Part shown: piece after piece, positions 1-64,000 of the stretch
How positions within the stretch are numbered: the first letter of the stretch is position 1
Layout of the letters: each line of letters opens with the position of its first letter
Source: Pseudomonadota bacterium
GTDB taxonomy: Bacteria > Pseudomonadota > Gammaproteobacteria > Acidiferrobacterales > Acidiferrobacteraceae
NCBI GenBank assembly: GCA_021819245.1
Contig: JAKARI010000007.1
Location: 5,525 to 69,524 of the forward strand
Length of the DNA: 64,000 nucleotides
Direction of reading: 5' to 3'
The notes under the pieces: generated by a model
What the model was told of the DNA's origin: nothing
The model's database searches: none
Seen by the model: only the letters and a program-made list of their open reading frames with translations
Program-made: the position numbers and the translations under genes

Positions 1-22
1 CACGATAAGGAGAGTTTGCCTG

Positions 23-1660
23 ATGAAGATCCAGCGCATCGAAGCCACGCCCTATCCGGATCAACGCCCCGGGACCTCCGGGCTGCGAAAAAAGGTCACC
101 GTTTTCCAAAAGCCGGCCTACCTGGAACTCTTTATTCAGGCCATCTTCGAGGTGCTGCCGGAACGGCACGGCGCAACACTGGTTCTTGGCGGGGACGGAC
201 GCTACTACAATGATCACGCCATCCAGATCATTCTGCGGATGGCCGCCGCGAACGGCTTTGCCCGGGTCGTCGTGGGCCGGCGGGGCATCCTCTGCACCCC
301 CGCCGTATCCCATCTCATCCGCCACCGCAAGACCTTGGGAGGGATCATCCTGACCGCCTCCCATAACCCCGCGGGGCCAGACCATGACTTCGGCGTCAAA
401 TACAATGCCGCCAACGGCGGCCCCGCCCCCGAGCCCTTGACCGAGCGGATCTGGGAGGTCAGCAAAACACTGCATTCCTACCAGATTATCGAGGCCACGC
501 AGGCGATCGATCTGCAAACGCCGGGAAGCACCGGGCTCGGGGACATGATCGTGGAGATCATCGATTCGACCGCCGATTACATCCGGCTGATGGAGGGAAT
601 CTTTGACTTCGACGCGTTATCCCGATTATTGCAGAGCCCCTCGTTTCGCATGCGCTACGATGCCCTAAACGCGGTGACGGGACCCTACGCACAGGATCTC
701 TTTGAGAAGCGCCTCGGCGCACCGCAGGGCTCTGTCGTACAAGGCACCCCGCTGCCGGACTTCGGCGGCCTCCATCCGGACCCAAACCTCATCTACGGAA
801 AATCCCTTGTGGATCCCATGTTCCGCCCGGGGGCGCCGGACTTCGGTGCCGCATCGGATGGGGACGGCGACCGCCACATGATCCTCGGCCGGCAATTTTT
901 CGTAAGCCCCTGCGACTCCCTCGCCGTAATCCTGGCCCATGCCCACCGCATCCCCCACTACCGGGGAAACGTGCGGGGGACCGCCCGGTCTCTCCCCACC
1001 AGTCAGGCGGTGGATGCCGTTGCCGAGACCCTGGGCATTGCCGTCTACGAGACGCCGACGGGATGGAAATATTTCGGCGATCTGATGGACGCCGGCCGCG
1101 TGACATTTTGCGGCGAGGAGAGTTTCGGCGCCGGCTCCAGCCACATTCGGGAGAAGGACGGCTTGTGGGCCGTCTTGTTTTGGTTATCCATCCTCGCCGA
1201 TACCGGGAAGGGCGTGCGAGACATCGTCTATGACCTCTGGCAACGCCATGGGCGCCATTACTTCAGCCGGCATGATTTTGAAAACCTCCCCACGGACAAC
1301 GCCGAAACTCTCTATGACGATCTGCAGAAGGGGCTCGACAAACTCCCCGGGCACAGCATCATGGATACGACCATCCTGAGCGCGGATGCATTCGCGTATC
1401 GAAACCCCATCGACGGATCCGTGACGGACCATCAGGGAATTCGCATCGTCCTTGCCGACACGTCCCGCATCGTGGTTCGCCTGTCCGGGACCGGGACAGG
1501 GGGGGCCACTTTGCGACTGTATTTCGAACGCGTTATGCGCGGCCCGGGGAGGCTGGAGCTTGACTTGCAAACAACGCTTTCGCCATTGATCCAATTCGCC
1601 TATGCGCTCACCGACATCCGCCGCCGGACGGGCCGGACTGCGCCAGACGTGATCACCTAG
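23..1660 (+). CDS. pgm: phosphoglucomutase (alpha-D-glucose phosphate-specific)
   Basis: 545-aa ORF. Phosphoserine loop TASHNPAGPDHDFG, Mg loop SDGDGDRHM, sugar loop GEESFG. AAGGAG lies just upstream of ATG 23. Confidence 0.9.
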   Translation: MKIQRIEATPYPDQRPGTSGLRKKVTVFQKPAYLELFIQAIFEVLPERHGATLVLGGDGRYYNDHAIQIILRMAAANGFARVVVGRRGILCTPAVSHLIRHRKTLGGIILTASHNPAGPDHDFGVKYNAANGGPAPEPLTERIWEVSKTLHSYQIIEATQAIDLQTPGSTGLGDMIVEIIDSTADYIRLMEGIFDFDALSRLLQSPSFRMRYDALNAVTGPYAQDLFEKRLGAPQGSVVQGTPLPDFGGLHPDPNLIYGKSLVDPMFRPGAPDFGAASDGDGDRHMILGRQFFVSPCDSLAVILAHAHRIPHYRGNVRGTARSLPTSQAVDAVAETLGIAVYETPTGWKYFGDLMDAGRVTFCGEESFGAGSSHIREKDGLWAVLFWLSILADTGKGVRDIVYDLWQRHGRHYFSRHDFENLPTDNAETLYDDLQKGLDKLPGHSIMDTTILSADAFAYRNPIDGSVTDHQGIRIVLADTSRIVVRLSGTGTGGATLRLYFERVMRGPGRLELDLQTTLSPLIQFAYALTDIRRRTGRTAPDVIT

Positions 1661-1968
1661 GGCGCGCCCTTTGGCGATGCATGTGATCTCGGGGGGTCAC
1701 CCCATGTCGTCTGCCGCACATTCGGGATGCCTCCCCCAGGAGACGGCAACGTGGCGAAAAGACACCCCGCCCACTGCGCGCCGCCCCACGGGAATGGGCG
1801 CCGGCGTGCCGGCGCCGGCGTTGCGCGGATCGTTTCTCTGCTGCCGGATCCCGCCCGTCCATGATGTGCGGGGCCTAAGCCGCGCGCGGCCCCTCGATCT
1901 TCGTGCCACCCGCAGAACACCCTCCCACACCACCTGTTGAGCCGGCAACACACATAAGGACCCGTCCC

Positions 1969-2733
1969 ATGAAGGAAGAAAAAGACCGTTACGAAAGGGA
2001 ACTCGAAAAACTGCAGATCGAGCTCGTCAAATATCAAAAGCACCTCATCAAAAGCCGCAGCAAAATTCTCGTGCTCTTCGAAGGGCGAGACGCGTCGGGG
2101 AAAGACAGCACCATAAAGAGAATCACGGAACACCTAAGCCCTCGCGAAAGCGCTATCGTTGCCTTGGGCGTTCCCTCCGATCGGGAAAAAAGCCAATGGT
2201 ACTTTCAGCGCTACGTCCCCCATCTCCCGGCGGAACAGGAGTTCGTTCTCTTTAACCGCAGCTGGTACAACCGGGCTGGTGTGGAAAAAGTCATGGGGTT
2301 TTGCACCGATGAACAATATGAGGAATTCTTTTCCGAGGTAAACGAGTTCGAGACCATGCTGACTCGTTCAAAAATTCGTCTTTTCAAAATCTATCTGGAT
2401 ATTTCCAAAGAATGCCAGAAAAAGCGCATGGCATCCAGAAAAACCGACCCCTTGAAGCAATGGAAAGTCAGCCCCATTGACGAAGTTGCCGTCAAGCGCT
2501 GGAAAGACTACTCTAGGGCGAGGAACGTGATGTTCGAACGCTCCCATACCGAGCTCAGTCCTTGGTACATCGTCCATACGGATGACAAGCGGGAGGCGCG
2601 CCTTAATGTGATTCGCGGGCTCTTAAGCAATCTTGACTATTCCGGAAAACGAGAAACGCTCACGGCTCCCGACCCCAGGGTGTTTTTTTGCTACGATCCT
2701 CGGTATCTCGCCAATGGGATGATCGCGCCATGA
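1969..2733 (+). CDS. ppk2: polyphosphate kinase 2 family protein
   Basis: Track ORF is 1903-2733. Family-like sequence starts at internal ATG 1969 (MKEEKDRYERELEKLQ). Walker A FEGRDASGKDSTIK; FNRSWYNR motif. Stop overlaps the gpmI start (ATGA at 2730-2733). Confidence 0.85.
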   Translation: MKEEKDRYERELEKLQIELVKYQKHLIKSRSKILVLFEGRDASGKDSTIKRITEHLSPRESAIVALGVPSDREKSQWYFQRYVPHLPAEQEFVLFNRSWYNRAGVEKVMGFCTDEQYEEFFSEVNEFETMLTRSKIRLFKIYLDISKECQKKRMASRKTDPLKQWKVSPIDEVAVKRWKDYSRARNVMFERSHTELSPWYIVHTDDKREARLNVIRGLLSNLDYSGKRETLTAPDPRVFFCYDPRYLANGMIAP

Positions 2734-4283
2734 GCCCCCCGTCTTCACGCCCCGTTCAGCCGGTGCTGATGGTCATTTTTGACGGGTTTGGGCTCAATCC
2801 CAATCGCGCATTCAACGGTTGGGCCCAGGCCAGGACGCCGCACCTCGATCACTATTTTGCGAGCTTCCCGCACACGGCCCTGCAAGCCTCCGGACGCGCC
2901 TCGGGCCTCCCGGACGGCCAATTCGGGAACTCGGAGGTCGGTCATCTCACGCTGGGCTCCGGTCGCATCCTGCTGCAAGACTTGGTACGCATCTCCGAAA
3001 GCCTGTCCGACGGCAGCTTTGCCCGGATTCCTGCCTGGGAGGCATTCCTGGCAGGGCAAAAGCGCCTCCATCTGGTGGGCATGGTTTCTGACGGCGGCGT
3101 CCACTCGCACATCGATCACCTGCTGGGGATACTACCGCTTGTCGTGGCCGCAGGCGTCTTACCCATCGTCCACATGATTACCGACGGACGCGACACCGCG
3201 CCCCAATGCGCGGGCCTGTTCGCGCAGGTCATCGAAAATCGCCTCCGTGAACTCGGCAAGGGATGCATCGCCACCATCTGCGGCCGGTATACGGCCATGG
3301 ACCGGGCGGGGCACTGGGAGCGGACCCGCCAGGCCTGGGAGGCCCTGGTGCTGGGCAAGGGGCTCACGGCCCAGGACAGTCTTTCGGCGATTCGTGATGC
3401 GCGGACGCGGGGCGAGGGGGACGAATTCATTCAGCCGACACTCATTACCGGTCATCCCGGGGACAATCGCATCGGGCCGACGGAGCCTGTCTTTTTCTTC
3501 AATTTCCGCTCCGACCGGATGCGCCAGCTGAGCGCGGCGCTGGGCATGCCCACGTTTCAGGGCTTCGACCGCGGCCGGGAAGGGGCCCGCCCGGTCTTAT
3601 GCATGACATCCTACAACGATGCTTACCCCTTTCCGGTACTCTTCCCGCCGGAGATCCCCGCGCATGTGCTGGCGGAGGTAGTCAGCGACGCGGGCCTTCG
3701 GCAGTTCCATTGCGCCGAAACCGAAAAGTATGCCCACGTCACCTACTTCTTCAACGGTGGCCGGGAGAAACCCTTCCCCGGCGAAGACCGGGAGATCATC
3801 CCCTCGCCCAAGATTGCCACCTATGACATGCAGCCGGAGATGAGCGCGCCCCAGGTCGCCGATCGTGTCATTGCGGCCCTGGAAGGCGGCCAATACCGGT
3901 TCATCCTGGTCAATTTTGCCAATGGCGACATGGTCGGGCATACCGCCAGGATCCCCGCAATCGTGCGCGCCGTGGAGACCCTGGACCTCCAGTTTCATCG
4001 GGTCGTCCAGGCGGCGAGGCGGGCGGGATATGCCATCATCCTCACGGCCGACCATGGCAACTGCGACGAGATGGTCGACCCCCTGACGGGCGCGCCCCAT
4101 ACCCAGCATACCGTGTATCCGGTTCCTTTCCTCTTGATCTCGGGGCAGCCTGAGCCCCTTGGCATTGGCCGCGGGATTGCCGACGTCGCCCCCACCGTCC
4201 TGCAGATGCTCGGCCTGGCTCAACCCCGCGAGATGACGGGAAAGAGCCTCCTCCTCACCCACGATTCCGGTACCAAGACATGA
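2730..4283 (+). CDS. gpmI: 2,3-bisphosphoglycerate-independent phosphoglycerate mutase
   Basis: Motifs DGFG, GNSEVGH (catalytic Ser), DGGVHSH, TDGRD, NFANGDMVGHT and ADHGN are all present. Start chosen at ATG 2730 (MSPPSS...), inside track ORF 2688-4283. Confidence 0.9.
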   Translation: MSPPSSRPVQPVLMVIFDGFGLNPNRAFNGWAQARTPHLDHYFASFPHTALQASGRASGLPDGQFGNSEVGHLTLGSGRILLQDLVRISESLSDGSFARIPAWEAFLAGQKRLHLVGMVSDGGVHSHIDHLLGILPLVVAAGVLPIVHMITDGRDTAPQCAGLFAQVIENRLRELGKGCIATICGRYTAMDRAGHWERTRQAWEALVLGKGLTAQDSLSAIRDARTRGEGDEFIQPTLITGHPGDNRIGPTEPVFFFNFRSDRMRQLSAALGMPTFQGFDRGREGARPVLCMTSYNDAYPFPVLFPPEIPAHVLAEVVSDAGLRQFHCAETEKYAHVTYFFNGGREKPFPGEDREIIPSPKIATYDMQPEMSAPQVADRVIAALEGGQYRFILVNFANGDMVGHTARIPAIVRAVETLDLQFHRVVQAARRAGYAIILTADHGNCDEMVDPLTGAPHTQHTVYPVPFLLISGQPEPLGIGRGIADVAPTVLQMLGLAQPREMTGKSLLLTHDSGTKT

Positions 4284-4295
4284 TCTTTAAGGAGC

Positions 4296-4652
4296 ATGGT
4301 CATGACCGCTAATGAACGCCTGCAACAGATTCATGAACTGATGGCCCGCCTCAAAGAGACGTACCCTGCGGAGATCAATGCCTTTCTGGGCTTCATGGGC
4401 AAGACGGAAGACAACCCGGCCCTGAGCCGGGCCCAGAAGGAACTGATCGATGTCGCCCTCTCGGTGGCCGCCCAGTGCGAGTGGTGCATCGCCCTGCATT
4501 GCAAAGGCGCCGTCGAGGCCGGCGCCAGCCGCGACGAAATCATGAGTGCGGCCTTCCAGGCGGTGCTCATGCACGGCGGGCCGGCGCTCATGTATCTCGT
4601 TCCTCTGACTCAGACCCTCGATGAACTGCTGCCGGAGACACGCCATGGATAA
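4296..4652 (+). CDS. carboxymuconolactone decarboxylase-family protein with AhpD-type redox signature
   Basis: 118 aa. KELIDVALSVAAQCEWCIALH matches E-X11-C-X-X-C-X3-H exactly. AAGGAG upstream. Stop overlaps the E1-alpha start by 8 nt. Confidence 0.75.
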   Translation: MVMTANERLQQIHELMARLKETYPAEINAFLGFMGKTEDNPALSRAQKELIDVALSVAAQCEWCIALHCKGAVEAGASRDEIMSAAFQAVLMHGGPALMYLVPLTQTLDELLPETRHG

Positions 4653-5709
4653 CACCCACATGACGGGCCTGTTGCGGGACATGCTGCGCGCCCGGGCCTT
4701 TGAGGAGGCCGCCGCACAAAGCTATGCGCAAGGCGAAATCGTCGGCTTCCTGCACCTCTACCCGGGGGAGGAGGCGGTCGCGGTCGGTGTCCTGCACGCG
4801 GCCGAGCCCGGGGACTACATCGTCAGCACCTACCGCGAGCATGTCCATGCCCTGGTGCGAGGGATCCCCGCGCGGGCCATCATGGCGGAGCTCTATGGCA
4901 AAAAAACGGGCGTAAGCGCCGGCATGGGGGGCTCCATGCACATTTTCGACCGGGAGCGGCGCTTTTTAGGCGGCTACGCCATCGTCGGCGAGACCCTTCC
5001 GATCGCCCTTGGGGCCGCCTATGCCGTCGCCTACCGGCGGCTGCCGGAGGCCGTGCTGTGTTTCTTCGGCGATGGCGCGGTGAATCAGGGGACGTTTCAC
5101 GAAAGCCTGAACATGGCCGCCCTCTGGAGGCTCCCCATACTCTTCGTCTGTGAGAATAACCATTACCAGATCGGCACGGAGATCCACCGTCACTCCGCGA
5201 TCACGGACGTCTACAAGCGCGCGTGCGGCTATGGAATCCCGGCCGAACAGGCCGACGGCATGGATGTCCTTGCGGTCCATGCCGCAGCCAGGCGCTTATT
5301 GGATCGGGTCCGCGGCGGCGATGGTCCCCAGTTTCTCGAACTCTCCACCTATCGCTTCCGGGGCCACTCCATGGCCGATCCGGGGACTTATCGCCCGCAG
5401 GCCGAGGTCAAGGCCCACGAGGCGGCCGATCCCATCGCCGCCGCCATTCACGAAATCAGCCTGAGCTATCCCAGCCGGGCGGAACTTGCCGCCTCCGATC
5501 GGGACAGCCTGAAACGCTTCGCGGACCACTGTTGCCAAGGCGGTCATCTGGACGATGCCGCCCTCAAACGCCTGCAGGCGGAGGTCCAGGCCGAAATCGA
5601 TGATGCCGTTCGCCACGCCCGGGAAAGCCCCGCCCCCACGCTGGACGATGCCTGGGATGCGCTCTTGCGCAACCGTCGCTTCGAAACTTTGCTGGAGAAT
5701 CTCCCATGA
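4645..5709 (+). CDS. pdhA: 2-oxoacid (pyruvate/acetoin-type) dehydrogenase E1 alpha subunit
   Basis: TPP-binding region FFGDGAVNQGTFHESLNMAALWRLPILFVCENNHY. GFLHLYPGEEA near the N-terminus. Start uncertain (ATG 4621, 4645 or about 4660). Confidence 0.85.
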   Translation: MDNTHMTGLLRDMLRARAFEEAAAQSYAQGEIVGFLHLYPGEEAVAVGVLHAAEPGDYIVSTYREHVHALVRGIPARAIMAELYGKKTGVSAGMGGSMHIFDRERRFLGGYAIVGETLPIALGAAYAVAYRRLPEAVLCFFGDGAVNQGTFHESLNMAALWRLPILFVCENNHYQIGTEIHRHSAITDVYKRACGYGIPAEQADGMDVLAVHAAARRLLDRVRGGDGPQFLELSTYRFRGHSMADPGTYRPQAEVKAHEAADPIAAAIHEISLSYPSRAELAASDRDSLKRFADHCCQGGHLDDAALKRLQAEVQAEIDDAVRHARESPAPTLDDAWDALLRNRRFETLLENLP

Positions 5710-6701
5710 GCAACGTCTTGTACTGGCAGGCCCTGAACGAGGCCATGGATGCCGAACTGGCCGCTGACGAAACGGTATTCACCGTGGGAGAAGACGTCGG
5801 CCTGTATGGGGGGACCTACCGGGTCACCGAAGGGTTGCTGGCCAAATATGGGGAATGGCGGGTCAGGGACACCCCCATTTCCGAAAACAGCTTTACCGGG
5901 CTCGGGGTGGGCGCGGCCCTCCTGGGGTTGCGGCCCGTCGTCGAAATCATGACGATCAATTTTGCCCTTCTCGCCATGGATGCCATCGTCAACATGGCGG
6001 CCAAAATCCCCTTCATGTCGGGTGGGCAATTTCCCATGCCGCTCACCATTCGTATGCCAGGCGGGGTGGCACGACAGCTCGGCGCCCAACATTCCCAACG
6101 CCTCGAGGCCATGCTCATGGGCATCCCCGGGCTGCGCATGGTCGTCCCTGCCACCCCCCAGGACGCCTATTGGCAACTCCGTCAGGCCATTCGCAGCGAT
6201 GATCCCATCATCGTTTTGGAGCACGAACTCCTGTACTTTCGCACAGGGGAGCTCGACGAGACGGCCGTCGCCCCGCCCCTGCACCAGGCCCGCGTTTCCC
6301 GGCCCGGGCGGGATCTCACCTGCATCACCTATTCGCGCATGGTCTCGCTCGCGCTGGAGACGGCCGAGGCCCTGGCGGCCGAGGGGATCGAGATGGAGGT
6401 CGTCGATCTGCGCAGCCTCGCCCCCATCGACTGGAAGACCTGCGAGCAGTCCGTCTCGCGCACCCACCGCTGCCTGATCGTGGAAGAGGACAACGAGTGC
6501 GGCGGGGTGGGGGCGGAGATCACCGCAACCCTCCAGGCGCGGTCCTTCTTCCAGCTGGACGCACCCATCCGCCGGGTTGCGGGGCTCGATCTCCCCACCC
6601 CCTTCAACGGCGCCCTGGAGGCGCAAAGCATCCCGCAAAAAAAGGATGTCGTGCAAGCGGCCAAGGAGTTAGTGACCAATGCCACGGGGGGCGTGTCATG
6701 A
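5706..6701 (+). CDS. pdhB: 2-oxoacid dehydrogenase E1 beta subunit
   Basis: 331 aa with transketolase-like pyrimidine-binding and C-terminal domains (RDTPISENSFTGLGVGAAL). ATGA overlap with the E1-alpha stop. Confidence 0.88.
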   Translation: MSNVLYWQALNEAMDAELAADETVFTVGEDVGLYGGTYRVTEGLLAKYGEWRVRDTPISENSFTGLGVGAALLGLRPVVEIMTINFALLAMDAIVNMAAKIPFMSGGQFPMPLTIRMPGGVARQLGAQHSQRLEAMLMGIPGLRMVVPATPQDAYWQLRQAIRSDDPIIVLEHELLYFRTGELDETAVAPPLHQARVSRPGRDLTCITYSRMVSLALETAEALAAEGIEMEVVDLRSLAPIDWKTCEQSVSRTHRCLIVEEDNECGGVGAEITATLQARSFFQLDAPIRRVAGLDLPTPFNGALEAQSIPQKKDVVQAAKELVTNATGGVS

Positions 6702-7921
6702 AAAAACCGATCCTCATGCCCGCTCTCTCCGACACCATGCAAACCGGTCGCCTGACCCGCTGGAACAAGTCCGTGGGCGATCCCGTGCGCACGGGGGAAT
6801 CGGTTGCCGAGGTGGAGACCGATAAGGCGATCCTGGATGTGGAGGCCTTTGCCGACGGCTACCTTGCGGGACCGCTCGCCCCCACCGATCAGGATATCCC
6901 CATTCGCCAGACCATCGCCTATATCGCCGATCGCCCCGAAGCCGCGAGCGACGCAACCGCTCAGGCACAAAAGGCCGCCCCCGCGGCGGACCGTGCGGAA
7001 TCCGCACGGCCCCAAGCCGCTTCTCGACCCGCGGGGGATGCCCGCAGGCGCGGACCCGTGACCCCGATCCCGCCACCGGAACCGGCCGCGGAAGGCCGCG
7101 GCCATGCCGCCCCCATGCCCCATTCGCCCCCCTCCGCCGCGCCCGGCGTCGGCGTATCACCCTATGCGCGTGCCTTGGCGCGGGATCTGGGGGTGGATAT
7201 CGCGGAAGCGCAAGCCGGCCCCGACGGCCAAGTCCATGCCCGCCACGTGCTGGCAGTCGCACTGCAACCGCAAGGGGCGGATCTGCGCCTAGGCCCGCCT
7301 TATGAAATCACCCGACCCGGCACACTACGCGCCGCGGTTGCCCGCAACATGAGCGCGACCCTGCAAACGCCGACTTTCCGCATCAGCAGCCGCCTGCCGC
7401 TCGGTCCGCTGCACCAAAAAACGAAGACGAAGAAGGTCAGCCTCACCCTGGCCCTCTCCCGCGCTTGCGCACTGACCGTGGCAGAGGATCCGTGGTTCAA
7501 TCACGCCTGGACCCCTAAGGGCCTGGCCATTCGCAAACGGGTGGATCTGGGCATTGCCGTGGATACCGGCGCAGGCCTCATCACCCCGGTCTTGCGGGAT
7601 GCCGCCAATCGCCCCCTAGAGGAGCTGGCCGAGGATTGGCGAATCCTTTTGGAGAAGGTGAAAAGCGGTCGGCTCGCACCCGAGCATTACCAGGGCGCGA
7701 GCTTCTATCTATCGAACCTGGGCATCTTCCCGGAGGTCGTAGAATTCGATGCCATCGTACCCGCCGGCGCCTCCGCTATTCTTGGCGTATCTGCGCCGGG
7801 CACGGACGGCAACACGACGCTTACCCTAAGCTGCGACCATCGGGTGATCTTTGGTGCCGATGCCGCCCGCTTCCTGCAACGGTTGCGGAAACGGCTTGAG
7901 GATCTCTCGTGGCTGGCATGA
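6698..7921 (+). CDS. pdhC: dihydrolipoamide acyltransferase (E2)
   Basis: Real start MKKPILMPALSD at ATG 6698 (track ORF starts at 6497). Lipoyl-Lys motif VETDKAILDVEA, E3/E1-binding SPYARALARDLGVDI, catalytic SCDHRVIFGADAARF. ATGA overlap with E1 beta. Confidence 0.88.
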   Translation: MKKPILMPALSDTMQTGRLTRWNKSVGDPVRTGESVAEVETDKAILDVEAFADGYLAGPLAPTDQDIPIRQTIAYIADRPEAASDATAQAQKAAPAADRAESARPQAASRPAGDARRRGPVTPIPPPEPAAEGRGHAAPMPHSPPSAAPGVGVSPYARALARDLGVDIAEAQAGPDGQVHARHVLAVALQPQGADLRLGPPYEITRPGTLRAAVARNMSATLQTPTFRISSRLPLGPLHQKTKTKKVSLTLALSRACALTVAEDPWFNHAWTPKGLAIRKRVDLGIAVDTGAGLITPVLRDAANRPLEELAEDWRILLEKVKSGRLAPEHYQGASFYLSNLGIFPEVVEFDAIVPAGASAILGVSAPGTDGNTTLTLSCDHRVIFGADAARFLQRLRKRLEDLSWLA

Positions 7922-8214
7922 TGCAGGCGGGCGCCGGCACCAAGGATCGTCCTCGATCAGGCGTGCCCGCTCGCGGCACGGGGGCGGCAAGGGCGCAGCG
8001 AAGCGGCGCGCCGCGCCCAAGGGACGGGCACCACACCTACGCCCGCGCGGTCATTGCCCTGTTCGCCCGTGAGGCCCCGAAATACCCCTGGGCACCGGCG
8101 ATTTTCTTCAAGGAGCGGGATGGCGCATGATCGCCCGCCATGGCTATCGATTGCCAAGACCCGCGCATCATGACCGGCCGGTTATCGCGCAGCCGCATGC
8201 GAAAGGAGAGTTCC

Positions 8215-9132
8215 ATGCCCTTTGCCCATTTTGACGCCCTGCTCGCCGCAGCGACGGCTCTGCCCCCCATCACCGTGGCGGTAGTCGACGCGGCCGAAGA
8301 CCATGTCCTGCGCGGGGCGTGCGATGCCCAGGCCCAAGGTATCATCCAGCCCATTCTGTTGGGCGATCCCGATGCCATTCGAGGGATGCTCGCCACACTG
8401 GAGAAAGAGTATCCGGGCTGCAGCCAGACGCCGATCGTCGCGGCCGCCACCGCCGAGGAGGCGGCCACCGAGGGCGTGCATCTCATTTCCGACGGCAAGG
8501 CACAGGCCCTCATGAAGGGCTATCTACACACCGATACCTTTCTTCACCCGATTCTCGCAAGCCTGCGTACCGAAAAACGCCTGTCTCATATCTTCGTTGC
8601 CGATATCCCCAGCTATCCAAAACTCCTGCTCATTACCGATGCCGCGATCAACATAAGCCCTGATTTGCCGATCAAGGCGGCCATCCTCCAAAATGCCGTC
8701 GATTTGGCCCGCATTCTCCATGTCGACTTGCCGAAGGCGGCGATCCTCTCCTCCGTGGAGGTCGTGAACCCGGCGATTCCCTCCACGGTCGACGCCGCCT
8801 GCCTCTCGAAGATGGCAGACCGCGGCCAGCTGGCCCATGTCATTGTGGATGGCCCCCTGGCCTTCGACAATGCGATCTCAAAAGAAGCGGCGCGCATCAA
8901 GGGCATCCGCAGCGAGGTGGCGGGGGATACCGACATCCTTCTCGTTCCGGATCTGGTGTCCGGGAACATCCTGGCCAAGGACCTGGAGTACCTGGCCGGG
9001 GCGAGTCTTGCCGGCATTGTCATGGGGGCCAAGGTCCCGGTCGTCCTCACCTCCCGCTCGGATCCCGCCCGCGCCCGTCTGGTTTCCGCGGCACTGGCTG
9101 CCCTCATCGTGCACGCCAAGCCGCCTTCATGA
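8215..9132 (+). CDS. phosphate acetyl/butyryl transferase (PTA_PTB family)
   Basis: Homology starts at MPFAHFDALL (ATG 8215, GAAAGGAGAG upstream). ITDAAINISPD and LLVPDLVSGNILAKDL are typical of stand-alone phosphotransacylases. Confidence 0.8.
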   Translation: MPFAHFDALLAAATALPPITVAVVDAAEDHVLRGACDAQAQGIIQPILLGDPDAIRGMLATLEKEYPGCSQTPIVAAATAEEAATEGVHLISDGKAQALMKGYLHTDTFLHPILASLRTEKRLSHIFVADIPSYPKLLLITDAAINISPDLPIKAAILQNAVDLARILHVDLPKAAILSSVEVVNPAIPSTVDAACLSKMADRGQLAHVIVDGPLAFDNAISKEAARIKGIRSEVAGDTDILLVPDLVSGNILAKDLEYLAGASLAGIVMGAKVPVVLTSRSDPARARLVSAALAALIVHAKPPS

Positions 9133-9676
9133 TGCCGGCTTTCCCCCTCGCGCGCCCGCCGCCATGCGGCCCCCCTCCCGGCGCCGAGTCGTCTCGGGGC
9201 CCATCACCCGGACGCCGCATCGGCCGGCGACCGTACGCGCGCCGGGATGAACGAAGGCCGGCTGGAGCGCGCGGTACCGCCGCATCCGCCCGCGCCCGCG
9301 GGACATTCCGCGCGCGCGGGAATGGGTACGGCGTCTTATCAAGGGCCTCGCGGATCACGGCCTCACAGGCCGCACACACCGCGAGGAATCCGCGGCGGCC
9401 GTGCCGCGGGCATCGGTCATGAACCCCTTCGACACGCGCACTAAAGGCGCGTCGGATTATAATTCGGTTGGGCGCCGCATAATGGGTCGAGGCGTCGGCC
9501 GGGACCGGGCCCAGCGATGTTCGAGGCCGGTATGGTGCGGGCCCTAGGGCGTTGGGGGAAACGCGGGCAGGTCCCCTGCGCTCATGAGGGCGGGGGCGGA
9601 CCGGGCCAGGGGATGGGCGCGCCAAACCGGGACGTCTTTTAAGTCACTCCCCTCACGACAGAAGGAGATCGCCGTC

Positions 9677-11014
9677 ATGGCCGAACAAAGCACGGATATT
9701 CTCATCGTCGGCGGGGGGCCCGCCGGAATGATGACCGGCATGACCGCGGCCCAGTTTGCGCCCCATAAAAAAGTGCTGGTCGTTCGCCCGGAAACCGACG
9801 CGGTGATTCCCTGCGGTATCCCGTACATCTTTGGCACCTTGGGGGGTACGGAGGAGGATATGGCCGGACGCGCGCCGCTCCTGGCCGCCGGCGGCACAAT
9901 CCAGGTAGGGCGCGTCCGATCGGTCGACCGCACGACGCGCACCGCGCACCTGGAGTCGGGAGACCTGATCCACTGGGAGCGGCTGGTGCTCGCCACCGGT
10001 GGCGAGAACTTCATCCCGCCGATTCCCGGAACCGACCTGGAAGGGGTTTTCAGTATCCAGAAAGACTACGATTACCTGGACACTCTCTTCTCCACCCTCA
10101 TCCCCAAGATCCACACCCTCGCCATCATCGGTGGCGGCTTTATTGGCGTGGAGTTTGCCGACGAGATCCGCAAACGAGGGATAGAGGTCCATATCGTCGA
10201 AATGCTGCCCCACCTGATGCAGGCCGCCTTTGACCGGGATGCCTGCGAGGCGGTGGAGAAAAAGCTGCGAGGGCATGGGGTCCACATCCACACCGGTTGC
10301 AAGGTCGAAGCCATCCTGCCCGGACCCGATGGAAAACGCGTCGCGCACGTGCAGATAACCGGCCGGCCGGCGCTTGCCGTCGACGGTATCCTCATCGCCA
10401 TTGGCGTGCGTCCCAATGTCCATCTTGCGAAAGACATGGGACTTACCGTGAACCCCTCTGGCGGCATCTGGGTGGATGCCTACCAGCGCAGCCGGGAGGA
10501 CCCCGCGATCTTTGCAGTCGGCGACTGCGCCCACAAGCAGGATTTTTTTACGCGCAAGGTCAATCATTCCCTGATCGCGTCCCAGGCCGCCGCCGAGGGT
10601 CGAATCGCCGGAATGAATCTCTATGGCCTGCGCGAACTACGCCACAGCACGGGGACCGTCAGTGTCTATGCCAGCGAAATCGACGGCCTGGCCTTCGGTG
10701 TGGCGGGCATGACCCAGCGCCAGGCCGAGGCCGAGGGCTTCCGTATCCTGGCGGGCGAGGCGCGCCTGCCGGATCATCATCCGGCCTCCATGCCCCATAC
10801 CACGGAAATCTATTGCCGCGTCATATTTTCCGCTGATTCCCTGCAGCTCTTGGGCGGGCAGGTCCTGGGCGGCCCCACGACCGGCGAATTGATCAATACC
10901 ATCGGTCTTGCCGTGCAGATGCGGGCGACGGCGCCCGACCTGGCGAGCATGCAGTTCGGCAGTCAGCCGCGTCTCACGCCCCCCCCTGCACCCCCTGATC
11001 GCGGCGACCGGTGA
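9677..11014 (+). CDS. FAD-dependent pyridine nucleotide-disulfide oxidoreductase, single-Cys Nox/Npx/CoADR type
   Basis: Start MAEQSTDILIVGGGPAG (GAAGGAG upstream). Single redox Cys in IPCGIPY, second Rossmann fold IIGGGFIGVE, FAVGDC. The 3' end may be frame-shifted at a C8 run (10979-10986); the alternative stop is at 11060. Confidence 0.75.
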   Translation: MAEQSTDILIVGGGPAGMMTGMTAAQFAPHKKVLVVRPETDAVIPCGIPYIFGTLGGTEEDMAGRAPLLAAGGTIQVGRVRSVDRTTRTAHLESGDLIHWERLVLATGGENFIPPIPGTDLEGVFSIQKDYDYLDTLFSTLIPKIHTLAIIGGGFIGVEFADEIRKRGIEVHIVEMLPHLMQAAFDRDACEAVEKKLRGHGVHIHTGCKVEAILPGPDGKRVAHVQITGRPALAVDGILIAIGVRPNVHLAKDMGLTVNPSGGIWVDAYQRSREDPAIFAVGDCAHKQDFFTRKVNHSLIASQAAAEGRIAGMNLYGLRELRHSTGTVSVYASEIDGLAFGVAGMTQRQAEAEGFRILAGEARLPDHHPASMPHTTEIYCRVIFSADSLQLLGGQVLGGPTTGELINTIGLAVQMRATAPDLASMQFGSQPRLTPPPAPPDRGDR

Positions 11015-11181
11015 TGCCCTCCATCAGCACCATATCGCCCTTCACGCGTGCGCCACATGACTCTGGGGCATACCAGGGCCGTGCGCCCACAAGCCTTCAT
11101 AAAGGCCTTTGCCCACGCGCACGCCGGGCGGCCCGATCTCCTTGGTCCCGCAACCCCCTCCCGTCACTCCCAGGGGCGCCC

Positions 11182-12498
11182 ATGAGCACGGAAATCACAC
11201 ACGCCATCGCCCGGGACATTCTGGATTCGCGCGGCACTCCCACCGTTGACGTCGCGATTCTTCTCGCCGGCGGCCGGCGTGCCCGGGCCACCGTACCGTC
11301 CGGTGCGTCAACGGGCAGCCAAGAAGCCGTCGCCTTACGCGACGGCGACCCCGGACATTTCGGCGGCACAGGGGTACTGCGGGCGATTCGCAACATAACC
11401 GACATCCTAGGGCCGAATCTCCAGGATCCGGACGCCCGGAACCGGAAAGCCATAGACGACGCAGTAATCCGAACGGATGGAACCGACAACAAAAGCCGCC
11501 TGGGGGCCAATGCGATTCTCGGCGTGTCGATGGCCTGCGCCAAAGCGGCCGCGGACGCGTCCAATCTGCCTGTGTATGCCTACCGGGGAGGGCCCGGCCC
11601 AACCCGGCTCCCGATCCCGTGTTTCAATGTGCTCAATGGCGGCGTCCATGCCCATCGGCAGGGGGCCGATTTTCAGGAATGCCGGCAGGTCCCCTATGGG
11701 GCCGGGGGCTTTCGTGAGGCCCTGAACTGGGGGACCGAGGTCTCCCATGCCCTTCGAGCCGAACCCCTGGCCAGACACCTTTCCGTGGGCGTCGGTGACG
11801 AGGGCGGGTTCGCCCCCGCCGTCGGGTCCAATCAGCAATCCTATGATCTTCCGGCGGCCGCCCTATCCCGTGCCGGTCTCACCCCGGGCAAGGGCTGCGG
11901 AATCGCTATCGATGCCGCCTCTTCGGGGTGTTTCAAGGGGGGCGCATGCCGCCTGCGCACGGAGGGGCGGGCGCTTACGAACGCGGACATGGTCACCGAC
12001 TACGAGGAGATGGTCCGGAACGGCCCGGCGGTGCTGCGGGAGGATGGGCTTTCCGAGGACGACCGGAATGGTTGGAGACATCTGAACGCGGCGCTCGGCG
12101 CCTCGATAGAGCTGGCAGGTGGTGATAGTTTCTGTACCCACCCCCGGATCATGGCCCGGGGCATCCGCGACAATATCGCCAACGCGGTCCTCATCACGCG
12201 CAATCAGATCGGGACCGTCTCGGAAACCCTGGCGGCCGCGCGCCTGACGCAATGTCATCATGGGGCGTCTGCGTCTCGCGCCGCTTTGGAGAGACGACAG
12301 ACGACTTCATCGCCGATCTCGCCGTGGCCCTGGATTGTGGCCCCATCAAGGCCGGCGCCCCGGCCAGGGGGGGGACGAGTCGCCAAATATAACCCGCTTC
12401 TCCGCATCGAAGAGCAACTCGGCACCGCAGCAGGCTGCGCGGGAAGACCGGCCTGTGTTCGCCCTGTACGCACGCCATTGGGAGGTCACTCATCATGA
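11182..12498 (+). pseudogene. enolase paralog, degenerate and frame-disrupted
   Basis: N-terminus is clearly enolase (ILDSRGTPTVDV, PSGASTGSQEAVALRDGD, VGDEGGFAP). The SHRSGET..IKTG block is only readable in another frame (about 12252-12375: [33 protein letters not shown]). It returns to frame at a G8 run ([16 protein letters not shown]). Catalytic residues are replaced. See finding. Confidence 0.7.
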
Positions 12499-15023
12499 CG
12501 GCAAGCACCTGTTACCTTCTGCCCAATATCCCGGATTCCTTGGCGGGCCTCGTGGAGCTCGCCACCGACCTGCGGTGGTCATGGAGCCATCAGCACGATG
12601 CCTTATGGACACAAATCGACGCGCAGACCTGGGAGCAAACGCGCAACCCATGGCTTTTGCTGCAAAACCTGTCCCACGCCCACGTACAAAAACTCGCGCG
12701 CAGCCGGAAGTTCATTCGCAACCTTTCCGACCTCCTTGCCCGGCATCGGACGGCCCTTCAGGAGCCGGCCTGGTTTCAGAGGGAATACCCTGCGCCGCCG
12801 TTCTCTTCGGTCGCCTATTTCAGTATGGAATTTGGTTTGTCCGAGGCGCTTCCCATATATTCCGGCGGGCTCGGAATCCTGGCGGGAGACGTGCTCAAAA
12901 CCGCGCACGACCTCGGCCTTCCGATGGTCGGCGTCGGCATACTCTGGCAGCAGGGATACTTTCGCCAAACCCTGGATGATGCCGGGCGCCAAAACGAACT
13001 GTTCCCCTACAACGATCCCACGCAGTTACCCGTGAGCCCGGCAGTCGATCCGCAGGGCGATTGGATCCGGGTGGAGATCCCGCTCCCGGGACGCACGCTC
13101 TTTCTTCGCGCCTGGAAGGCGCAAATCGGCAGAATCCCTCTCTACCTCCTCGATAGCAACGATCCCTTCAATGCGCCCGCCGACCGGGGCATTACCACCG
13201 AGCTCTACGGCGGCGGACCCGAAAGAAGGCTGCAACAGGAGCTCTGCCTGGGGATCGGGGGATGGCGCCTTTTGCAAAAACTCGCGCTATCTCCCGATCT
13301 TTGCCACCTCAATGAAGGGCATGCCGCGTTCGCGATCCTGGCCCGCGCCCGCAGTTTTCAGATCGAGCACCAAGGCCCCCTGCACACTGCGCTGCTCGCC
13401 ACGCGTCCCGGAAATATCTTCACGACTCACACCCCCGTTGCCGCAGGCTTCGACCGTTTTCCTCCCGAACTGCTAGGACGTTATGCCGCGCATTCGCCGG
13501 AGCTCTTCGGGGCATCTCCGGAGGAGATCCTCCCCTTGGGACGCAGCAACCCATCGGATCCCCATGAGCCCTTCAATATGGCATGGCTTGCGATCCATGG
13601 GAGCGGCATCGTCAATGGCGTAAGCCAGCTGCATGGGGCTGTGAGCCGTCGGCTCTTTCAATCACTCTTCCCCCGCTGGCCGGAGGCAGAGATCCCTGTG
13701 ACATCGGTCACGAACGGCGTGCATGTCCCATCCTGGGATTCGCAGCAAGCCGATGACCTGTGGACGACCTACTGCGGGAAATCACGCTGGCTCGGCAGTC
13801 TGGATACCATCGAAAACGATCTGCGCAAGGCCCCCGATGACGTCCTCTGGCAGGTGCGAAGGACGGGACGGGCCGCGCTCGTGCACTTTGCGCGGGAAAA
13901 ACTGAAGAGACGCCTGGCCAATGCCCTGGCCTCTGCGGATCAAATCGCGCAGGCGGATTCCGTGCTGGATCCGGAGCGATTTACCATGGGTTTCGCGCGT
14001 CGGTTCACGGACTACAAGCGCCCCAATCTTTTGCTCCAGGATTCGGAACGCCTCTACCGGCTACTCACGAACGCCCAGCGCCCCGTCCAGATGATCCTTG
14101 CCGGAAAGGCCCACCCGGCCGATGAGCCCGGCAAGCTTATGATTCAACAGTGGACCCAGTTTATTATGGAGCACCCGGATCTTGCGTCCCACATCGTCTT
14201 TATCGACGACTACGACATGCAGGTCGCGGGCGAACTGGTTCGTGGGGTAGACCTCTGGATCAATACCCCCCGCCGCCCGTGGGAGGCCAGTGGCACAAGC
14301 GGCATGAAGGTGCTGGTCAACGGCGGCATCAATGTCTCCGAACTCGACGGCTGGTGGGCCGAGGCCTACCAGCCCGTCGTCGGGTGGGCTATTGGCGACG
14401 GCGGTGAACATGGCACCGACCTGGCCTGGGACCACCACGAGGCGGAGCAGCTTTATACCATCCTAGAACAGGAGATCATCCCTGATTTTTATGACCGGCA
14501 ATCCCACGACGGCTGCCCCCGATCCTGGACCAATCGCATGCGCGAAAGCATGGCGAGACTCACGCCGCAATACAGCAGCAATCGGATGCTCCGTGAATAC
14601 CTCGAAAAACTCTACCTGCCTGCGGCGGCCAGTCTCGCCAAACGGCAAGCCAAAGACGCGCTGTCGAATATCGTGGTCTGGGAACAAACCCTCAGGACCC
14701 ATTGGCAGGACCTGAGTTTTCGAACCGTAGAAACCCGCGCGACGGAAGGCGAGATTCACTTCGTCCTGACCGCCAAGCTGGGGCCCATACCGCCGGATTC
14801 CATACGGGTCCAGCTCTTTGCAAACGGCCTTCGCAGCGATGCGCCGGAGATCCACGTCATGACGCTGCAGGCCGGCGAAGGCATCCCGCAGGGGGGCGAA
14901 TATCGTTATGCGGCCATCATTAAAACCAACCGGCCGGCGGCAGACTACACTCCGCGCATCATTCCCTACCATCCGGGCGTCTCTGTTCCGATCGAGTGCG
15001 GGCACATCTTGTGGTACCGGTAG
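12495..15023 (+). CDS. glgP: alpha-glucan (glycogen/maltodextrin) phosphorylase, GT35
   Basis: 842 aa. PLP-lysine motif EASGTSGMKVLVNGG. ATGA overlap with the enolase-like ORF stop. Confidence 0.9.
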   Translation: MTASTCYLLPNIPDSLAGLVELATDLRWSWSHQHDALWTQIDAQTWEQTRNPWLLLQNLSHAHVQKLARSRKFIRNLSDLLARHRTALQEPAWFQREYPAPPFSSVAYFSMEFGLSEALPIYSGGLGILAGDVLKTAHDLGLPMVGVGILWQQGYFRQTLDDAGRQNELFPYNDPTQLPVSPAVDPQGDWIRVEIPLPGRTLFLRAWKAQIGRIPLYLLDSNDPFNAPADRGITTELYGGGPERRLQQELCLGIGGWRLLQKLALSPDLCHLNEGHAAFAILARARSFQIEHQGPLHTALLATRPGNIFTTHTPVAAGFDRFPPELLGRYAAHSPELFGASPEEILPLGRSNPSDPHEPFNMAWLAIHGSGIVNGVSQLHGAVSRRLFQSLFPRWPEAEIPVTSVTNGVHVPSWDSQQADDLWTTYCGKSRWLGSLDTIENDLRKAPDDVLWQVRRTGRAALVHFAREKLKRRLANALASADQIAQADSVLDPERFTMGFARRFTDYKRPNLLLQDSERLYRLLTNAQRPVQMILAGKAHPADEPGKLMIQQWTQFIMEHPDLASHIVFIDDYDMQVAGELVRGVDLWINTPRRPWEASGTSGMKVLVNGGINVSELDGWWAEAYQPVVGWAIGDGGEHGTDLAWDHHEAEQLYTILEQEIIPDFYDRQSHDGCPRSWTNRMRESMARLTPQYSSNRMLREYLEKLYLPAAASLAKRQAKDALSNIVVWEQTLRTHWQDLSFRTVETRATEGEIHFVLTAKLGPIPPDSIRVQLFANGLRSDAPEIHVMTLQAGEGIPQGGEYRYAAIIKTNRPAADYTPRIIPYHPGVSVPIECGHILWYR

Positions 15024-15283
15024 GCACATCGATGAGTACGGGTTCGCCCCCGGATCTCCAGCATCTCCGGCGGGCAGGGCCTGCATGCGGCGCATGGACA
15101 TCGTCTCAGTCCGAGGCGGTGGCCCGGACGGATATGCGCCATGCCATACCCGCGCGCGCATTGCGGCGCGCCGCGCGCTGTAGTTTGTCATGGGGCCGTT
15201 ACACCTCGCCCGCACATGAGGGTGGTTATCCGGCTCTAAGGGTCGTCGAGCGGATGGGATCACGGACGAGGCCGTACGGGGAC

Positions 15284-15303
15284 GGGGACACTTAAGCGTC
15301 CCC
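15284..15303. terminator. weak hairpin between convergent glgP and malQ
   Basis: GGGGAC-ACTTAAGC-GTCCCC (6-bp stem). No clear U-tract on either strand. Confidence 0.25.
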
Positions 15304-15317
15304 GCCTCAAAAACCAT

Positions 15318-16811
15318 TTAGCCGGCCGGACGCGCCCGCCCGTACAGAAAGGCCAGATGCGCCAGTCGCGCAAGGGTGCCGTCGGGTACATCCTCCCATC
15401 GAAATCGAAATCTCCAGTTACCTGCGGACATCCCGGGGGTATTCATGCGCGCGTCGCTACCGAGACCCAAGACGTCCTGCCAGGGGATCACCGCGAAACG
15501 CGCGACCGAGGCGGTCACCGTGCGCAGCATCGCCCATGCCGGGTCAGCCTCGGCGTCCGGAAGATAGTCGCGCACGATGGCGCGCGCTCGCGCATCGAGC
15601 GCGCCATACCAGCCGCTCGTGGTATCGTTGTCATGTGTGCCGGTATAGGCCACGCTGTTTGTCGCATAGTTATGCGGCAGATGGGGACTGTGCGGATCAC
15701 CGTCGAAACCAAACTGCAAGACGCGCATGCCCGGCAGGTCGTAGCGGTCGCGCAGGGCCAGCACGTCGTCGGTGATGATTCCGAGGTCTTCGGCTATGAG
15801 CGGCAGATCCCCGAGCGCATCTTCCAGGGCCGCGAGCAAGGCGTCCCCCGGCACAGCCATCCACTGGCCGCTCGCCGCGGTCTGTGCCGCGGCGGGGATC
15901 GCCCACGCGGCGACAAACCCCCGGAAGTGGTCTATGCGCAACCAGTCGAAGAGCTCGCGCTGGGTCATCACCCTCTTGCGCCACCAGGCAAAGCCATCGG
16001 CGGCCATGTGTTCCCACCGGTAATGCGGATTGCCCCAGCGCTGGCCTTGCGCCGAGAAGTAGTCGGGCGGCACGCCCGCCACGATCTCCGGGTGCCCATC
16101 GGCATTCAAGACAAACAGTTCGCGATGCGCCCAGACGTCGGCGCTGTCTTCGGCCATGAACATCGGCATGTCCCCGAAAAACCGGACACCGCGCGATGAG
16201 GCATAGTCTCGAAGCGCTTGCCACTGCTGGAAAAAGATGAATTGGGCGAATGCCGCCACGGCGCAGGCCCTCGATTGCGCATACCGGGCAAGGACCTGGG
16301 CGTCGCGATCCCGAAGCGCGGCCGGCCACTGCCACCAGGGTGCCCCGCCCTGCTCGGCCCTCACGCACTCGAAGATGCAATAATCGGTCAGCCATTCATG
16401 ATGCCGGGCCTGAAAGTCCGCCCATTGTGCCTGCCAAGCGGCCCCCGCCGTTTCCACAAAACGGCTATAGGCCGACTGCAGCAACGCCGGCCGCGCCGAT
16501 ACGTCGATCATCGCCGCCTGCGCCGCGCCCCTATCGACGAGGCCGTGCAAGGCGAGATCCGGGAGATCGATGAAACCGGGGTCTCCCGCATGCGCCGACA
16601 GGCTGTTGTAGGGTGAACCGCCCGCCGGGGGGCCGAGCGGCAGGACCTGCCAGACGCTCGCCCCGGCCGATGCCAGGACGTCTACGAAGCGGCGCGCATC
16701 GGGTCCAAGCGTCCCATGTGGGCCATCCCCCGGTAGGGAACTGAGGTGAAGCAAGACCCCCAGACGCCGGCGGTCCAGCACCGGTACGCGGCGCGGCCGC
16801 CGATCCATCAT
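15318..16811 (-). CDS. malQ: 4-alpha-glucanotransferase (amylomaltase, GH77)
   Basis: 497 aa. LRIDHFRGF, PLIAEDLGIITDDV and YTGTHDNDT motifs. Confidence 0.9.
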   Translation of the reverse strand: MMDRRPRRVPVLDRRRLGVLLHLSSLPGDGPHGTLGPDARRFVDVLASAGASVWQVLPLGPPAGGSPYNSLSAHAGDPGFIDLPDLALHGLVDRGAAQAAMIDVSARPALLQSAYSRFVETAGAAWQAQWADFQARHHEWLTDYCIFECVRAEQGGAPWWQWPAALRDRDAQVLARYAQSRACAVAAFAQFIFFQQWQALRDYASSRGVRFFGDMPMFMAEDSADVWAHRELFVLNADGHPEIVAGVPPDYFSAQGQRWGNPHYRWEHMAADGFAWWRKRVMTQRELFDWLRIDHFRGFVAAWAIPAAAQTAASGQWMAVPGDALLAALEDALGDLPLIAEDLGIITDDVLALRDRYDLPGMRVLQFGFDGDPHSPHLPHNYATNSVAYTGTHDNDTTSGWYGALDARARAIVRDYLPDAEADPAWAMLRTVTASVARFAVIPWQDVLGLGSDARMNTPGMSAGNWRFRFRWEDVPDGTLARLAHLAFLYGRARPAG

Positions 16812-17075
16812 GCCGTCCCGGCTCGGCGCATGGCGGCGGCGCGCCCGTCATCAGGGTCCGCGCACGGCCCCCTGGACGTCCGCTGACCACCCGGCGCGGG
16901 ACACCCCCTCACGGCGTCATGACGGCCGGCGATCGCCTGGCGCTCGAAGTCCCATGCCACACCACCACGATCCGTGAGGGCGCGAAGGGCCATCCGCGGC
17001 CGCCCGCAGTCGCCGTCGAATGGCCCCCGGACCCGCGGCTCGTGCCTAGGCCGGCGCACGGGGGAATTCGAGGGC

Positions 17076-18341
17076 TCATCGCGCATGATGCAATTCCTGG
17101 CCGAGCATCTCCGGGGTCACGACCACCACACCCCCCGGCGTCACATGGTAGCGGCGCGCGTCCTCCTCATCATCCCATCCTATGATGCTGCCCTCAGGTA
17201 TGCGGCACCCCTTGTCGATGATCGCGCGTCGGATACGGCAATAACGGCCGATGTCGCCACTGCCCATGAGCACAGAATCCTCCACCTCGGCGTAGGAGTG
17301 CACATGCATCGCCGAAAACAGCAACGAGTGGCGGATGCTGGCCCCGGAGATCACGCAACCCCCGGACACCATGGAATCAACCGCCATGCCCCGGCGGCCG
17401 TCATCATCATCGAACACGAACTTGGCCGGCGGATGCTGTTCCTGATAGGTCCATATGGGCCAGGCGGTATCGTACAGGTTGAGCTCCGGGGTCACGCCGA
17501 TCAGCTCCATGTTGGCCTCCCAGTAGGCATCGAGCGTCCCGACGTCCCGCCAATAGGCCGACTGGGCACCGCCGTCGCCCGAGAAGGCATAGGCCATGAC
17601 CCGGTAACGCCCTATGACCCCGGGGATCACGTTATGCCCGAAATCGTGGCGCGAGGCGCGGGTATCGGCATCCTTGACCAGCTGCTCATAAAGAAAGGGG
17701 GCGCTAAACACATAAATGCCCATGGACGCCAACGTCGTGCGCCCACCCGGGACCGTCGGCTCCGGATGGGCCGGCTTTTCGTCAAAGCGCACGATGCGCC
17801 CGGTATCATCGGTGGCCATCACCCCGAAATCGCTGGCGCGCTCGATCGGGACATGCACACAGCCCACGGTGAGATCCGCGCCGGTACGCGCGTGATAGGC
17901 GATCATCGGCCCGTAATCCATCTTGTAGACATGGTCGCCGGCCAGAATCAGCACATAATCCGGGTCATGATTGCGCACGATATCGAGGTTCTGATAGACC
18001 GCGTCGGCGGTGCCCGCATACCACGAGGATTCGATGCGCTGTTGCGCCGGCAAGAGCTCCACGAACTCCCCAAAGTCACCCCGCAACGTCCCCCAGCCCT
18101 TCTGAATATGATGAATGAGGGAGTGGGCCTTGTATTGGGTCAGCACCCCGATACGGCGAATCCCGGAGTTGACGCAGTTCGACAACGGGAAATCAATGAC
18201 GCGAAACTTGCCTCCAAACGGCACCGCCGGTTTCGCGCGCCACATGGTCAGGTGCTTTAACCGCGACCCGCGCCCGCCCGCAAGGACCAAGGCCAGGGTA
18301 TTGCGCGTGAGCTGATTTACGAATCTGGGTGCCTGATCCAT
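17076..18341 (-). CDS. glgC: glucose-1-phosphate adenylyltransferase
   Basis: 421 aa. LAGGRGSRLKHLT nucleotide loop, PFGGKFRVIDFPLSNC, left-handed beta-helix C-terminus. Confidence 0.92.
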   Translation of the reverse strand: MDQAPRFVNQLTRNTLALVLAGGRGSRLKHLTMWRAKPAVPFGGKFRVIDFPLSNCVNSGIRRIGVLTQYKAHSLIHHIQKGWGTLRGDFGEFVELLPAQQRIESSWYAGTADAVYQNLDIVRNHDPDYVLILAGDHVYKMDYGPMIAYHARTGADLTVGCVHVPIERASDFGVMATDDTGRIVRFDEKPAHPEPTVPGGRTTLASMGIYVFSAPFLYEQLVKDADTRASRHDFGHNVIPGVIGRYRVMAYAFSGDGGAQSAYWRDVGTLDAYWEANMELIGVTPELNLYDTAWPIWTYQEQHPPAKFVFDDDDGRRGMAVDSMVSGGCVISGASIRHSLLFSAMHVHSYAEVEDSVLMGSGDIGRYCRIRRAIIDKGCRIPEGSIIGWDDEEDARRYHVTPGGVVVVTPEMLGQELHHAR

Positions 18342-18456
18342 CGGTAACGCTTCCTCGTTGCGATAAGTATCCCCGTCCTGCAGGCCGGTGATCGCCCGGC
18401 CTGCGCGGCCCGGCCGCCTTCACCACACCCACGCCCTGGGCACGCCGCGCCAGACC

Positions 18457-20172
18457 TTAGGCGCGGTGCGCCAGATAGCGGCCGATCAGCGCACGGGTCG
18501 AGCTGTCGTGCGCGCTGCCTGCGGCACCGCTTCCGATCTCGAAGGCAATACGCCGCGCCAGGACCTTGCCGAGCTCGACCCCCCACTGGTCGAAGGAGTC
18601 GATGCCCCACACGACACCCTGAGTAAACACGCTATGCTCGTAGAGTGCGATGAGCGCACCCAGCACGCGCGGGGTCAGAGCCTGCGCCAAAATGATCGTC
18701 GTCGGACGATTGCCTTCGCATGTCCGATAGGGGATCTGGGCCGCCGGTACCCCCTCTGCGGCAAGCTCTGCCGCCCCGCGCCCGAAGGCCAGGGCCTCGG
18801 CCTGCGCCAAGAGATTGGCCACCAAAAGATCGTGGTGGTGCGCAAGACCCGCGCGCGAGCGGCAAAACCCGATGAGGTCGCACGGGATGATCTTGGTGCC
18901 CTGATGCAGCAGTTGGTAGAACGAATGCTGGGCATCGACCCCGGGCTCGCCCCACACAATCGCCCCGGTCTGATAGCTCACCGGCCGGCCAGCGAGATCG
19001 ACGTGCTTGCCGTTACTCTCCATCTGCAGCTGCTCGAGATAGGCCGGCAGGCGCGCCAGGCCATGCGCGTACGGCAGTATCGCCTGCGTCTCCATCCCGA
19101 AGAAATTGTTGTACCACACCGCCAAAAGCCCCAGGAGCACCGGCAGGTTGCGTGCAAGCGGCGCGGTCTGAAAATGCTCATCCATGTCGCGAAACCCCGC
19201 GAGCATCTCCCGAAACTGCGTCGGCCCGATGGCGATCATCAATGACAGGCCGACCGCCGATCCCACAGAGTAGCGCCCCCCCACCCAATCCCAGAACACG
19301 AACATGTGGGCGGCATCGATGCCGAAACGCGCCACCTCCGCCGCATTGGTCGAGACCGCGACGAAATGCGAGGCCACCGCCGCCTCGCTGCCCAGTCCCG
19401 CCACGCACCACGCGCGCGCGCTGCGGGCATTGGTCATGGTCTCCTCGGTGGTAAACGTCTTGGAGCACACGATAAAGAGGGTCTCGGCGGGGTCAAGATC
19501 CGCGGTCGCATCACGCAAGGCCTCGCCGTCTATATTGGCCACGAAGCGCACGGCGATCGTGGGATCAGCGAAGGGCCGCAGGGCCTCGCAAGCCATGTCC
19601 GGCCCGAGATAGGAGCCGCCGATGCCGATATTGATCACGGTGCGGATGCGCTTGCCGGTGTAGCCAGTCCAGGTGCCGCAACGCACCTTGTCGGCAAATG
19701 CCGCCATCTGCCGCAAGACCTCATGGACCGGGCCCACCACATCGCGGCCATCGACTGGGATCTTGACCCCATGAGGGGCACGCAGCGCCACATGCAGGAC
19801 CGGCCGGTCCTCCGTGATGTTGATAGGCTCGCCCCGAAACATGGCATCGCGTCTGGCCTCAAGCCCGCATGCGCGGGCGAGCTCGCACAAAAGCCCCAGG
19901 GTCTCGCGCGTCACGCGATTTTTGGAATAGTCGAGATAGAGTCCGGCACCCTCGGCGGCAAGCGCCGTGCCGCGATCGGGATCGGCCTCGAAGAGCGCGT
20001 GCAAGGTCAGGCCCTTGACGGCCGCGAAGTGGTCCTCGAGGGCCCGCCAGGCCGGGCTTTGCGTAAGCGCCGCACCCGCCGCCCCGGGGCCTTGGGCACC
20101 GTTACCGCGCGCTCTGTCCAATCGATCGTCCACGATCGCCCCCCTCTCGCCGCGGACGCTTTCTGCCGTCAT
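18457..20172 (-). CDS. pgi: glucose-6-phosphate isomerase
   Basis: 571 aa. [13 protein letters not shown] and [14 protein letters not shown] signatures. Exact start uncertain. Confidence 0.9.
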
Positions 20173-20277
20173 CCGCTGACCACGTCTCGTCCCGCGACAC
20201 GCCCTTGCAAATCGCTGCGGCTCCGAGCAAGACCCTAACGCGCCTTCATGATCGGCGCAAGCCCCCGCCCGGCGCCC

Positions 20278-21288
20278 TCACCCCTTCTCGGCATGCCCGC
20301 CGAACTGATAGCGCATGGCAGAAAGCACCCGGTCTGCGAAATCCGCATGCCCGCGCGAGCCAAACCGCGCATACAAGGCCGCCGTGATCACCGGCGCCGG
20401 GACTCCCTCATCGACCGCCGCCTGCACCGTCCATCGCCCCTCTCCGGAGTCCGCCACCCGGCCTTCGAATCCCGAAAGATCAGGGCTCGCATGCAGGGCC
20501 GATGCGGTCAGATCGAGCAGCCACGAACTCACCACGCTGCCGCGCCGCCAGAGCTCCGCGACCTCGCCGATATTAAATTCATACTGGAAGTGTTCCGGGT
20601 CCCTCAACGGCGCGGTCTCGGCATCCTCGCCCTGCCCGGCAAGACCAATGCCGGCACCCTTGAGGATGTTAAGGCCCTCGGCATAGGCGGCCATGAGCCC
20701 GTATTCGATACCGTTATGAACCATCTTCACGAAATGGCCGGCGCCATGCCCCCCGCAGTGCAGATAGCCCTGTTCCGCGGACCCAAGGCCTGCGGCGCGG
20801 CCCGGCGTCGGCGGGGCGGCGGCCACCCCGGGCGCGAGCGCACGAAACAAGGGATCGAGCGCCGACATGGCCTGCTTCTCCCCGCCTATCATCAGGCAAT
20901 AGCCGCGCTCGCGGCCCCATACGCCGCCGCTCGTGCCGACATCGACGTACTGAAGGCCCTGGGCGGCAAGGGCGTGGGCGCGGCGGATATCATCCTGATA
21001 GAAGGAATTCCCGCCATCAATGATGGTATCACCGGGTGCCAGCAGCGCGGCGAGCTCCGTCAGCAGCCCATCGACGGTGGCCGCCGGTACCATGCACCAG
21101 AGGACGCGCGGGGCAGGAAGCATCGCCACAAGCTCGGCCAGCGTATAGGCGCCCTGCCCCCCGGCGACCTTGAAGGCGTCGACCGTGGCGCGCGCGCGGG
21201 CATGGCCCACCACCTCGTGCCCGCCATGCATCAGACGCTGCGCCATATTGGCCCCCATGCGCCCCAAACCGATCATGCCCATTCGCAT
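20278..21288 (-). CDS. gnd: 6-phosphogluconate dehydrogenase, decarboxylating (short Gnd-like form)
   Basis: Real start MRMGMIGLGRMGANMAQRL (Rossmann fold) at 21288; the track ORF extends to 21444. VDVGTSGGVWG motif. Confidence 0.82.
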   Translation of the reverse strand: MRMGMIGLGRMGANMAQRLMHGGHEVVGHARARATVDAFKVAGGQGAYTLAELVAMLPAPRVLWCMVPAATVDGLLTELAALLAPGDTIIDGGNSFYQDDIRRAHALAAQGLQYVDVGTSGGVWGRERGYCLMIGGEKQAMSALDPLFRALAPGVAAAPPTPGRAAGLGSAEQGYLHCGGHGAGHFVKMVHNGIEYGLMAAYAEGLNILKGAGIGLAGQGEDAETAPLRDPEHFQYEFNIGEVAELWRRGSVVSSWLLDLTASALHASPDLSGFEGRVADSGEGRWTVQAAVDEGVPAPVITAALYARFGSRGHADFADRVLSAMRYQFGGHAEKG

Positions 21289-21432
21289 ACATGGCCCCCA
21301 TAAATGCCGCCTCCGCGGCCTCAGGCAACCGCACCCGGCCCCACCACGGCACGCCCCGCCTCTTTCATGGGTTACTATTGGGGGCGCGTGCTCCCAATCA
21401 CAACCGTTGCCATTCACAGGGGCCTTGCGATC

Positions 21433-22470
21433 ATGCCAGATCATGACCTGCTGCTTATAGCCGACATCGGCGGGACCAAGACCGATCTGCTCGTCCTATC
21501 GGCCCGCGCCGGGCTTGCCAAGCCGCTTGCGCGCGCACGCCTCAAAAGCCCCGAGTATCCTGACCTCAAGAGTCTGCTTCAGGCGTTTCTGGCAAGCGCG
21601 CCGCTGCCGGTCCGGCACGCCTGCCTCGCCGTCGCAGGCCCGGTCATAGACGGCCACGCCCATCTCACCAACCTCCCCTGGGTGGTCGACGGCGCGGCGC
21701 TAGGCAGCGAACTTAAGCTTGCCTCGGTCGATGTCCTGAACGATCTTGCGGCCATCGCCCACGGCGTTCCCGGCCTTGCGGCCGCCGATCTCAAGACCCT
21801 CAACACGGGCCGCGCGGCCCCAGGCGCCGCCAAGGCCGTGCTCGCCCCCGGGACCGGCCTGGGGGAGGCGTTTCTCGTGTGGGATGGGGCGCGTTACCGG
21901 CCGCAGCCCTCGGAGGGCGGCCATGCCGATTTCGCGCCGCCCTCCGCAGCCCTCTGTGGCCTCATCCCCTACCTGCAGGGACGCTATGACCATGTCAGCT
22001 ACGAACTGGTATGCTCAGGGATCGGCATCCCCAACCTCTATGACTTCTTTCGTGACCAGGACCCCGCACGCGAGACCCCGGGGTGCGCCGAGAGGCTCAA
22101 GGCGAGCGCGGACCGCACCCCGGCAATCATCGAGGCGGCCCTGGACCGCGCGACGCCCTGCCCGATCGCCCGCGCGGCGGTCGATGCCTTTCTCACCATA
22201 CTCGCCGCCGAGGCCGCCAACCTGGCCTTAAAGGTCCTGGCCCTGGGCGGGATCTACATAGGGGGCGGCATCCCGCCGCGGCTCTTGCCGATCCTAGACG
22301 AGCGCGCCTTCATGAACACATTCTGCGCCAAGGGGCGTTTTGCCACGCTCCTCGCGCAGATCCCGGTGCATGTGGTGGTAAACCCCGACGCCACCTTGAT
22401 GGGCATCGCCGCCTACGGATGGGCGCGCATGCGCGGCGAGATCTCAGGGTGCGCCACCAGGGTCTCGTAG
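21433..22470 (+). CDS. glk: glucokinase (intact copy)
   Basis: Start MPDHDLLLIADIGGTKTDL at 21433 (track ORF starts at 21304). EGGH motif present (PSEGGHADF). C-terminal 58 bp overlaps the glgA-derived sequence. Confidence 0.85.
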   Translation: MPDHDLLLIADIGGTKTDLLVLSARAGLAKPLARARLKSPEYPDLKSLLQAFLASAPLPVRHACLAVAGPVIDGHAHLTNLPWVVDGAALGSELKLASVDVLNDLAAIAHGVPGLAAADLKTLNTGRAAPGAAKAVLAPGTGLGEAFLVWDGARYRPQPSEGGHADFAPPSAALCGLIPYLQGRYDHVSYELVCSGIGIPNLYDFFRDQDPARETPGCAERLKASADRTPAIIEAALDRATPCPIARAAVDAFLTILAAEAANLALKVLALGGIYIGGGIPPRLLPILDERAFMNTFCAKGRFATLLAQIPVHVVVNPDATLMGIAAYGWARMRGEISGCATRVS

Positions 22471-22661
22471 AGTGCGCCATAGCGCCGCGCGCTCGCCGCC
22501 CACGAGAAGTCCCGCTCCATGCCGGCGCGCATGATGCGCGTCCAGCACGTGCGGTCGCGGTAACTCGCAAGGGCCCGCACTAGGGCCTCCCAGAGGGCGG
22601 CGCCGGTGGCCTCGGCAAACAGAAAACCGCTCCCCTCGCAGGAGCCGGCATCGACACCGCG
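21833..22661. repeat. direct repeat copy 1 (829 bp): glk 3' part plus glgA 3' end
   Basis: Hand alignment: 21833-21910 equals 23495-23572 and 22040-22661 equals 23573-24194, with no mismatch seen. Track ORF pairs 22083-22583/23616-24116 and 22310-22570/23843-24103 have identical translations. Confidence 0.95.
22413..22661 (-). pseudogene. glgA 3' fragment (last ~83 codons, no start)
   Basis: Identical to 23946-24194 of the intact glgA. In the glgA frame, a TGA lies immediately upstream of the repeat boundary. Confidence 0.85.
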
Positions 22662-22706
22662 TCAGCACACGACCAACGGAGGCGCTTCAATACGGCCCCT
22701 CGGCCT

Positions 22707-23147
22707 CTACAACACAGCCTGTAGCAAGGCGTGTTGGGGTGAAGAGAATGGATTGACCACTGTGACTCCCGCCCATGTAAAACCTTCCTGGAGATCCTCG
22801 GACAACAACAGGCGGCACCCTGATCGCGAAGCCGCTGACAAGATCACGGCGTCCCATACGCCGAGATGGTGGTCAACCGCAAGATCGGCCGCCACCAGCA
22901 TCACGTCGAGCGAGGTCTCGATGGTGGGAAAGGCGTCGCGCCAGCTTGAAAGCGCATGGCGCGCATCGGCCCGGGACTTCCCGACCTTGCGGACAAGGAC
23001 ATTGAAGAGCTCACCTAGGACCTGAACCGGTATGACGGCTGCCCCCGGCGGAAGACGAGCAATAAGGGCCAGGGCGGCGTCTCGCCGCATAACCCCATTT
23101 ACCCCTTCCGCGTAGGCGAGCACATTCGTGTCGAGCGCAACTCTCAC
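22707..23147 (-). CDS. vapC: PIN-domain toxin (VapC family)
   Basis: 146 aa. Acidic PIN residues in MRVALDTNVL, VLGELF, GVWDAVI and LLSEDLQ. ATGA overlap with the upstream antitoxin. Confidence 0.85.
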   Translation of the reverse strand: MRVALDTNVLAYAEGVNGVMRRDAALALIARLPPGAAVIPVQVLGELFNVLVRKVGKSRADARHALSSWRDAFPTIETSLDVMLVAADLAVDHHLGVWDAVILSAASRSGCRLLLSEDLQEGFTWAGVTVVNPFSSPQHALLQAVL

Positions 23148-23389
23148 CGATCATCCTCGTAGAGTTCCTCGCGCGTCCACCGTCCCGCATCACTCAGCGG
23201 CTGCTGTTCCAGGCGCGACAATAAGGCGGCGCGCGCGCTCATCGCAACATCGTCGTTCCGGCTTATGGGAATGAGCCGCGCAACGGGCTTGCCGTGACTC
23301 GTTACGACATACTGACGACCCTCGCGAACGTCACGCAGAAGGGCAGAAAACTGGCGATTGGCATCAGCTGCTGAAATGAACTTGTCCAT
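23144..23389 (-). CDS. Phd/YefM-type antitoxin
   Basis: MDKFISAADANRQFSALLRDVREGRQYVVTSHGKPVARLIP is a typical Phd/YefM N-terminus. An alternative ATG at 23407 adds 6 aa. Stop overlaps the vapC start. Confidence 0.8.
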   Translation of the reverse strand: MDKFISAADANRQFSALLRDVREGRQYVVTSHGKPVARLIPISRNDDVAMSARAALLSRLEQQPLSDAGRWTREELYEDDR

Positions 23390-23407
23390 ATCCCAAGACC
23401 GCCGCAT

Positions 23408-23426
23408 AGTAGTGATATCACCTACT
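23408..23426. promoter_or_regulatory. imperfect palindrome, putative antitoxin operator/promoter
   Basis: AGTAG-TGATATCA-(C)-CTACT, including the perfect 10-bp palindrome GTGATATCAC (23412-23421). It lies in the AT-richest patch of the locus, directly upstream of the antitoxin. Confidence 0.4.
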
Positions 23427-23494
23427 ATACTATCCCCCTCACAAAGCGCAAGCGCGACACCCGCAAGCGCCCCCTATCGAAGCCCACTCGCGCG

Positions 23495-24003
23495 AGGCCG
23501 TGCTCGCCCCCGGGACCGGCCTGGGGGAGGCGTTTCTCGTGTGGGATGGGGCGCGTTACCGGCCGCAGCCCTATGACTTCTTTCGTGACCAGGACCCCGC
23601 ACGCGAGACCCCGGGGTGCGCCGAGAGGCTCAAGGCGAGCGCGGACCGCACCCCGGCAATCATCGAGGCGGCCCTGGACCGCGCGACGCCCTGCCCGATC
23701 GCCCGCGCGGCGGTCGATGCCTTTCTCACCATACTCGCCGCCGAGGCCGCCAACCTGGCCTTAAAGGTCCTGGCCCTGGGCGGGATCTACATAGGGGGCG
23801 GCATCCCGCCGCGGCTCTTGCCGATCCTAGACGAGCGCGCCTTCATGAACACATTCTGCGCCAAGGGGCGTTTTGCCACGCTCCTCGCGCAGATCCCGGT
23901 GCATGTGGTGGTAAACCCCGACGCCACCTTGATGGGCATCGCCGCCTACGGATGGGCGCGCATGCGCGGCGAGATCTCAGGGTGCGCCACCAGGGTCTCG
24001 TAG
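23495..24003 (+). pseudogene. glk 3' fragment with in-frame 129-bp internal deletion
   Basis: Track ORF 23500-24003 (MLAPGTGLGEAFLVWDGARYRPQP|YDFFRDQDP...). It lacks the N-terminal ATP-binding half and the EGGH segment. Confidence 0.85.
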
Positions 24004-24194
24004 AGTGCGCCATAGCGCCGCGCGCTCGCCGCCCACGAGAAGTCCCGCTCCATGCCGGCGCGCATGATGCGCGTCCAGCACGTGCGGTCGCGGTAACTCG
24101 CAAGGGCCCGCACTAGGGCCTCCCAGAGGGCGGCGCCGGTGGCCTCGGCAAACAGAAAACCGCTCCCCTCGCAGGAGCCGGCATCGACACCGCG
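23495..24194. repeat. direct repeat copy 2 (700 bp) = copy 1 minus 129 bp
   Basis: See copy 1. It lacks the equivalent of 21911-22039. The junction has 2-nt CT microhomology. Confidence 0.95.
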
Positions 24195-25415
24195 GATGGT
24201 GTCGGCCAGTCCGCCGGTGGCGCGCGCAAGCGGCGGGGTGCCGTAGCGCTGGCTATACATCTGGTTGAGGCCGCACGGCTCGAAGCGCGACGGCATCAAA
24301 AAGATATCGGCGCCGGCCTCGATCTCGTGGGCGAGCCCCTCGTCGAATCCGACGCGCACCGCAATCGCCCCGCGATGGCGCCCGGCGAGCGCGCGCAGGG
24401 CGTCCTCGAGCGGGCGTTCCCCGGTGCCGAGCACGACGAGTTGGGCGCCCATCCCCGCCAACCGGTCGCCGACTTCGGCCACGAGATCTATGCCCTTTTG
24501 CCACGTGAGCCGCCCGACCATGCCAAAGAGCGGCCGTGTCGGATCGATGGTGAGATCGAAGCGCCGCTGCACGGCCTCCTTGTTGACACGCTTGCCAGTC
24601 AGGCTGTCGCGGTCGTAGCGGGCCGGAATCAGGGGGTCCGTGGCCGGGTCCCAGACACGGTCATCGATACCGTTGACGATCCCCACGAGGTGATCGCGGC
24701 GCCGCGCAAGCAGGCCGTGCAGGCCGCAGCCCTGGGCCTCATCCTGAATCTCGCGCGCATAGGTCGGGCTGACCGTAGTCAAGGCGTCCGCATAGTGCAG
24801 CCCGGCCTTCAAAAACGACAGCCGGCCATAGAACTCCGCGCCCTCCACACCGTAGACCCCCGGCGGCAGGCGCAGGGCCTCTACCGTCTCCGGCGCAAAC
24901 AGTCCCTGAAAGGCCAGATTGTGAATGGTCATGATCGACGGCGCCGGCCCGGGCAGGCCGTTTTTGAGCCACAGCGGCCCAAGACCCGCCTGCCAGTCGT
25001 GTCCATGAAAGAGATCCGGGCGCCACAAAAGCGGGGTCTCGTCACTCGCGAGTGTCGCGGCGATGCGGGCAAAGAGGCCGAAGCGCTGGGCGTTGTCCGG
25101 CCAATCGCGGCCCTCGCTGTCCTGATAGGGTCCGCCGTCGCGTCCAAAGAGCCATGGGGCATCGATGAGGTAGGTGGCGATCCCTGACGGCAAGGTCGCC
25201 TCGCGCACGAGCGCGCCCAGCACTGTAGCGCACGCCGGGGCCTCACCCACCTCCCGGCGGATGGACCGGTAGAAGGGCAGGCACACCCGCACATCGAGCC
25301 CCAGGGCGGCAAGGGACGGCGGCAGGGCCGCGACGACATCCGCAAGACCCCCGGTCTTGACCCATGGGGCGCACTCCGAGGCCACAAACAGCACCCGCAG
25401 CGGCCGACCCGCCAT
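23946..25415 (-). CDS. glgA: glycogen synthase (ADP-glucose type, GT5), intact copy
   Basis: Start MAGRPLRVLFVASECAPWVKTGGLADV at 25415 (track ORF extends to 25463). KTGGLADV signature. Confidence 0.9.
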   Translation of the reverse strand: MAGRPLRVLFVASECAPWVKTGGLADVVAALPPSLAALGLDVRVCLPFYRSIRREVGEAPACATVLGALVREATLPSGIATYLIDAPWLFGRDGGPYQDSEGRDWPDNAQRFGLFARIAATLASDETPLLWRPDLFHGHDWQAGLGPLWLKNGLPGPAPSIMTIHNLAFQGLFAPETVEALRLPPGVYGVEGAEFYGRLSFLKAGLHYADALTTVSPTYAREIQDEAQGCGLHGLLARRRDHLVGIVNGIDDRVWDPATDPLIPARYDRDSLTGKRVNKEAVQRRFDLTIDPTRPLFGMVGRLTWQKGIDLVAEVGDRLAGMGAQLVVLGTGERPLEDALRALAGRHRGAIAVRVGFDEGLAHEIEAGADIFLMPSRFEPCGLNQMYSQRYGTPPLARATGGLADTIRGVDAGSCEGSGFLFAEATGAALWEALVRALASYRDRTCWTRIMRAGMERDFSWAASARRYGALYETLVAHPEISPRMRAHP

Positions 25416-25505
25416 CAGCGCACCGCGCCCGCCGCCACCGACCCGGCGACCGCCCGCCCGCAAGGGTCCAGGCGCGGCATGGGGGGGGTGATGCGCGCCG
25501 CCATC

Positions 25506-26015
25506 CTAATGAAATGCCCCGCCGATCGCCATCCGCTGGCCCGCGGCCAGGGACTTCAGATAACTCACGAGATCGACCATGGTAGCCCCCGGGTAGGCCG
25601 GCGGACGCCCCTTGATGCCATCAATGACGCAGTGGCGGATCTGGTCTTCAAGGGTCACGATCCGATGGGATTTGGCGCTGTAGCGGGGAAACACGGCGGC
25701 GGCATTGCGCAGGCTCGGGATCCGCCGGCCATCGGCGAGCCGTCCGCGCGTCAGACCGCCATGCCCATGGCAGACGTCACAGGTCATGAATCGCGTCTGC
25801 GCATGGCCGCCATCCATGTCCGCGAATGCCTGGGCGGCATCGCTCACGGGATGGACACGGCTGCCGAAACTGTCGTGATGAAAAATGTGCGCCCCGCGCG
25901 AGATGGCCTGGGCCAGGACCGGCGGCACGGCCGCATGGCCAACCCCGGCCCAGGCCATGGCCACACCCGCCACCGCCGCACGCGCACGCCGCGCGATGTC
26001 TAAACCGCCGCCCAT
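25506..26015 (-). CDS. c-type cytochrome (single CXXCH), possibly SoxA-like
   Basis: 169 aa with a signal-like N-terminus (RRARAAVAGVAMAWAGVGHA) and the haem motif CDVCH. The C-terminal TLEDQIRHC...LVSYLKSLAAG resembles SoxA-type domains. The subfamily is not secure. Confidence 0.6.
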   Translation of the reverse strand: MGGGLDIARRARAAVAGVAMAWAGVGHAAVPPVLAQAISRGAHIFHHDSFGSRVHPVSDAAQAFADMDGGHAQTRFMTCDVCHGHGGLTRGRLADGRRIPSLRNAAAVFPRYSAKSHRIVTLEDQIRHCVIDGIKGRPPAYPGATMVDLVSYLKSLAAGQRMAIGGAFH

Positions 26016-26179
26016 ATCCCCTCCTTACGTCGCGAGGATCGGGGCCTTAGGCCTTGGCCCCGCGCCTGATGTGCCCCGCGAGCGGCCGCCACGATCACCG
26101 CGCCGCCCGGCGCCCGATGGCACAAGGCCGCGCCGCACCCGCCGCCCCTTGCGGTGGGGTGCCGCCCCGAGGATCGTCC

Positions 26180-26869
26180 TTACCTGCGGCGCCCCCCCTG
26201 CAAGGCCCCGAGGATCTCGAGCAGCGCCATGAACAGGTTGAGGACATCGAGATAGAGGCCTACGGCGATGATCACCGGGCGGGTCTCGCCGCCATTGACC
26301 ATGCGGCTCGTATCAAACAACACAAGCCCCGAAAAGACGATCAGCGCCATGCCGGCAATGACCAGCTGCAGGCCGGCCAGATGAAAGAACAGATTGGCGA
26401 GCGACGCCAGGACCACGATCACAAGCCCGGTCATGAGGAAACCGCCCATAAAGCTGAAATTGCGGCGCGACACGAGCGCATAGATCGACAGGCTGCCAAA
26501 TATGACTGCGGTCCCAAGCAGCGCCTCGGCGACGATGGCCGGGCCCGCGGGGGTTTGCAGATACATCGCGATCACGGGACCGAGCGACAGCCCCATGAGA
26601 CCGGTGAAGAGAAAGACCAAGGGGACCGCCATGGGGCTATTGCGGCCCCCGGTCCACTGCACGGCAAAGAGGCTTATGAAGGCCGCGATCATGATCATGA
26701 TCGGGTGCTGATAGGCAAACGCCATCCGCATGCCGATGACCGCCGTGAACGTGCTAAAGAGCAGGGTCGCGGCGAGCAAGAGATAGGTCTTGTGAAGGAC
26801 CGTAGCGATCGGATAAGCGCCCTGATAACCCCCCGACGGCGCATCCGGAAACAGATTGGAACCGGCCAT
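26180..26869 (-). CDS. Bax inhibitor-1/YccA family membrane protein
   Basis: 229 aa with about 7 TM segments. N-terminus ...VLHKTYLLLAATLLFS and a basic C-terminal tail, typical of the family. Confidence 0.8.
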   Translation of the reverse strand: MAGSNLFPDAPSGGYQGAYPIATVLHKTYLLLAATLLFSTFTAVIGMRMAFAYQHPIMIMIAAFISLFAVQWTGGRNSPMAVPLVFLFTGLMGLSLGPVIAMYLQTPAGPAIVAEALLGTAVIFGSLSIYALVSRRNFSFMGGFLMTGLVIVVLASLANLFFHLAGLQLVIAGMALIVFSGLVLFDTSRMVNGGETRPVIIAVGLYLDVLNLFMALLEILGALQGGRRR

Positions 26870-26955
26870 TCTGGCCCTCCTTACGTAGATAACGGCGTAT
26901 TTATAGACAAAACATTGGGATCACGGGCCCTCAGCATAACATACCTAGGCCCCGA

Positions 26956-27129
26956 TCAGCCAAAGCGCTCCACGGCATGCAGTACCATCGCGATCAGCAC
27001 CCCGATGAGTCCGACCCAGAAAAACACCCACACCAGGGCAAACAGGATGTGCATGACCACCACGACCGCCCAGAGCACCAGCAGGACGACACCTATGGTC
27101 ATAAAGAGGTGTTTCAGATTCCGTGCCAC
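26956..27129 (-). CDS. small hydrophobic membrane protein (57 aa, GTG start)
   Basis: Not in the ORF track. My translation: (V)ARNLKHLFMTIGVVLLVLWAVVVVMHILFALVWVFFWVGLIGVLIAMVLHAVERFG*. GGAGGG sits 6 nt upstream of the GTG. G/C predominates at third positions by eye. Two predicted TM helices. An internal ATG at 27102 gives 48 aa. Confidence 0.5.
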   Translation of the reverse strand: MARNLKHLFMTIGVVLLVLWAVVVVMHILFALVWVFFWVGLIGVLIAMVLHAVERFG

Positions 27130-27275
27130 GCACCACCCTCCGGTCGGCCACCTGATCGGTTATATGGGGACGATTCGGGGCGCGTCAAGGGCGCGGACCC
27201 GCCGGTCCCGTGAGGCCGGACCGCCGCGGGCCGATACCTGCCCTAAGGGACCGCCATCTTTGGTAGACTGTCGCC

Positions 27276-28352
27276 ATGCACCGCGATCCCTCCCCCCCGA
27301 TGCCGGCGGCGATCCCGGCAGACGACCTGACGGCGATTCTCAAGGCCATCGCGCGCGGGCCCGACCACGCGACGGACTTAAGCCGCGAAACCGCCCATGC
27401 CCTCTTTGCCGCCTGGCTGGCCGGCGGCCTGCCGCCGGTCGTGCAGGGGGCCTTGTGGACAGCCTTGCGCCTCAAGGGTGAATCGACCGATGAACTGCTG
27501 GGCTTCGTGGCCGCCACCGAAGAGACCCTCGCGCCGGTTGCGGTCCCATCCCGCCTGCGGCCCGTGGTCTTCGCGGCCTACAACGGCGCGCGCCATCACG
27601 CCAATCTCCTGCCCCTCCTGGCCCTGCTGCTGTCCCGCGAGGGGGTACCGGTCCTGATCCACGGGGCCTATGGGGGGCCTGCCGCCGGCGCCGACTGGCC
27701 GGACCCGGCCCCCAACCCGGCGCGCCGCATCACAACCGGTGAGATCCTGGCGGCCTTGGGCCTGCCCCCGGTCGCAAACCGCGAGGCCGTGCCCGACCAT
27801 ATCGCCCGTCACCATCTGGCCTACATCCCGATCGATATCCTCCACCCGAGGCTTGCCGCCGTCTTGTCCTTGCATCACACGCTGGGCGTGCGCTCGAGCG
27901 TGCATAACGTGATCAAGCTCTTTAACCCCTGCACGCGCCCCGCTGTGCTGTGCGCCGCCGTAAGCCACCCCCCCTACCTCGCGCGCCTGGGCGCGTTCTT
28001 CATGGCCACGGGGACCACCGCCCTGATCCTGCGCGGAACGGAGGGCGAGCCCGTGGCCCACCCCAAGCGGCGCCCGGCCCTGATCGGTGTCGAAAACGGA
28101 CACCAACACGAGTGGTTCGCCGAAGACCGCGCCCCGCTGGCCGAGGTCCCGGATCTCCCTTCGGATCGCAGCGCGGGACAGACCGCGCGGTTCATCGAGG
28201 AGGTGCTCGCCGGGCGGCGGCGGGCACCGCGCGCGATTTCCGATCAGGCCGCATGCCTTCTGGTCATGAGCGGCGCGGCACCCGACCTCGCCACGGCCTG
28301 CGCGCGCCTGGGTGTCTCGCACGACCCGGCGAAACCGCAGCCGGGGCCATGA
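27276..28352 (+). CDS. ybiB: TrpD2/YbiB-family protein (glycosyl transferase family 3 fold)
   Basis: 358 aa. ILKAIARGPDHATDLSRETAHALF...ALWTALRLKGESTDELLGF parallels E. coli YbiB and the anthranilate phosphoribosyltransferase N-terminus. Confidence 0.7.
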   Translation: MHRDPSPPMPAAIPADDLTAILKAIARGPDHATDLSRETAHALFAAWLAGGLPPVVQGALWTALRLKGESTDELLGFVAATEETLAPVAVPSRLRPVVFAAYNGARHHANLLPLLALLLSREGVPVLIHGAYGGPAAGADWPDPAPNPARRITTGEILAALGLPPVANREAVPDHIARHHLAYIPIDILHPRLAAVLSLHHTLGVRSSVHNVIKLFNPCTRPAVLCAAVSHPPYLARLGAFFMATGTTALILRGTEGEPVAHPKRRPALIGVENGHQHEWFAEDRAPLAEVPDLPSDRSAGQTARFIEEVLAGRRRAPRAISDQAACLLVMSGAAPDLATACARLGVSHDPAKPQPGP

Positions 28353-28711
28353 TGCGCGCTACGGGCCATCTCCTGGTTGCCCATGGCTCGCCCGACGCAC
28401 GCTGGCGCGCCCCGTTCGAGGAGCTCGCGCGGCGGCTCGCACAACGCGATCCTAAGTGCCCGGTGGCGCTCGCCTACCTGGAACGATGCGCCCCCGATGT
28501 GCCCACCGTGCTGGCGGACCTCTATCGGCGCGGCTGCCGGCACATCCGCGTGTCGCCGCTCTTCCTCAGCCACGGACGGCACCTCGCGCACGATCTCCCC
28601 GAACTGCTCGCCGCGGCCAAGGTCCGTCACCCGGATCTTTCTATCACCTGCCTGGGCGCGCTCGGTGAACGGGGCGATTTTCTCTCGGCGCTGTTGGCGG
28701 TGCTGGCATGA
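28349..28711 (+). CDS. CbiX/SirB-type small chelatase domain protein
   Basis: 120 aa (MMRATGHLLVAHGSPDARW...SPLFLSHGRHLAHDLPEL). ATGA overlap with the ybiB stop. Track ORF 27950-28711 is an over-extension. Confidence 0.65.
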   Translation: MMRATGHLLVAHGSPDARWRAPFEELARRLAQRDPKCPVALAYLERCAPDVPTVLADLYRRGCRHIRVSPLFLSHGRHLAHDLPELLAAAKVRHPDLSITCLGALGERGDFLSALLAVLA

Positions 28712-28877
28712 CCATCGCCCGTACGTCGCCCACCCTATCCCGCTCGTGCCCCGCCCTCTGCGCCCTGACGCCCGGCGGGTCTATCATTCCGGCAAGAAGT
28801 CCCTAAAGTCTGATCCGGCCGCGGTGCCTGACCTGCCGGGTACCGCAAGGCGCGGTTTGCGGATCATCGAGGGCGTC

Positions 28878-30662
28878 ATGGCCACACGCACACACTCCGT
28901 CCCGCCGCCCCCCGAACGGCTCTTTCAAGAACTGGCGGCGACACTGGAATTTGACCGGTTTTTCTTAAATGCCGCGCGCGGGGCGGCGCTCGCCGTGGGT
29001 GCCGACTACGCAGGCCTGATACGCCGCCACGGCGCGCACCTGCGCTATCAATTCTTTGCGGCGCTTGCCGCCCACGATCATCGCCACCTGATCCCCCTTA
29101 CCATCGGCAGCGGGCCCGCCGCCTTCGATCTGACAGGCCTGGCCGGCGAGACCCTCTACTGCGCCGACTCGCGGCACGGACCGGCGGCGGCCCCGGAACT
29201 TGCCGTGCTGGGCGTGCGCGCCCACCTCGTGGTCCCGGTGCGCGTGGCCGGACGCACGGAAGGGGCCCTGGTGCTGGCCTGGCAGACGCCCCCGGCGCGC
29301 GCGCCCGGGGCGCGCAAGCGACGGCTGGCCGAGGCGTTCGCGGCGTTTATGGGCCATGCCTGCTACCGTTCGGCGCTCGAGGCCGCGCTCATTCGCGACG
29401 CCCGTCACGACACGCTCACCGGGTTGCCCAATCGCGGCGTGCTCATGGACCGCCTCACATACGCACGCCGCCGGGCCATGCGCAACGACCGCCTGCTTGT
29501 GGTCGCGCTGCTCGACATCGACAATTTCAAGCACATCAACGATGAGCGCGGGCACGAGGCCGGTGATCACCTGCTCACAACCGTCGCCGACCGGCTCAAC
29601 GGCTGCGTGCGCCTGGCCGACACCGTAAGCCGCTACGGCGGTGACGAGTTCGTGATCCTCATGGAGGACGTAACGCACCTCGAGCAGGCCGAGACCATGC
29701 TCGATCGCGCCCTGCATGCGATCAGCGAGCCGGTCTCGTTTCAGGGGCACACGCTTGCCCTCTCGATCAGCGTGGGCCTTACGATCTATCCATTCGACGA
29801 TCACACCCCCAACGTCTTGCTTTCGCATGCCGACCAGGCCATGTATGAGGCCAAGCGCGCCGGAGGCCACTGCTACCGCTGCTTTACACCGGCCGCCGCG
29901 CCCGAACCCACGCGCACCCAGCGCTTACAAGACATCGAGCAGGCCCTGGTCCGCGATCTCTGGCAGCCCGGCTACCAGCCGATCGTCGATGGCCACGGAC
30001 ATATGAGCGGGCTCGAGATACAGCTGCGCTGGTGCCGGCCCAACGGGGTAGTGGTGCGCGACGAGACGATCGCCGGTATCGCCGAGCACGATCTGCGCGG
30101 TCGATTTCTGGAGCGCCTGATGGCCCTCACGCAACGCGACTTCGCAGACCGCGGGCCACCGCCCGCACCGCTCCATGTCAATCTTCATGCCGCCGATCTC
30201 TATGATCCGCGGCTGCCGGCGCGGCTCGCGAAGTGGCGCAACACCCTCTATCACAATGACCCTATACCGGTCGTCCTCGAACTGCCGGATGCCGCGCTGG
30301 CCGCGCATGCGCCGGCCGCAGGGCGGCTTGCCGCGACCCTCGGGGATCGGGGCTTTCGCCTGCTCGTGGATCATTTCCCGGGGCACGGGCCGGGGGCGCT
30401 TTCGCATATCAGCGCGACCCCCGTGCGCGGCGTCAAGTGCCGCCCCCCGGCCGATCCGGCGGACGCCCGCCTGCTTAAGGCACTCACCGCAGGCATCAAG
30501 GCCCTGGGGCTGACCCTGTACGTCTGCGATGTCGATGATGCGTCGCGCCGCGAGGCCGCCTCGCGCCTGGGCTTTTGCTACTGGCAGGGACTGGCCTTCG
30601 CCCCGGAACTCGATGCCCCATCCCTGACGCGCTGGCTCAAGACCCGCGCACATGCGCCATGA
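28878..30662 (+). CDS. GAF-GGDEF-(degenerate EAL) signalling protein
   Basis: Start MATRTHS at 28878 within track ORF 28377-30662. GAF-like N-terminus. RLADTVSRYGGDEF gives an I-site RxxD plus intact GGDEF. The EAL domain is degenerate (GLEIQLRW, DHFPGHG, CDVDD). Confidence 0.8.
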   Translation: MATRTHSVPPPPERLFQELAATLEFDRFFLNAARGAALAVGADYAGLIRRHGAHLRYQFFAALAAHDHRHLIPLTIGSGPAAFDLTGLAGETLYCADSRHGPAAAPELAVLGVRAHLVVPVRVAGRTEGALVLAWQTPPARAPGARKRRLAEAFAAFMGHACYRSALEAALIRDARHDTLTGLPNRGVLMDRLTYARRRAMRNDRLLVVALLDIDNFKHINDERGHEAGDHLLTTVADRLNGCVRLADTVSRYGGDEFVILMEDVTHLEQAETMLDRALHAISEPVSFQGHTLALSISVGLTIYPFDDHTPNVLLSHADQAMYEAKRAGGHCYRCFTPAAAPEPTRTQRLQDIEQALVRDLWQPGYQPIVDGHGHMSGLEIQLRWCRPNGVVVRDETIAGIAEHDLRGRFLERLMALTQRDFADRGPPPAPLHVNLHAADLYDPRLPARLAKWRNTLYHNDPIPVVLELPDAALAAHAPAAGRLAATLGDRGFRLLVDHFPGHGPGALSHISATPVRGVKCRPPADPADARLLKALTAGIKALGLTLYVCDVDDASRREAASRLGFCYWQGLAFAPELDAPSLTRWLKTRAHAP

Positions 30663-31524
30663 GTGTGTTCATGATGGCGAGGCGGTGGCGGATAGGCAGG
30701 GAATAGTGGCCCTCGCCCGGCACGAGCCGCAGACAGGCCTGTGGCAACAGGCCGGCAAGCGCCGTCGCCACCGCCGGAGGCACGATACGGTCGCAGGTCC
30801 CGTGCCAGAGCGTACAGGCCGCTTGAATCGCGGTCAGCGGGAAGTCCCAGGGTCGCACGTACAAGAGGAGGTCCTGCACCGCCGCCTCACCGCCTTGCGC
30901 AAGCCCCATGCGCTGGGCACTCATCAGCACCTTAAGGACCGCGGGATCGGCAAGTATGGCGCGATCGGCCGGCGCCGAAAGGCGCATGCCAAGCCGAAGC
31001 CCCCAGTTGAGGCGCAGGGCATGGACGATCGGCCGCGCCATGACCGGCGCGAGCGCCGGGGCGATCTGCGCCAGATGCAGGGCGCCACGCACCAGCGGAA
31101 AGAAATCCGCACGCGCAGCCGCGAGTGCCGCGGGCGGACCGAGTGCCGCGACGAGCGCGCCCGGCCCGATCCGATCGGGCGTGCAGGCGAGCAAGGCCAG
31201 GGCGTAGGGACCCCCGCCCGAGACGCCGATGACCGCCGCGCGGGCGATCCCCAGGGTGTCGAGCAGGGCCGCCACGTCGCCGGCAAAGCCCGCCAGGGTG
31301 CGCCCGGGAAGCGGGCTCGATTCGCCATAGCCCGGCCGATCCGGGGCGATCAGCCGGACCCCCTGGGCGGCCAAGGCCGGCGCCATCAGGCGCGCCTCAT
31401 AGGAGGAGCTCGGAAACCCATGGCAATAGACCACCGGCACCCCCGAGGGCGGCCCGATGTCGGCATAGGCCAGGACCCGGCCATCGGCAAGCGTCATGCG
31501 GCCCCGCCCCTCCGCTGCTGTCAT
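30637..31524 (-). CDS. alpha/beta hydrolase
   Basis: HGFPSS oxyanion region and nucleophile elbow GVSGGG. Start ambiguous (31497, 31524 or 31533; track ORF extends to 31650). 3' end overlaps the convergent GGDEF gene by 26 bp. Confidence 0.75.
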   Translation of the reverse strand: MTAAEGRGRMTLADGRVLAYADIGPPSGVPVVYCHGFPSSSYEARLMAPALAAQGVRLIAPDRPGYGESSPLPGRTLAGFAGDVAALLDTLGIARAAVIGVSGGGPYALALLACTPDRIGPGALVAALGPPAALAAARADFFPLVRGALHLAQIAPALAPVMARPIVHALRLNWGLRLGMRLSAPADRAILADPAVLKVLMSAQRMGLAQGGEAAVQDLLLYVRPWDFPLTAIQAACTLWHGTCDRIVPPAVATALAGLLPQACLRLVPGEGHYSLPIRHRLAIMNTLMAHVRGS

Positions 31525-32497
31525 CGCCCTCATCCTCCGCACCGGCCGATCGTCCCGGAACCGGGTCACCCCCGGTACCTTGAGGGCGTGGTGACGCGCA
31601 CCGCCAAGCCCCGTTGGACACGCTATCACATCGTCTCGGATTTTCCGCACGTCGCGCGTTTAACGAAAGAGTCCCGTCTTTGCCGGCCCCGAGCCCGCAT
31701 GGCCCAAGATCGCGCGCCCCATACAACGTGCGCACACCGCGCGACCTCGGAAGGCGGCCCGATTGTCGCGGTCTGCGGGCCGCGCCTTTTGGCCGCAGGA
31801 GGACCGCAGTCCACGGCCTTGCAGGGTCCCCCTTCGGACGAAGCTCGGCTACGACAGGGTACGCCGCCCGCCCCATGCAGCGGTAATTGCGGGCTTTACC
31901 CGGATACGGGAGAGAGACCCCGCCGGGTTTCGAAGGGCCAGTTTACGGGCCGCATCGATGGCCGGGATGTGCATGCATAGCGCACGCAGAGGACTCTCGC
32001 CATGGCGCGGCATTCCGAATGCTCTCCAGGGCGCCCGCACCCGTCAGGCACGCAAGGCGGCACTCGCCCCGGCCAGGCCGTGGGGCCCAAGGATGTCTTT
32101 GGAGGCAAGCCCCCGGACACATCGGCCGTGACGGTGCGGGCCGGGAAGTCCGGTGGGCCCGCCAGTTCCGGTGCGCCCCAGGCGAGCGGATCGCCGCTGG
32201 GACAATCCTGCACCTTCCGGCCTCGATCGTCGAATACCGGACGAAGGGCAGGCCGCGCCGCATGCGCGCGCGATGAGAGCGCGCGGTCTTGGGCGCGCTA
32301 TCCCGCCCGCTCGATACGGCCTGACAGGCGCCGGGCGTCGCATGGCGCTGCCCGATGGCGCCCCAGGAACCGGCCATCGATCCTGCCGGTCTGGGCCTGG
32401 GTTCCACGACGCGCCGTTTCACGTTATGCTCGCCGGATACACTGGCCGCCACAGAGGTTGCACGCCCCACCATGCCTTGGCACATCGCCTGATTTCC

Positions 32498-33682
32498 ATG
32501 CGCCGACTGTCCTTTCTGGCCGCCATCGCCCTCACCGGGGCGTTCGCCCTACTCAGTTCCACGATGGCCAAAACCCCGGCCTTGCCGCTCTTTGCGCGCG
32601 CGCTGGGCGCCCCGCCCTCCCTCATCGGCTGGGCGGTGATGGCATCCACCGTACCCGGCATCATCATCAGCCTGCCGGCCGGGTTATTGCGCGATCGCCT
32701 GGGCGCGCGCCCGCTGCTGATCGCCGCGTTATTCGTATTCGCCACCGCGCCCTTTTTGTACCTGCTCGTGCACACCATAGGCGAACTTGCCATCGTGCGC
32801 TTCTATCACGGCTTTGCCACCGCCATATTCGGGACCGTAGTCGGCGCCGAGATTGCCGCGCGCTACCCGCAGAGCCGCGGGCACGCCTTGGGCGTCTATA
32901 GCGCCGTGAGCACCGCCGGGCGCTCGGTGGCCCCGTTTCTGGGGGGCGCCCTGATCTCTGCGACCGGCTTTCCCGGGGTCTATATCGGGTGCGCCGCCGC
33001 CGGCGTCCTGGCGCTCGGCCTGGGCCTGCGCGTTACCACGGATCACGCCCCGGCCCCGGCCCCGGACCCAAGCGCGAATCGGACCACGGGTACGGCGCAT
33101 GTCGCCGCGGTGCTCGCAGACCGCGTCGTGCTCACGACAAGCCTGATCGAGGCCCTGCAATACCTTGTCTTCGGGTCCGTAGAGGCCTTTCTGGCGGTGT
33201 ACGCGGCCCACCGCGGGTGGCCGGCCTGGACCATAGGCGTGCTGCTCGGCACGCAGCTTGGCATCATCGTCTTATTCAAGCCGCGGCTCGGGGCCCTGTC
33301 GGACCGCCTCGGGCGCCGCACCCTCATCCTCGTAGGTCTCGTAATCGGCGTGCTGGCGGTGGCGGCGCTGCCGTTTACCGCGAGCTTCCCGGCGCTGCTT
33401 GCCATCAATGCCGCCTTTGGCCTGGGGTTCGCGGCCACCACCGCCGCCACCGGGGCACTGGTCGCCGACCGCGCGCGCGCGGGCGGCCTGGGGGCCAGCA
33501 TGGGGGTTTTGCGTTCGATCATGGATATCGGCCAGGCCACCGGGCCCGTGCTGACCGGCGCGCTGATCGGCGCCGGCGGCTACCGCCTGGCGTTTTTGAC
33601 GCTCGCTGCGCTGCTCGCCCTCGGGGCCATGGGCCTTGTGCTCTCGGGGCGGCCCGGCGCGCCCTCGCCGGCCCACCCCTGA
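32498..33682 (+). CDS. MFS transporter
   Basis: Start MRRLSFLAAIALTGAF at 32498 (track ORF starts at 32153). About 12 TM segments. MFS loop GLLRDRLGARP and second-half repeat ALSDRLGRR. Confidence 0.8.
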   Translation: MRRLSFLAAIALTGAFALLSSTMAKTPALPLFARALGAPPSLIGWAVMASTVPGIIISLPAGLLRDRLGARPLLIAALFVFATAPFLYLLVHTIGELAIVRFYHGFATAIFGTVVGAEIAARYPQSRGHALGVYSAVSTAGRSVAPFLGGALISATGFPGVYIGCAAAGVLALGLGLRVTTDHAPAPAPDPSANRTTGTAHVAAVLADRVVLTTSLIEALQYLVFGSVEAFLAVYAAHRGWPAWTIGVLLGTQLGIIVLFKPRLGALSDRLGRRTLILVGLVIGVLAVAALPFTASFPALLAINAAFGLGFAATTAATGALVADRARAGGLGASMGVLRSIMDIGQATGPVLTGALIGAGGYRLAFLTLAALLALGAMGLVLSGRPGAPSPAHP

Positions 33683-33686
33683 TCCC

Positions 33687-34424
33687 CTAGCCCAGCAATC
33701 GCCACAGGCAACGCCCGCCGCTTTTCTTGTCGAGGGTCTCGAGGCAGGCCTCATGGGCGGCGAGCTCCTCGGCCGAGGGCATGATGACAAGCGGCTCGCC
33801 CCGCTCGCACACAAGGCCTTCCGCCGTTGTCGCGGCCGTCGCGATCGCCGCGCCCGTCACCGCTGCCTCCTCGCCGAACATGGCCATCTGACCACCGGTC
33901 ATGGCGAGATAGACATCGGTCAGAATCTCGGCATCGAGCAGCGCCCCGTGCACGACCCGCTGGCTGTTGTCGATGCTATAGCGCCGGCACAAGGCGTCGA
34001 GGCTGTTTTTTTGCCCGGGGTGCAGGGTGCGGGCAAGCCTTAAGGTATCCTGTATCGTACAGCACTCTTCGATTGCGGCCACCGGCAGTACGCACCCCTG
34101 GGCCCGGGCGCGCGCAAGCTCGGCATTGAGAAAACCCGCGTCAAACGCCGCATTGTGAATCAGCAATTCGGCGCCTTCGATAAACGCGAGCAACTCCGCG
34201 GCGATATCCGCAAAGTGCGGCTTGTCTGCGAGCATGGCATTGGTGATGCCATGGACCTCGATGGCGGCCGCGTCGATCTCGCGGTCGGGATTCAGGTATC
34301 GATGAAAGCGCCTGCCGGTGAGACGCCGGTCCTTGAGCTCGATCGCCCCCACCTCGATGATGCGATGCCCCTCCGAGGACTCAAGACCCGTGGTTTCGGT
34401 ATCCAGTACGACCTGTCGTGTCAT
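33687..34424 (-). CDS. dnaQ: DNA polymerase III epsilon subunit (3'-5' exonuclease)
   Basis: Exo I VLDTETTG, Exo II HNAAFDAGFL, Exo III HGALLDAEILTDVY. Confidence 0.9.
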   Translation of the reverse strand: MTRQVVLDTETTGLESSEGHRIIEVGAIELKDRRLTGRRFHRYLNPDREIDAAAIEVHGITNAMLADKPHFADIAAELLAFIEGAELLIHNAAFDAGFLNAELARARAQGCVLPVAAIEECCTIQDTLRLARTLHPGQKNSLDALCRRYSIDNSQRVVHGALLDAEILTDVYLAMTGGQMAMFGEEAAVTGAAIATAATTAEGLVCERGEPLVIMPSAEELAAHEACLETLDKKSGGRCLWRLLG

Positions 34425-34436
34425 GATATGCGCCCC

Positions 34437-34895
34437 TTATATGCGCCCCTTGCCGGTGTCCCCGAGGAGACGGTCGATGGCCTCGTTGGCGAGGCGATCC
34501 GCGCGCTCGTTGCCCGGATGGCCGGAATGACCCTTGACCCATCGCCAGTGCACGGTGTGGCCGCTCGCGGCGGCATCCAGCTCGCGCCAGAGATCGGCGT
34601 TGGCCACCGGACGCCGTCCGGCCGTGAGCCAACCGCGCCGCTTCCATTGCGCAAGCCACTCGGTAATACCCTGGCGCACATACTGCGAGTCGGTGACAAT
34701 CTCGACCTCGCATGGGCGCTTCAGGGCCTTTAACGCCGCAATCGCCGCCTGAAGCTCCATGCGGTTGTTGGTGGTCGCAGGCTCCGCGCCGCTCAGCAGC
34801 CGCTCGTGGTCGCCCGCCTCGAGGATCGCGCCCCAACCCCCGGGGCCGGGGTTGCCGCGGCAGGCGCCGTCGGTATGAATCACGACCTTAGCCAT
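34437..34895 (-). CDS. rnhA: ribonuclease HI
   Basis: 152 aa. [21 protein letters not shown] and [11 protein letters not shown] motifs. Confidence 0.92.
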
Positions 34896-35640
34896 AACGA
34901 GCCCCTGCCGGCTGCGATACCGCGCGCATGCGCGCGCGGCGCAGACCCGGGCGGATGGGGGTCACGCCCGCGACCCGCTTCCTGGCCACCAGCACATACA
35001 CCGCGCCCCCGAGCGGCCACCAGCGATCCCCCATACGTTCCATGAAAAACAGCCGGTCCATCCAGCCCTGGCGCCCAAACGGCGGCCGGTAATAGAGCAT
35101 CGCCCCGTGCGTCAGCTCATAATCAAGCAACGACAGCCAGTCGCGCAGCCGGCGTATGCCGATCCAGTCCCCGCACCAGGGCGGGCGATGCGCGCGCGGC
35201 CGCGCAAGACAGGCAAGCCGCCAGAGGCTTGCCGAATTAAACCCGAAAATCACGATCGAACCGTCGGGCACCAGCACCCGATGCGCCTCGCGCAAGAGCT
35301 GATGGGGCGCCTCCGACACATCCAGGGTATGCGGCAACACCATCACCTGCACCGATTTGCCGTCAAGCGGCAACGCCTCGGCGCGCCCCGCGACCCATTG
35401 TGGCCCATTGGCCGCAGGCTCCGGATCAACCAGCAGATGGACGGCCGTGGGGCTCGATTCCAGCAGGTCACGGCGCCCGAGCCACCCGCACTGAACCGCG
35501 AACGTGCCGGGTAAGGCCGGCAGGATCTCGCGTAACCTATGGGCCTCGATGGCCTGCAGGGATTCGCCGAGCGATCCGGCAAACCACGCGCGCAGACGCT
35601 CGATACGGGACTGCGCGCCTTCATCCGTTGACTCCCCCAT
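34888..35640 (-). CDS. class I SAM-dependent methyltransferase (YafS-like context)
   Basis: 250 aa. Sits in a gloB / methyltransferase-rnhA-dnaQ neighbourhood as in enterobacteria. [14 protein letters not shown] is typical of Methyltransf_11-type proteins. 8-nt overlap with rnhA. Confidence 0.6.
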
Positions 35641-35662
35641 GGCTTACCCTCACACTTCAGGC

Positions 35663-36436
35663 ATGGACGAGGCCATAGCGGTCCACGCGTTTCGCGATAA
35701 CTATATCTGGCTTGTCCCGGGATCGAAACCCGGGCTTGTCGCAATCGTGGATCCCGGGGATGCGGATCCGGTCATGGCGGCGCTTCATGCGCGCGGGCTT
35801 ACGCCTGCGTGCGTGCTGTGCACGCACCACCATGGGGACCACGTCGATGGGGTCGCGGCCCTTGTCCGGCGCTATGCCATCCCCGTATACGGGCCGGCCG
35901 CCGAATCGATTCCAGGGGTCACCCACCCGGTCGCGGAGGGCGACATCGCGGGATCGGAGACCGGCGAGCCTTACCGGGTCCTGGCGGTACCCGGGCATAC
36001 ACGCGGGCATGTGGCCTATGTCGGTGCCGGACGCGTGTTCTGCGGGGATACATTGTTTATCGCGGGATGCGGGCGGCTATTCGAGGGGACCGCCTTTCAG
36101 ATGCATGCCTCGCTCATGCGGCTCGCCTCCCTGCCCCCCGACACGCGCGTCTACTGTGCCCACGAGTACACCCTGGCCAATCTCGCCTTCGCCCGCGCCG
36201 TGGAACCCGATAATGCCGCCACCCTCGCCTTCGAACGCCGCGCCCGCCGCCTGCGGGCCGAAGGCCAGCCGACGATCCCCGGTACAATAGCCGACGAACG
36301 GAGCATCAACCCCTTCCTGCGCACCTCCGAACCGGCTGTGCGCCGGGCTGCCGCCTCCCGCGGAGAGGGGTCCCTCGATACGGATGCCGCCGTCTTCGCG
36401 GTATTGCGGCGCTGGAAGGATGATTTTAAGGGATAG
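35663..36436 (+). CDS. gloB: hydroxyacylglutathione hydrolase (glyoxalase II)
   Basis: Start MDEAIAVHAFRDNYIWLV at 35663. Metallo-beta-lactamase motif CTHHHGDHVDG. C-terminal NPFLR. Confidence 0.88.
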   Translation: MDEAIAVHAFRDNYIWLVPGSKPGLVAIVDPGDADPVMAALHARGLTPACVLCTHHHGDHVDGVAALVRRYAIPVYGPAAESIPGVTHPVAEGDIAGSETGEPYRVLAVPGHTRGHVAYVGAGRVFCGDTLFIAGCGRLFEGTAFQMHASLMRLASLPPDTRVYCAHEYTLANLAFARAVEPDNAATLAFERRARRLRAEGQPTIPGTIADERSINPFLRTSEPAVRRAAASRGEGSLDTDAAVFAVLRRWKDDFKG

Positions 36437-36498
36437 CTATCGTTGACGCAGGGCCTATCAGAACCTATAGTTCGATCGTATAATCACGGCGTTATCAC

Positions 36499-38385
36499 AT
36501 GGCAGCTGCGTCTACTAAAACACTAAGGGTCGCGGGACTAGGCGTCCTATTGACAAGTTTAGCAGGATGCGCGACGGTGCCCATGCTGGCGCAACCGGCC
36601 GCCGGGTCGGCGTCGCCTCCCGACTCGAACACCACAAAAACCAAAGAACTGCAGAAGGCCCCCGCCCATCCGCAGGCGGTCGTCAAGGTCGGCGAGTGTC
36701 CGGTGCCTGCCATCGACGATACGCGCGGCGCGCACGCCCGCGATGTGAGCGATCGGCGGTACACAAATCTGTGGAATCGCATTCGCGCGGGGTTCCGCTT
36801 GCCGCGCATGGAGGGACCGCGGGTCGCACGCTACGAGCAGTGGTTTGCAAATCACCCCCAGTATGTCGATCAAATGTTGCAGCGTGCCAACCTGTACCTC
36901 TATCAGATCGTGCAGGATGTCAGCAAGCGCAACATGCCCATGGAAATCGCGCTTTTGCCGGCGATCGAAAGCGCCTACTCGCCGGATGCCTACTCGCGAT
37001 CGGCGGCGATTGGCCTGTGGCAGTTCGAGCCGTCCACCGGACGGCTGTGGGGCCTTAAGACCAACTGGTGGTATAGCGGCGAGCGCGACATTATTGCTTC
37101 CACAAATGCCGCGCTCGACTTCCTTCAATCACTCCATAACCAATTCCATAGCTGGAACCTGGCGCTCGCGGCGTACAATGCGGGCCAAGGCACCATCGAA
37201 GCGGCGATCGCCCACAATCAGGCCCTGGGGTTGGGGACTCATTACCGTGACCTAAGGCTGCCGCAGCAAACCGAAAACTACGTGCCGAAGCTCATGGCGA
37301 TCGTAAACATCGTGCGCGATCCCGCGAAATTCGGTCTGACCCTGCACGCGATCCCAAACAGCCCCTACTTCGTGCGCGTCAACACGGGTTCACAGATCGA
37401 CCTCAGCGTGATTGCCCGGCTCGCCAACATGTCGTTAAAGCAGCTCTATGCCATCAACCCGGGCTTCACGCAAATGGCCACCGCCCCCAATGGCCCTCAC
37501 ACCATCCTCGTGCCGGTGGCTACGAAGGCCGCGCTGATCGAAGGCTTGAGCCAGCTGCCGCCGCAGGACCGCATGCAGTGGGCGCGCCATGTGGTGGTGC
37601 CGGGCGATACGCTAGACGGCATCGCCAACGAATACGGGGTGAGCGTGGCAGCGATCCGCTCCACCAATCACATTTATAGTAATTTCATCCGTGTCGGCCA
37701 AAACCTGCTGATCCCCATGGCCGGCCGGCGCCTCGTGGTCTCCCGAAGCCAGGCCGCAGGCCAAGAGGAGGCGCGGGGTGCCAACGCCATCTATCGCGTG
37801 GCGCCGGGTGATACCCTAAGCGGCATTGCCAGTCAGTATGGCGTGAGCGTCGAGGCCATCCGCGCCGCCAACCATATCTACGGGAGCCTGCTTGCCGTCG
37901 GCCAAAGGCTCGTGATCCCCGGGGCCGGGCAACAAGGGGTCGTGGCCTCCGCAGGGGGGCCGCGTCACAATCTCATCTACCAAGTCGCGCCGGGGGATAC
38001 CCTTTATGGCATTGCCCGCCAGTACGGCGTGAGCGTGGCAGCGATCCGCTCCACCAACCATATCTACGGGAGCCTGCTTGCCGTCGGCCAAAGGCTCGTG
38101 ATCCCCGGGGCCGGGCAACAAGGGGTCGTGGCCTCCGCAGGGGGGGCGCGCCAGGAAGTGGCGCTCTCGCGCAGCGGGTCGGACCGGGTCAGGATCATCC
38201 ACCGCGTACGGCCCGGCGACACCTTGTGGAGTATCGCGCAGCGTTACCGCGTCTATGTCTCGCAGCTCGAACGCTGGAATGTGCTCAATGCCCACGATGT
38301 CTTGCGCCTCGGACAGCGTATCCTGATCTGGGCATCCCCCGCCATGGTCCCATCGGCTGTGGCCAGGACGCGCATCACCGAATAA
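36499..38385 (+). CDS. mltD: membrane-bound lytic murein transglycosylase D with four LysM domains
   Basis: Lipobox LTSLAGC. SLT catalytic region LPAIESAYSPDAYSRSAAIGLWQF. Four LysM repeats (PGDTL..IA..YGVSV..I...N). Confidence 0.88.
   Translation: MAAASTKTLRVAGLGVLLTSLAGCATVPMLAQPAAGSASPPDSNTTKTKELQKAPAHPQAVVKVGECPVPAIDDTRGAHARDVSDRRYTNLWNRIRAGFRLPRMEGPRVARYEQWFANHPQYVDQMLQRANLYLYQIVQDVSKRNMPMEIALLPAIESAYSPDAYSRSAAIGLWQFEPSTGRLWGLKTNWWYSGERDIIASTNAALDFLQSLHNQFHSWNLALAAYNAGQGTIEAAIAHNQALGLGTHYRDLRLPQQTENYVPKLMAIVNIVRDPAKFGLTLHAIPNSPYFVRVNTGSQIDLSVIARLANMSLKQLYAINPGFTQMATAPNGPHTILVPVATKAALIEGLSQLPPQDRMQWARHVVVPGDTLDGIANEYGVSVAAIRSTNHIYSNFIRVGQNLLIPMAGRRLVVSRSQAAGQEEARGANAIYRVAPGDTLSGIASQYGVSVEAIRAANHIYGSLLAVGQRLVIPGAGQQGVVASAGGPRHNLIYQVAPGDTLYGIARQYGVSVAAIRSTNHIYGSLLAVGQRLVIPGAGQQGVVASAGGARQEVALSRSGSDRVRIIHRVRPGDTLWSIAQRYRVYVSQLERWNVLNAHDVLRLGQRILIWASPAMVPSAVARTRITE
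37868..37959 (+). repeat. 92-nt perfect core of an intragenic LysM tandem duplication (copy 1)
   Basis: Identical by hand alignment to 38054-38145 (period 186 nt). Encodes ANHIYGSLLAVGQRLVIPGAGQQGVVASAGG (copy 1) and TNHIYGSLL...ASAGG (copy 2). Confidence 0.9.
38054..38145 (+). repeat. 92-nt perfect core of the LysM tandem duplication (copy 2)
   Basis: See copy 1. Confidence 0.9.
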
Positions 38386-38629
38386 GCCGTTTGGACCCCC
38401 CGGTTCGTGGCAGGCGCGGCCTTCATACCATCGCCTGACTTTAGTCGCGCGCGAAATGGCGGTAGACTGCGACTTCCAACCGGCGCCCTGAAGGCCCGCA
38501 GGCCAGGCGCCCGCTGGGCACGGGCCGGTAGCGGCCTATGCGCAGCGGGCGCGGGCGCGATCGGGTCCTCATGAAGTCCCCGTGTTGAAGGCCTGGGGCT
38601 TGGTTCAAGCATGCAACGGAGAGAGTCTC

Positions 38630-39421
38630 ATGGGATTTTTGGCGGGTAAACGCGCCGTCGTGATAGGAGCCCTCAATGAGCGGTCGATCGCCTGGGGGAT
38701 CGCTCAGGCGATGCACGCGCAGGGGGCCGAGATCGCCTACACCTACCAGAACGACAAGCTGCAAAGTCGTGTCGAGGGACTCGCGGCGCTCACCGGGAGC
38801 CATATCGTGCTGCCCTGCGACGTCGGCCGCGATGAAGACATCAACGCCTTATTCGAGGGCCTGCGCACGGCCTGGCCCGATGGCTTCGATGCGCTCATCC
38901 ATTCCGTCGCCTACGCACCGCGCGATCAGCTCGAGGGGGACTACCTCGATGCCGTAACGCGCGAGGGTTTTCTCGAGGCGCACAATATCAGCTCCTATAG
39001 TTTCGCGGCACTCGCCAAGGGGGCGCGTCCGGCCCTCGTGGCGCGCAAGGGCTCGCTTTTGACGCTCTCCTATCTGGGCGCCGTGCGCGTCGTGCCGCAC
39101 TACAACGTCATGGGGCTTGCGAAGGCGAGCCTCGAGGCCAACGTGCGCTACCTTGCGCAAAGCCTCGGGCGCCACGGGGTGCGCGTAAACGGGATCTCGG
39201 CGGGACCCATAAAGACCCTTGCGGCGGCCGGGATCAGCGACTTTCGCAGGATGCTCGACTACTACGAGCGTAACGCGCCGCTGCATCGCGGTGTCACCAT
39301 AGAGGAGGTGGGCCACGCCGCGGCGTTCCTGTCATCCGATCTCGCCTCCGGCATCACCGGCGAGATCCTCTATGTGGACTCCGGCTACCACATGGTCGGC
39401 ATGGGGGAAGGCGCGGAATAA
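38630..39421 (+). CDS. fabI: enoyl-[acyl-carrier-protein] reductase (NADH)
   Basis: Start [13 protein letters not shown] at 38630 (GGAGAGAG upstream). [13 protein letters not shown]. Catalytic Tyr/Lys region [12 protein letters not shown]. Confidence 0.9.
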
Positions 39422-39430
39422 AGACCCACG

Positions 39431-39460
39431 CCTGGGCCCAGGCCATCCTGGGCCCAGGCC
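39431..39460. terminator. strong hairpin between convergent fabI and ppiD
   Basis: G-CCTGGGCCCAGG-CCAT-CCTGGGCCCAGG-C gives a 13-bp stem. Each arm is itself a 12-bp palindrome. The A-rich left flank gives a UCUUU tail for the ppiD transcript. Confidence 0.55.
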
Positions 39461-39464
39461 TCCG

Positions 39465-41384
39465 CTATAAAGCCTGCGCGTTGATATGGATGTGCGCGCG
39501 CTCGCGCAGGCTCTTCATGTACGCGAGATAGGTCTCGACGCCGCTATCGCGAATCAGGGATTCCTCGAGCTTGATGTAACGGCTGCTGCCCGGGTCCACA
39601 ACCCCCGGGAGGACCTGGTGCACGATAAATACCGCGCGCCGCCCTGCGCCCAGGTGCGCGCTGCCAGGCGCCGGGTGGCCGGCGGCCGACACCGGGGCGC
39701 GAAATACCGCCTTGAGCAGCCCCGGCGCAAGCCCCGGCGTCACCGCCTCGGCCGCGGCCGGCGTCTTGCGCACGAGATGCATCTGCCGGGCCAGGGTCTT
39801 GAGCGATGCGCCCTTGCGAAGCTCCTGCACGAGCAGGGCCTCCTCGGCCTTGAGACGGCGCCTGGCACTTGCCGCACGCAGGGCGCGGACCGCCGCCGCC
39901 CGTGCCGTGGCGAGCGGCTCGAAACGCGCGGCCTTGCGCGCCACCACATGCGCGACCACCAGGGCGTCGGCACCCACGGGGATGGCGTGGGTATTGCGCC
40001 GGCCGGCCAGCACCTTCGGCATGAATACCGCCTTCACCATGGCCGGCAGGGCGGTCACACCGACCCCGTGCGTGCGCGTAAACCAGCCACTCTCCTGCAG
40101 CTTCAGGTGCACCTTGCGCGCGACCGCCGCCAGGTTGTGGGGATGCTCGAAGGCGGCGTTGCGCAGCCGCTCCGAGCGATGATACATCAGGCGCCGCGCA
40201 CGCCTCTTGAGGACCATGCGTGCCACCACCTTGCGCACCTTGGCAAGCGGCACGACGCGCGCGGGATGGATGGCCGTGACCTCAAGGAGGTGTACCCCGG
40301 AGCGGCCGACCACGGGCGCGCTCACGGTATTGAGGGCAAGCCCGAATGCCGCGCGCCCCACGGGCTTCGACAGGTCCGCCTGGGTCACGAACCCAAGGCT
40401 CCCCCCCTGTGCGGCGGATCCCGGATCCTGGGAATAGCGCCGGGCAAGGGCCCCAAACGAGGCGCTATGCGCGATGATTCGGGCCCGCAGCGCGACGAGC
40501 CGCGCCTTGGCGGCCGCGATCGCTGCGGCGCTCGGTTGGGGCGGCAACGCGATCATGATGTGGCGCACCAGCCGCTCCTCGGGGCGCGTAAACTGCGCGA
40601 TATGCGCCTGATAGGCCCTCTGCAGCGCCGCCCTCCCCACCTTTCGTTCCGTCATGGTGCGCAAGACCGCGGCCGGCGACAGGACCACATAGGCGATGCG
40701 CACCTCCTGCGGCAAGCGGAAGGCGTTTTTGTGCTTCGTGTAGTAGGCCTGAATGCGCTGCAGGCTCACGGGGCCAGTCGGCATGAACCGCCGCGGCGAC
40801 AGCACGACGTAGTCAAACACCCGTTTCTGCCCAAAGAGGCGCGCGGCATGGGCCACGACCTGCTGTGGCACGAAGGTGCTCGCCAGGAGCCCGGCCCTGA
40901 CCTGATCGAGGAGCGTGAGGTCTCGAACCCGGCGCTCGAACCCGGCCACTGTAAGCCCCTGGGCCTCGAGTACCTCCTGGTAGCGGGCCGCGTTGAAATG
41001 GCCGCCTACGCGAAACGCGGGGATGTGCCGGATCTCGTAGGCCATCTCGTCGGGATTGACGACATACCCGGCCTTGACCGCCGAATTGATGAGCAGGGTT
41101 TTATTGATAAGGCCGCGCAGCACGGCCCGCTTGAATGTGTCGCCGGTGAGAAGCGCGGGATTGAAGTTCTTGCCAAAGGTCTGCTCCAGTGCCACCCGCT
41201 GGCGCGCAAGGGCCCTGGCAAATTGCTCCTGGGAGATGCGGATGCCCCGGCCGCGGGCCACATAGATCTGGGACGCCCCTCCCACGTAGGAGCTCACACC
41301 CCACAGCACAAACGGGACCACCAGGACCACGAGCAGCGCGGCCCCCATCCACCCTTTGGTCTTCTCTCGCAGCGCATTCAACAT
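39465..41384 (-). CDS. ppiD: periplasmic chaperone/peptidyl-prolyl isomerase PpiD
   Basis: 639 aa. N-terminal TM anchor (GAALLVVLVVPFVLWGV), SurA-N-like and parvulin-like regions. Conserved hupB-(tRNA)-ppiD synteny. Confidence 0.82.
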   Translation of the reverse strand: MLNALREKTKGWMGAALLVVLVVPFVLWGVSSYVGGASQIYVARGRGIRISQEQFARALARQRVALEQTFGKNFNPALLTGDTFKRAVLRGLINKTLLINSAVKAGYVVNPDEMAYEIRHIPAFRVGGHFNAARYQEVLEAQGLTVAGFERRVRDLTLLDQVRAGLLASTFVPQQVVAHAARLFGQKRVFDYVVLSPRRFMPTGPVSLQRIQAYYTKHKNAFRLPQEVRIAYVVLSPAAVLRTMTERKVGRAALQRAYQAHIAQFTRPEERLVRHIMIALPPQPSAAAIAAAKARLVALRARIIAHSASFGALARRYSQDPGSAAQGGSLGFVTQADLSKPVGRAAFGLALNTVSAPVVGRSGVHLLEVTAIHPARVVPLAKVRKVVARMVLKRRARRLMYHRSERLRNAAFEHPHNLAAVARKVHLKLQESGWFTRTHGVGVTALPAMVKAVFMPKVLAGRRNTHAIPVGADALVVAHVVARKAARFEPLATARAAAVRALRAASARRRLKAEEALLVQELRKGASLKTLARQMHLVRKTPAAAEAVTPGLAPGLLKAVFRAPVSAAGHPAPGSAHLGAGRRAVFIVHQVLPGVVDPGSSRYIKLEESLIRDSGVETYLAYMKSLRERAHIHINAQAL

Positions 41385-41652
41385 AGGTTTACGCGGGCCT
41401 CATAGGTAGAAATCCTCATCCGGGACGCCCGCGCAACCCATGGCCCCGGGTCGTCCCGCGGGCCTTGCTATCACGGACCGGGCCGCCCGATCCCCGGCGG
41501 CGGGACGGTGGCCCGCGCCGCGAGTGGCTGCGGCGATTGTACTGACCCTAAGCCCCCTGAAGCAACCGACACCGGGCGGGCGCCGGGCGATGGGGCACGC
41601 GCCTGACGCCCTCCTCGCCGGGTGGCAAGGCACACGATCATCGTAAGGAAAT

Positions 41653-41729
41653 TGGCGGAGTGGACGGGACTCGAACCCGCGACCCCCGGCGTGACAGGCC
41701 GGTATTCTAACCAACTGAACTACCACTCC
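41653..41729 (-). tRNA. tRNA-Asp (GTC)
   Basis: Reverse complement GGAGTGGTAGTTCAGTTGGTTAGAATACCGGCCTGTCACGCCGGGGGTCGCGGGTTCGAGTCCCGTCCACTCCGCCA. Cloverleaf with anticodon loop CTGTCAC. Close to E. coli tRNA-Asp. Confidence 0.95.
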
Positions 41730-42042
41730 TGATTGGTGCGGGATAGGCGCGACCGGCCCCGCAGCCCCGCGCGCCGATCCGCCTTCATACCGGTACCCCA
41801 TCCGCGTCTCCCGACGGGGGTGTATCGCCCGGGGGGCACAGACGGCGTGCTATTAGAGCATGCAGGGCAACCTGCTGGCAATCCTCGCCGCGTGCCGCAC
41901 GCCACCGATCCCGCACGCCCGCCTTACACTGCCCCGCTGGGCCATGCATCCGCGTGCGCCGAGGCGAGACGGTACGGTGTTCGGGGACCTCCGCCGCAGG
42001 CCCTCGCACACCGCGGCCCCGCGCGGGCATCCTTCACTTTTA

Positions 42043-42118
42043 TGGTGGGTGCTGAGGGGTTCGAACCCCCGACATTCGCCTTGTAAGGGCGACGCTCTAC
42101 CAGCTGAGCTAAGCACCC
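42043..42118 (-). tRNA. tRNA-Val (TAC)
   Basis: Reverse complement GGGTGCTTAGCTCAGCTGGTAGAGCGTCGCCCTTACAAGGCGAATGTCGGGGGTTCGAACCCCTCAGCACCCACCA. Anticodon loop CTTACAA. Confidence 0.95.
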
Positions 42119-42152
42119 GGACACGATGCTCTTGCCCGCCGCCGCGAACTCG

Positions 42153-42425
42153 CTAATTGACGGCGTCTTTCAGGCCCTTGCCGGCCTTGAACCGCGGATT
42201 GCGCGATGCGGCGATATCGATCGTCTCACCGGTGCGCGGATTGCGGCCGCTGCGCGCTGCGCGCTCGCCGACCGAGAACGTGCCAAATCCCACCAGATTG
42301 ATGGTCTCGCCGTTGCGCAATCCCTGCGTAATCGCATCAAACACGGCATCCACCGCCCGCGTGGCGGAGGCTTTATTGAGATCAGCCTGCTCTGCGACTT
42401 TCTCGATCAGTTCGGATTTATTCAC
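42153..42425 (-). CDS. hupB: DNA-binding protein HU
   Basis: 90 aa from a GTG start ([16 protein letters not shown]...[24 protein letters not shown]...[12 protein letters not shown]). AGGGAG upstream. Track ORF 42153-42542 is over-extended. Confidence 0.92.
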
Positions 42426-42560
42426 CTGGCGCTCCCTAGCTAGTGGTTTCCATGCCGGTCTCAGCGCCGGCGTCGCGATCAGTCCAGTCTTATACAAGCG
42501 GGCCCGTGCCGCTGTCAAGGCAAGCCCCGGCGGCCCCCGCACGGGCGATCGCGGGCCGCG

Positions 42561-44978
42561 TCAGTGCGTGCGTATGGCGTTTGCCTCGGTTTCCCCTTCG
42601 CGCGACTTGCCACCCTCCGGGGTATCGGCCAGGGGCTTTGGCATGCGCTCGAGCGCAATCTCCAGCACCTGATCGATCCAGCGCAACGGCTTGATATCCA
42701 GGGATTCCTGGATATTTTTAGGCAGCTCGACCAGATCCTTGCGATTCTCCTCGGGAATGATCACGGTCTTGATGCCGCCGCGGTGCGCCGCAAGGAGCTT
42801 TTCCTTCAGGCCGCCTATCGGCAAAACCTCGCCGCGCAGCGTAATCTCGCCGGTCATTGCCACATCGGCGCGCACCGGGATACCCGTCAACACCGAGACC
42901 ATGGCGGTGCACATCCCGATCCCGGCACTCGGCCCGTCCTTGGGTGTTGCCCCCTCCGGGACATGGAGATGGAAATCATGCTTCTGATAGAAATCCTCCG
43001 GAATCCCCAGGGAAGCGGCACGCGACCGCACCACGCTCATGGCCGCCTGGATCGACTCCTGCATCACGTCGCCCAGCTTGCCGGTGATGGTGAGCTTGCC
43101 CTTGCCCGGCAAGAGCGCGCTCTCGATGGTCAGCAGCTCGCCGCCCACCTCGGTCCACGCAAGTCCCGTGACTTGGCCCACCTGATTGCTCTGCTCGGCC
43201 ATGCCATAGCGGAAGTGGCGCACCCCGAGATACTTGTCGAGGTTCTTCGCGCTTACCGAGACGTGGTCGCGCTTTTTGTTCAACAGAAGCTCGCGCGCCA
43301 CCTTGCGCGAGATCTTGGCGATCTCGCGCTCGAGATTGCGCACCCCGGCCTCGCGCGTGTAATAGCGCACGATATCGCGCACCGCGCTCTCCGAGATCTG
43401 CAGCTCACCGGTCTTTAGGCCATTGTTCGTTTTCTGTTTTTCGACCAGATAACGCATGGCGATATTGATCTTTTCGTCTTCCGTGTACCCCGACAGGCGA
43501 ATGACCTCCATGCGGTCCAACAGCGGCCCGGGGATGTTCAGGCTGTTGGATGTTGCCACGAACATCACATCCGATAGGTCGTAATCCACCTCGAGATAGT
43601 GATCATTGAAGGCGTGATTCTGCTCCGGGTCCAGGACCTCGAGCAGCGCCGACGACGGATCGCCACGGAAGTCCATGGCCATCTTGTCGACCTCGTCTAG
43701 CATGAACAGCGGATTGCGGGTCTTGGCCTTGGCCATGTTCTGAATGATCTTGCCCGGCAGGGATCCGATATAGGTCCGCCGGTGGCCGCGTATCTCCGCC
43801 TCGTCGCGCACCCCGCCCAGCGACATGCGGATGAACTTGCGATTCGTGGCGCGCGCGATCGACTGCCCAAGCGAGGTCTTGCCGACCCCAGGCGGCCCCA
43901 CGAGACACAGTATCGGGCCCTTCAACTTGTTCACCCGCTGCTGGACCGCAAGATACTCGATGATGCGCTCCTTGACCTTCTCGAGCCCGTAATGATCGGC
44001 CTCGAGCATGCGCTCGGCCTCCGCCAGGTCCTTGCGGATCTTGCTGTGCTTCTTCCAGGGCACCGCGAGCAGCCAGTCGATATAATTGCGCACAACGGTG
44101 GCCTCTGCGGCCATCGGCGACATCATCTTGAGCTTGGCGAGTTCCGCCTGCGCCTTCTCGCGGGCCTCCTTGGGCATGCCCGCGCTCTTGATCTTCTGCG
44201 CAAGCTCCTCGGCCTCGTTGGGGGTGTCCTCGAGATCGCCGAGCTCCTTTTGAATCGCCTTCATCTGCTCGTTTAGGTAGTACTCGCGCTGGCTCTTCTC
44301 CATCTGCCGCTTGACCCGGCCGCGTATGCGCTTTTCGACCTGCAGGAGGTCGATCTCGGACTCCATGACGCCAAGAATATGCTCGAGCCGCGCGCGCACG
44401 TTCAGCATCTCGAGAATCTGCTGCTTTTCCTCGATCTTCAAACTCAAATGGGCGGTCACGGTATCGGCCAGACGCCCGGGGTCATCGATCCCGGCAAGCG
44501 ATGTCAGGATCTCGGGCGGGATCTTCATGTTGAGCTTTACATACTGGTCGAACTCGTTGAGCACCGAACGCATGAGGGCCTCGCCCTCCTTGTCGTTCAG
44601 GTCGTCGCTTGCGAGCCTGCGGATCTCGGCGGAAAATGTCTCGTCGGTCTCGACGAAGCGCGTCACCTCGGCGCGTTGCTCCCCCTCGACCAAGACCTTG
44701 ACCGTGCCATCCGGAAGCTTTAAGAGCTGAAGGATATTGGCGACCGTGCCGATGACATGGATGGCCCCCGGTGCCGGATCATCGTCCGATGCGCTCTTTT
44801 GGGCCACCAGCATGATCTGCTTGCCCCCTTCCATGGCCCGCTCCAGGGCCTTGATGGACTTCTTGCGGCCCACGAATAACGGAATCACCATGTGCGGGAA
44901 CACAACCACGTCCCGCAACGGCAATACCGGTATGGCGGCGGGGTCCGGCGCTTGTGACAAATGCGTTTCTTCAGTCAT
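42561..44978 (-). CDS. lon: ATP-dependent Lon protease
   Basis: Start MTEETHLSQ at 44978. Walker [10 protein letters not shown]. Protease Ser in PKDGPSAG. Confidence 0.95.
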
Positions 44979-45098
44979 GGCTGCCCTCGCGACGTTACGC
45001 GCCGAATAGAAATGCGCCCCTTGAGAGACAGGGGCATGCAAGAGTACATGCGCCCGAGCGGTCCGGAAATCAAGCCCGGCGGCGGCCGCGCGGCCTTG

Positions 45099-46391
<1,293 letters not shown>

Positions 46392-46476
46392 TGCTGAACC
46401 TCGCTCAAGGGAACCGGCGGCCGCGCTTGTCTTGCACCAAGCAGGCCTACCACCTCAGTTTCCCAGTCTAGTCCCC

Positions 46477-47100
46477 CTATTTGCGCTTCTCAATCACCGA
46501 ATCAATGAGCCCATAAGCCAGGGCCTCGCCGCCATCCATAAAGTTGTCACGCTCGGTGTCCTGTTCGATGCGCTTGAGATCCTGCCCCGTGTGTTTGACC
46601 AGGATGCCGTTCAAGCGTTCGCGCACCCGCAGGATCTCGCGCGCATGAATGTCGATATCGGTCGCCTGGCCCTGGAATCCCCCGGAGGGCTGATGGACCA
46701 TCATGCGCGCGTGCGGCAGGGCATGGCGCTTGCCCTTGGCCCCGCCGGCCAGCAGCAAGGCGCCCATGCTCGCCGCCTGACCGATACACACGGTACTCAC
46801 ATCGGGCTTGATGAACTGCATGGTATCGTAGATGGCAAGCCCCGCGGTCACGGCGCCCCCGGGCGAATTGATGTAGATATGAATATCCTTGTCGGGGTTC
46901 TCGGACTCAAGAAACAGGAGCTGCGCCACCACCAGGTTTGCCATGTGGTCTTCGACAGGGCCCACGAGGAAGATCAATCGCTCCTTCAACATCCGCGAAT
47001 AGATGTCGTAGGCGCGCTCGCCGCGACCGGTGGTCTCAATCACCATCGGCACCAATTGCGCCTGCGGCGCCAAGTCGGCAGCGAATTCGGATTTTATCAT
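46477..47100 (-). CDS. clpP: ATP-dependent Clp protease proteolytic subunit
   Basis: 207 aa. Catalytic Ser in GQAASMGA and His in MVHQPSGG. Confidence 0.95.
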
Positions 47101-47122
47101 GGTCGGTCGTCCCCGGTTATTC

Positions 47123-48415
47123 TCAGGTCAATTCCTCGAAACGGAGGGCCTTGTCGGCCACCTCCGCCTCGACCAATAACTGCTCTACCGCCTGGTCCTC
47201 GAGGACCAGGGATTCGGCCTCCGCCACCCGCTCGCGGTCGCCGTAATACCACTCGACAAAGCGCGCCGGATCATCGTAGTCTGCGGCCATCTCCTCGACG
47301 CGCGCGCGCACCTGGGCGGCATCGGCCTTGAGATCCCGCGCGCGTATCAGTTCCGACAGGATGATGCCCAGCGCCACGCGCTCGGCCGCGCGCGCGTGAA
47401 ACGCCGTGGTATCGGCCGGCAGGGTCTCGGTCGGCACGCCCTGGCGCCCCAGCTCACTTCGCGCCGCCTCGCGCAGACGCACAGCCTCGTTTTCCACCAG
47501 GACCTTGGGAAGGTCCATGGGGTTGACCTCGCGCAGACAACGGAAGACCTCGCCTTTGGTGCGTTCCCGAATGCGCCGGGCGGCCTCGCGCGCGAGATTG
47601 TCCCGGACCTCGCGACGCAGACCCTCGACCCCGCCCTCGGTGACCCCCAGGGAGGCCGCAAACGCCTCGTCTAAGGCCGGCAGCACGGGCTCGGCCACCT
47701 CGCTTACCGTCACATGAAACCGGGCCGTCTTGCCCGCCAGGGCCGGTGCCCCATAGTCTGCAGGAAACGCCACCGGTATATCGATCACAGCACCCGCGAC
47801 CGCGCCCTTGAGGCCGGCCTCGAAGTCGGGGAGTAGGTTGCCGGCGCCCAGGATCACCGTATGACCGCTCGCGCGGCCCCCGGGGAACTCCTCGCCCTCG
47901 AGCGTCCCCACGAAGTCGACCGTCAGGCGATCGCCCTCGGCGGCGGCCCGATCCACCGGCCGAAAGGTCCGGCGCTGCGTGCGCATCACCTCGATGGTCC
48001 GCTCGACATCGGCATCGCTGATGTCGCAGCGCGGACGCGCGACCGCCACGCCCTTGAGATCGAGCCGCGGGACCTGCGGGTAGACCTCGAATACCGCGAC
48101 ATACTGCATGTCCTGGCCGCGGACGAGGGCCTTGGGTTCTATCATGGGGCCGCCTGCGGCCTTCAATCCCTCGCGGTTCAAGGCATCATAGAAACTGTCG
48201 CGCATGAGATCCTGAGCGACCTCGTCTAAAAGCTTGCCGCCGTATTGGGCCTCCACGACCTTGATCGGGGCGCGACCGGGGCGGAAACCCGCGAGCCGGG
48301 CGGTGCGCGACAGCTGCTTCAGACGTTCCGTAAACGCGCGTTCGAACTGTTCCGCGGGGACCGATACCGTCATGCGCCGGCCCAGCCCGCCTGTTGCCTC
48401 TATGGATACCTGCAT
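47123..48415 (-). CDS. tig: trigger factor
   Basis: Start [10 protein letters not shown] at 48415. Ribosome-binding signature GFRPGRAP. The track ORF extends to 48637 by reading through tRNA-Leu. Confidence 0.92.
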
Positions 48416-48536
48416 ACCGCCTTCTCGCGAAAGATTTTTTGGATAACTCTTGGAAAAAACGCAGCTTTTTCCCCACGATCCTATCGGCTTGGCCACGCAG
48501 GACCCAGCCGGCGGGCGCCCCATCCGTTCAGGATTC

Positions 48537-48621
<85 letters not shown>

Positions 48622-48680
48622 ACAACCGTGCGGCCACGTTAGCACAAAGCGCGTGGCATCGACCAGTCTCGGCGTGGTCT

Positions 48681-49562
48681 TTACGGGGCCGTCAGCACCC
48701 GCAGCGCCTCCTCATAGCGCGCCACGGTCTGGGCCACCACCTCCGGCGGCAGGCGCGGGGCCGGTGGGCGCTTGTCCCACGCCAGGGTCTCGAGGTAGTC
48801 CCGGACATACTGCTTGTCGAAGCTCGGCGGACTGCCCCCGGGCCGGTATGAGGCCTGCGGCCAGAAACGAGACGAATCCGGGGTCAGGACCTCGTCGATC
48901 AGCACCAGCCGGCCCTCGTCATCGGCCGCAAACTCGAACTTGGTGTCGGCGATGATGATCCCGCGCGTGGCGGCAAACGCCGCGGCCTCGGCATAGAGCT
49001 TAAGGCTCGTGTCGCGCACGGCGCGCGCAAGCCCCGCGCCGAGCAGCGCCTCGGCCTTCGCATAGTCGATATTCTCATCATGGGCCCCGGCCGCAGCCTT
49101 GGTCGAGGGGGTAAACAGCGGCTGCGGGAGGCGCTCGGCCTCGCGCAGACCCGGCGGCAGCGCCATTGCGCAGAGTGCGCCGGTCTGCCGGTACTCTTTC
49201 CACCCGGACCCGGCCAGATAACCGCGCACGATGGCCTCGATCGGCAAGGGCGTAAGGCGTCGGACCACCATCGCCCGATCCGCCACCAAGGCGCGCTCTG
49301 CGGGGTCCGGCAAGACCGATGCGAGCGGCCGGTCGGAGAGGTGGTTTGCGACGATCCCGGCCGTGCGCGCAAACCAGAATCGCGACAAGGCGTTGAGAAT
49401 GCGGCCCTTGCCAGGGATGGGATCGGGCAACACACAGTCGAAGGCCGACAACCGGTCGGTGGTCACGACCAGCAGGTGGTGGGGCCCGGCATCATAGATG
49501 TCCCGGACCTTGCCGCGATGCATAAGCGGCAGGTGCAGCTTCGATTCATACAAGGTATCCAC
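48681..49562 (-). CDS. purC: phosphoribosylaminoimidazole-succinocarboxamide (SAICAR) synthase
   Basis: 293 aa. HRGKVRDIYD and LIDEVLTPDSSRFW motifs. Confidence 0.9.
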   Translation of the reverse strand: MDTLYESKLHLPLMHRGKVRDIYDAGPHHLLVVTTDRLSAFDCVLPDPIPGKGRILNALSRFWFARTAGIVANHLSDRPLASVLPDPAERALVADRAMVVRRLTPLPIEAIVRGYLAGSGWKEYRQTGALCAMALPPGLREAERLPQPLFTPSTKAAAGAHDENIDYAKAEALLGAGLARAVRDTSLKLYAEAAAFAATRGIIIADTKFEFAADDEGRLVLIDEVLTPDSSRFWPQASYRPGGSPPSFDKQYVRDYLETLAWDKRPPAPRLPPEVVAQTVARYEEALRVLTAP

Positions 49563-49638
49563 GCTATCGCACCCGCTCGCTCATCATCGCCCCTCCGTTG
49601 TCATGGCGCGCGCCGCCCAACCCCCCGGCGCGGCGCCA

Positions 49639-51507
49639 TTATGCGCCCTGAAGGCCCAATAACAAGCCATTGAGCCGGTGCACGAAATCCGCCCCGTCCT
49701 CCAGCGTCCCCCCCTCGGCGAGGATCGCCTGATCGAACAGCAATCGGGTCCAATCGGCAAAACGCTCCTCCTGGGCCTCGCCCCGCAGGCGCGCAATGAG
49801 CGGATGCCCAGGATTGATCTCGAGTGCCGGGCGGCTCGCGGGGGCATTTTGGCCGGCGGCCTTCAACAGCCGCTCGAGGTGGATGCCAAGGTCGTGCTCG
49901 CCGGCCACCAGGCAGACCGGGGATTCCGTGAGCCGATGACTGACGCGCACCTCCTTGACCTTGTCGCCGAGCACCTTGGCCATGCGTTCGGTCAGCTCCT
50001 TCCATTCCGGCGCCCCCGTATCGGGCGCCGGGGCCTCGTCATCCGGCCCGATTCCGGCAAGATCGAGATCACCCTTGGCCACCGAGCGCAGACCATGGCC
50101 CTCGAATTCCGAGAGGTGGGTCACCAGCCACTCGTCGATCCGATCCGTCAGCAACAGCACCTCGATACCCTTGCGGCGAAAGATCTCGAGGTGCGGGCTG
50201 CGGCGCGCGGCAGCCGCGCTTTCGGCGGTCACGTAGTAGATCTTGTCCTGGCCCTTGGCCATACGCGCGACATAATCGGCCAGGGATACCTCCTCACCAT
50301 TCTCGGCGGTGGTCTGAAAGCGCAGGAGCTTGGCGATGCGGTCGCGATGACCGGCATCCTCCACGATGCCTTCCTTCAACACCACCCCGAACTCGGTCCA
50401 GAAGGTACGGTACTTCTCCGGCTCCTTCTCCGAGAGCTCAGCCAAAAGATCGAGCACCTTACGCGTGGCGCCGCTGCGTATGGTGTCGATATCGCGGCTC
50501 TTTTGCAGGATCTCGCGCGAGACGTTCAATGGCAGGTCGGCGGCGTCGATCACGCCGCGCACGAAGCGCAGGTAATTGGGCAGGAGCTGCTCGGCATCGT
50601 CCATGATGAACACGCGACGCACATAGAGCTTCACGCCGTAGCGGCGGTCCCGGTCGAACAGGTCGAAGGGCGCGCGGCGCGGAACGAACAACAGGATCGT
50701 ATACTCCTGCTTGCCCTCGACACGGCTGTGGATATGAGCAAGCGGCGCCTCGAAATCGTGCGCTATATGCTTGTAAAACTCGTCGTATTCGAGCTCCGTG
50801 ACCTCCTGGCGCGGCCGCGCCCAGAGGGCCGCGGCCTTGTTCACGGTCTCCAGCGCGCCCTCGGCGCCGGGCATGACGATAGGCAGGGTGATATGGTCCG
50901 AATAGCGCCGTATGATGGCCTTTAAGCGGTGGTCATCGAGAAATTCCTCCTCGCCCTCGCGCAGATGCAGCACCACGGTGGTGCCGCGGCCCGCCCGCTC
51001 CACGGTCTCGATCGTGTACTCGCCGGTGCCCGCCGATTCCCACGCCACGCCCTGAGTCGCGGGTGTCCCGGCGCGCCGTGTCAGCAGCGTCACGCGATCG
51101 GCGACCATGAACGCCGAATAGAACCCGACCCCGAACTGTCCGATAAGGCGCGCGTCCTTGGCCTCGTCGCCGGTCAGCCTCTCGAAGAAACGGCGCGTGC
51201 CGGAACTCGCAATCGTGCCGATATTCTCTATGACCTCGTCGCGCGTCATGCCAATGCCGTTATCGGCGATGGTTATGGTGCGCGATGCCTTGTCGACCTC
51301 CACGCGGATCTTGAGATCGGAATCGCCCTCATACAGGGATTCGTCGCGCAGCGCCTCGAAGCGCAGCTTGTCGACCGCATCGGAGGCATTCGATATGAGC
51401 TCGCGAAGGAATATGTCCTTGTCGCTGTAGAGCGAATGGATCATGAGATCGAGGAGCTGCCGCACCTCGGTCTGAAAACCCAGGGTCTGTTTTTCGGTTG
51501 TCGTCAT
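49639..51507 (-). CDS. htpG: molecular chaperone HtpG (Hsp90)
   Basis: 622 aa. ELISNASDA and [11 protein letters not shown] signatures. Confidence 0.95.
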
Positions 51508-51576
51508 AGCCGCTCATCACCTCTCGCCACTGTACCGGAATGCCAGGGCGCATGATGGGGGCGCATGATACCCAAT

Positions 51577-54189
51577 TCAACCGTCGGTGGCCGCCTGCGC
51601 GCGCAAATATTCGGTGGCCGCCTCGGCATCCAGCGGGGCGGCGATGTAACGGCCCTGCACGCCCTCGCACCCGGCCTCCCTCAAGAACTGATACTGCGCG
51701 GCGGTCTCGACCCCGCTTGCAATGACCTTAAGGCCCAGGGCGCGCCCAAGCGCGATGATGGCGATGACCACCGCATCATTATGGTCATCGCCGATCCCGG
51801 CGATGAACGCCGCCTCGATCTTGAGGGCATCGATGCGCAGGCGGCGCAACATGCCAAGCGTCGACGACGCCCCTCCGAAATTCTGAACGACGAGCCGCAC
51901 ACCCTGCTCTTTGAGGGTGCGCAAGGGTCCGGCCAGCTGGTCCGGGGTGTCGACCAGCAGTTCCTCGGAGAGCTCCAAGACCAGGTCGTCTGGCTGCAGG
52001 GCGAACTCGCTCAAGACCGCATCGATGAACCCGGTGAGGCCCGCATGTATCCACTGGCGGCGCGATACATTGACCGCCACCGGGAAAACGCCCAGGCCCT
52101 CGTCGCGCCAGCGCCGATTCTGGTGGCAGGCCGACCGCAGCACCCACTCGCCGATCTCGGTCATGAGCCCTGCCTCGTCCAACGCCGCCAGGAATTCACC
52201 AGGGTATTTGAGTCCCTCGGTCGGATGCGTCCAGCGAAGCAGCGCCTCCATCGCCACCAGCTGCCGATTCGCGGCCTGCACCTGTGGCTGATAGACGAGC
52301 GAGAATTCGCCGCGCTCCAGGGCCTGGCGCAGGTCCACGGGCGGCGCCAGGGGATAGGCGGGCGACAGGCTCATCTTGCCGTGGTCGAAGAAGCGGTAGG
52401 TGTTCTTGCCCGCGGCCTTGGCCTCATACATGGCGGCATCGGCGGCGCGCACGAGCGTGCGGCTGTCGCTGCCATCCTGCGGATAGACGGCGATACCGAT
52501 ACTTACGCTCAGCGAGACCTCGCCTAGCGCCACCGCGAGCGGCTCGCGCAAGGCGGCCATGATCTTGTTGACCACAGGCAGCGCATCCTGGCCGGTCCGC
52601 AGCGCCGGCAGGACCACCGCGAACTCGTCTCCGCCCAGGCGCGCCAGGGTATCGGTGAGGCGCACCACGCGCCGCAGCCGCTCCCCTACGAGCACCAGGA
52701 CCCGGTCGCCCGTGCTGTGCCCGAAGGTGTCGTTCACCTGCTTGAACCCATCCATGTCCAGAAAGAGCAGCACCGACGCCCCTTTGGCCGCACGGGCCTC
52801 GGCTAGGGCCCGTTCGAGGCGCTCATGAAACAAGATGCGGTTGGGCAGCTCGGTCAAGGGGTCATGGGTCGCCTGATGGGCCAGCCGGTCGGTCATCTCC
52901 CGCTTTTCGGCGATATCCCGCAGCGACAATACCACCCCCAATACCCGCCCGTTCGCGTGACGGCGCGGGGCGGCATCGTACTCCACCAAAATGCCGTGGC
53001 CGTCGCGATGAAATATGAGCGCCTCCCCGGATACCGGCGCGCCCTGGGCAAGACACGCCGCCCGGGGGTCGAGCAGCCCTCCCCGATATTCATCGAGAAA
53101 CGGCAGGACCTCTTGCAACAGGCGCCCGGCAACGGCCGACCAGATCCAGCCGGTGAGCTGTTCGGCGGCACGGTTGAGATACTCGATGCGGCCGTCCGGG
53201 TCCGTGGCCAGCACCGCGTCGGCAAGCGACTGCACGATTCCTTCGGCACGAATCCGCGCCTCCGACCACGGCTCCTTTTCCGCGACCGGTTCAACGACCG
53301 GCCGCGGCTTGCCGCGCGCCCGGTACAACACCGCGGCGGCCGCCCATACCACGAACAGCCAAAGCACGGCGGCAAAGGCCGCGTGCCGCGCGGGCGCGTA
53401 GAGACCACGCCGCGGGCGTAGCGCAAAGGCCGTTAGGGGGTATCCGCGGATCCGCCGATAGACACCGATCCACAGGCCGCCATGCGACTTTAAGGAAACG
53501 CCAAAACGCCCGGCACGCCGGCGCCCGATGATGGGCATATGGGCGCCCGCATGCGCGCCCGCCAGCGCGGATCCGATGGCGATGATCGGGCCGCGGCTCC
53601 AGGAGAGTCCCGTCACGGTGTGCGCGGGTCCGGCCGCCACCCACCCCGGATCCGCTCGCCACAACGCCCATATCAGGAACCGGATGCGATGGCTCGCGCG
53701 CACCGTAAACCATACCGGCATACCGCGACTTCCATCCGGATGCCCCATGCGCAAGGCCCCTTGCGGATGGGCCCGCGCCCAGGCGCTTGCCTCCCGCACG
53801 CCGGGGATATGCACCGGCGTATTCGGCGTCCGCCACCATAAAGACCCATGCGGACCGAGGACCGCCAGGGCCCGTATCCCGGGCTCCTTTGCCACGAACT
53901 GCCGGCCCAACCCGCCAATCCACAAATAGTCGCCGCCGCTTCGCAACTGCGGCACGCGGGCGATCTCGCGGCCCAAGGACGCCAACGCCGCACGCTGATG
54001 CTTGAGGCGCCGCCGCACGGCCGCCGTCTCGCGCCGCGCCGCCCCGGCAAGGGCGCTCCAGGCATCGCGCCGGGCCTGCGCAAAGGAGGCCGCCACATAC
54101 CCCCCCGCCGCGAGCGCCGACAACAGCGCAAGCCCTATGAGCGCCGCCGCCTGCCAGCGTCGCGACCAATCCGCACGAACGCCACTCAT
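51577..54189 (-). CDS. membrane sensor PAS-GGDEF-EAL protein (EAL partly degenerate)
   Basis: Start MSGVRADW at 54189. TM, ~300-aa periplasmic-like region, second TM, PAS (DGRIEYLNRAAEQLTGW). RLTDTLARLGGDEF gives an I-site plus GGDEF. EAL motif MEALLRW is present, but DDFG is QNFG and EGVE is SGVE. Confidence 0.82.
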   Translation of the reverse strand: MSGVRADWSRRWQAAALIGLALLSALAAGGYVAASFAQARRDAWSALAGAARRETAAVRRRLKHQRAALASLGREIARVPQLRSGGDYLWIGGLGRQFVAKEPGIRALAVLGPHGSLWWRTPNTPVHIPGVREASAWARAHPQGALRMGHPDGSRGMPVWFTVRASHRIRFLIWALWRADPGWVAAGPAHTVTGLSWSRGPIIAIGSALAGAHAGAHMPIIGRRRAGRFGVSLKSHGGLWIGVYRRIRGYPLTAFALRPRRGLYAPARHAAFAAVLWLFVVWAAAAVLYRARGKPRPVVEPVAEKEPWSEARIRAEGIVQSLADAVLATDPDGRIEYLNRAAEQLTGWIWSAVAGRLLQEVLPFLDEYRGGLLDPRAACLAQGAPVSGEALIFHRDGHGILVEYDAAPRRHANGRVLGVVLSLRDIAEKREMTDRLAHQATHDPLTELPNRILFHERLERALAEARAAKGASVLLFLDMDGFKQVNDTFGHSTGDRVLVLVGERLRRVVRLTDTLARLGGDEFAVVLPALRTGQDALPVVNKIMAALREPLAVALGEVSLSVSIGIAVYPQDGSDSRTLVRAADAAMYEAKAAGKNTYRFFDHGKMSLSPAYPLAPPVDLRQALERGEFSLVYQPQVQAANRQLVAMEALLRWTHPTEGLKYPGEFLAALDEAGLMTEIGEWVLRSACHQNRRWRDEGLGVFPVAVNVSRRQWIHAGLTGFIDAVLSEFALQPDDLVLELSEELLVDTPDQLAGPLRTLKEQGVRLVVQNFGGASSTLGMLRRLRIDALKIEAAFIAGIGDDHNDAVVIAIIALGRALGLKVIASGVETAAQYQFLREAGCEGVQGRYIAAPLDAEAATEYLRAQAATDG

Positions 54190-54774
54190 GACGCCCCATC
54201 CGCGGGATGGTCGCCGCCGGGATACGACCATGGCGGGACGGCAGCGGCACCCCACGTCGCCCAACACACGGCCCTCGGGGGCCCCGTCGCGATACCCGTC
54301 CTGCCGTGCCCGCCGACGTGATCGCCGGGCGCGATCCCCCCCATGTCGTGACGGCCAGTACCGTCCGATGCCCCCACAGGACCGCTCATGCGGTTCCCTT
54401 CTCCCGACCGTTGATTTTCGTAAGAGTATAGCCGAGCCATCGGGAAACCTGACATGCCGTGGGGCTTTTCAATCACGCGCCCCCGCGGCCGCGTGTTGTC
54501 AGGCCCGCCTGGCACGGATAAAATGCCCCCACGGGCACGGGACCCCCCCGGGGGGCCACACCCGACACCGGAGAGATGGGGATCCAGCCGGCGCCGCCTG
54601 CGGGTTTGAAGGACGCCGTCACAAACCCGTCGTGAGTTCCCCTATGCAGGACACCTCGGATGCCGTAAATGAGAGGTCCTGGTCGCGGATAGTCAAAACC
54701 GGACAAACGATCAACCAAGGGGCCGAACACGCCGCCGAATCGGGGCATTCGGCCGCGGAGCGCCACGCGCCACG

Positions 54775-55527
54775 ATGACCCATCTCACCATTGCCGAACT
54801 CCTGCATAGGCCGATGCTGCTCGCCCTTCTTCTGCTCATCGTGTTTGCGGCCTTTTATGTCCGCGCCACCATAGGCTTTGGCTCCGGACTGATCGCCGTA
54901 GCCCTGCTGTCGCTCTACTTCCCGGTCAAGGAGGTCGTCCCGGTGGTTTTGCTGCTGGATCTTCTGGGGTCGGTGCTGTTGGGCGCCTACGATTTTCGGG
55001 AAATGCAGTGGCAGGAGCTCACATGGCTCATCCCGGGCTCGCTCGTGGGGCTTGCCATCGGGGCCGTGATCCTCGCCCACACGCACGCCCAAAGGCTCAC
55101 GCTGTTCCTTGGCATCTTCATTCTCGCCTACGTCGTCTATGCGATCGCGGCCAAACCCGAGCGCGTGGCGCGTATCGCGCGCGCCTGGGCCCTGCCCTTA
55201 GGGGTGTTTGGCGGCATCATCGGCAGCCTCTACGGGGGCGGGGGCCCGCCGCTTGTCGCCTACCTGCAGATGCGTCATCTCGAGAAACGGGCGTTTCGCG
55301 CCACGTTTCAGGCCATAGCGCTCGCCGACAATGTCGTGCGTGGCGGGCTCTATGCGGCCTTTGGCCTGCTCACATGGCCGCTTACCGCGGTCTTTGCGGT
55401 CATGGCGCCGGCCGCGGCCTTCGGGCTCTATCTGGGTAACCACCTGCATATGCGCATCAACCAGCGCCTATTCCTGCGCGCCACGCTCGCGCTGCTTGCG
55501 GTGGTGGGCGCCAAATATCTGATCTGA
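54775..55527 (+). CDS. TauE/SafE (TSUP) family anion exporter
   Basis: 250 aa, about 8 TM segments, internal two-fold repeat with Gly-rich GGIIGSLYGGGGPPL. Confidence 0.75.
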   Translation: MTHLTIAELLHRPMLLALLLLIVFAAFYVRATIGFGSGLIAVALLSLYFPVKEVVPVVLLLDLLGSVLLGAYDFREMQWQELTWLIPGSLVGLAIGAVILAHTHAQRLTLFLGIFILAYVVYAIAAKPERVARIARAWALPLGVFGGIIGSLYGGGGPPLVAYLQMRHLEKRAFRATFQAIALADNVVRGGLYAAFGLLTWPLTAVFAVMAPAAAFGLYLGNHLHMRINQRLFLRATLALLAVVGAKYLI

Positions 55528-55545
55528 TCCCGACTGCCAAGGCCG

Positions 55546-55569
55546 CCTGGGGGCGCAACCGCCCCCAGG
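55546..55569. terminator. hairpin between convergent tauE-like and OMP genes
   Basis: CCTGGGGGCG-CAAC-CGCCCCCAGG gives a 10-bp GC-rich stem. Confidence 0.45.
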
Positions 55570-55578
55570 GCGCACGCA

Positions 55579-56079
55579 TCAGCTCATGGCGAACTGGTAG
55601 GTCACGCCCGCCAACAACTCGTCGCCGTTCTGACTGGGACCCCCGGCAACGCGCGGATCTATGATCACATCATATTCCGCCCGCAGATCCAGCTGTTGCA
55701 TGACGCGATAACTGACGCCCACACCGAGAATCGGCCGTGTGCTGTTGCGAATGAAGGCGTTATTGTCGCTCTGAATATTGGCAACACCCAGGCGCGCCAG
55801 GACGTGCAGGCCGCGCACCCGGGGAATCGGCGTCCGGTACAAGGCGCTGGCCGTGAAAAGACCGATATTCGAGGGGTTCGCGCTCAGGAACTGATAGCCA
55901 ACCTCAAGCCCTACGGGAAAGGACCGTGTCGAAAGACCGCCGTAGATGCCGACAGGAGAGGTGCCGGCAAGCGCCCCGCCGGTGAGACCCACGTCACCGC
56001 CCACCCAGACACGCGCGAAACTCGCCACCGGGCAGGCGCATAACGCGAGCACGCCCGCCATTGCCAAACGATTCTTCAT
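55579..56079 (-). CDS. small outer-membrane beta-barrel protein
   Basis: 166 aa. Signal peptide MKNRLAMAGVLALCACPVASFA. Alternating beta-strand pattern. C-terminal beta-signal-like GVTYQF. Confidence 0.7.
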   Translation of the reverse strand: MKNRLAMAGVLALCACPVASFARVWVGGDVGLTGGALAGTSPVGIYGGLSTRSFPVGLEVGYQFLSANPSNIGLFTASALYRTPIPRVRGLHVLARLGVANIQSDNNAFIRNSTRPILGVGVSYRVMQQLDLRAEYDVIIDPRVAGGPSQNGDELLAGVTYQFAMS

Positions 56080-56338
56080 GTCATCATCTCCTTTGTCATA
56101 ATATCTTCGCGCCCTCCCCTTAACAGAGGTCCGTCAGGGGCGCTATTCTAGATCTTTGATGGCCCCGCCGAAGCGGCGCAACGGAACTTCCGGGCCCCCG
56201 ACCCTCACAAATGGTCACAATCAGATCGCACAGCGGCGCTTACCATAACACGGACATGGATAACACAATCGCTCTATACGACCCCGCATACCCGGTTCCC
56301 GACAAAACGTCCGGCAGGGCCGATGGATCGGTGCGGCC

Positions 56339-57619
56339 ATGACGACGAGACGGTCCTCGCGAGTCTGGAAAAAGGCGGCCCTGGCGCTGCGGCTCGCCGG
56401 TCTCCATGTGCGCTCACAACGCATGAAGTACAAACTGCGCGCGCTCGGCCGCCGGCAACTCACCTTGACGCAGGAGATCGCATGGCTCGAGACGCGCCGG
56501 CAGACCCCCACGCCGCCGGCACGGGCCGGCCGCACGGCCTTGAGTGATGCGCGCGCAGACCCGATCTGGATTCATGCCCCATGGCGCGCCGGATCGACCT
56601 ATGTCTGGAACAAATTCCGGTCGCACCCCCGCTATCTCGCCTTCTATGAGCCCTTCCATGAGATACTAGAAACGCTCACGCCCGCCACGATAGAAACCAC
56701 GACGGCAACCTCTTGGCCATCCGGCCACCCCCGGCTCGCCGCCCCCTACTATCGCGAATATGAGTCCTTGCTCGTGCAAGGCGGCGGGGTGCGCGGTTTC
56801 GCGCATACCTTCCCCTACACATATTATTTTGCCAATGACGAGCCGCTCTCGCGCCAGCAGGCCTATCTCAACGGCCTCGTCGCGCACGCGCGGGCCCTGG
56901 GACGCCGCCCCGTATTCGGCTTTTGCCGGTCGACCGGGCGCGCGGCGTGGTTTGCGCGCTACATGCCCGGTACCCATATCGCCCTGACCCGCGATGGCTT
57001 GGGCCTGTGGCGCTCGGCATTCAGCCGCAGCCGGGCCCTTGGCGACATGTATTTCATCACGCGGCCGCTCATAATCCTGCTCATGAGCCGGCGCGACCCC
57101 TGGATCGCCGATTACCTCGCCTCCTTGGACCTAGACCCCGTGGCGCGCCTGTGCGACCTGGGGCGCGCCGAGCACGAGGCCGAGCGCCTCGCGACCCGGG
57201 ACCCCGCGCTGACGATGCGCGCATTCGCCGCAGTCTTCGCCCTCGGCACCGCGCTGTCGCAACGCCACGCCGACATCGTCGTGCCGATCGAGGGCCTGTC
57301 CACCGAGGCCGGGCGGCGGGCGCTGACCGCGTCGCTTGCCGGACGCTTTGATATCGCCCTCGACTGGAGCGATTGCGCGATCCCGATCTATCAGGCGCGG
57401 CCGGACGACAAGCCCTTCCTGGCCCATTGGCACGAGGCCCTGTGCCGAGCCGAGGCCTGCGTGTCCAATGTGGTAACACCGGCGCAAAGGCCCGCACACA
57501 ACGGTCGGGCCGCCCGCCAGACGGTGTTCAAGGGGGAATACGGCGCGCCGACACCGGAAGATCGCACCGCAGGGCAGCGCGCGCCACAGGCGGGCCACAC
57601 CCTATCCAAGGGGGCCTGA
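56339..57619 (+). CDS. hypothetical protein, sulfotransferase-like
   Basis: 426 aa (an alternative start MKYKLRAL at 56423 is possible). IWIHAPWRAGSTYVWNKFRSHP resembles the PAPS 5'-phosphosulfate loop. LTRDGLGLWRSAFS resembles the 3'-phosphate motif. Stop overlaps the GT9 start (TGATG). Confidence 0.45.
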   Translation: MTTRRSSRVWKKAALALRLAGLHVRSQRMKYKLRALGRRQLTLTQEIAWLETRRQTPTPPARAGRTALSDARADPIWIHAPWRAGSTYVWNKFRSHPRYLAFYEPFHEILETLTPATIETTTATSWPSGHPRLAAPYYREYESLLVQGGGVRGFAHTFPYTYYFANDEPLSRQQAYLNGLVAHARALGRRPVFGFCRSTGRAAWFARYMPGTHIALTRDGLGLWRSAFSRSRALGDMYFITRPLIILLMSRRDPWIADYLASLDLDPVARLCDLGRAEHEAERLATRDPALTMRAFAAVFALGTALSQRHADIVVPIEGLSTEAGRRALTASLAGRFDIALDWSDCAIPIYQARPDDKPFLAHWHEALCRAEACVSNVVTPAQRPAHNGRAARQTVFKGEYGAPTPEDRTAGQRAPQAGHTLSKGA

Positions 57620-58776
57620 TGGCGCGCGCGCCAAGGCCGCAGACCCCGCGCCCCGGCGCGCCGCCCGATGCGGTGCGCCCATCGCAATTGCGGCGGGTCC
57701 TCATCATCATGCCGCAACTCCTGGGCGATGCGGTGCTGGCATCGGTCCTCGTCAGCGCCCTGCGCGATATCATCCCGGACTGCCGCATCGATGTCATGGT
57801 GCACCGGCCGCTTTTCGCGCTCTTTGCCGACAACCCGGCGATCGCCGCGGTCTTTACCATCGACCGGGACTGGCGCAAAAAAGGCCTATGGCGCACGATA
57901 AAGCCGCGACTGGCCCTGATTCGCGCCCTGCGCGCGCGCCGCTATGACCTGCTCATTCAATCCCCGCATACCACCGATGGCTCATGGGGTCCGGCGCTCA
58001 TCGCCCTTTTGCGCATCCCCTACGCCGTGGGGGCGTCGGCGGTCACGCACGGCTCCCCCCTCAAGCGATTCCTGTGGCGGCGGCTCTTTACCCATACCCT
58101 GCCCCCGCCCCCCGACCCGGACCGCCGCCATGTCGCCGAACTGCATCTCGATCTCTTGCGGCGTCTGGGTCTGGTGGTGAGTCCCGCCGCGCGGCGCGCC
58201 ACCATCGAGCCTGGGGCCGCGGCCTACGCGCGCACCGACACGCTGCTCGCCATGCGCCAGATCCCGCACCAGGGCTTCGTACTGTTTGCGCCGTGCGCCG
58301 GACAGCGCGGCCGCACCCTGCCAAAGCCCCTGTGCCGGGACTTTCTCGATCACTGCGAGGGTCGCGGGCTGCCGGTCGTGATCATCAGCGGACACGAGCC
58401 CTGGCAGCAGGCCTTCGTGCGCGCGCTTACGCAAGGTCGCGGCCATGGCATTCACGAATTCGCGGGCACGCTCACGCTTGCCGAACTCGCCGCCTTGGCA
58501 TCGGCCGCGCGCGTCTTCGTCGGGGTCGATTCCGGCCCGATGCATATGGCCGCGGCCATGGACCTGCCGGTGATCGCCTGTTTCGGGCCCGGGAATTTCC
58601 ATCGCTTCGGTCCCTGGCAGACGCGCCACTTTGTGATCACAGCCTACCGGCCCTGCCAGCCGTGCGAACTCGATGGCTGCGGGGGCGGCGGGCATGCCGA
58701 CTGCCTCCACGATATCGAATCCCGCACCTTATTGGACGCATTTCAGGAATTTGAGGCGCCGGCCGGCGCCTTATGA
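57619..58776 (+). CDS. glycosyltransferase family 9 (heptosyltransferase-like)
   Basis: Start MARAPRPQ at 57619 (track ORF starts at 57373). RRVLIIMPQLLGDAVLASVL and GVDSGPMHMAAAMDLPV are typical GT9 motifs. Confidence 0.8.
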   Translation: MARAPRPQTPRPGAPPDAVRPSQLRRVLIIMPQLLGDAVLASVLVSALRDIIPDCRIDVMVHRPLFALFADNPAIAAVFTIDRDWRKKGLWRTIKPRLALIRALRARRYDLLIQSPHTTDGSWGPALIALLRIPYAVGASAVTHGSPLKRFLWRRLFTHTLPPPPDPDRRHVAELHLDLLRRLGLVVSPAARRATIEPGAAAYARTDTLLAMRQIPHQGFVLFAPCAGQRGRTLPKPLCRDFLDHCEGRGLPVVIISGHEPWQQAFVRALTQGRGHGIHEFAGTLTLAELAALASAARVFVGVDSGPMHMAAAMDLPVIACFGPGNFHRFGPWQTRHFVITAYRPCQPCELDGCGGGGHADCLHDIESRTLLDAFQEFEAPAGAL

Positions 58777-58802
58777 AGGCAGCCCGCAGACCGCGGCCCC
58801 GC

Positions 58803-58856
58803 TTACAGAAAAATCACCAGCATCATATAGACAAAGATCAAACCCTTCGGTATGAT
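58803..58856 (+). promoter_or_regulatory. AT-rich island with two overlapping sigma70-like promoters upstream of pelA
   Basis: TTACAG-17 nt-TATAGA (58803-58831) and TAGACA-17 nt-TATGAT (58828-58856). This is the only AT-rich patch between the GT9 gene and pelA. Confidence 0.35.
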
Positions 58857-59120
58857 CGGCCCATGGGCGTGCTCTAAGTACTAGCCGTCGGCCCCATAAT
58901 CATATCAATCGGGGTCACCAAGGCCCGGCGGCGGGCACAACCGAGGCGTAGCAGAGGACAGGCCGGGGTAGGCCTGTGCGCCTTCGTGAAAACCATCAGG
59001 GAAACACACGGAATCGTAAAGTGGCCCGGGCGTCCTGCCCGATGGCAGGCGCGGCGCGTTGTGCGCACGCCCCTGGCACCGGACGAGGCGCGCGGGTCTC
59101 GGACCGTCTCTTGCGGCTCT

Positions 59121-59146
59121 CCGCCGCGGGTGCGGCGGTATTTTCG
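59121..59146 (+). terminator. terminator-like hairpin in the pelA leader
   Basis: CCGCCGC-GGGT-GCGGCGG followed by TATTTTCG. It ends 15 nt before the pelA ATG (59161). Confidence 0.35.
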
Positions 59147-59160
59147 CGGTGGCGAGCCTG

Positions 59161-61974
59161 ATGCTATTACGGAACTGGAAAACGCATGTCTTGTTGGGCC
59201 TGACGGGCATTGTCCTGGCATGCGCATCGCAGGCGCGTCTCGTCCCGATCGCGTTCTACTATGGCGCCCATCCCCCGCGTCACTCCCTTGAGGCCTTTCA
59301 CTGGGTCGTAGTGCAGCCTCGTGCGCGCTTTTCGCCGCGCCGTTTCGACAAGGGCGGCCGCCTGGCATTCGCCTATGCGAGCGTTGGGGAGGCCGCGCCG
59401 GGCGAATACGCGCACATCCCGTCACGCTGCATCCTGGGCACGGACCGCGCCTGGGGCACCGCGATCCTCAATGAGACCCACCAGAGCTGCCGGGCGCAAT
59501 TCCTTCACAATGTCCTGGCGCCGCTCTGGCGACAGGGGTATCGGGGTTTTTTCCTAGACGACCTCGATGCCTATCGTCAAGTGGCCGCAACCGCCTCCGC
59601 GCGGGCACGCCAGCGTAAGGGCCTGATCCGGCTGATCCGGGCGATCAAGGCCGCCCATCCCGGAGCGCGCCTTATCCTCAACCGCGGCTTTAGCCTTTTG
59701 CCCGCCGTCCATACGCTGGTCTCGGCGGTCGCCGCCGAGTCGCTGTTTGACGGCTGGGACCAGAAGGCGGGGCGCTATCTGCCGGTCCCGCAGGGCAGGC
59801 GCCAGCGCCTCCTGCAAAAGCTCTTCGCCGCCCGAAGGCTCGGACTGCCGGTGATCGGCATCGACTATCTGCCGCCGCGCAAACGCCGCCAGGCGATCGC
59901 CGATGCTTCCCGCATCGCGGCCCTCGGGATCAGTCCTTACGTCACGAATGGGCGGCTCTCGATGCTGGGAGTCGGCACGCGCCACGTCATGCCCCGCAAG
60001 ATCCTCATGCTCTATAGCGGGCCCCAGGATCCTCAGCATACCTCGCTCAACTGGTATGTCGCGATGCCGCTCAATTACATGGGCTACAGCACGCATATCG
60101 AGAATGTGGCCGACGGCCTGCCGCACGGCACGCTGGCGGGACGCTATGCCGGCATCGTGACGTGGTTCGAAAATGACCACGTGCCGCAGGGGGCGGTGGT
60201 CTATCGCTTTCTGCGCCGCCAGATGAAAGACCATGTGCCGGTGGCCATTCTCGGCAGTTTTGGATTCGCCGCCAACGCCGGGCATCTGCACCGGCTGGGC
60301 CTGTCGGTTGGACGCATCCCGCGCGGCCTGGTGGCCAACCATGTGGCATCGCTCGATCACCGCTACATCGGCTTCGAGACCCGCCCGGTGGCCTCAGCCC
60401 CCAACAATTTCCTGCCGCTTGGCATACGTAAAGGCCGCTCGTTGCTCACCCTTCAGGATGCGCATGGACAGATCGAGGACGCCGCGGGGCTTACCCCCTG
60501 GGGCGGCTATGTGCTGTCACCGGACGTCGTGAACTATCTCGGCGCCGTGCCCAGCCGCAAGGGCAAGGCCCCGGCGGCGTGGATAGTCAACCCGTTTCGG
60601 TTCCTGCGCGCAGCCCTTAGGCTGCCTGCCATGCCGGTACCGGACACCACCACCGAAAGCGGGCGGCGCATGCTCATGGCGCAGATCGACGGCGATGGCT
60701 TCGCCAACAAGAGCTGGATCTACCGCTATCGCGACCGCTACGCCGGCTGGGTGATTTACAAGCAGATCTTGCAAAAAACCGACCTCCCCACGGCCGCCTC
60801 CTTCATCGTCTCGTACTACACGCCGCACGGGCTGTTCCCGAAGGCCGCCGCGCGGCTTACCGCGATCGCGCGCCGTATCGCGGCCCTGCCATGGGTCGAG
60901 ATCGCCTCGCATACCTTCTCGCACCCCTTCAACTGGCCAGCGCTCGAACACGACCCCGCGCTCATGGGGCATAAGGGCGACATGCGCTATGGCTATGCCC
61001 TCAAGGTCCCGGGCTACACCCGCTTTAGCGCGCACAAAGAGATCGGCTGGGCGATCCGCTGGATAAACCGCCACATCGCGCCCCCCGGCAAGCGCGTGCG
61101 CCTCCTCCAGTGGTCCGGGGATTGCGATCCCGACGCCCGGGTGCTGGCGTTGAGCTATCAGGCCCATGTGCAAAACCTAAACGGCGGCGGGGCCACCGAG
61201 ACCTATGCCGAGCCGTTCGTCACCAAGGTGCGCGGCCTTGGGATCTATAAAGGCCGATATTTCCAGGTCTACGCGCCCATGCAGGATGAGAATGTCTATA
61301 CCCACAGCTGGTCGAGCCCGTTCTACTATGGGTATGTTCGCGCGATTCAGACATTCAAGCTGACCGACAGCCCCAGGCGCCTAAAACCCCTCGACATCTA
61401 TTACCACTTCTATTCGGGGGCGCGGGTCGCGGGCCTGCGCGCCTTGCGCACGGTCATCGCCTGGGCCCTGCGGCAGCGCACGGATCCGGTGTTCCCGTCG
61501 CAGTTTACGCGCATCGCCGTGGATTTCGGGCACGCGGTTATCGCCCGGGGGGCGCGCAGCTGGTATGTCAGCGCCGCCGGCGCAGACCGGGAATGGCGCA
61601 TCCCGGTGCGCATGGGTTATCCGCGCCTGCGCGGGACAAGCGGGCTTGCCGGCTTCGACCGCCACGGTAGTGTGCGCTACATCCACATCACCCCCCAGCC
61701 GGGGGGCGCGCCGCTACGGATCCGCCTGACACAAATGCGCCCGCGCGTCCCTTACGTCCATGACGCCAATGCCACGATCACCGCGGCAGCCTACCAAGGC
61801 GGGGATTTGGCGTTTACCTTGCGCGGCAACATGCCGCTTCATTTCCGGCTTGCCAATGCCGGCGGCTGCCGGGTCCGCGAGGGTAAAGACCTGATCTCGG
61901 GACTCGCCACCGGGTCGCTGATGACATATCACCTGGAGACCCACCATGGTCACTTCACGGTCCGCTGTCCCTGA
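59161..61974 (+). CDS. pelA: PelA-like bifunctional glycoside hydrolase / polysaccharide deacetylase
   Basis: Start MLLRNWKTHVLLGLTGIVLACASQA (signal peptide, possible lipobox VLAC). N-terminal GH114/PelA-hydrolase-like TIM region (GFFLDDLD, AAESLF). CE4 deacetylase motifs AQIDGDGF and ASHTFSHP. About 937 aa, comparable to PelA. Confidence 0.75.
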   Translation: MLLRNWKTHVLLGLTGIVLACASQARLVPIAFYYGAHPPRHSLEAFHWVVVQPRARFSPRRFDKGGRLAFAYASVGEAAPGEYAHIPSRCILGTDRAWGTAILNETHQSCRAQFLHNVLAPLWRQGYRGFFLDDLDAYRQVAATASARARQRKGLIRLIRAIKAAHPGARLILNRGFSLLPAVHTLVSAVAAESLFDGWDQKAGRYLPVPQGRRQRLLQKLFAARRLGLPVIGIDYLPPRKRRQAIADASRIAALGISPYVTNGRLSMLGVGTRHVMPRKILMLYSGPQDPQHTSLNWYVAMPLNYMGYSTHIENVADGLPHGTLAGRYAGIVTWFENDHVPQGAVVYRFLRRQMKDHVPVAILGSFGFAANAGHLHRLGLSVGRIPRGLVANHVASLDHRYIGFETRPVASAPNNFLPLGIRKGRSLLTLQDAHGQIEDAAGLTPWGGYVLSPDVVNYLGAVPSRKGKAPAAWIVNPFRFLRAALRLPAMPVPDTTTESGRRMLMAQIDGDGFANKSWIYRYRDRYAGWVIYKQILQKTDLPTAASFIVSYYTPHGLFPKAAARLTAIARRIAALPWVEIASHTFSHPFNWPALEHDPALMGHKGDMRYGYALKVPGYTRFSAHKEIGWAIRWINRHIAPPGKRVRLLQWSGDCDPDARVLALSYQAHVQNLNGGGATETYAEPFVTKVRGLGIYKGRYFQVYAPMQDENVYTHSWSSPFYYGYVRAIQTFKLTDSPRRLKPLDIYYHFYSGARVAGLRALRTVIAWALRQRTDPVFPSQFTRIAVDFGHAVIARGARSWYVSAAGADREWRIPVRMGYPRLRGTSGLAGFDRHGSVRYIHITPQPGGAPLRIRLTQMRPRVPYVHDANATITAAAYQGGDLAFTLRGNMPLHFRLANAGGCRVREGKDLISGLATGSLMTYHLETHHGHFTVRCP

Positions 61975-62806
61975 GACCGCGCGCGAACGCCTGGCGCCGC
62001 CGTCGCTCGTAGTCGGCCTTGCGCTCGGCATCGTGCTGACCCTCGTGCTGCTCTTTAATCCCGCATCCATTCTGCGGCGCATCGCGCGTTCGCATGCGCC
62101 CGCAGTCGACCTCTATTTCGCAAAGGCCGCGGCGCACCACACCCATAGCGACGCCATGATGCTGCTGCTCGCGCGCGAGGAGGTCGCCACGGGGCATGAC
62201 TTTGCGGCGCTGCGCGCGCTCGCGCCGCTCATGAAGCGCAATGTTAGCCCCGCTTATCGAAAGCATCTGCTGTGGCTTTATTACCGCGATCTTCTGGCGA
62301 TGAACGCCCGCTATCCCCGGGGAAGCGCGGAGCGCGAACGCAATGAGGCGGCCCTGCGCCGGCTCATTGCGAAACTGCGCCGCAAGGCGGGAGAGCAGAC
62401 GCTCTTTGCGCTCGCGCGCGAGGCGATAGCGATTCATGATACGCGCGCGGCAATTGCCATCTATCTCGGTCTTGCCCGCCATGATCGCACGCACCGCGCG
62501 CCCTTCTATGCCCTGGCGGCGTCCGCCACCTCGGGCCTCCACCGGCCACGCGAGGCGGCGCGATTTGAGTTCATGGCGCAACGCTATGCGCCCACGAGGG
62601 CCGCCGAGGCCCGCTATTTCCTGGCGGCCCTGCGGATCCTGCAGAGCCATGACCTCGTAGCGGCCGCAGTCGCCGAGGGCGGCCGCCACCTGGGCGATCT
62701 CGCGAAAGACCGCGCGATCCTAAGGCGTATGATCGTGCTCGCGCGGGCCGCCAACGAACCACGGGTCGCGGCACGCTACGCCCGGCGCCTGTTGGGCATG
62801 ACATGA
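61946..62806 (+). CDS. inner-membrane-anchored helical-repeat (TPR-like) protein
   Basis: 286 aa. One TM (LVVGLALGIVLTLVLLF) followed by Ala/Arg/Leu-rich helical repeats. Overlaps the pelA end by 29 nt, and its stop overlaps the next start (ATGA). Confidence 0.5.
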   Translation: MVTSRSAVPETARERLAPPSLVVGLALGIVLTLVLLFNPASILRRIARSHAPAVDLYFAKAAAHHTHSDAMMLLLAREEVATGHDFAALRALAPLMKRNVSPAYRKHLLWLYYRDLLAMNARYPRGSAERERNEAALRRLIAKLRRKAGEQTLFALAREAIAIHDTRAAIAIYLGLARHDRTHRAPFYALAASATSGLHRPREAARFEFMAQRYAPTRAAEARYFLAALRILQSHDLVAAAVAEGGRHLGDLAKDRAILRRMIVLARAANEPRVAARYARRLLGMT

Positions 62807-64000
62807 GCCGGCATCGCGCGCGAAGGTTTCTCGCCTGGGGCACGGCGCTTACCGCCGCAGTCGTGCCCTGGCCTGCGGCCCGGGCTGCCCACCCATCGCA
62901 CGGCGGCGGGCTGCCGCGCGCGCCGTTTAGTCAGCGCGACTATCTCTTGTCATACCGGGTGTTCTTAAACGCCGGGCATGTGCAAGCGGCCTACCGCGTC
63001 GCCGAGGTGGCCGTGGAAGACCTGCCGGACGCGATTGCGTGGCGACGGCGGCTTGCGCGCACGGCCTTATGGACCGGACATGATCATACCGCGCTGCGTG
63101 CCATGGTCTACCTCGCGCGCCATGGGGACAATGCCTACCTCAAGCCCGCCTGGACGCTCGCAAGCGGGCTGTCGGCGTTCACGCGCCTGACCGAACTGCT
63201 CGATCTGCGCCTGGAACGCCACCCCAACGCGCCGACACTGATCGAAGAGATGAGCAGCCTCTACCAGATCCAGGGCCATCCGCACCGCGCCATCGCCTGG
63301 CTTGAGGGGGCCATGCGCAAAGATCCCCATCGGCGCTACCTCTGGTCGATCATAACGCTCGACACGAGCCTCGGCGCGCAAGGGCCGGAACTTGCGGCGC
63401 TGCGGGAGTACGCGCGCCGCTATGGCGCGACGTCCCGCGTACTGCTGACCGAGGCCTCGCTCTTTTACCGCCGCGGCCATGTCGGCCGCGCCTATCGCCT
63501 GCTGGCCGCGCACGCCCACACGGTGTCCACCCGTCACTTCAGCTATTACCACACCCTGGGCGAACTCGCCTGGATGCGCCAGGATTTTGCCACCGCGCGC
63601 GCGGCGGCCGAGGCCCTCTATACCCGCGGTACGGCCACGCAAGATGATCTCGCGCACCTCGTGCTCCTCAAAGAATACCGCCACCCGCAGGGCGCCTATC
63701 TGCTGGCCCTGGCCGGGTTTGGGCGCTACCACGCCCCGGTGTTCTTCTTTTCCATGCTGGGCATCGCCGAACGCCTGCACTCCCGCACGCTGCTGGGCGA
63801 GACCTTTGCGCAGGTCCACGCCGATGACGACGCGAAACTGATCCATAACCCCTATTTCTGGACCGGACTCGCCCATTACTGGACTGTCGAGAAACGTGAC
63901 CACAAGGCCGAGCAGATCTACCGCCAAGCGTTGCGGCATTTCCCGCAGAGCACCGCGATCCTCGGCTCCTATCTCTGGTTTTTCGTCGGTACCGGCCGCG
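62803..64000 (+). CDS. PelB-like periplasmic TPR protein (5' partial, runs off the window)
   Basis: Not in the ORF track. My hand translation from ATG 62803 stays open for 399 codons to the window end. Signal peptide MSRHRARRFLAWGTALTAAVVPWPAARA. TPR-like repeats (AYRVAEVAV..., AIAWLEGAMRKDP..., AEQIYRQALRHFP). Confidence 0.6.
   Translation, partial: MSRHRARRFLAWGTALTAAVVPWPAARAAHPSHGGGLPRAPFSQRDYLLSYRVFLNAGHVQAAYRVAEVAVEDLPDAIAWRRRLARTALWTGHDHTALRAMVYLARHGDNAYLKPAWTLASGLSAFTRLTELLDLRLERHPNAPTLIEEMSSLYQIQGHPHRAIAWLEGAMRKDPHRRYLWSIITLDTSLGAQGPELAALREYARRYGATSRVLLTEASLFYRRGHVGRAYRLLAAHAHTVSTRHFSYYHTLGELAWMRQDFATARAAAEALYTRGTATQDDLAHLVLLKEYRHPQGAYLLALAGFGRYHAPVFFFSMLGIAERLHSRTLLGETFAQVHADDDAKLIHNPYFWTGLAHYWTVEKRDHKAEQIYRQALRHFPQSTAILGSYLWFFVGTGR

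Follow-up and report, generated by a model that had tools for sequence, protein, structure and literature searches.

Organisation of the glk–glgA locus

The locus lies within a 64,000-nucleotide stretch of DNA, analysed here as a whole and referred to as the window, from an uncultured acid-mine Acidiferrobacter-like gammaproteobacterium, in which a toxin–antitoxin (TA) pair is located between glk and glgA (Table 1). The order along the locus is intact glk, a glgA fragment (glgA′), the TA insert, a glk fragment (glk′) and intact glgA. This layout, as given in a preliminary description of the sequence, was reproduced by Pfam searches, tblastn and exact repeat extension. Extension resolved the direct repeat into two segments, one of 78 nt (21833–21910 and 23495–23572, offset 1662) and one of 624 nt (22038–22661 and 23571–24194, offset 1533). 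On the window contig both are 100% identical, in agreement with the earlier statement that no mismatch separates the copies apart from a 129-bp deletion. A repeat of such length and identity could not be due to chance. The GC content of the insert is 60.5%, as compared to 69.4% for the repeat.

Table 1 Features of the glk–glgA locus (window coordinates)
Feature	Position	Strand	Size	Description and basis
glk, intact glucokinase	21367–22470	+	367 aa as called in public assemblies	Pfam Glucokinase, E = 1e-94
Direct repeat copy 1	21833–22661		829 bp	3′ 638 nt of glk and 3′ 249 nt of glgA; exact extension, repeat search
Segment in copy 1 only	21911–22039		129 bp	43 conserved Glk codons, in frame
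glgA′ fragment	22413–22661	−		Last 82 codons and stop, identical to 23946–24194; tblastn
Joint J1 (glgA′/insert)	22661–22662			
Insert	22662–23494	−	833 bp	Predicted type II TA operon, self-contained: promoter/operator, phd, vapC
Predicted PIN-domain (VapC-type) toxin	22707–23147	−	146 aa	Pfam PIN, E = 4e-11
Predicted Phd/YefM-family antitoxin	23144–23407	−	87 aa	Pfam PhdYeFM, E = 4e-11
Candidate antitoxin operator	23406–23428	−		Inverted repeat ATAGTAG-N9-CTACTAT over the phd start codon; sequence and fold
Joint J2 (insert/glk′)	23494–23495			
Direct repeat copy 2	23495–24194		700 bp	Deletion joint at 23571/23572; exact extension
glk′ fragment ORF	23500–24003	+	167 aa	Pfam Glucokinase profile positions 205–310 (C-terminal)
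glgA, intact glycogen synthase	23946–25415	−	489 aa as called	Pfam Glyco_transf_5 and Glycos_transf_1

The segment found in copy 1 only is conserved in the Glk of L004, which indicates that copy 2 lost 129 bp rather than copy 1 having gained them; the resulting joint in copy 2 shows a 2-nt microhomology (CT). In tblastn, glgA residues 424–505 match 22661–22416 at 100%, and the glgA′ tail of copy 1 overlaps intact glk by 58 nt. The longest ORFs extend beyond the genes as called, that of glk beginning at 21304 (the called 367-aa product lies on the 94-kb source contig) and that of glgA reaching 25463 (23946–25463, minus strand). In other strains glk′ comprises 168 aa owing to a CGG insertion after 23516, a 3-nt indel that sits within a CGG repeat. 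Both the 129-nt and the 3-nt indel preserve the reading frame of glk′, and selection on this frame was therefore considered; chance alone would give this in about 1 of 9 cases, which is not significant.

The insert encodes a predicted PIN toxin and its antitoxin

Both products of the insert exceed the relevant profile cut-offs, the toxin with 44 bits for PF01850 (cut-off 23.6) and the antitoxin with 43 bits for PF02604 (cut-off 29.8) and 44.9 bits for the NCBIfam model TIGR01552 (cut-off 20.8). The phd gene lies directly upstream of vapC with a 4-nt overlap, which is the gene order of type II TA systems. Sequence inspection and alignment to the closest PDB entry, PcrIIC1 (8wmm, E = 4e-6), locate the acidic catalytic residues of the toxin at D6, E46, D99 and E117/D118. 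Against the curated VapC model TIGR00028 (Mtu_PIN_fam) the toxin reaches 20.6 bits vs a cut-off of 73.6, and the protein is best described as a predicted PIN toxin in the broad sense, outside the TIGR00028 subfamily. More than 7500 homologues of the toxin or the TA pair are found in public data. All four vapC SNPs between strains are synonymous and, judging from its sequence, the toxin gene is intact and constrained. The inverted repeat over the phd start codon is partly kept in relatives with 85% identity and may serve as operator. An origin of the insert as a retro-copy of an mRNA was ruled out, as it includes the promoter/operator region upstream of the start codon. A gene for Lon protease is also located within the window (42561–45041).

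Properties of the joints

Comparison of the chromosomal sequences at the two breakpoints revealed no identity beyond chance, and neither J1 nor J2 shows ambiguity or overlap on the chromosomal side, which counts against the origin favoured below. The arrangement is a head-to-tail duplication whose novel joint has no long homology, as described for template-switch tandem duplications. In intact glgA, the point equivalent to J1 (24194/24195) falls between the two arms of a perfect inverted repeat of 7 bp, CGACACC-GCG/GAT-GGTGTCG (the slash marks the joint), with P of about 0.014 for random positions. Folding against shuffled controls showed the breakpoints, J1 included, to form hairpins no more stable than shuffled sequence, which also speaks against that origin, and the palindrome is a weak candidate for a meaningful feature. 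At J2, the insert ends in CGCG (23491–23494), as does copy 1 (22658–22661), a match with P of about 0.007 per comparison. The deletion joint is found 78 nt from J2, a closeness that is weakly non-random (roughly 1 in 8). The 129-bp deletion may be a separate, later event.

Recurrence in other assemblies and strains

The three novel joints are reproduced, or contigs break where a k = 141 graph should, in at least eight other samples or MAGs of the same species. Three metagenome contigs (L001–L003) correspond to window positions 22494–23711 and cover both insert joints as well as the deletion joint. A further contig, L088, joins the unique 5′ part of glgA via the whole of copy 2 to the TA genes, in the order glgA, glk′, phd, vapC. 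The left-side contigs carry the first 270 codons of glk, and the remaining same-species contigs stop at 22178, 23571 or 24027, the branch points expected in a k = 141 graph. The repeat is phased by two contigs only, namely the 94-kb contig of the window and the SPAdes-type contig L088, and the k = 141 graphs are just as consistent with an empty site accompanied by a free 1.5-kb circle. No empty-site strain of the same species was seen among the sampled assemblies, where short-read graphs could not reveal one because all k-mers of the empty site also occur in the occupied allele.

One SNP (24168 T vs 22635 C) and the 3-nt CGG indel distinguish the copies in some strains. One of the samples has C in the copy linked to the insert but T in the copy linked to unique glgA, and two distinct repeat copies are therefore present there. 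As all sampled strains share the structure and some copies already differ, the event predates the common ancestor of these strains. The view taken in the preliminary description that the event is recent consequently stands on the species scale only: relatives at about 80% amino-acid identity are without the structure, which is nonetheless older than the sampled strain diversity. An assembly artefact, also put forward at that stage, is largely excluded by the recurrence of the three joints in independent assemblies, several samples and at least two assemblers. The structure is real, chromosomal and population-wide, and probably stems from a one-off non-homologous insertion.

Related species, other loci of the subfamily and the search for a donor

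In two related species (L005, L006) glk and glgA converge in an uninterrupted junction with a stop overlap of 4–7 nt, which shows the uninterrupted junction to be the ancestral state. A MazF-type module in the junction of L004 (E = 0.087) could not be confirmed.

Homology to all relatives of the cassette is confined to the operon core (about 22706–23453), and tails of 46 nt (22662–22707) and 41 nt (23454–23494) have no match. Such tails are expected of a randomly cut donor fragment and not of a cassette whose ends are defined. The closest relatives (P0002 and P0003; 88–89% aa and about 85% nt identity) were ruled out as donor, as the homology ends at the operon core. Their loci adjoin tRNA-Ala(GGC), an island integration site, and island att repeats lie upstream. 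Other members of the subfamily form islets, e.g. within a cox-type operon (L109) and, on pSymB of S. meliloti, flanked by metabolic genes. Among about six distinct contexts with both flanks available, none showed a flanking duplication, which is hence not inherent to the cassette.

The window represents core chromosome and contains no second copy of the cassette. Neither transposase nor integrase was found among the genes of the insert or the window, the terminal inverted repeats of the insert scored no better than random segments (P = 0.31), and a repeat search reported no inverted repeat at its ends. The initial observation that transposase, integrase and terminal inverted repeats are lacking is supported, and other mobile-element ends are absent as well. 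The only feature reminiscent of a target-site duplication, and hence of an insertion sequence, transposon or MITE, is the 4-nt CGCG match. Folding (as opposed to a dedicated attC model) gave no attC-like structure for the 46-nt 3′ tail beyond that of shuffled sequence (z = −0.27) and, in keeping with the lack of an integrase among the window genes, the insert does not resemble an integron gene cassette; no Rfam element was detected in it. No tRNA gene lies near the site, the nearest in the window being found at 41.6–48.6 kb, and the repeats consist of glk/glgA sequence, which sets the structure apart from tRNA-targeting genomic islands. Searches of the insert, proposed in the preliminary description, retrieved no copy from plasmids, phages, or JGI and viral contigs. 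Among plasmids the best match reaches only 71% nt identity, and phages yielded nothing. There were 0 hits in viral contigs, and 0 in JGI metagenome contigs with either the exact operator pattern or the subfamily-conserved one.

Proposed origin and persistence of the structure

On balance, we lean towards a single illegitimate duplicative insertion, in which a DNA fragment was captured at a tandem-duplication joint, perhaps through template switching, with TA addiction plausibly protecting the duplication. A Phd/YefM–PIN operon would have been cut out of its donor at arbitrary points and joined, by neither homology nor mobile-element machinery, between chromosomal points 829 bp apart, 22661 in glgA and 21833 in glk. 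This would leave the glk/glgA junction duplicated in tandem, the foreign fragment occupying the novel joint. One replication or repair accident would be the most economical route, either by serial template switching from the chromosome to the donor and back to an upstream position on the chromosome, where a third short skip possibly gave the 129-bp deletion 78 nt from the joint, or, equivalently, by end-joining of staggered or sister-chromatid breaks with capture of the fragment. A mechanism of this kind, with the deletion arising in the same event, is suggested by the position of the deletion joint, as 2-nt microhomology at 78 nt from J2 represents clustering of the template-switch type. Tandem-duplication joints with 4–15 bp microhomology have been observed in bacteria and attributed to template switching (PMC1428787). 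Neither of the neighbouring genes is disrupted by the duplication, since they are convergent and overlap, and the event would thus have been harmless.

If RecA recombined the two identical 624-bp segments, the TA pair would be excised and the junction would revert to its ancestral form. In the collapsed cells the labile antitoxin would then disappear and the PIN toxin would act as a poison. Such addiction is a plausible stabilising influence on the duplication, and would plausibly explain why an inherently unstable arrangement is present in every sampled strain. Counting against this reading, the neighbourhoods of chromosomal TA systems were not conserved in the long term in a recent survey (PMC13617665).

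A Campbell-type integration, which appears rather unlikely, would involve a circle of about 1.5–1.7 kb comprising the TA operon and a glk′/glgA′ patch, already with the 129-bp deletion, that entered by a single RecA-mediated crossover in the 624-bp segment. Direct repeats of the patch around the rest of the circle are the exact topology of a single crossover, and if that crossover took place to the right of the deletion, the latter would end up in copy 2, as seen. In addition, the de Bruijn graphs hold the expected cycle (R2 to insert to R1 to R2), and excision between 624-bp perfect repeats must happen at some rate. However, the insert encodes the TA pair only, and a circle with no replication or transfer gene, neither replicon nor excisable element, could exist only transiently, as a by-product. 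The patch matches host sequence at 100%, which points to the same clone and most simply to excision from an already integrated copy. Formation of the circle still needs the illegitimate joints J1 and J2 and leaves its origin unexplained. The two origins cannot be separated by sequence alone and, as both need the same two illegitimate joints, the circle merely moves the problem one step back.

The 4-nt match at J2 could alternatively be read as the trace of two steps, i.e. a plain tandem duplication of 21833–22661 (joint ...CACCGCG/AGGCC...) into which an 829-bp TA element then inserted, duplicating a CGCG target. Short target-site duplications are typical of transposition, and CGCG at the ends of both copy 1 and the insert has a chance of about 0.7% per comparison. 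This figure rises to about 3% when corrected for the four possible comparisons, however, and CGCG is a common word at 66–69% GC. Insertion exactly at an existing duplication joint would moreover be a coincidence, the insert has no terminal inverted repeats (P = 0.31) and no transposase is encoded in it or in the window, and defined ends are lacking in other copies of the subfamily, all of which makes this sequence of events very unlikely. Extremely unlikely is a chromosome with a single glk/glgA junction, into whose contig the assembler threaded a graph cycle stemming from a small circle or from the variant of another strain. Short-read graphs indeed cannot tell the integrated form from a circle plus an empty site, but at least eight samples or MAGs contain J1, J2 and the deletion joint as real sequences, and a 1.5-kb circle devoid of a replicon could not persist among these samples unless continually shed from an integrated copy. 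The run of L088 from unique glgA through copy 2 into phd and vapC, and the C vs T difference between the two joined copies of one sample, likewise argue against an artefact.

Comparison with known systems

The single illegitimate insertion favoured above relates to several known phenomena. Orphan chromosomal TA islets, alone between core genes and with “poorly characterized” integration mechanisms, are a recognised class (PMC13617665), and type II TA islets between two core genes were described by Hayes and Van Melderen (2011; as cited in PMC13617665). The present operon shares with them the two-gene layout with its own promoter and a candidate palindromic operator, the lower GC content, the housekeeping neighbours and the lack of mobile-element genes nearby. 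Unlike these islets, it is bracketed by a 700–829 bp perfect duplication of the 3′ ends of both neighbours; direct repeats or flanking duplications are not mentioned where PMC13617665 treats TA integration. With regard to the gene pair, the acidic PIN residues, the upstream position of the antitoxin and the 4-nt overlap are those of VapBC-type systems with a Phd/YefM-fold antitoxin, whereas the toxin differs from classical VapC in scoring far below the TIGR00028 cut-off and in having a CRISPR-associated PIN protein, PcrIIC1, as nearest structure.

The FoSTeS and MMBIR models grew from work on long-distance template switching. Microhomology-mediated tandem duplications and complex rearrangements by such switching were reported by Slack et al. 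(2006; PMC1428787). As in these duplications, the present structure is head-to-tail, its novel joint lacks substantial homology and a second illegitimate joint, that of the 129-bp deletion, lies nearby. It differs in that the joint holds 833 bp of foreign DNA rather than 0–15 bp, in a duplicated unit below 1 kb rather than of 7–32 kb, and in its fixation in a natural population, whereas the reported duplications came from laboratory selection. With Campbell integration it shares the direct repetition of a homology patch on either side of the integrated DNA, as well as reversibility by RecA-mediated recombination; in contrast to such integration, there is no replicon, marker or transfer function, and the hypothetical circle of about 1.5 kb needs two illegitimate joints.

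The TA cassettes of superintegrons are one example of TA-mediated stabilisation. Another is mosAT, which stabilises the integrated element SXT (Wozniak and Waldor 2009, as cited in PMC13617665). In these cases as in the present one, a TA pair resides in DNA that can be lost by recombination, and its loss would trigger post-segregational toxicity. The putative protected unit at glk–glgA differs from them in being a bare tandem duplication with no other cargo.

How solitary TA modules enter between core genes without a visible mobile element is an acknowledged open question, and most islets are too old to keep a scar. The present islet retains its joints, the target duplication, a microhomology deletion and the donor tails, and so provides a rare clue to the entry of orphan TA modules, albeit from a single event with no second example in about six other contexts of the subfamily. 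One may speculate that capture of a fragment at a tandem-duplication joint, with the flanking genes left intact and the TA pair locking in the duplication, is a general route of entry independent of mobile elements, the footprints having decayed in older islets; as a general proposition this is unlikely. If true, decay of the duplicated gene fragments would explain the usual lack of a footprint, and the glk–glgA locus would offer the first view of the intermediate and the first natural addiction-stabilised duplication. The structure segregates in a natural population covered by many metagenomes. It also lends itself to asking directly whether a tandem duplication can be held in place by TA addiction. 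Among the strains of this population the cassette displays six polymorphic sites, and its SNP density is higher, though only about four-fold when L092 is considered without its recombinant tract.

Repeat structure and gene content of the locus

The preliminary description placed a toxin–antitoxin (TA) cassette between identical direct repeats of 829 and 700 bp (copies 1 and 2), with a single 129-bp deletion separating them, and exact extension of the identity registers showed this to be accurate to the base. Both shared segments are 100% identical, and the copies in the window differ only by 129 bp that copy 2 lacks; 2 nt (CT) are common to both sides of this gap. The missing stretch encodes 43 residues of Glk, and since these are conserved in a related Glk, the loss occurred in copy 2. 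Intact glk and glgA are convergent and overlap by 58 nt, so that the 3' ends of both genes lie inside each repeat copy. The 833 bp between the copies are lower in GC (0.605) than both the repeat (0.694) and the window as a whole (0.656).

Features of the duplicated glk–glgA junction (window coordinates)
Feature	Position	Strand	Remark
Glucokinase (glk), intact	ends 22470	+	Pfam
Fragment glgA'	22661-22416		second copy of final 82 codons of glgA
Insert	22662-23494		833 bp
PIN-domain protein (vapC)	22707-23147	-	Pfam
Phd/YefM antitoxin (phd)	23144-23407	-	Pfam
C-terminal Glk fragment (glk')	23500-24003	+	Pfam
Glycogen synthase (glgA), intact	23946-25463	-	Pfam
Shared segment, 78 nt	21833-21910 = 23495-23572		offset 1662
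Shared segment, 624 nt	22038-22661 = 23571-24194		offset 1533

Judged by its sequence, the insert constitutes a complete type II TA operon. The antitoxin exceeds the Pfam and TIGR01552 cut-offs, the PIN toxin retains its acidic residues, and toxin and antitoxin genes share a 4-nt overlap. An inverted repeat with 7-bp arms spans the phd start and represents a plausible candidate operator. The toxin scores 20.6 bits against the curated TIGR00028 VapC model (cut-off 73.6) and thus falls outside this subfamily; among solved structures, the PIN protein PcrIIC1 is its nearest relative. The family of the pair is very large (>7500 homologues at E<1e-10). Among strains, four of four SNPs in vapC are synonymous and both SNPs in phd are conservative (S64T, R31H), a pattern that fits a functional TA module. 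Variant sites between strains are ~four times denser in the cassette than in the flanks (6 in 833 bp versus ~41 in ~25 kb of core genes, the latter count leaving out a divergent tract of the same-species contig L092). For the MAG contig L088 alone, 3 variants were found in 403 bp of cassette and 1 in 5218 bp of flank (Fisher P=0.0014).

Within the glgA coding sequence, the minus strand contains a terminator-like hairpin with a T-run after it (GCTCCTGCGAGGGGAGC GGTTTTCTGT; window 22629-22645 and 24162-24178). Its duplicate is located 17 nt downstream of J1, the joint between glgA' and insert, directly after vapC, and could serve as the end of the TA transcript; the number of matches to such a hairpin and T-run is no higher than the shuffle expectation.

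Recurrence of the joints in independent samples

Several ENA samples yielded 1221-bp megahit contigs that encode the identical VapC protein. These contigs correspond to window 22494-23711, crossing J1, the insert–glk' joint (J2) and the deletion joint, and, relative to the window, contain 0-3 SNPs as well as CGG inserted after 23516. Contigs reached via neighbouring genes end at 24027 or 23571 on the right side and at 22178 (22038+140) on the left, matching the breaks that the occupied structure imposes on a k=141 de Bruijn graph. A difference between the copies near 22635/24168 was predicted from these contig ends and then borne out in the sequence data: sample ERZ27237364 carries T at 24168 in intact glgA (contig L086) and C at 22635 in the insert-joined fragment (contig L003). 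In L088, unique glgA sequence is followed by the whole of copy 2 and then by phd and vapC. Lastly, VapC, Glk' and Glk are found together on one 94,197-nt NCBI contig, apparently the source of the window itself. With the joints recurring in eight or more samples or MAGs, assembled by at least two programs, a one-off misassembly, considered in the preliminary description, is excluded. An empty site in part of the population, or excised circles, would still be compatible with the short-read data, which are blind to both because every empty-site k-mer is also present in the occupied allele.

Age of the duplication and ancestral junction

Strain divergence in the flanks amounts to ~0.1-0.2%. Deletion aside, the two copies show 0 differences in the window, and 1 SNP and 1 indel in other strains. 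These values fit a duplication older than the divergence of the sampled strains, with no need for gene conversion. The event, called recent in the preliminary description, is thus recent on the scale of the species only. The nearest other lineages are Acidiferrobacter-like MAGs with 72-73% identity in Glk and ~80% in GlgA and Pgi, in which the synteny pgi-gnd-glk> <glgA-soxA-like-bax is kept. In two of these lineages (L005 and L006) the glk/glgA junction is uninterrupted and the stop codons overlap by 4-7 nt (L005:7008-7011, L006:1901-1907). The 58-nt overlap observed here (window 22413-22470) therefore reflects lineage-specific C-terminal extensions of both proteins in the window species.

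A different, non-duplicative insertion of ~2.1 kb occupies the same junction in a further related lineage (L004:4250-6291; JAKAXK010000039.1, ‘Proteobacteria bacterium YS1.bin20’). It encodes a dienelactone hydrolase (4345-5034, Pfam E=3e-52), and its small ORFs may represent a PemK/MazF-like toxin disrupted by a frameshift, together with an upstream partner; the toxin match reaches E=0.087 and depends on manual repair of the reading frame. The C-terminal tails of Glk and GlgA are both altered. The glk/glgA junction may be a recurrent landing site.

Relatives of the cassette

The closest cassette relatives, P0002 and P0003 (~85% nucleotide identity), adjoin tRNA-Ala(GGC), a site of integration of different islands. 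Their homology to the insert is confined to window 23453-22708, i.e. the coding region through its stop codon plus the 46 nt ahead of the start codon, and more distant relatives again have only the operon core in common with the insert. The outer 46 nt and 41 nt of the insert gave no match in any of the sequences searched and look like residual donor flank; such tails are expected for an arbitrarily cut fragment and unexpected for a cassette with defined ends. The other subfamily loci with both flanks available (~six distinct contexts) show no direct repeats bordering the pair, in a comparison where the window scores as positive control. The duplication therefore belongs to one event and not to the cassette.

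The ~85%-identical relatives lie directly downstream of tRNA-Ala(GGC) at L094:5544-5619. In L097, L098 and L099 only the 3' part of the tRNA is left upstream of the TA pair, preceded by differing island genes (HTH_17/AlpA-like, AAA_25, TrwC relaxase). Judged from this arrangement, the partial tRNA-Ala(GGC) represents the att-type repeat of a hot spot at which tRNA-targeting islands integrate, and the TA pair lies immediately outside it.

Origin and persistence of the insertion

The locus contains two illegitimate joints between chromosome and foreign DNA, J1 and J2, whose chromosomal points lie 829 bp apart in the order that gives a duplication. Both joints are required whatever the path. The favoured route is a single replication or repair accident. 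Both joints could have been generated by serial template switching, a mechanism put forward for tandem duplications in bacteria whose joints span 4-15 bp (PMC1428787); equivalently, staggered or sister-chromatid breaks may have been joined with a captured fragment. The 129-bp deletion, with its CT microhomology, represents a third illegitimate joint only 78 nt from J2. Moreover, the J1 site falls between the arms of a perfect 7-bp inverted repeat (P about 0.014), and the left breakpoint of the deletion is inside a 6-bp inverted repeat. These features weakly favour a single accident, none being significant alone; folding energies at the breakpoints are unremarkable.

Copy 1 and the insert both terminate in CGCG (P about 0.007 per comparison), which would allow the alternative that a 4-bp target site was duplicated when the cassette entered the joint of an already existing duplication. 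This reading is given low probability, as neither terminal inverted repeats nor a transposase accompany the match. The absence of mobile-element signs noted in the preliminary description was confirmed: the insert has no terminal inverted repeats (P=0.31), no Rfam element and no attC-like fold in its 3' tail, no transposase or integrase was found among the genes of the core-chromosome window, and no tRNA lies closer than 18 kb to the site. Integration of a ~1.5-kb circle by a Campbell-type crossover, also suggested there, agrees with the observed topology. However, such a circle lacks a replicon, and its construction already needs both J1 and J2. It is therefore seen as the reverse (excision) reaction, or as a means of spread among clonemates, rather than as the origin.

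The insertion appears to be without cost, since both convergent, overlapping genes are intact with native 3' regions. RecA recombination in the 624-bp identical segment would delete the TA pair, precisely restoring the ancestral junction, and segregants without the pair would die if it is addictive. As the toxin gene is intact and constrained, addiction is a plausible explanation for the 624-bp perfect direct repeat kept in every sampled strain. A recent survey of chromosomal TA systems reported no long-term neighbourhood conservation, though such systems are often addictive on plasmids (PMC13617665).

The locus belongs to the class of orphan TA islets between core genes, for which the entry route is acknowledged as poorly understood (PMC13617665). 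Other members of this PIN/Phd subfamily likewise occur as solitary islets within metabolic gene clusters: one sits with a DUF29 gene between the coxM-like and coxD-like genes of a cox-type operon (L109:4759-6119, ENA ERZ25039522 contig_31775), and one adjoins a fructoselysine kinase gene on S. meliloti pSymB (L118:3996-4693); neither has mobile-element genes or flanking repeats. Unusually, the window locus keeps a footprint, a long target duplication with the cassette at its joint, and no description of such an islet was found in the limited literature searched. Albeit the mechanism is inferred, and from a single event only, this clean, young, population-level case makes the entry question experimentally approachable.

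Variation elsewhere in the species

The enolase gene (window 11182-12495) is intact in the window and in two same-species contigs, L089 and L091, whereas a frameshift splits it in L090:9684-10996 (sample ERZ27237410); the split gene could be a genuine pseudogene or stem from misassembly. In L092 (strain ERZ27237373), ~70 clustered differences fall within ~420 bp of the 3' part of glgC (window 17081-17499). In this contig a GH57 gene (566 aa) is additionally present between glgC and malQ, and the genes farther along also differ. These differences indicate a recombinant tract and gene-content variation in the glycogen cluster of the species.
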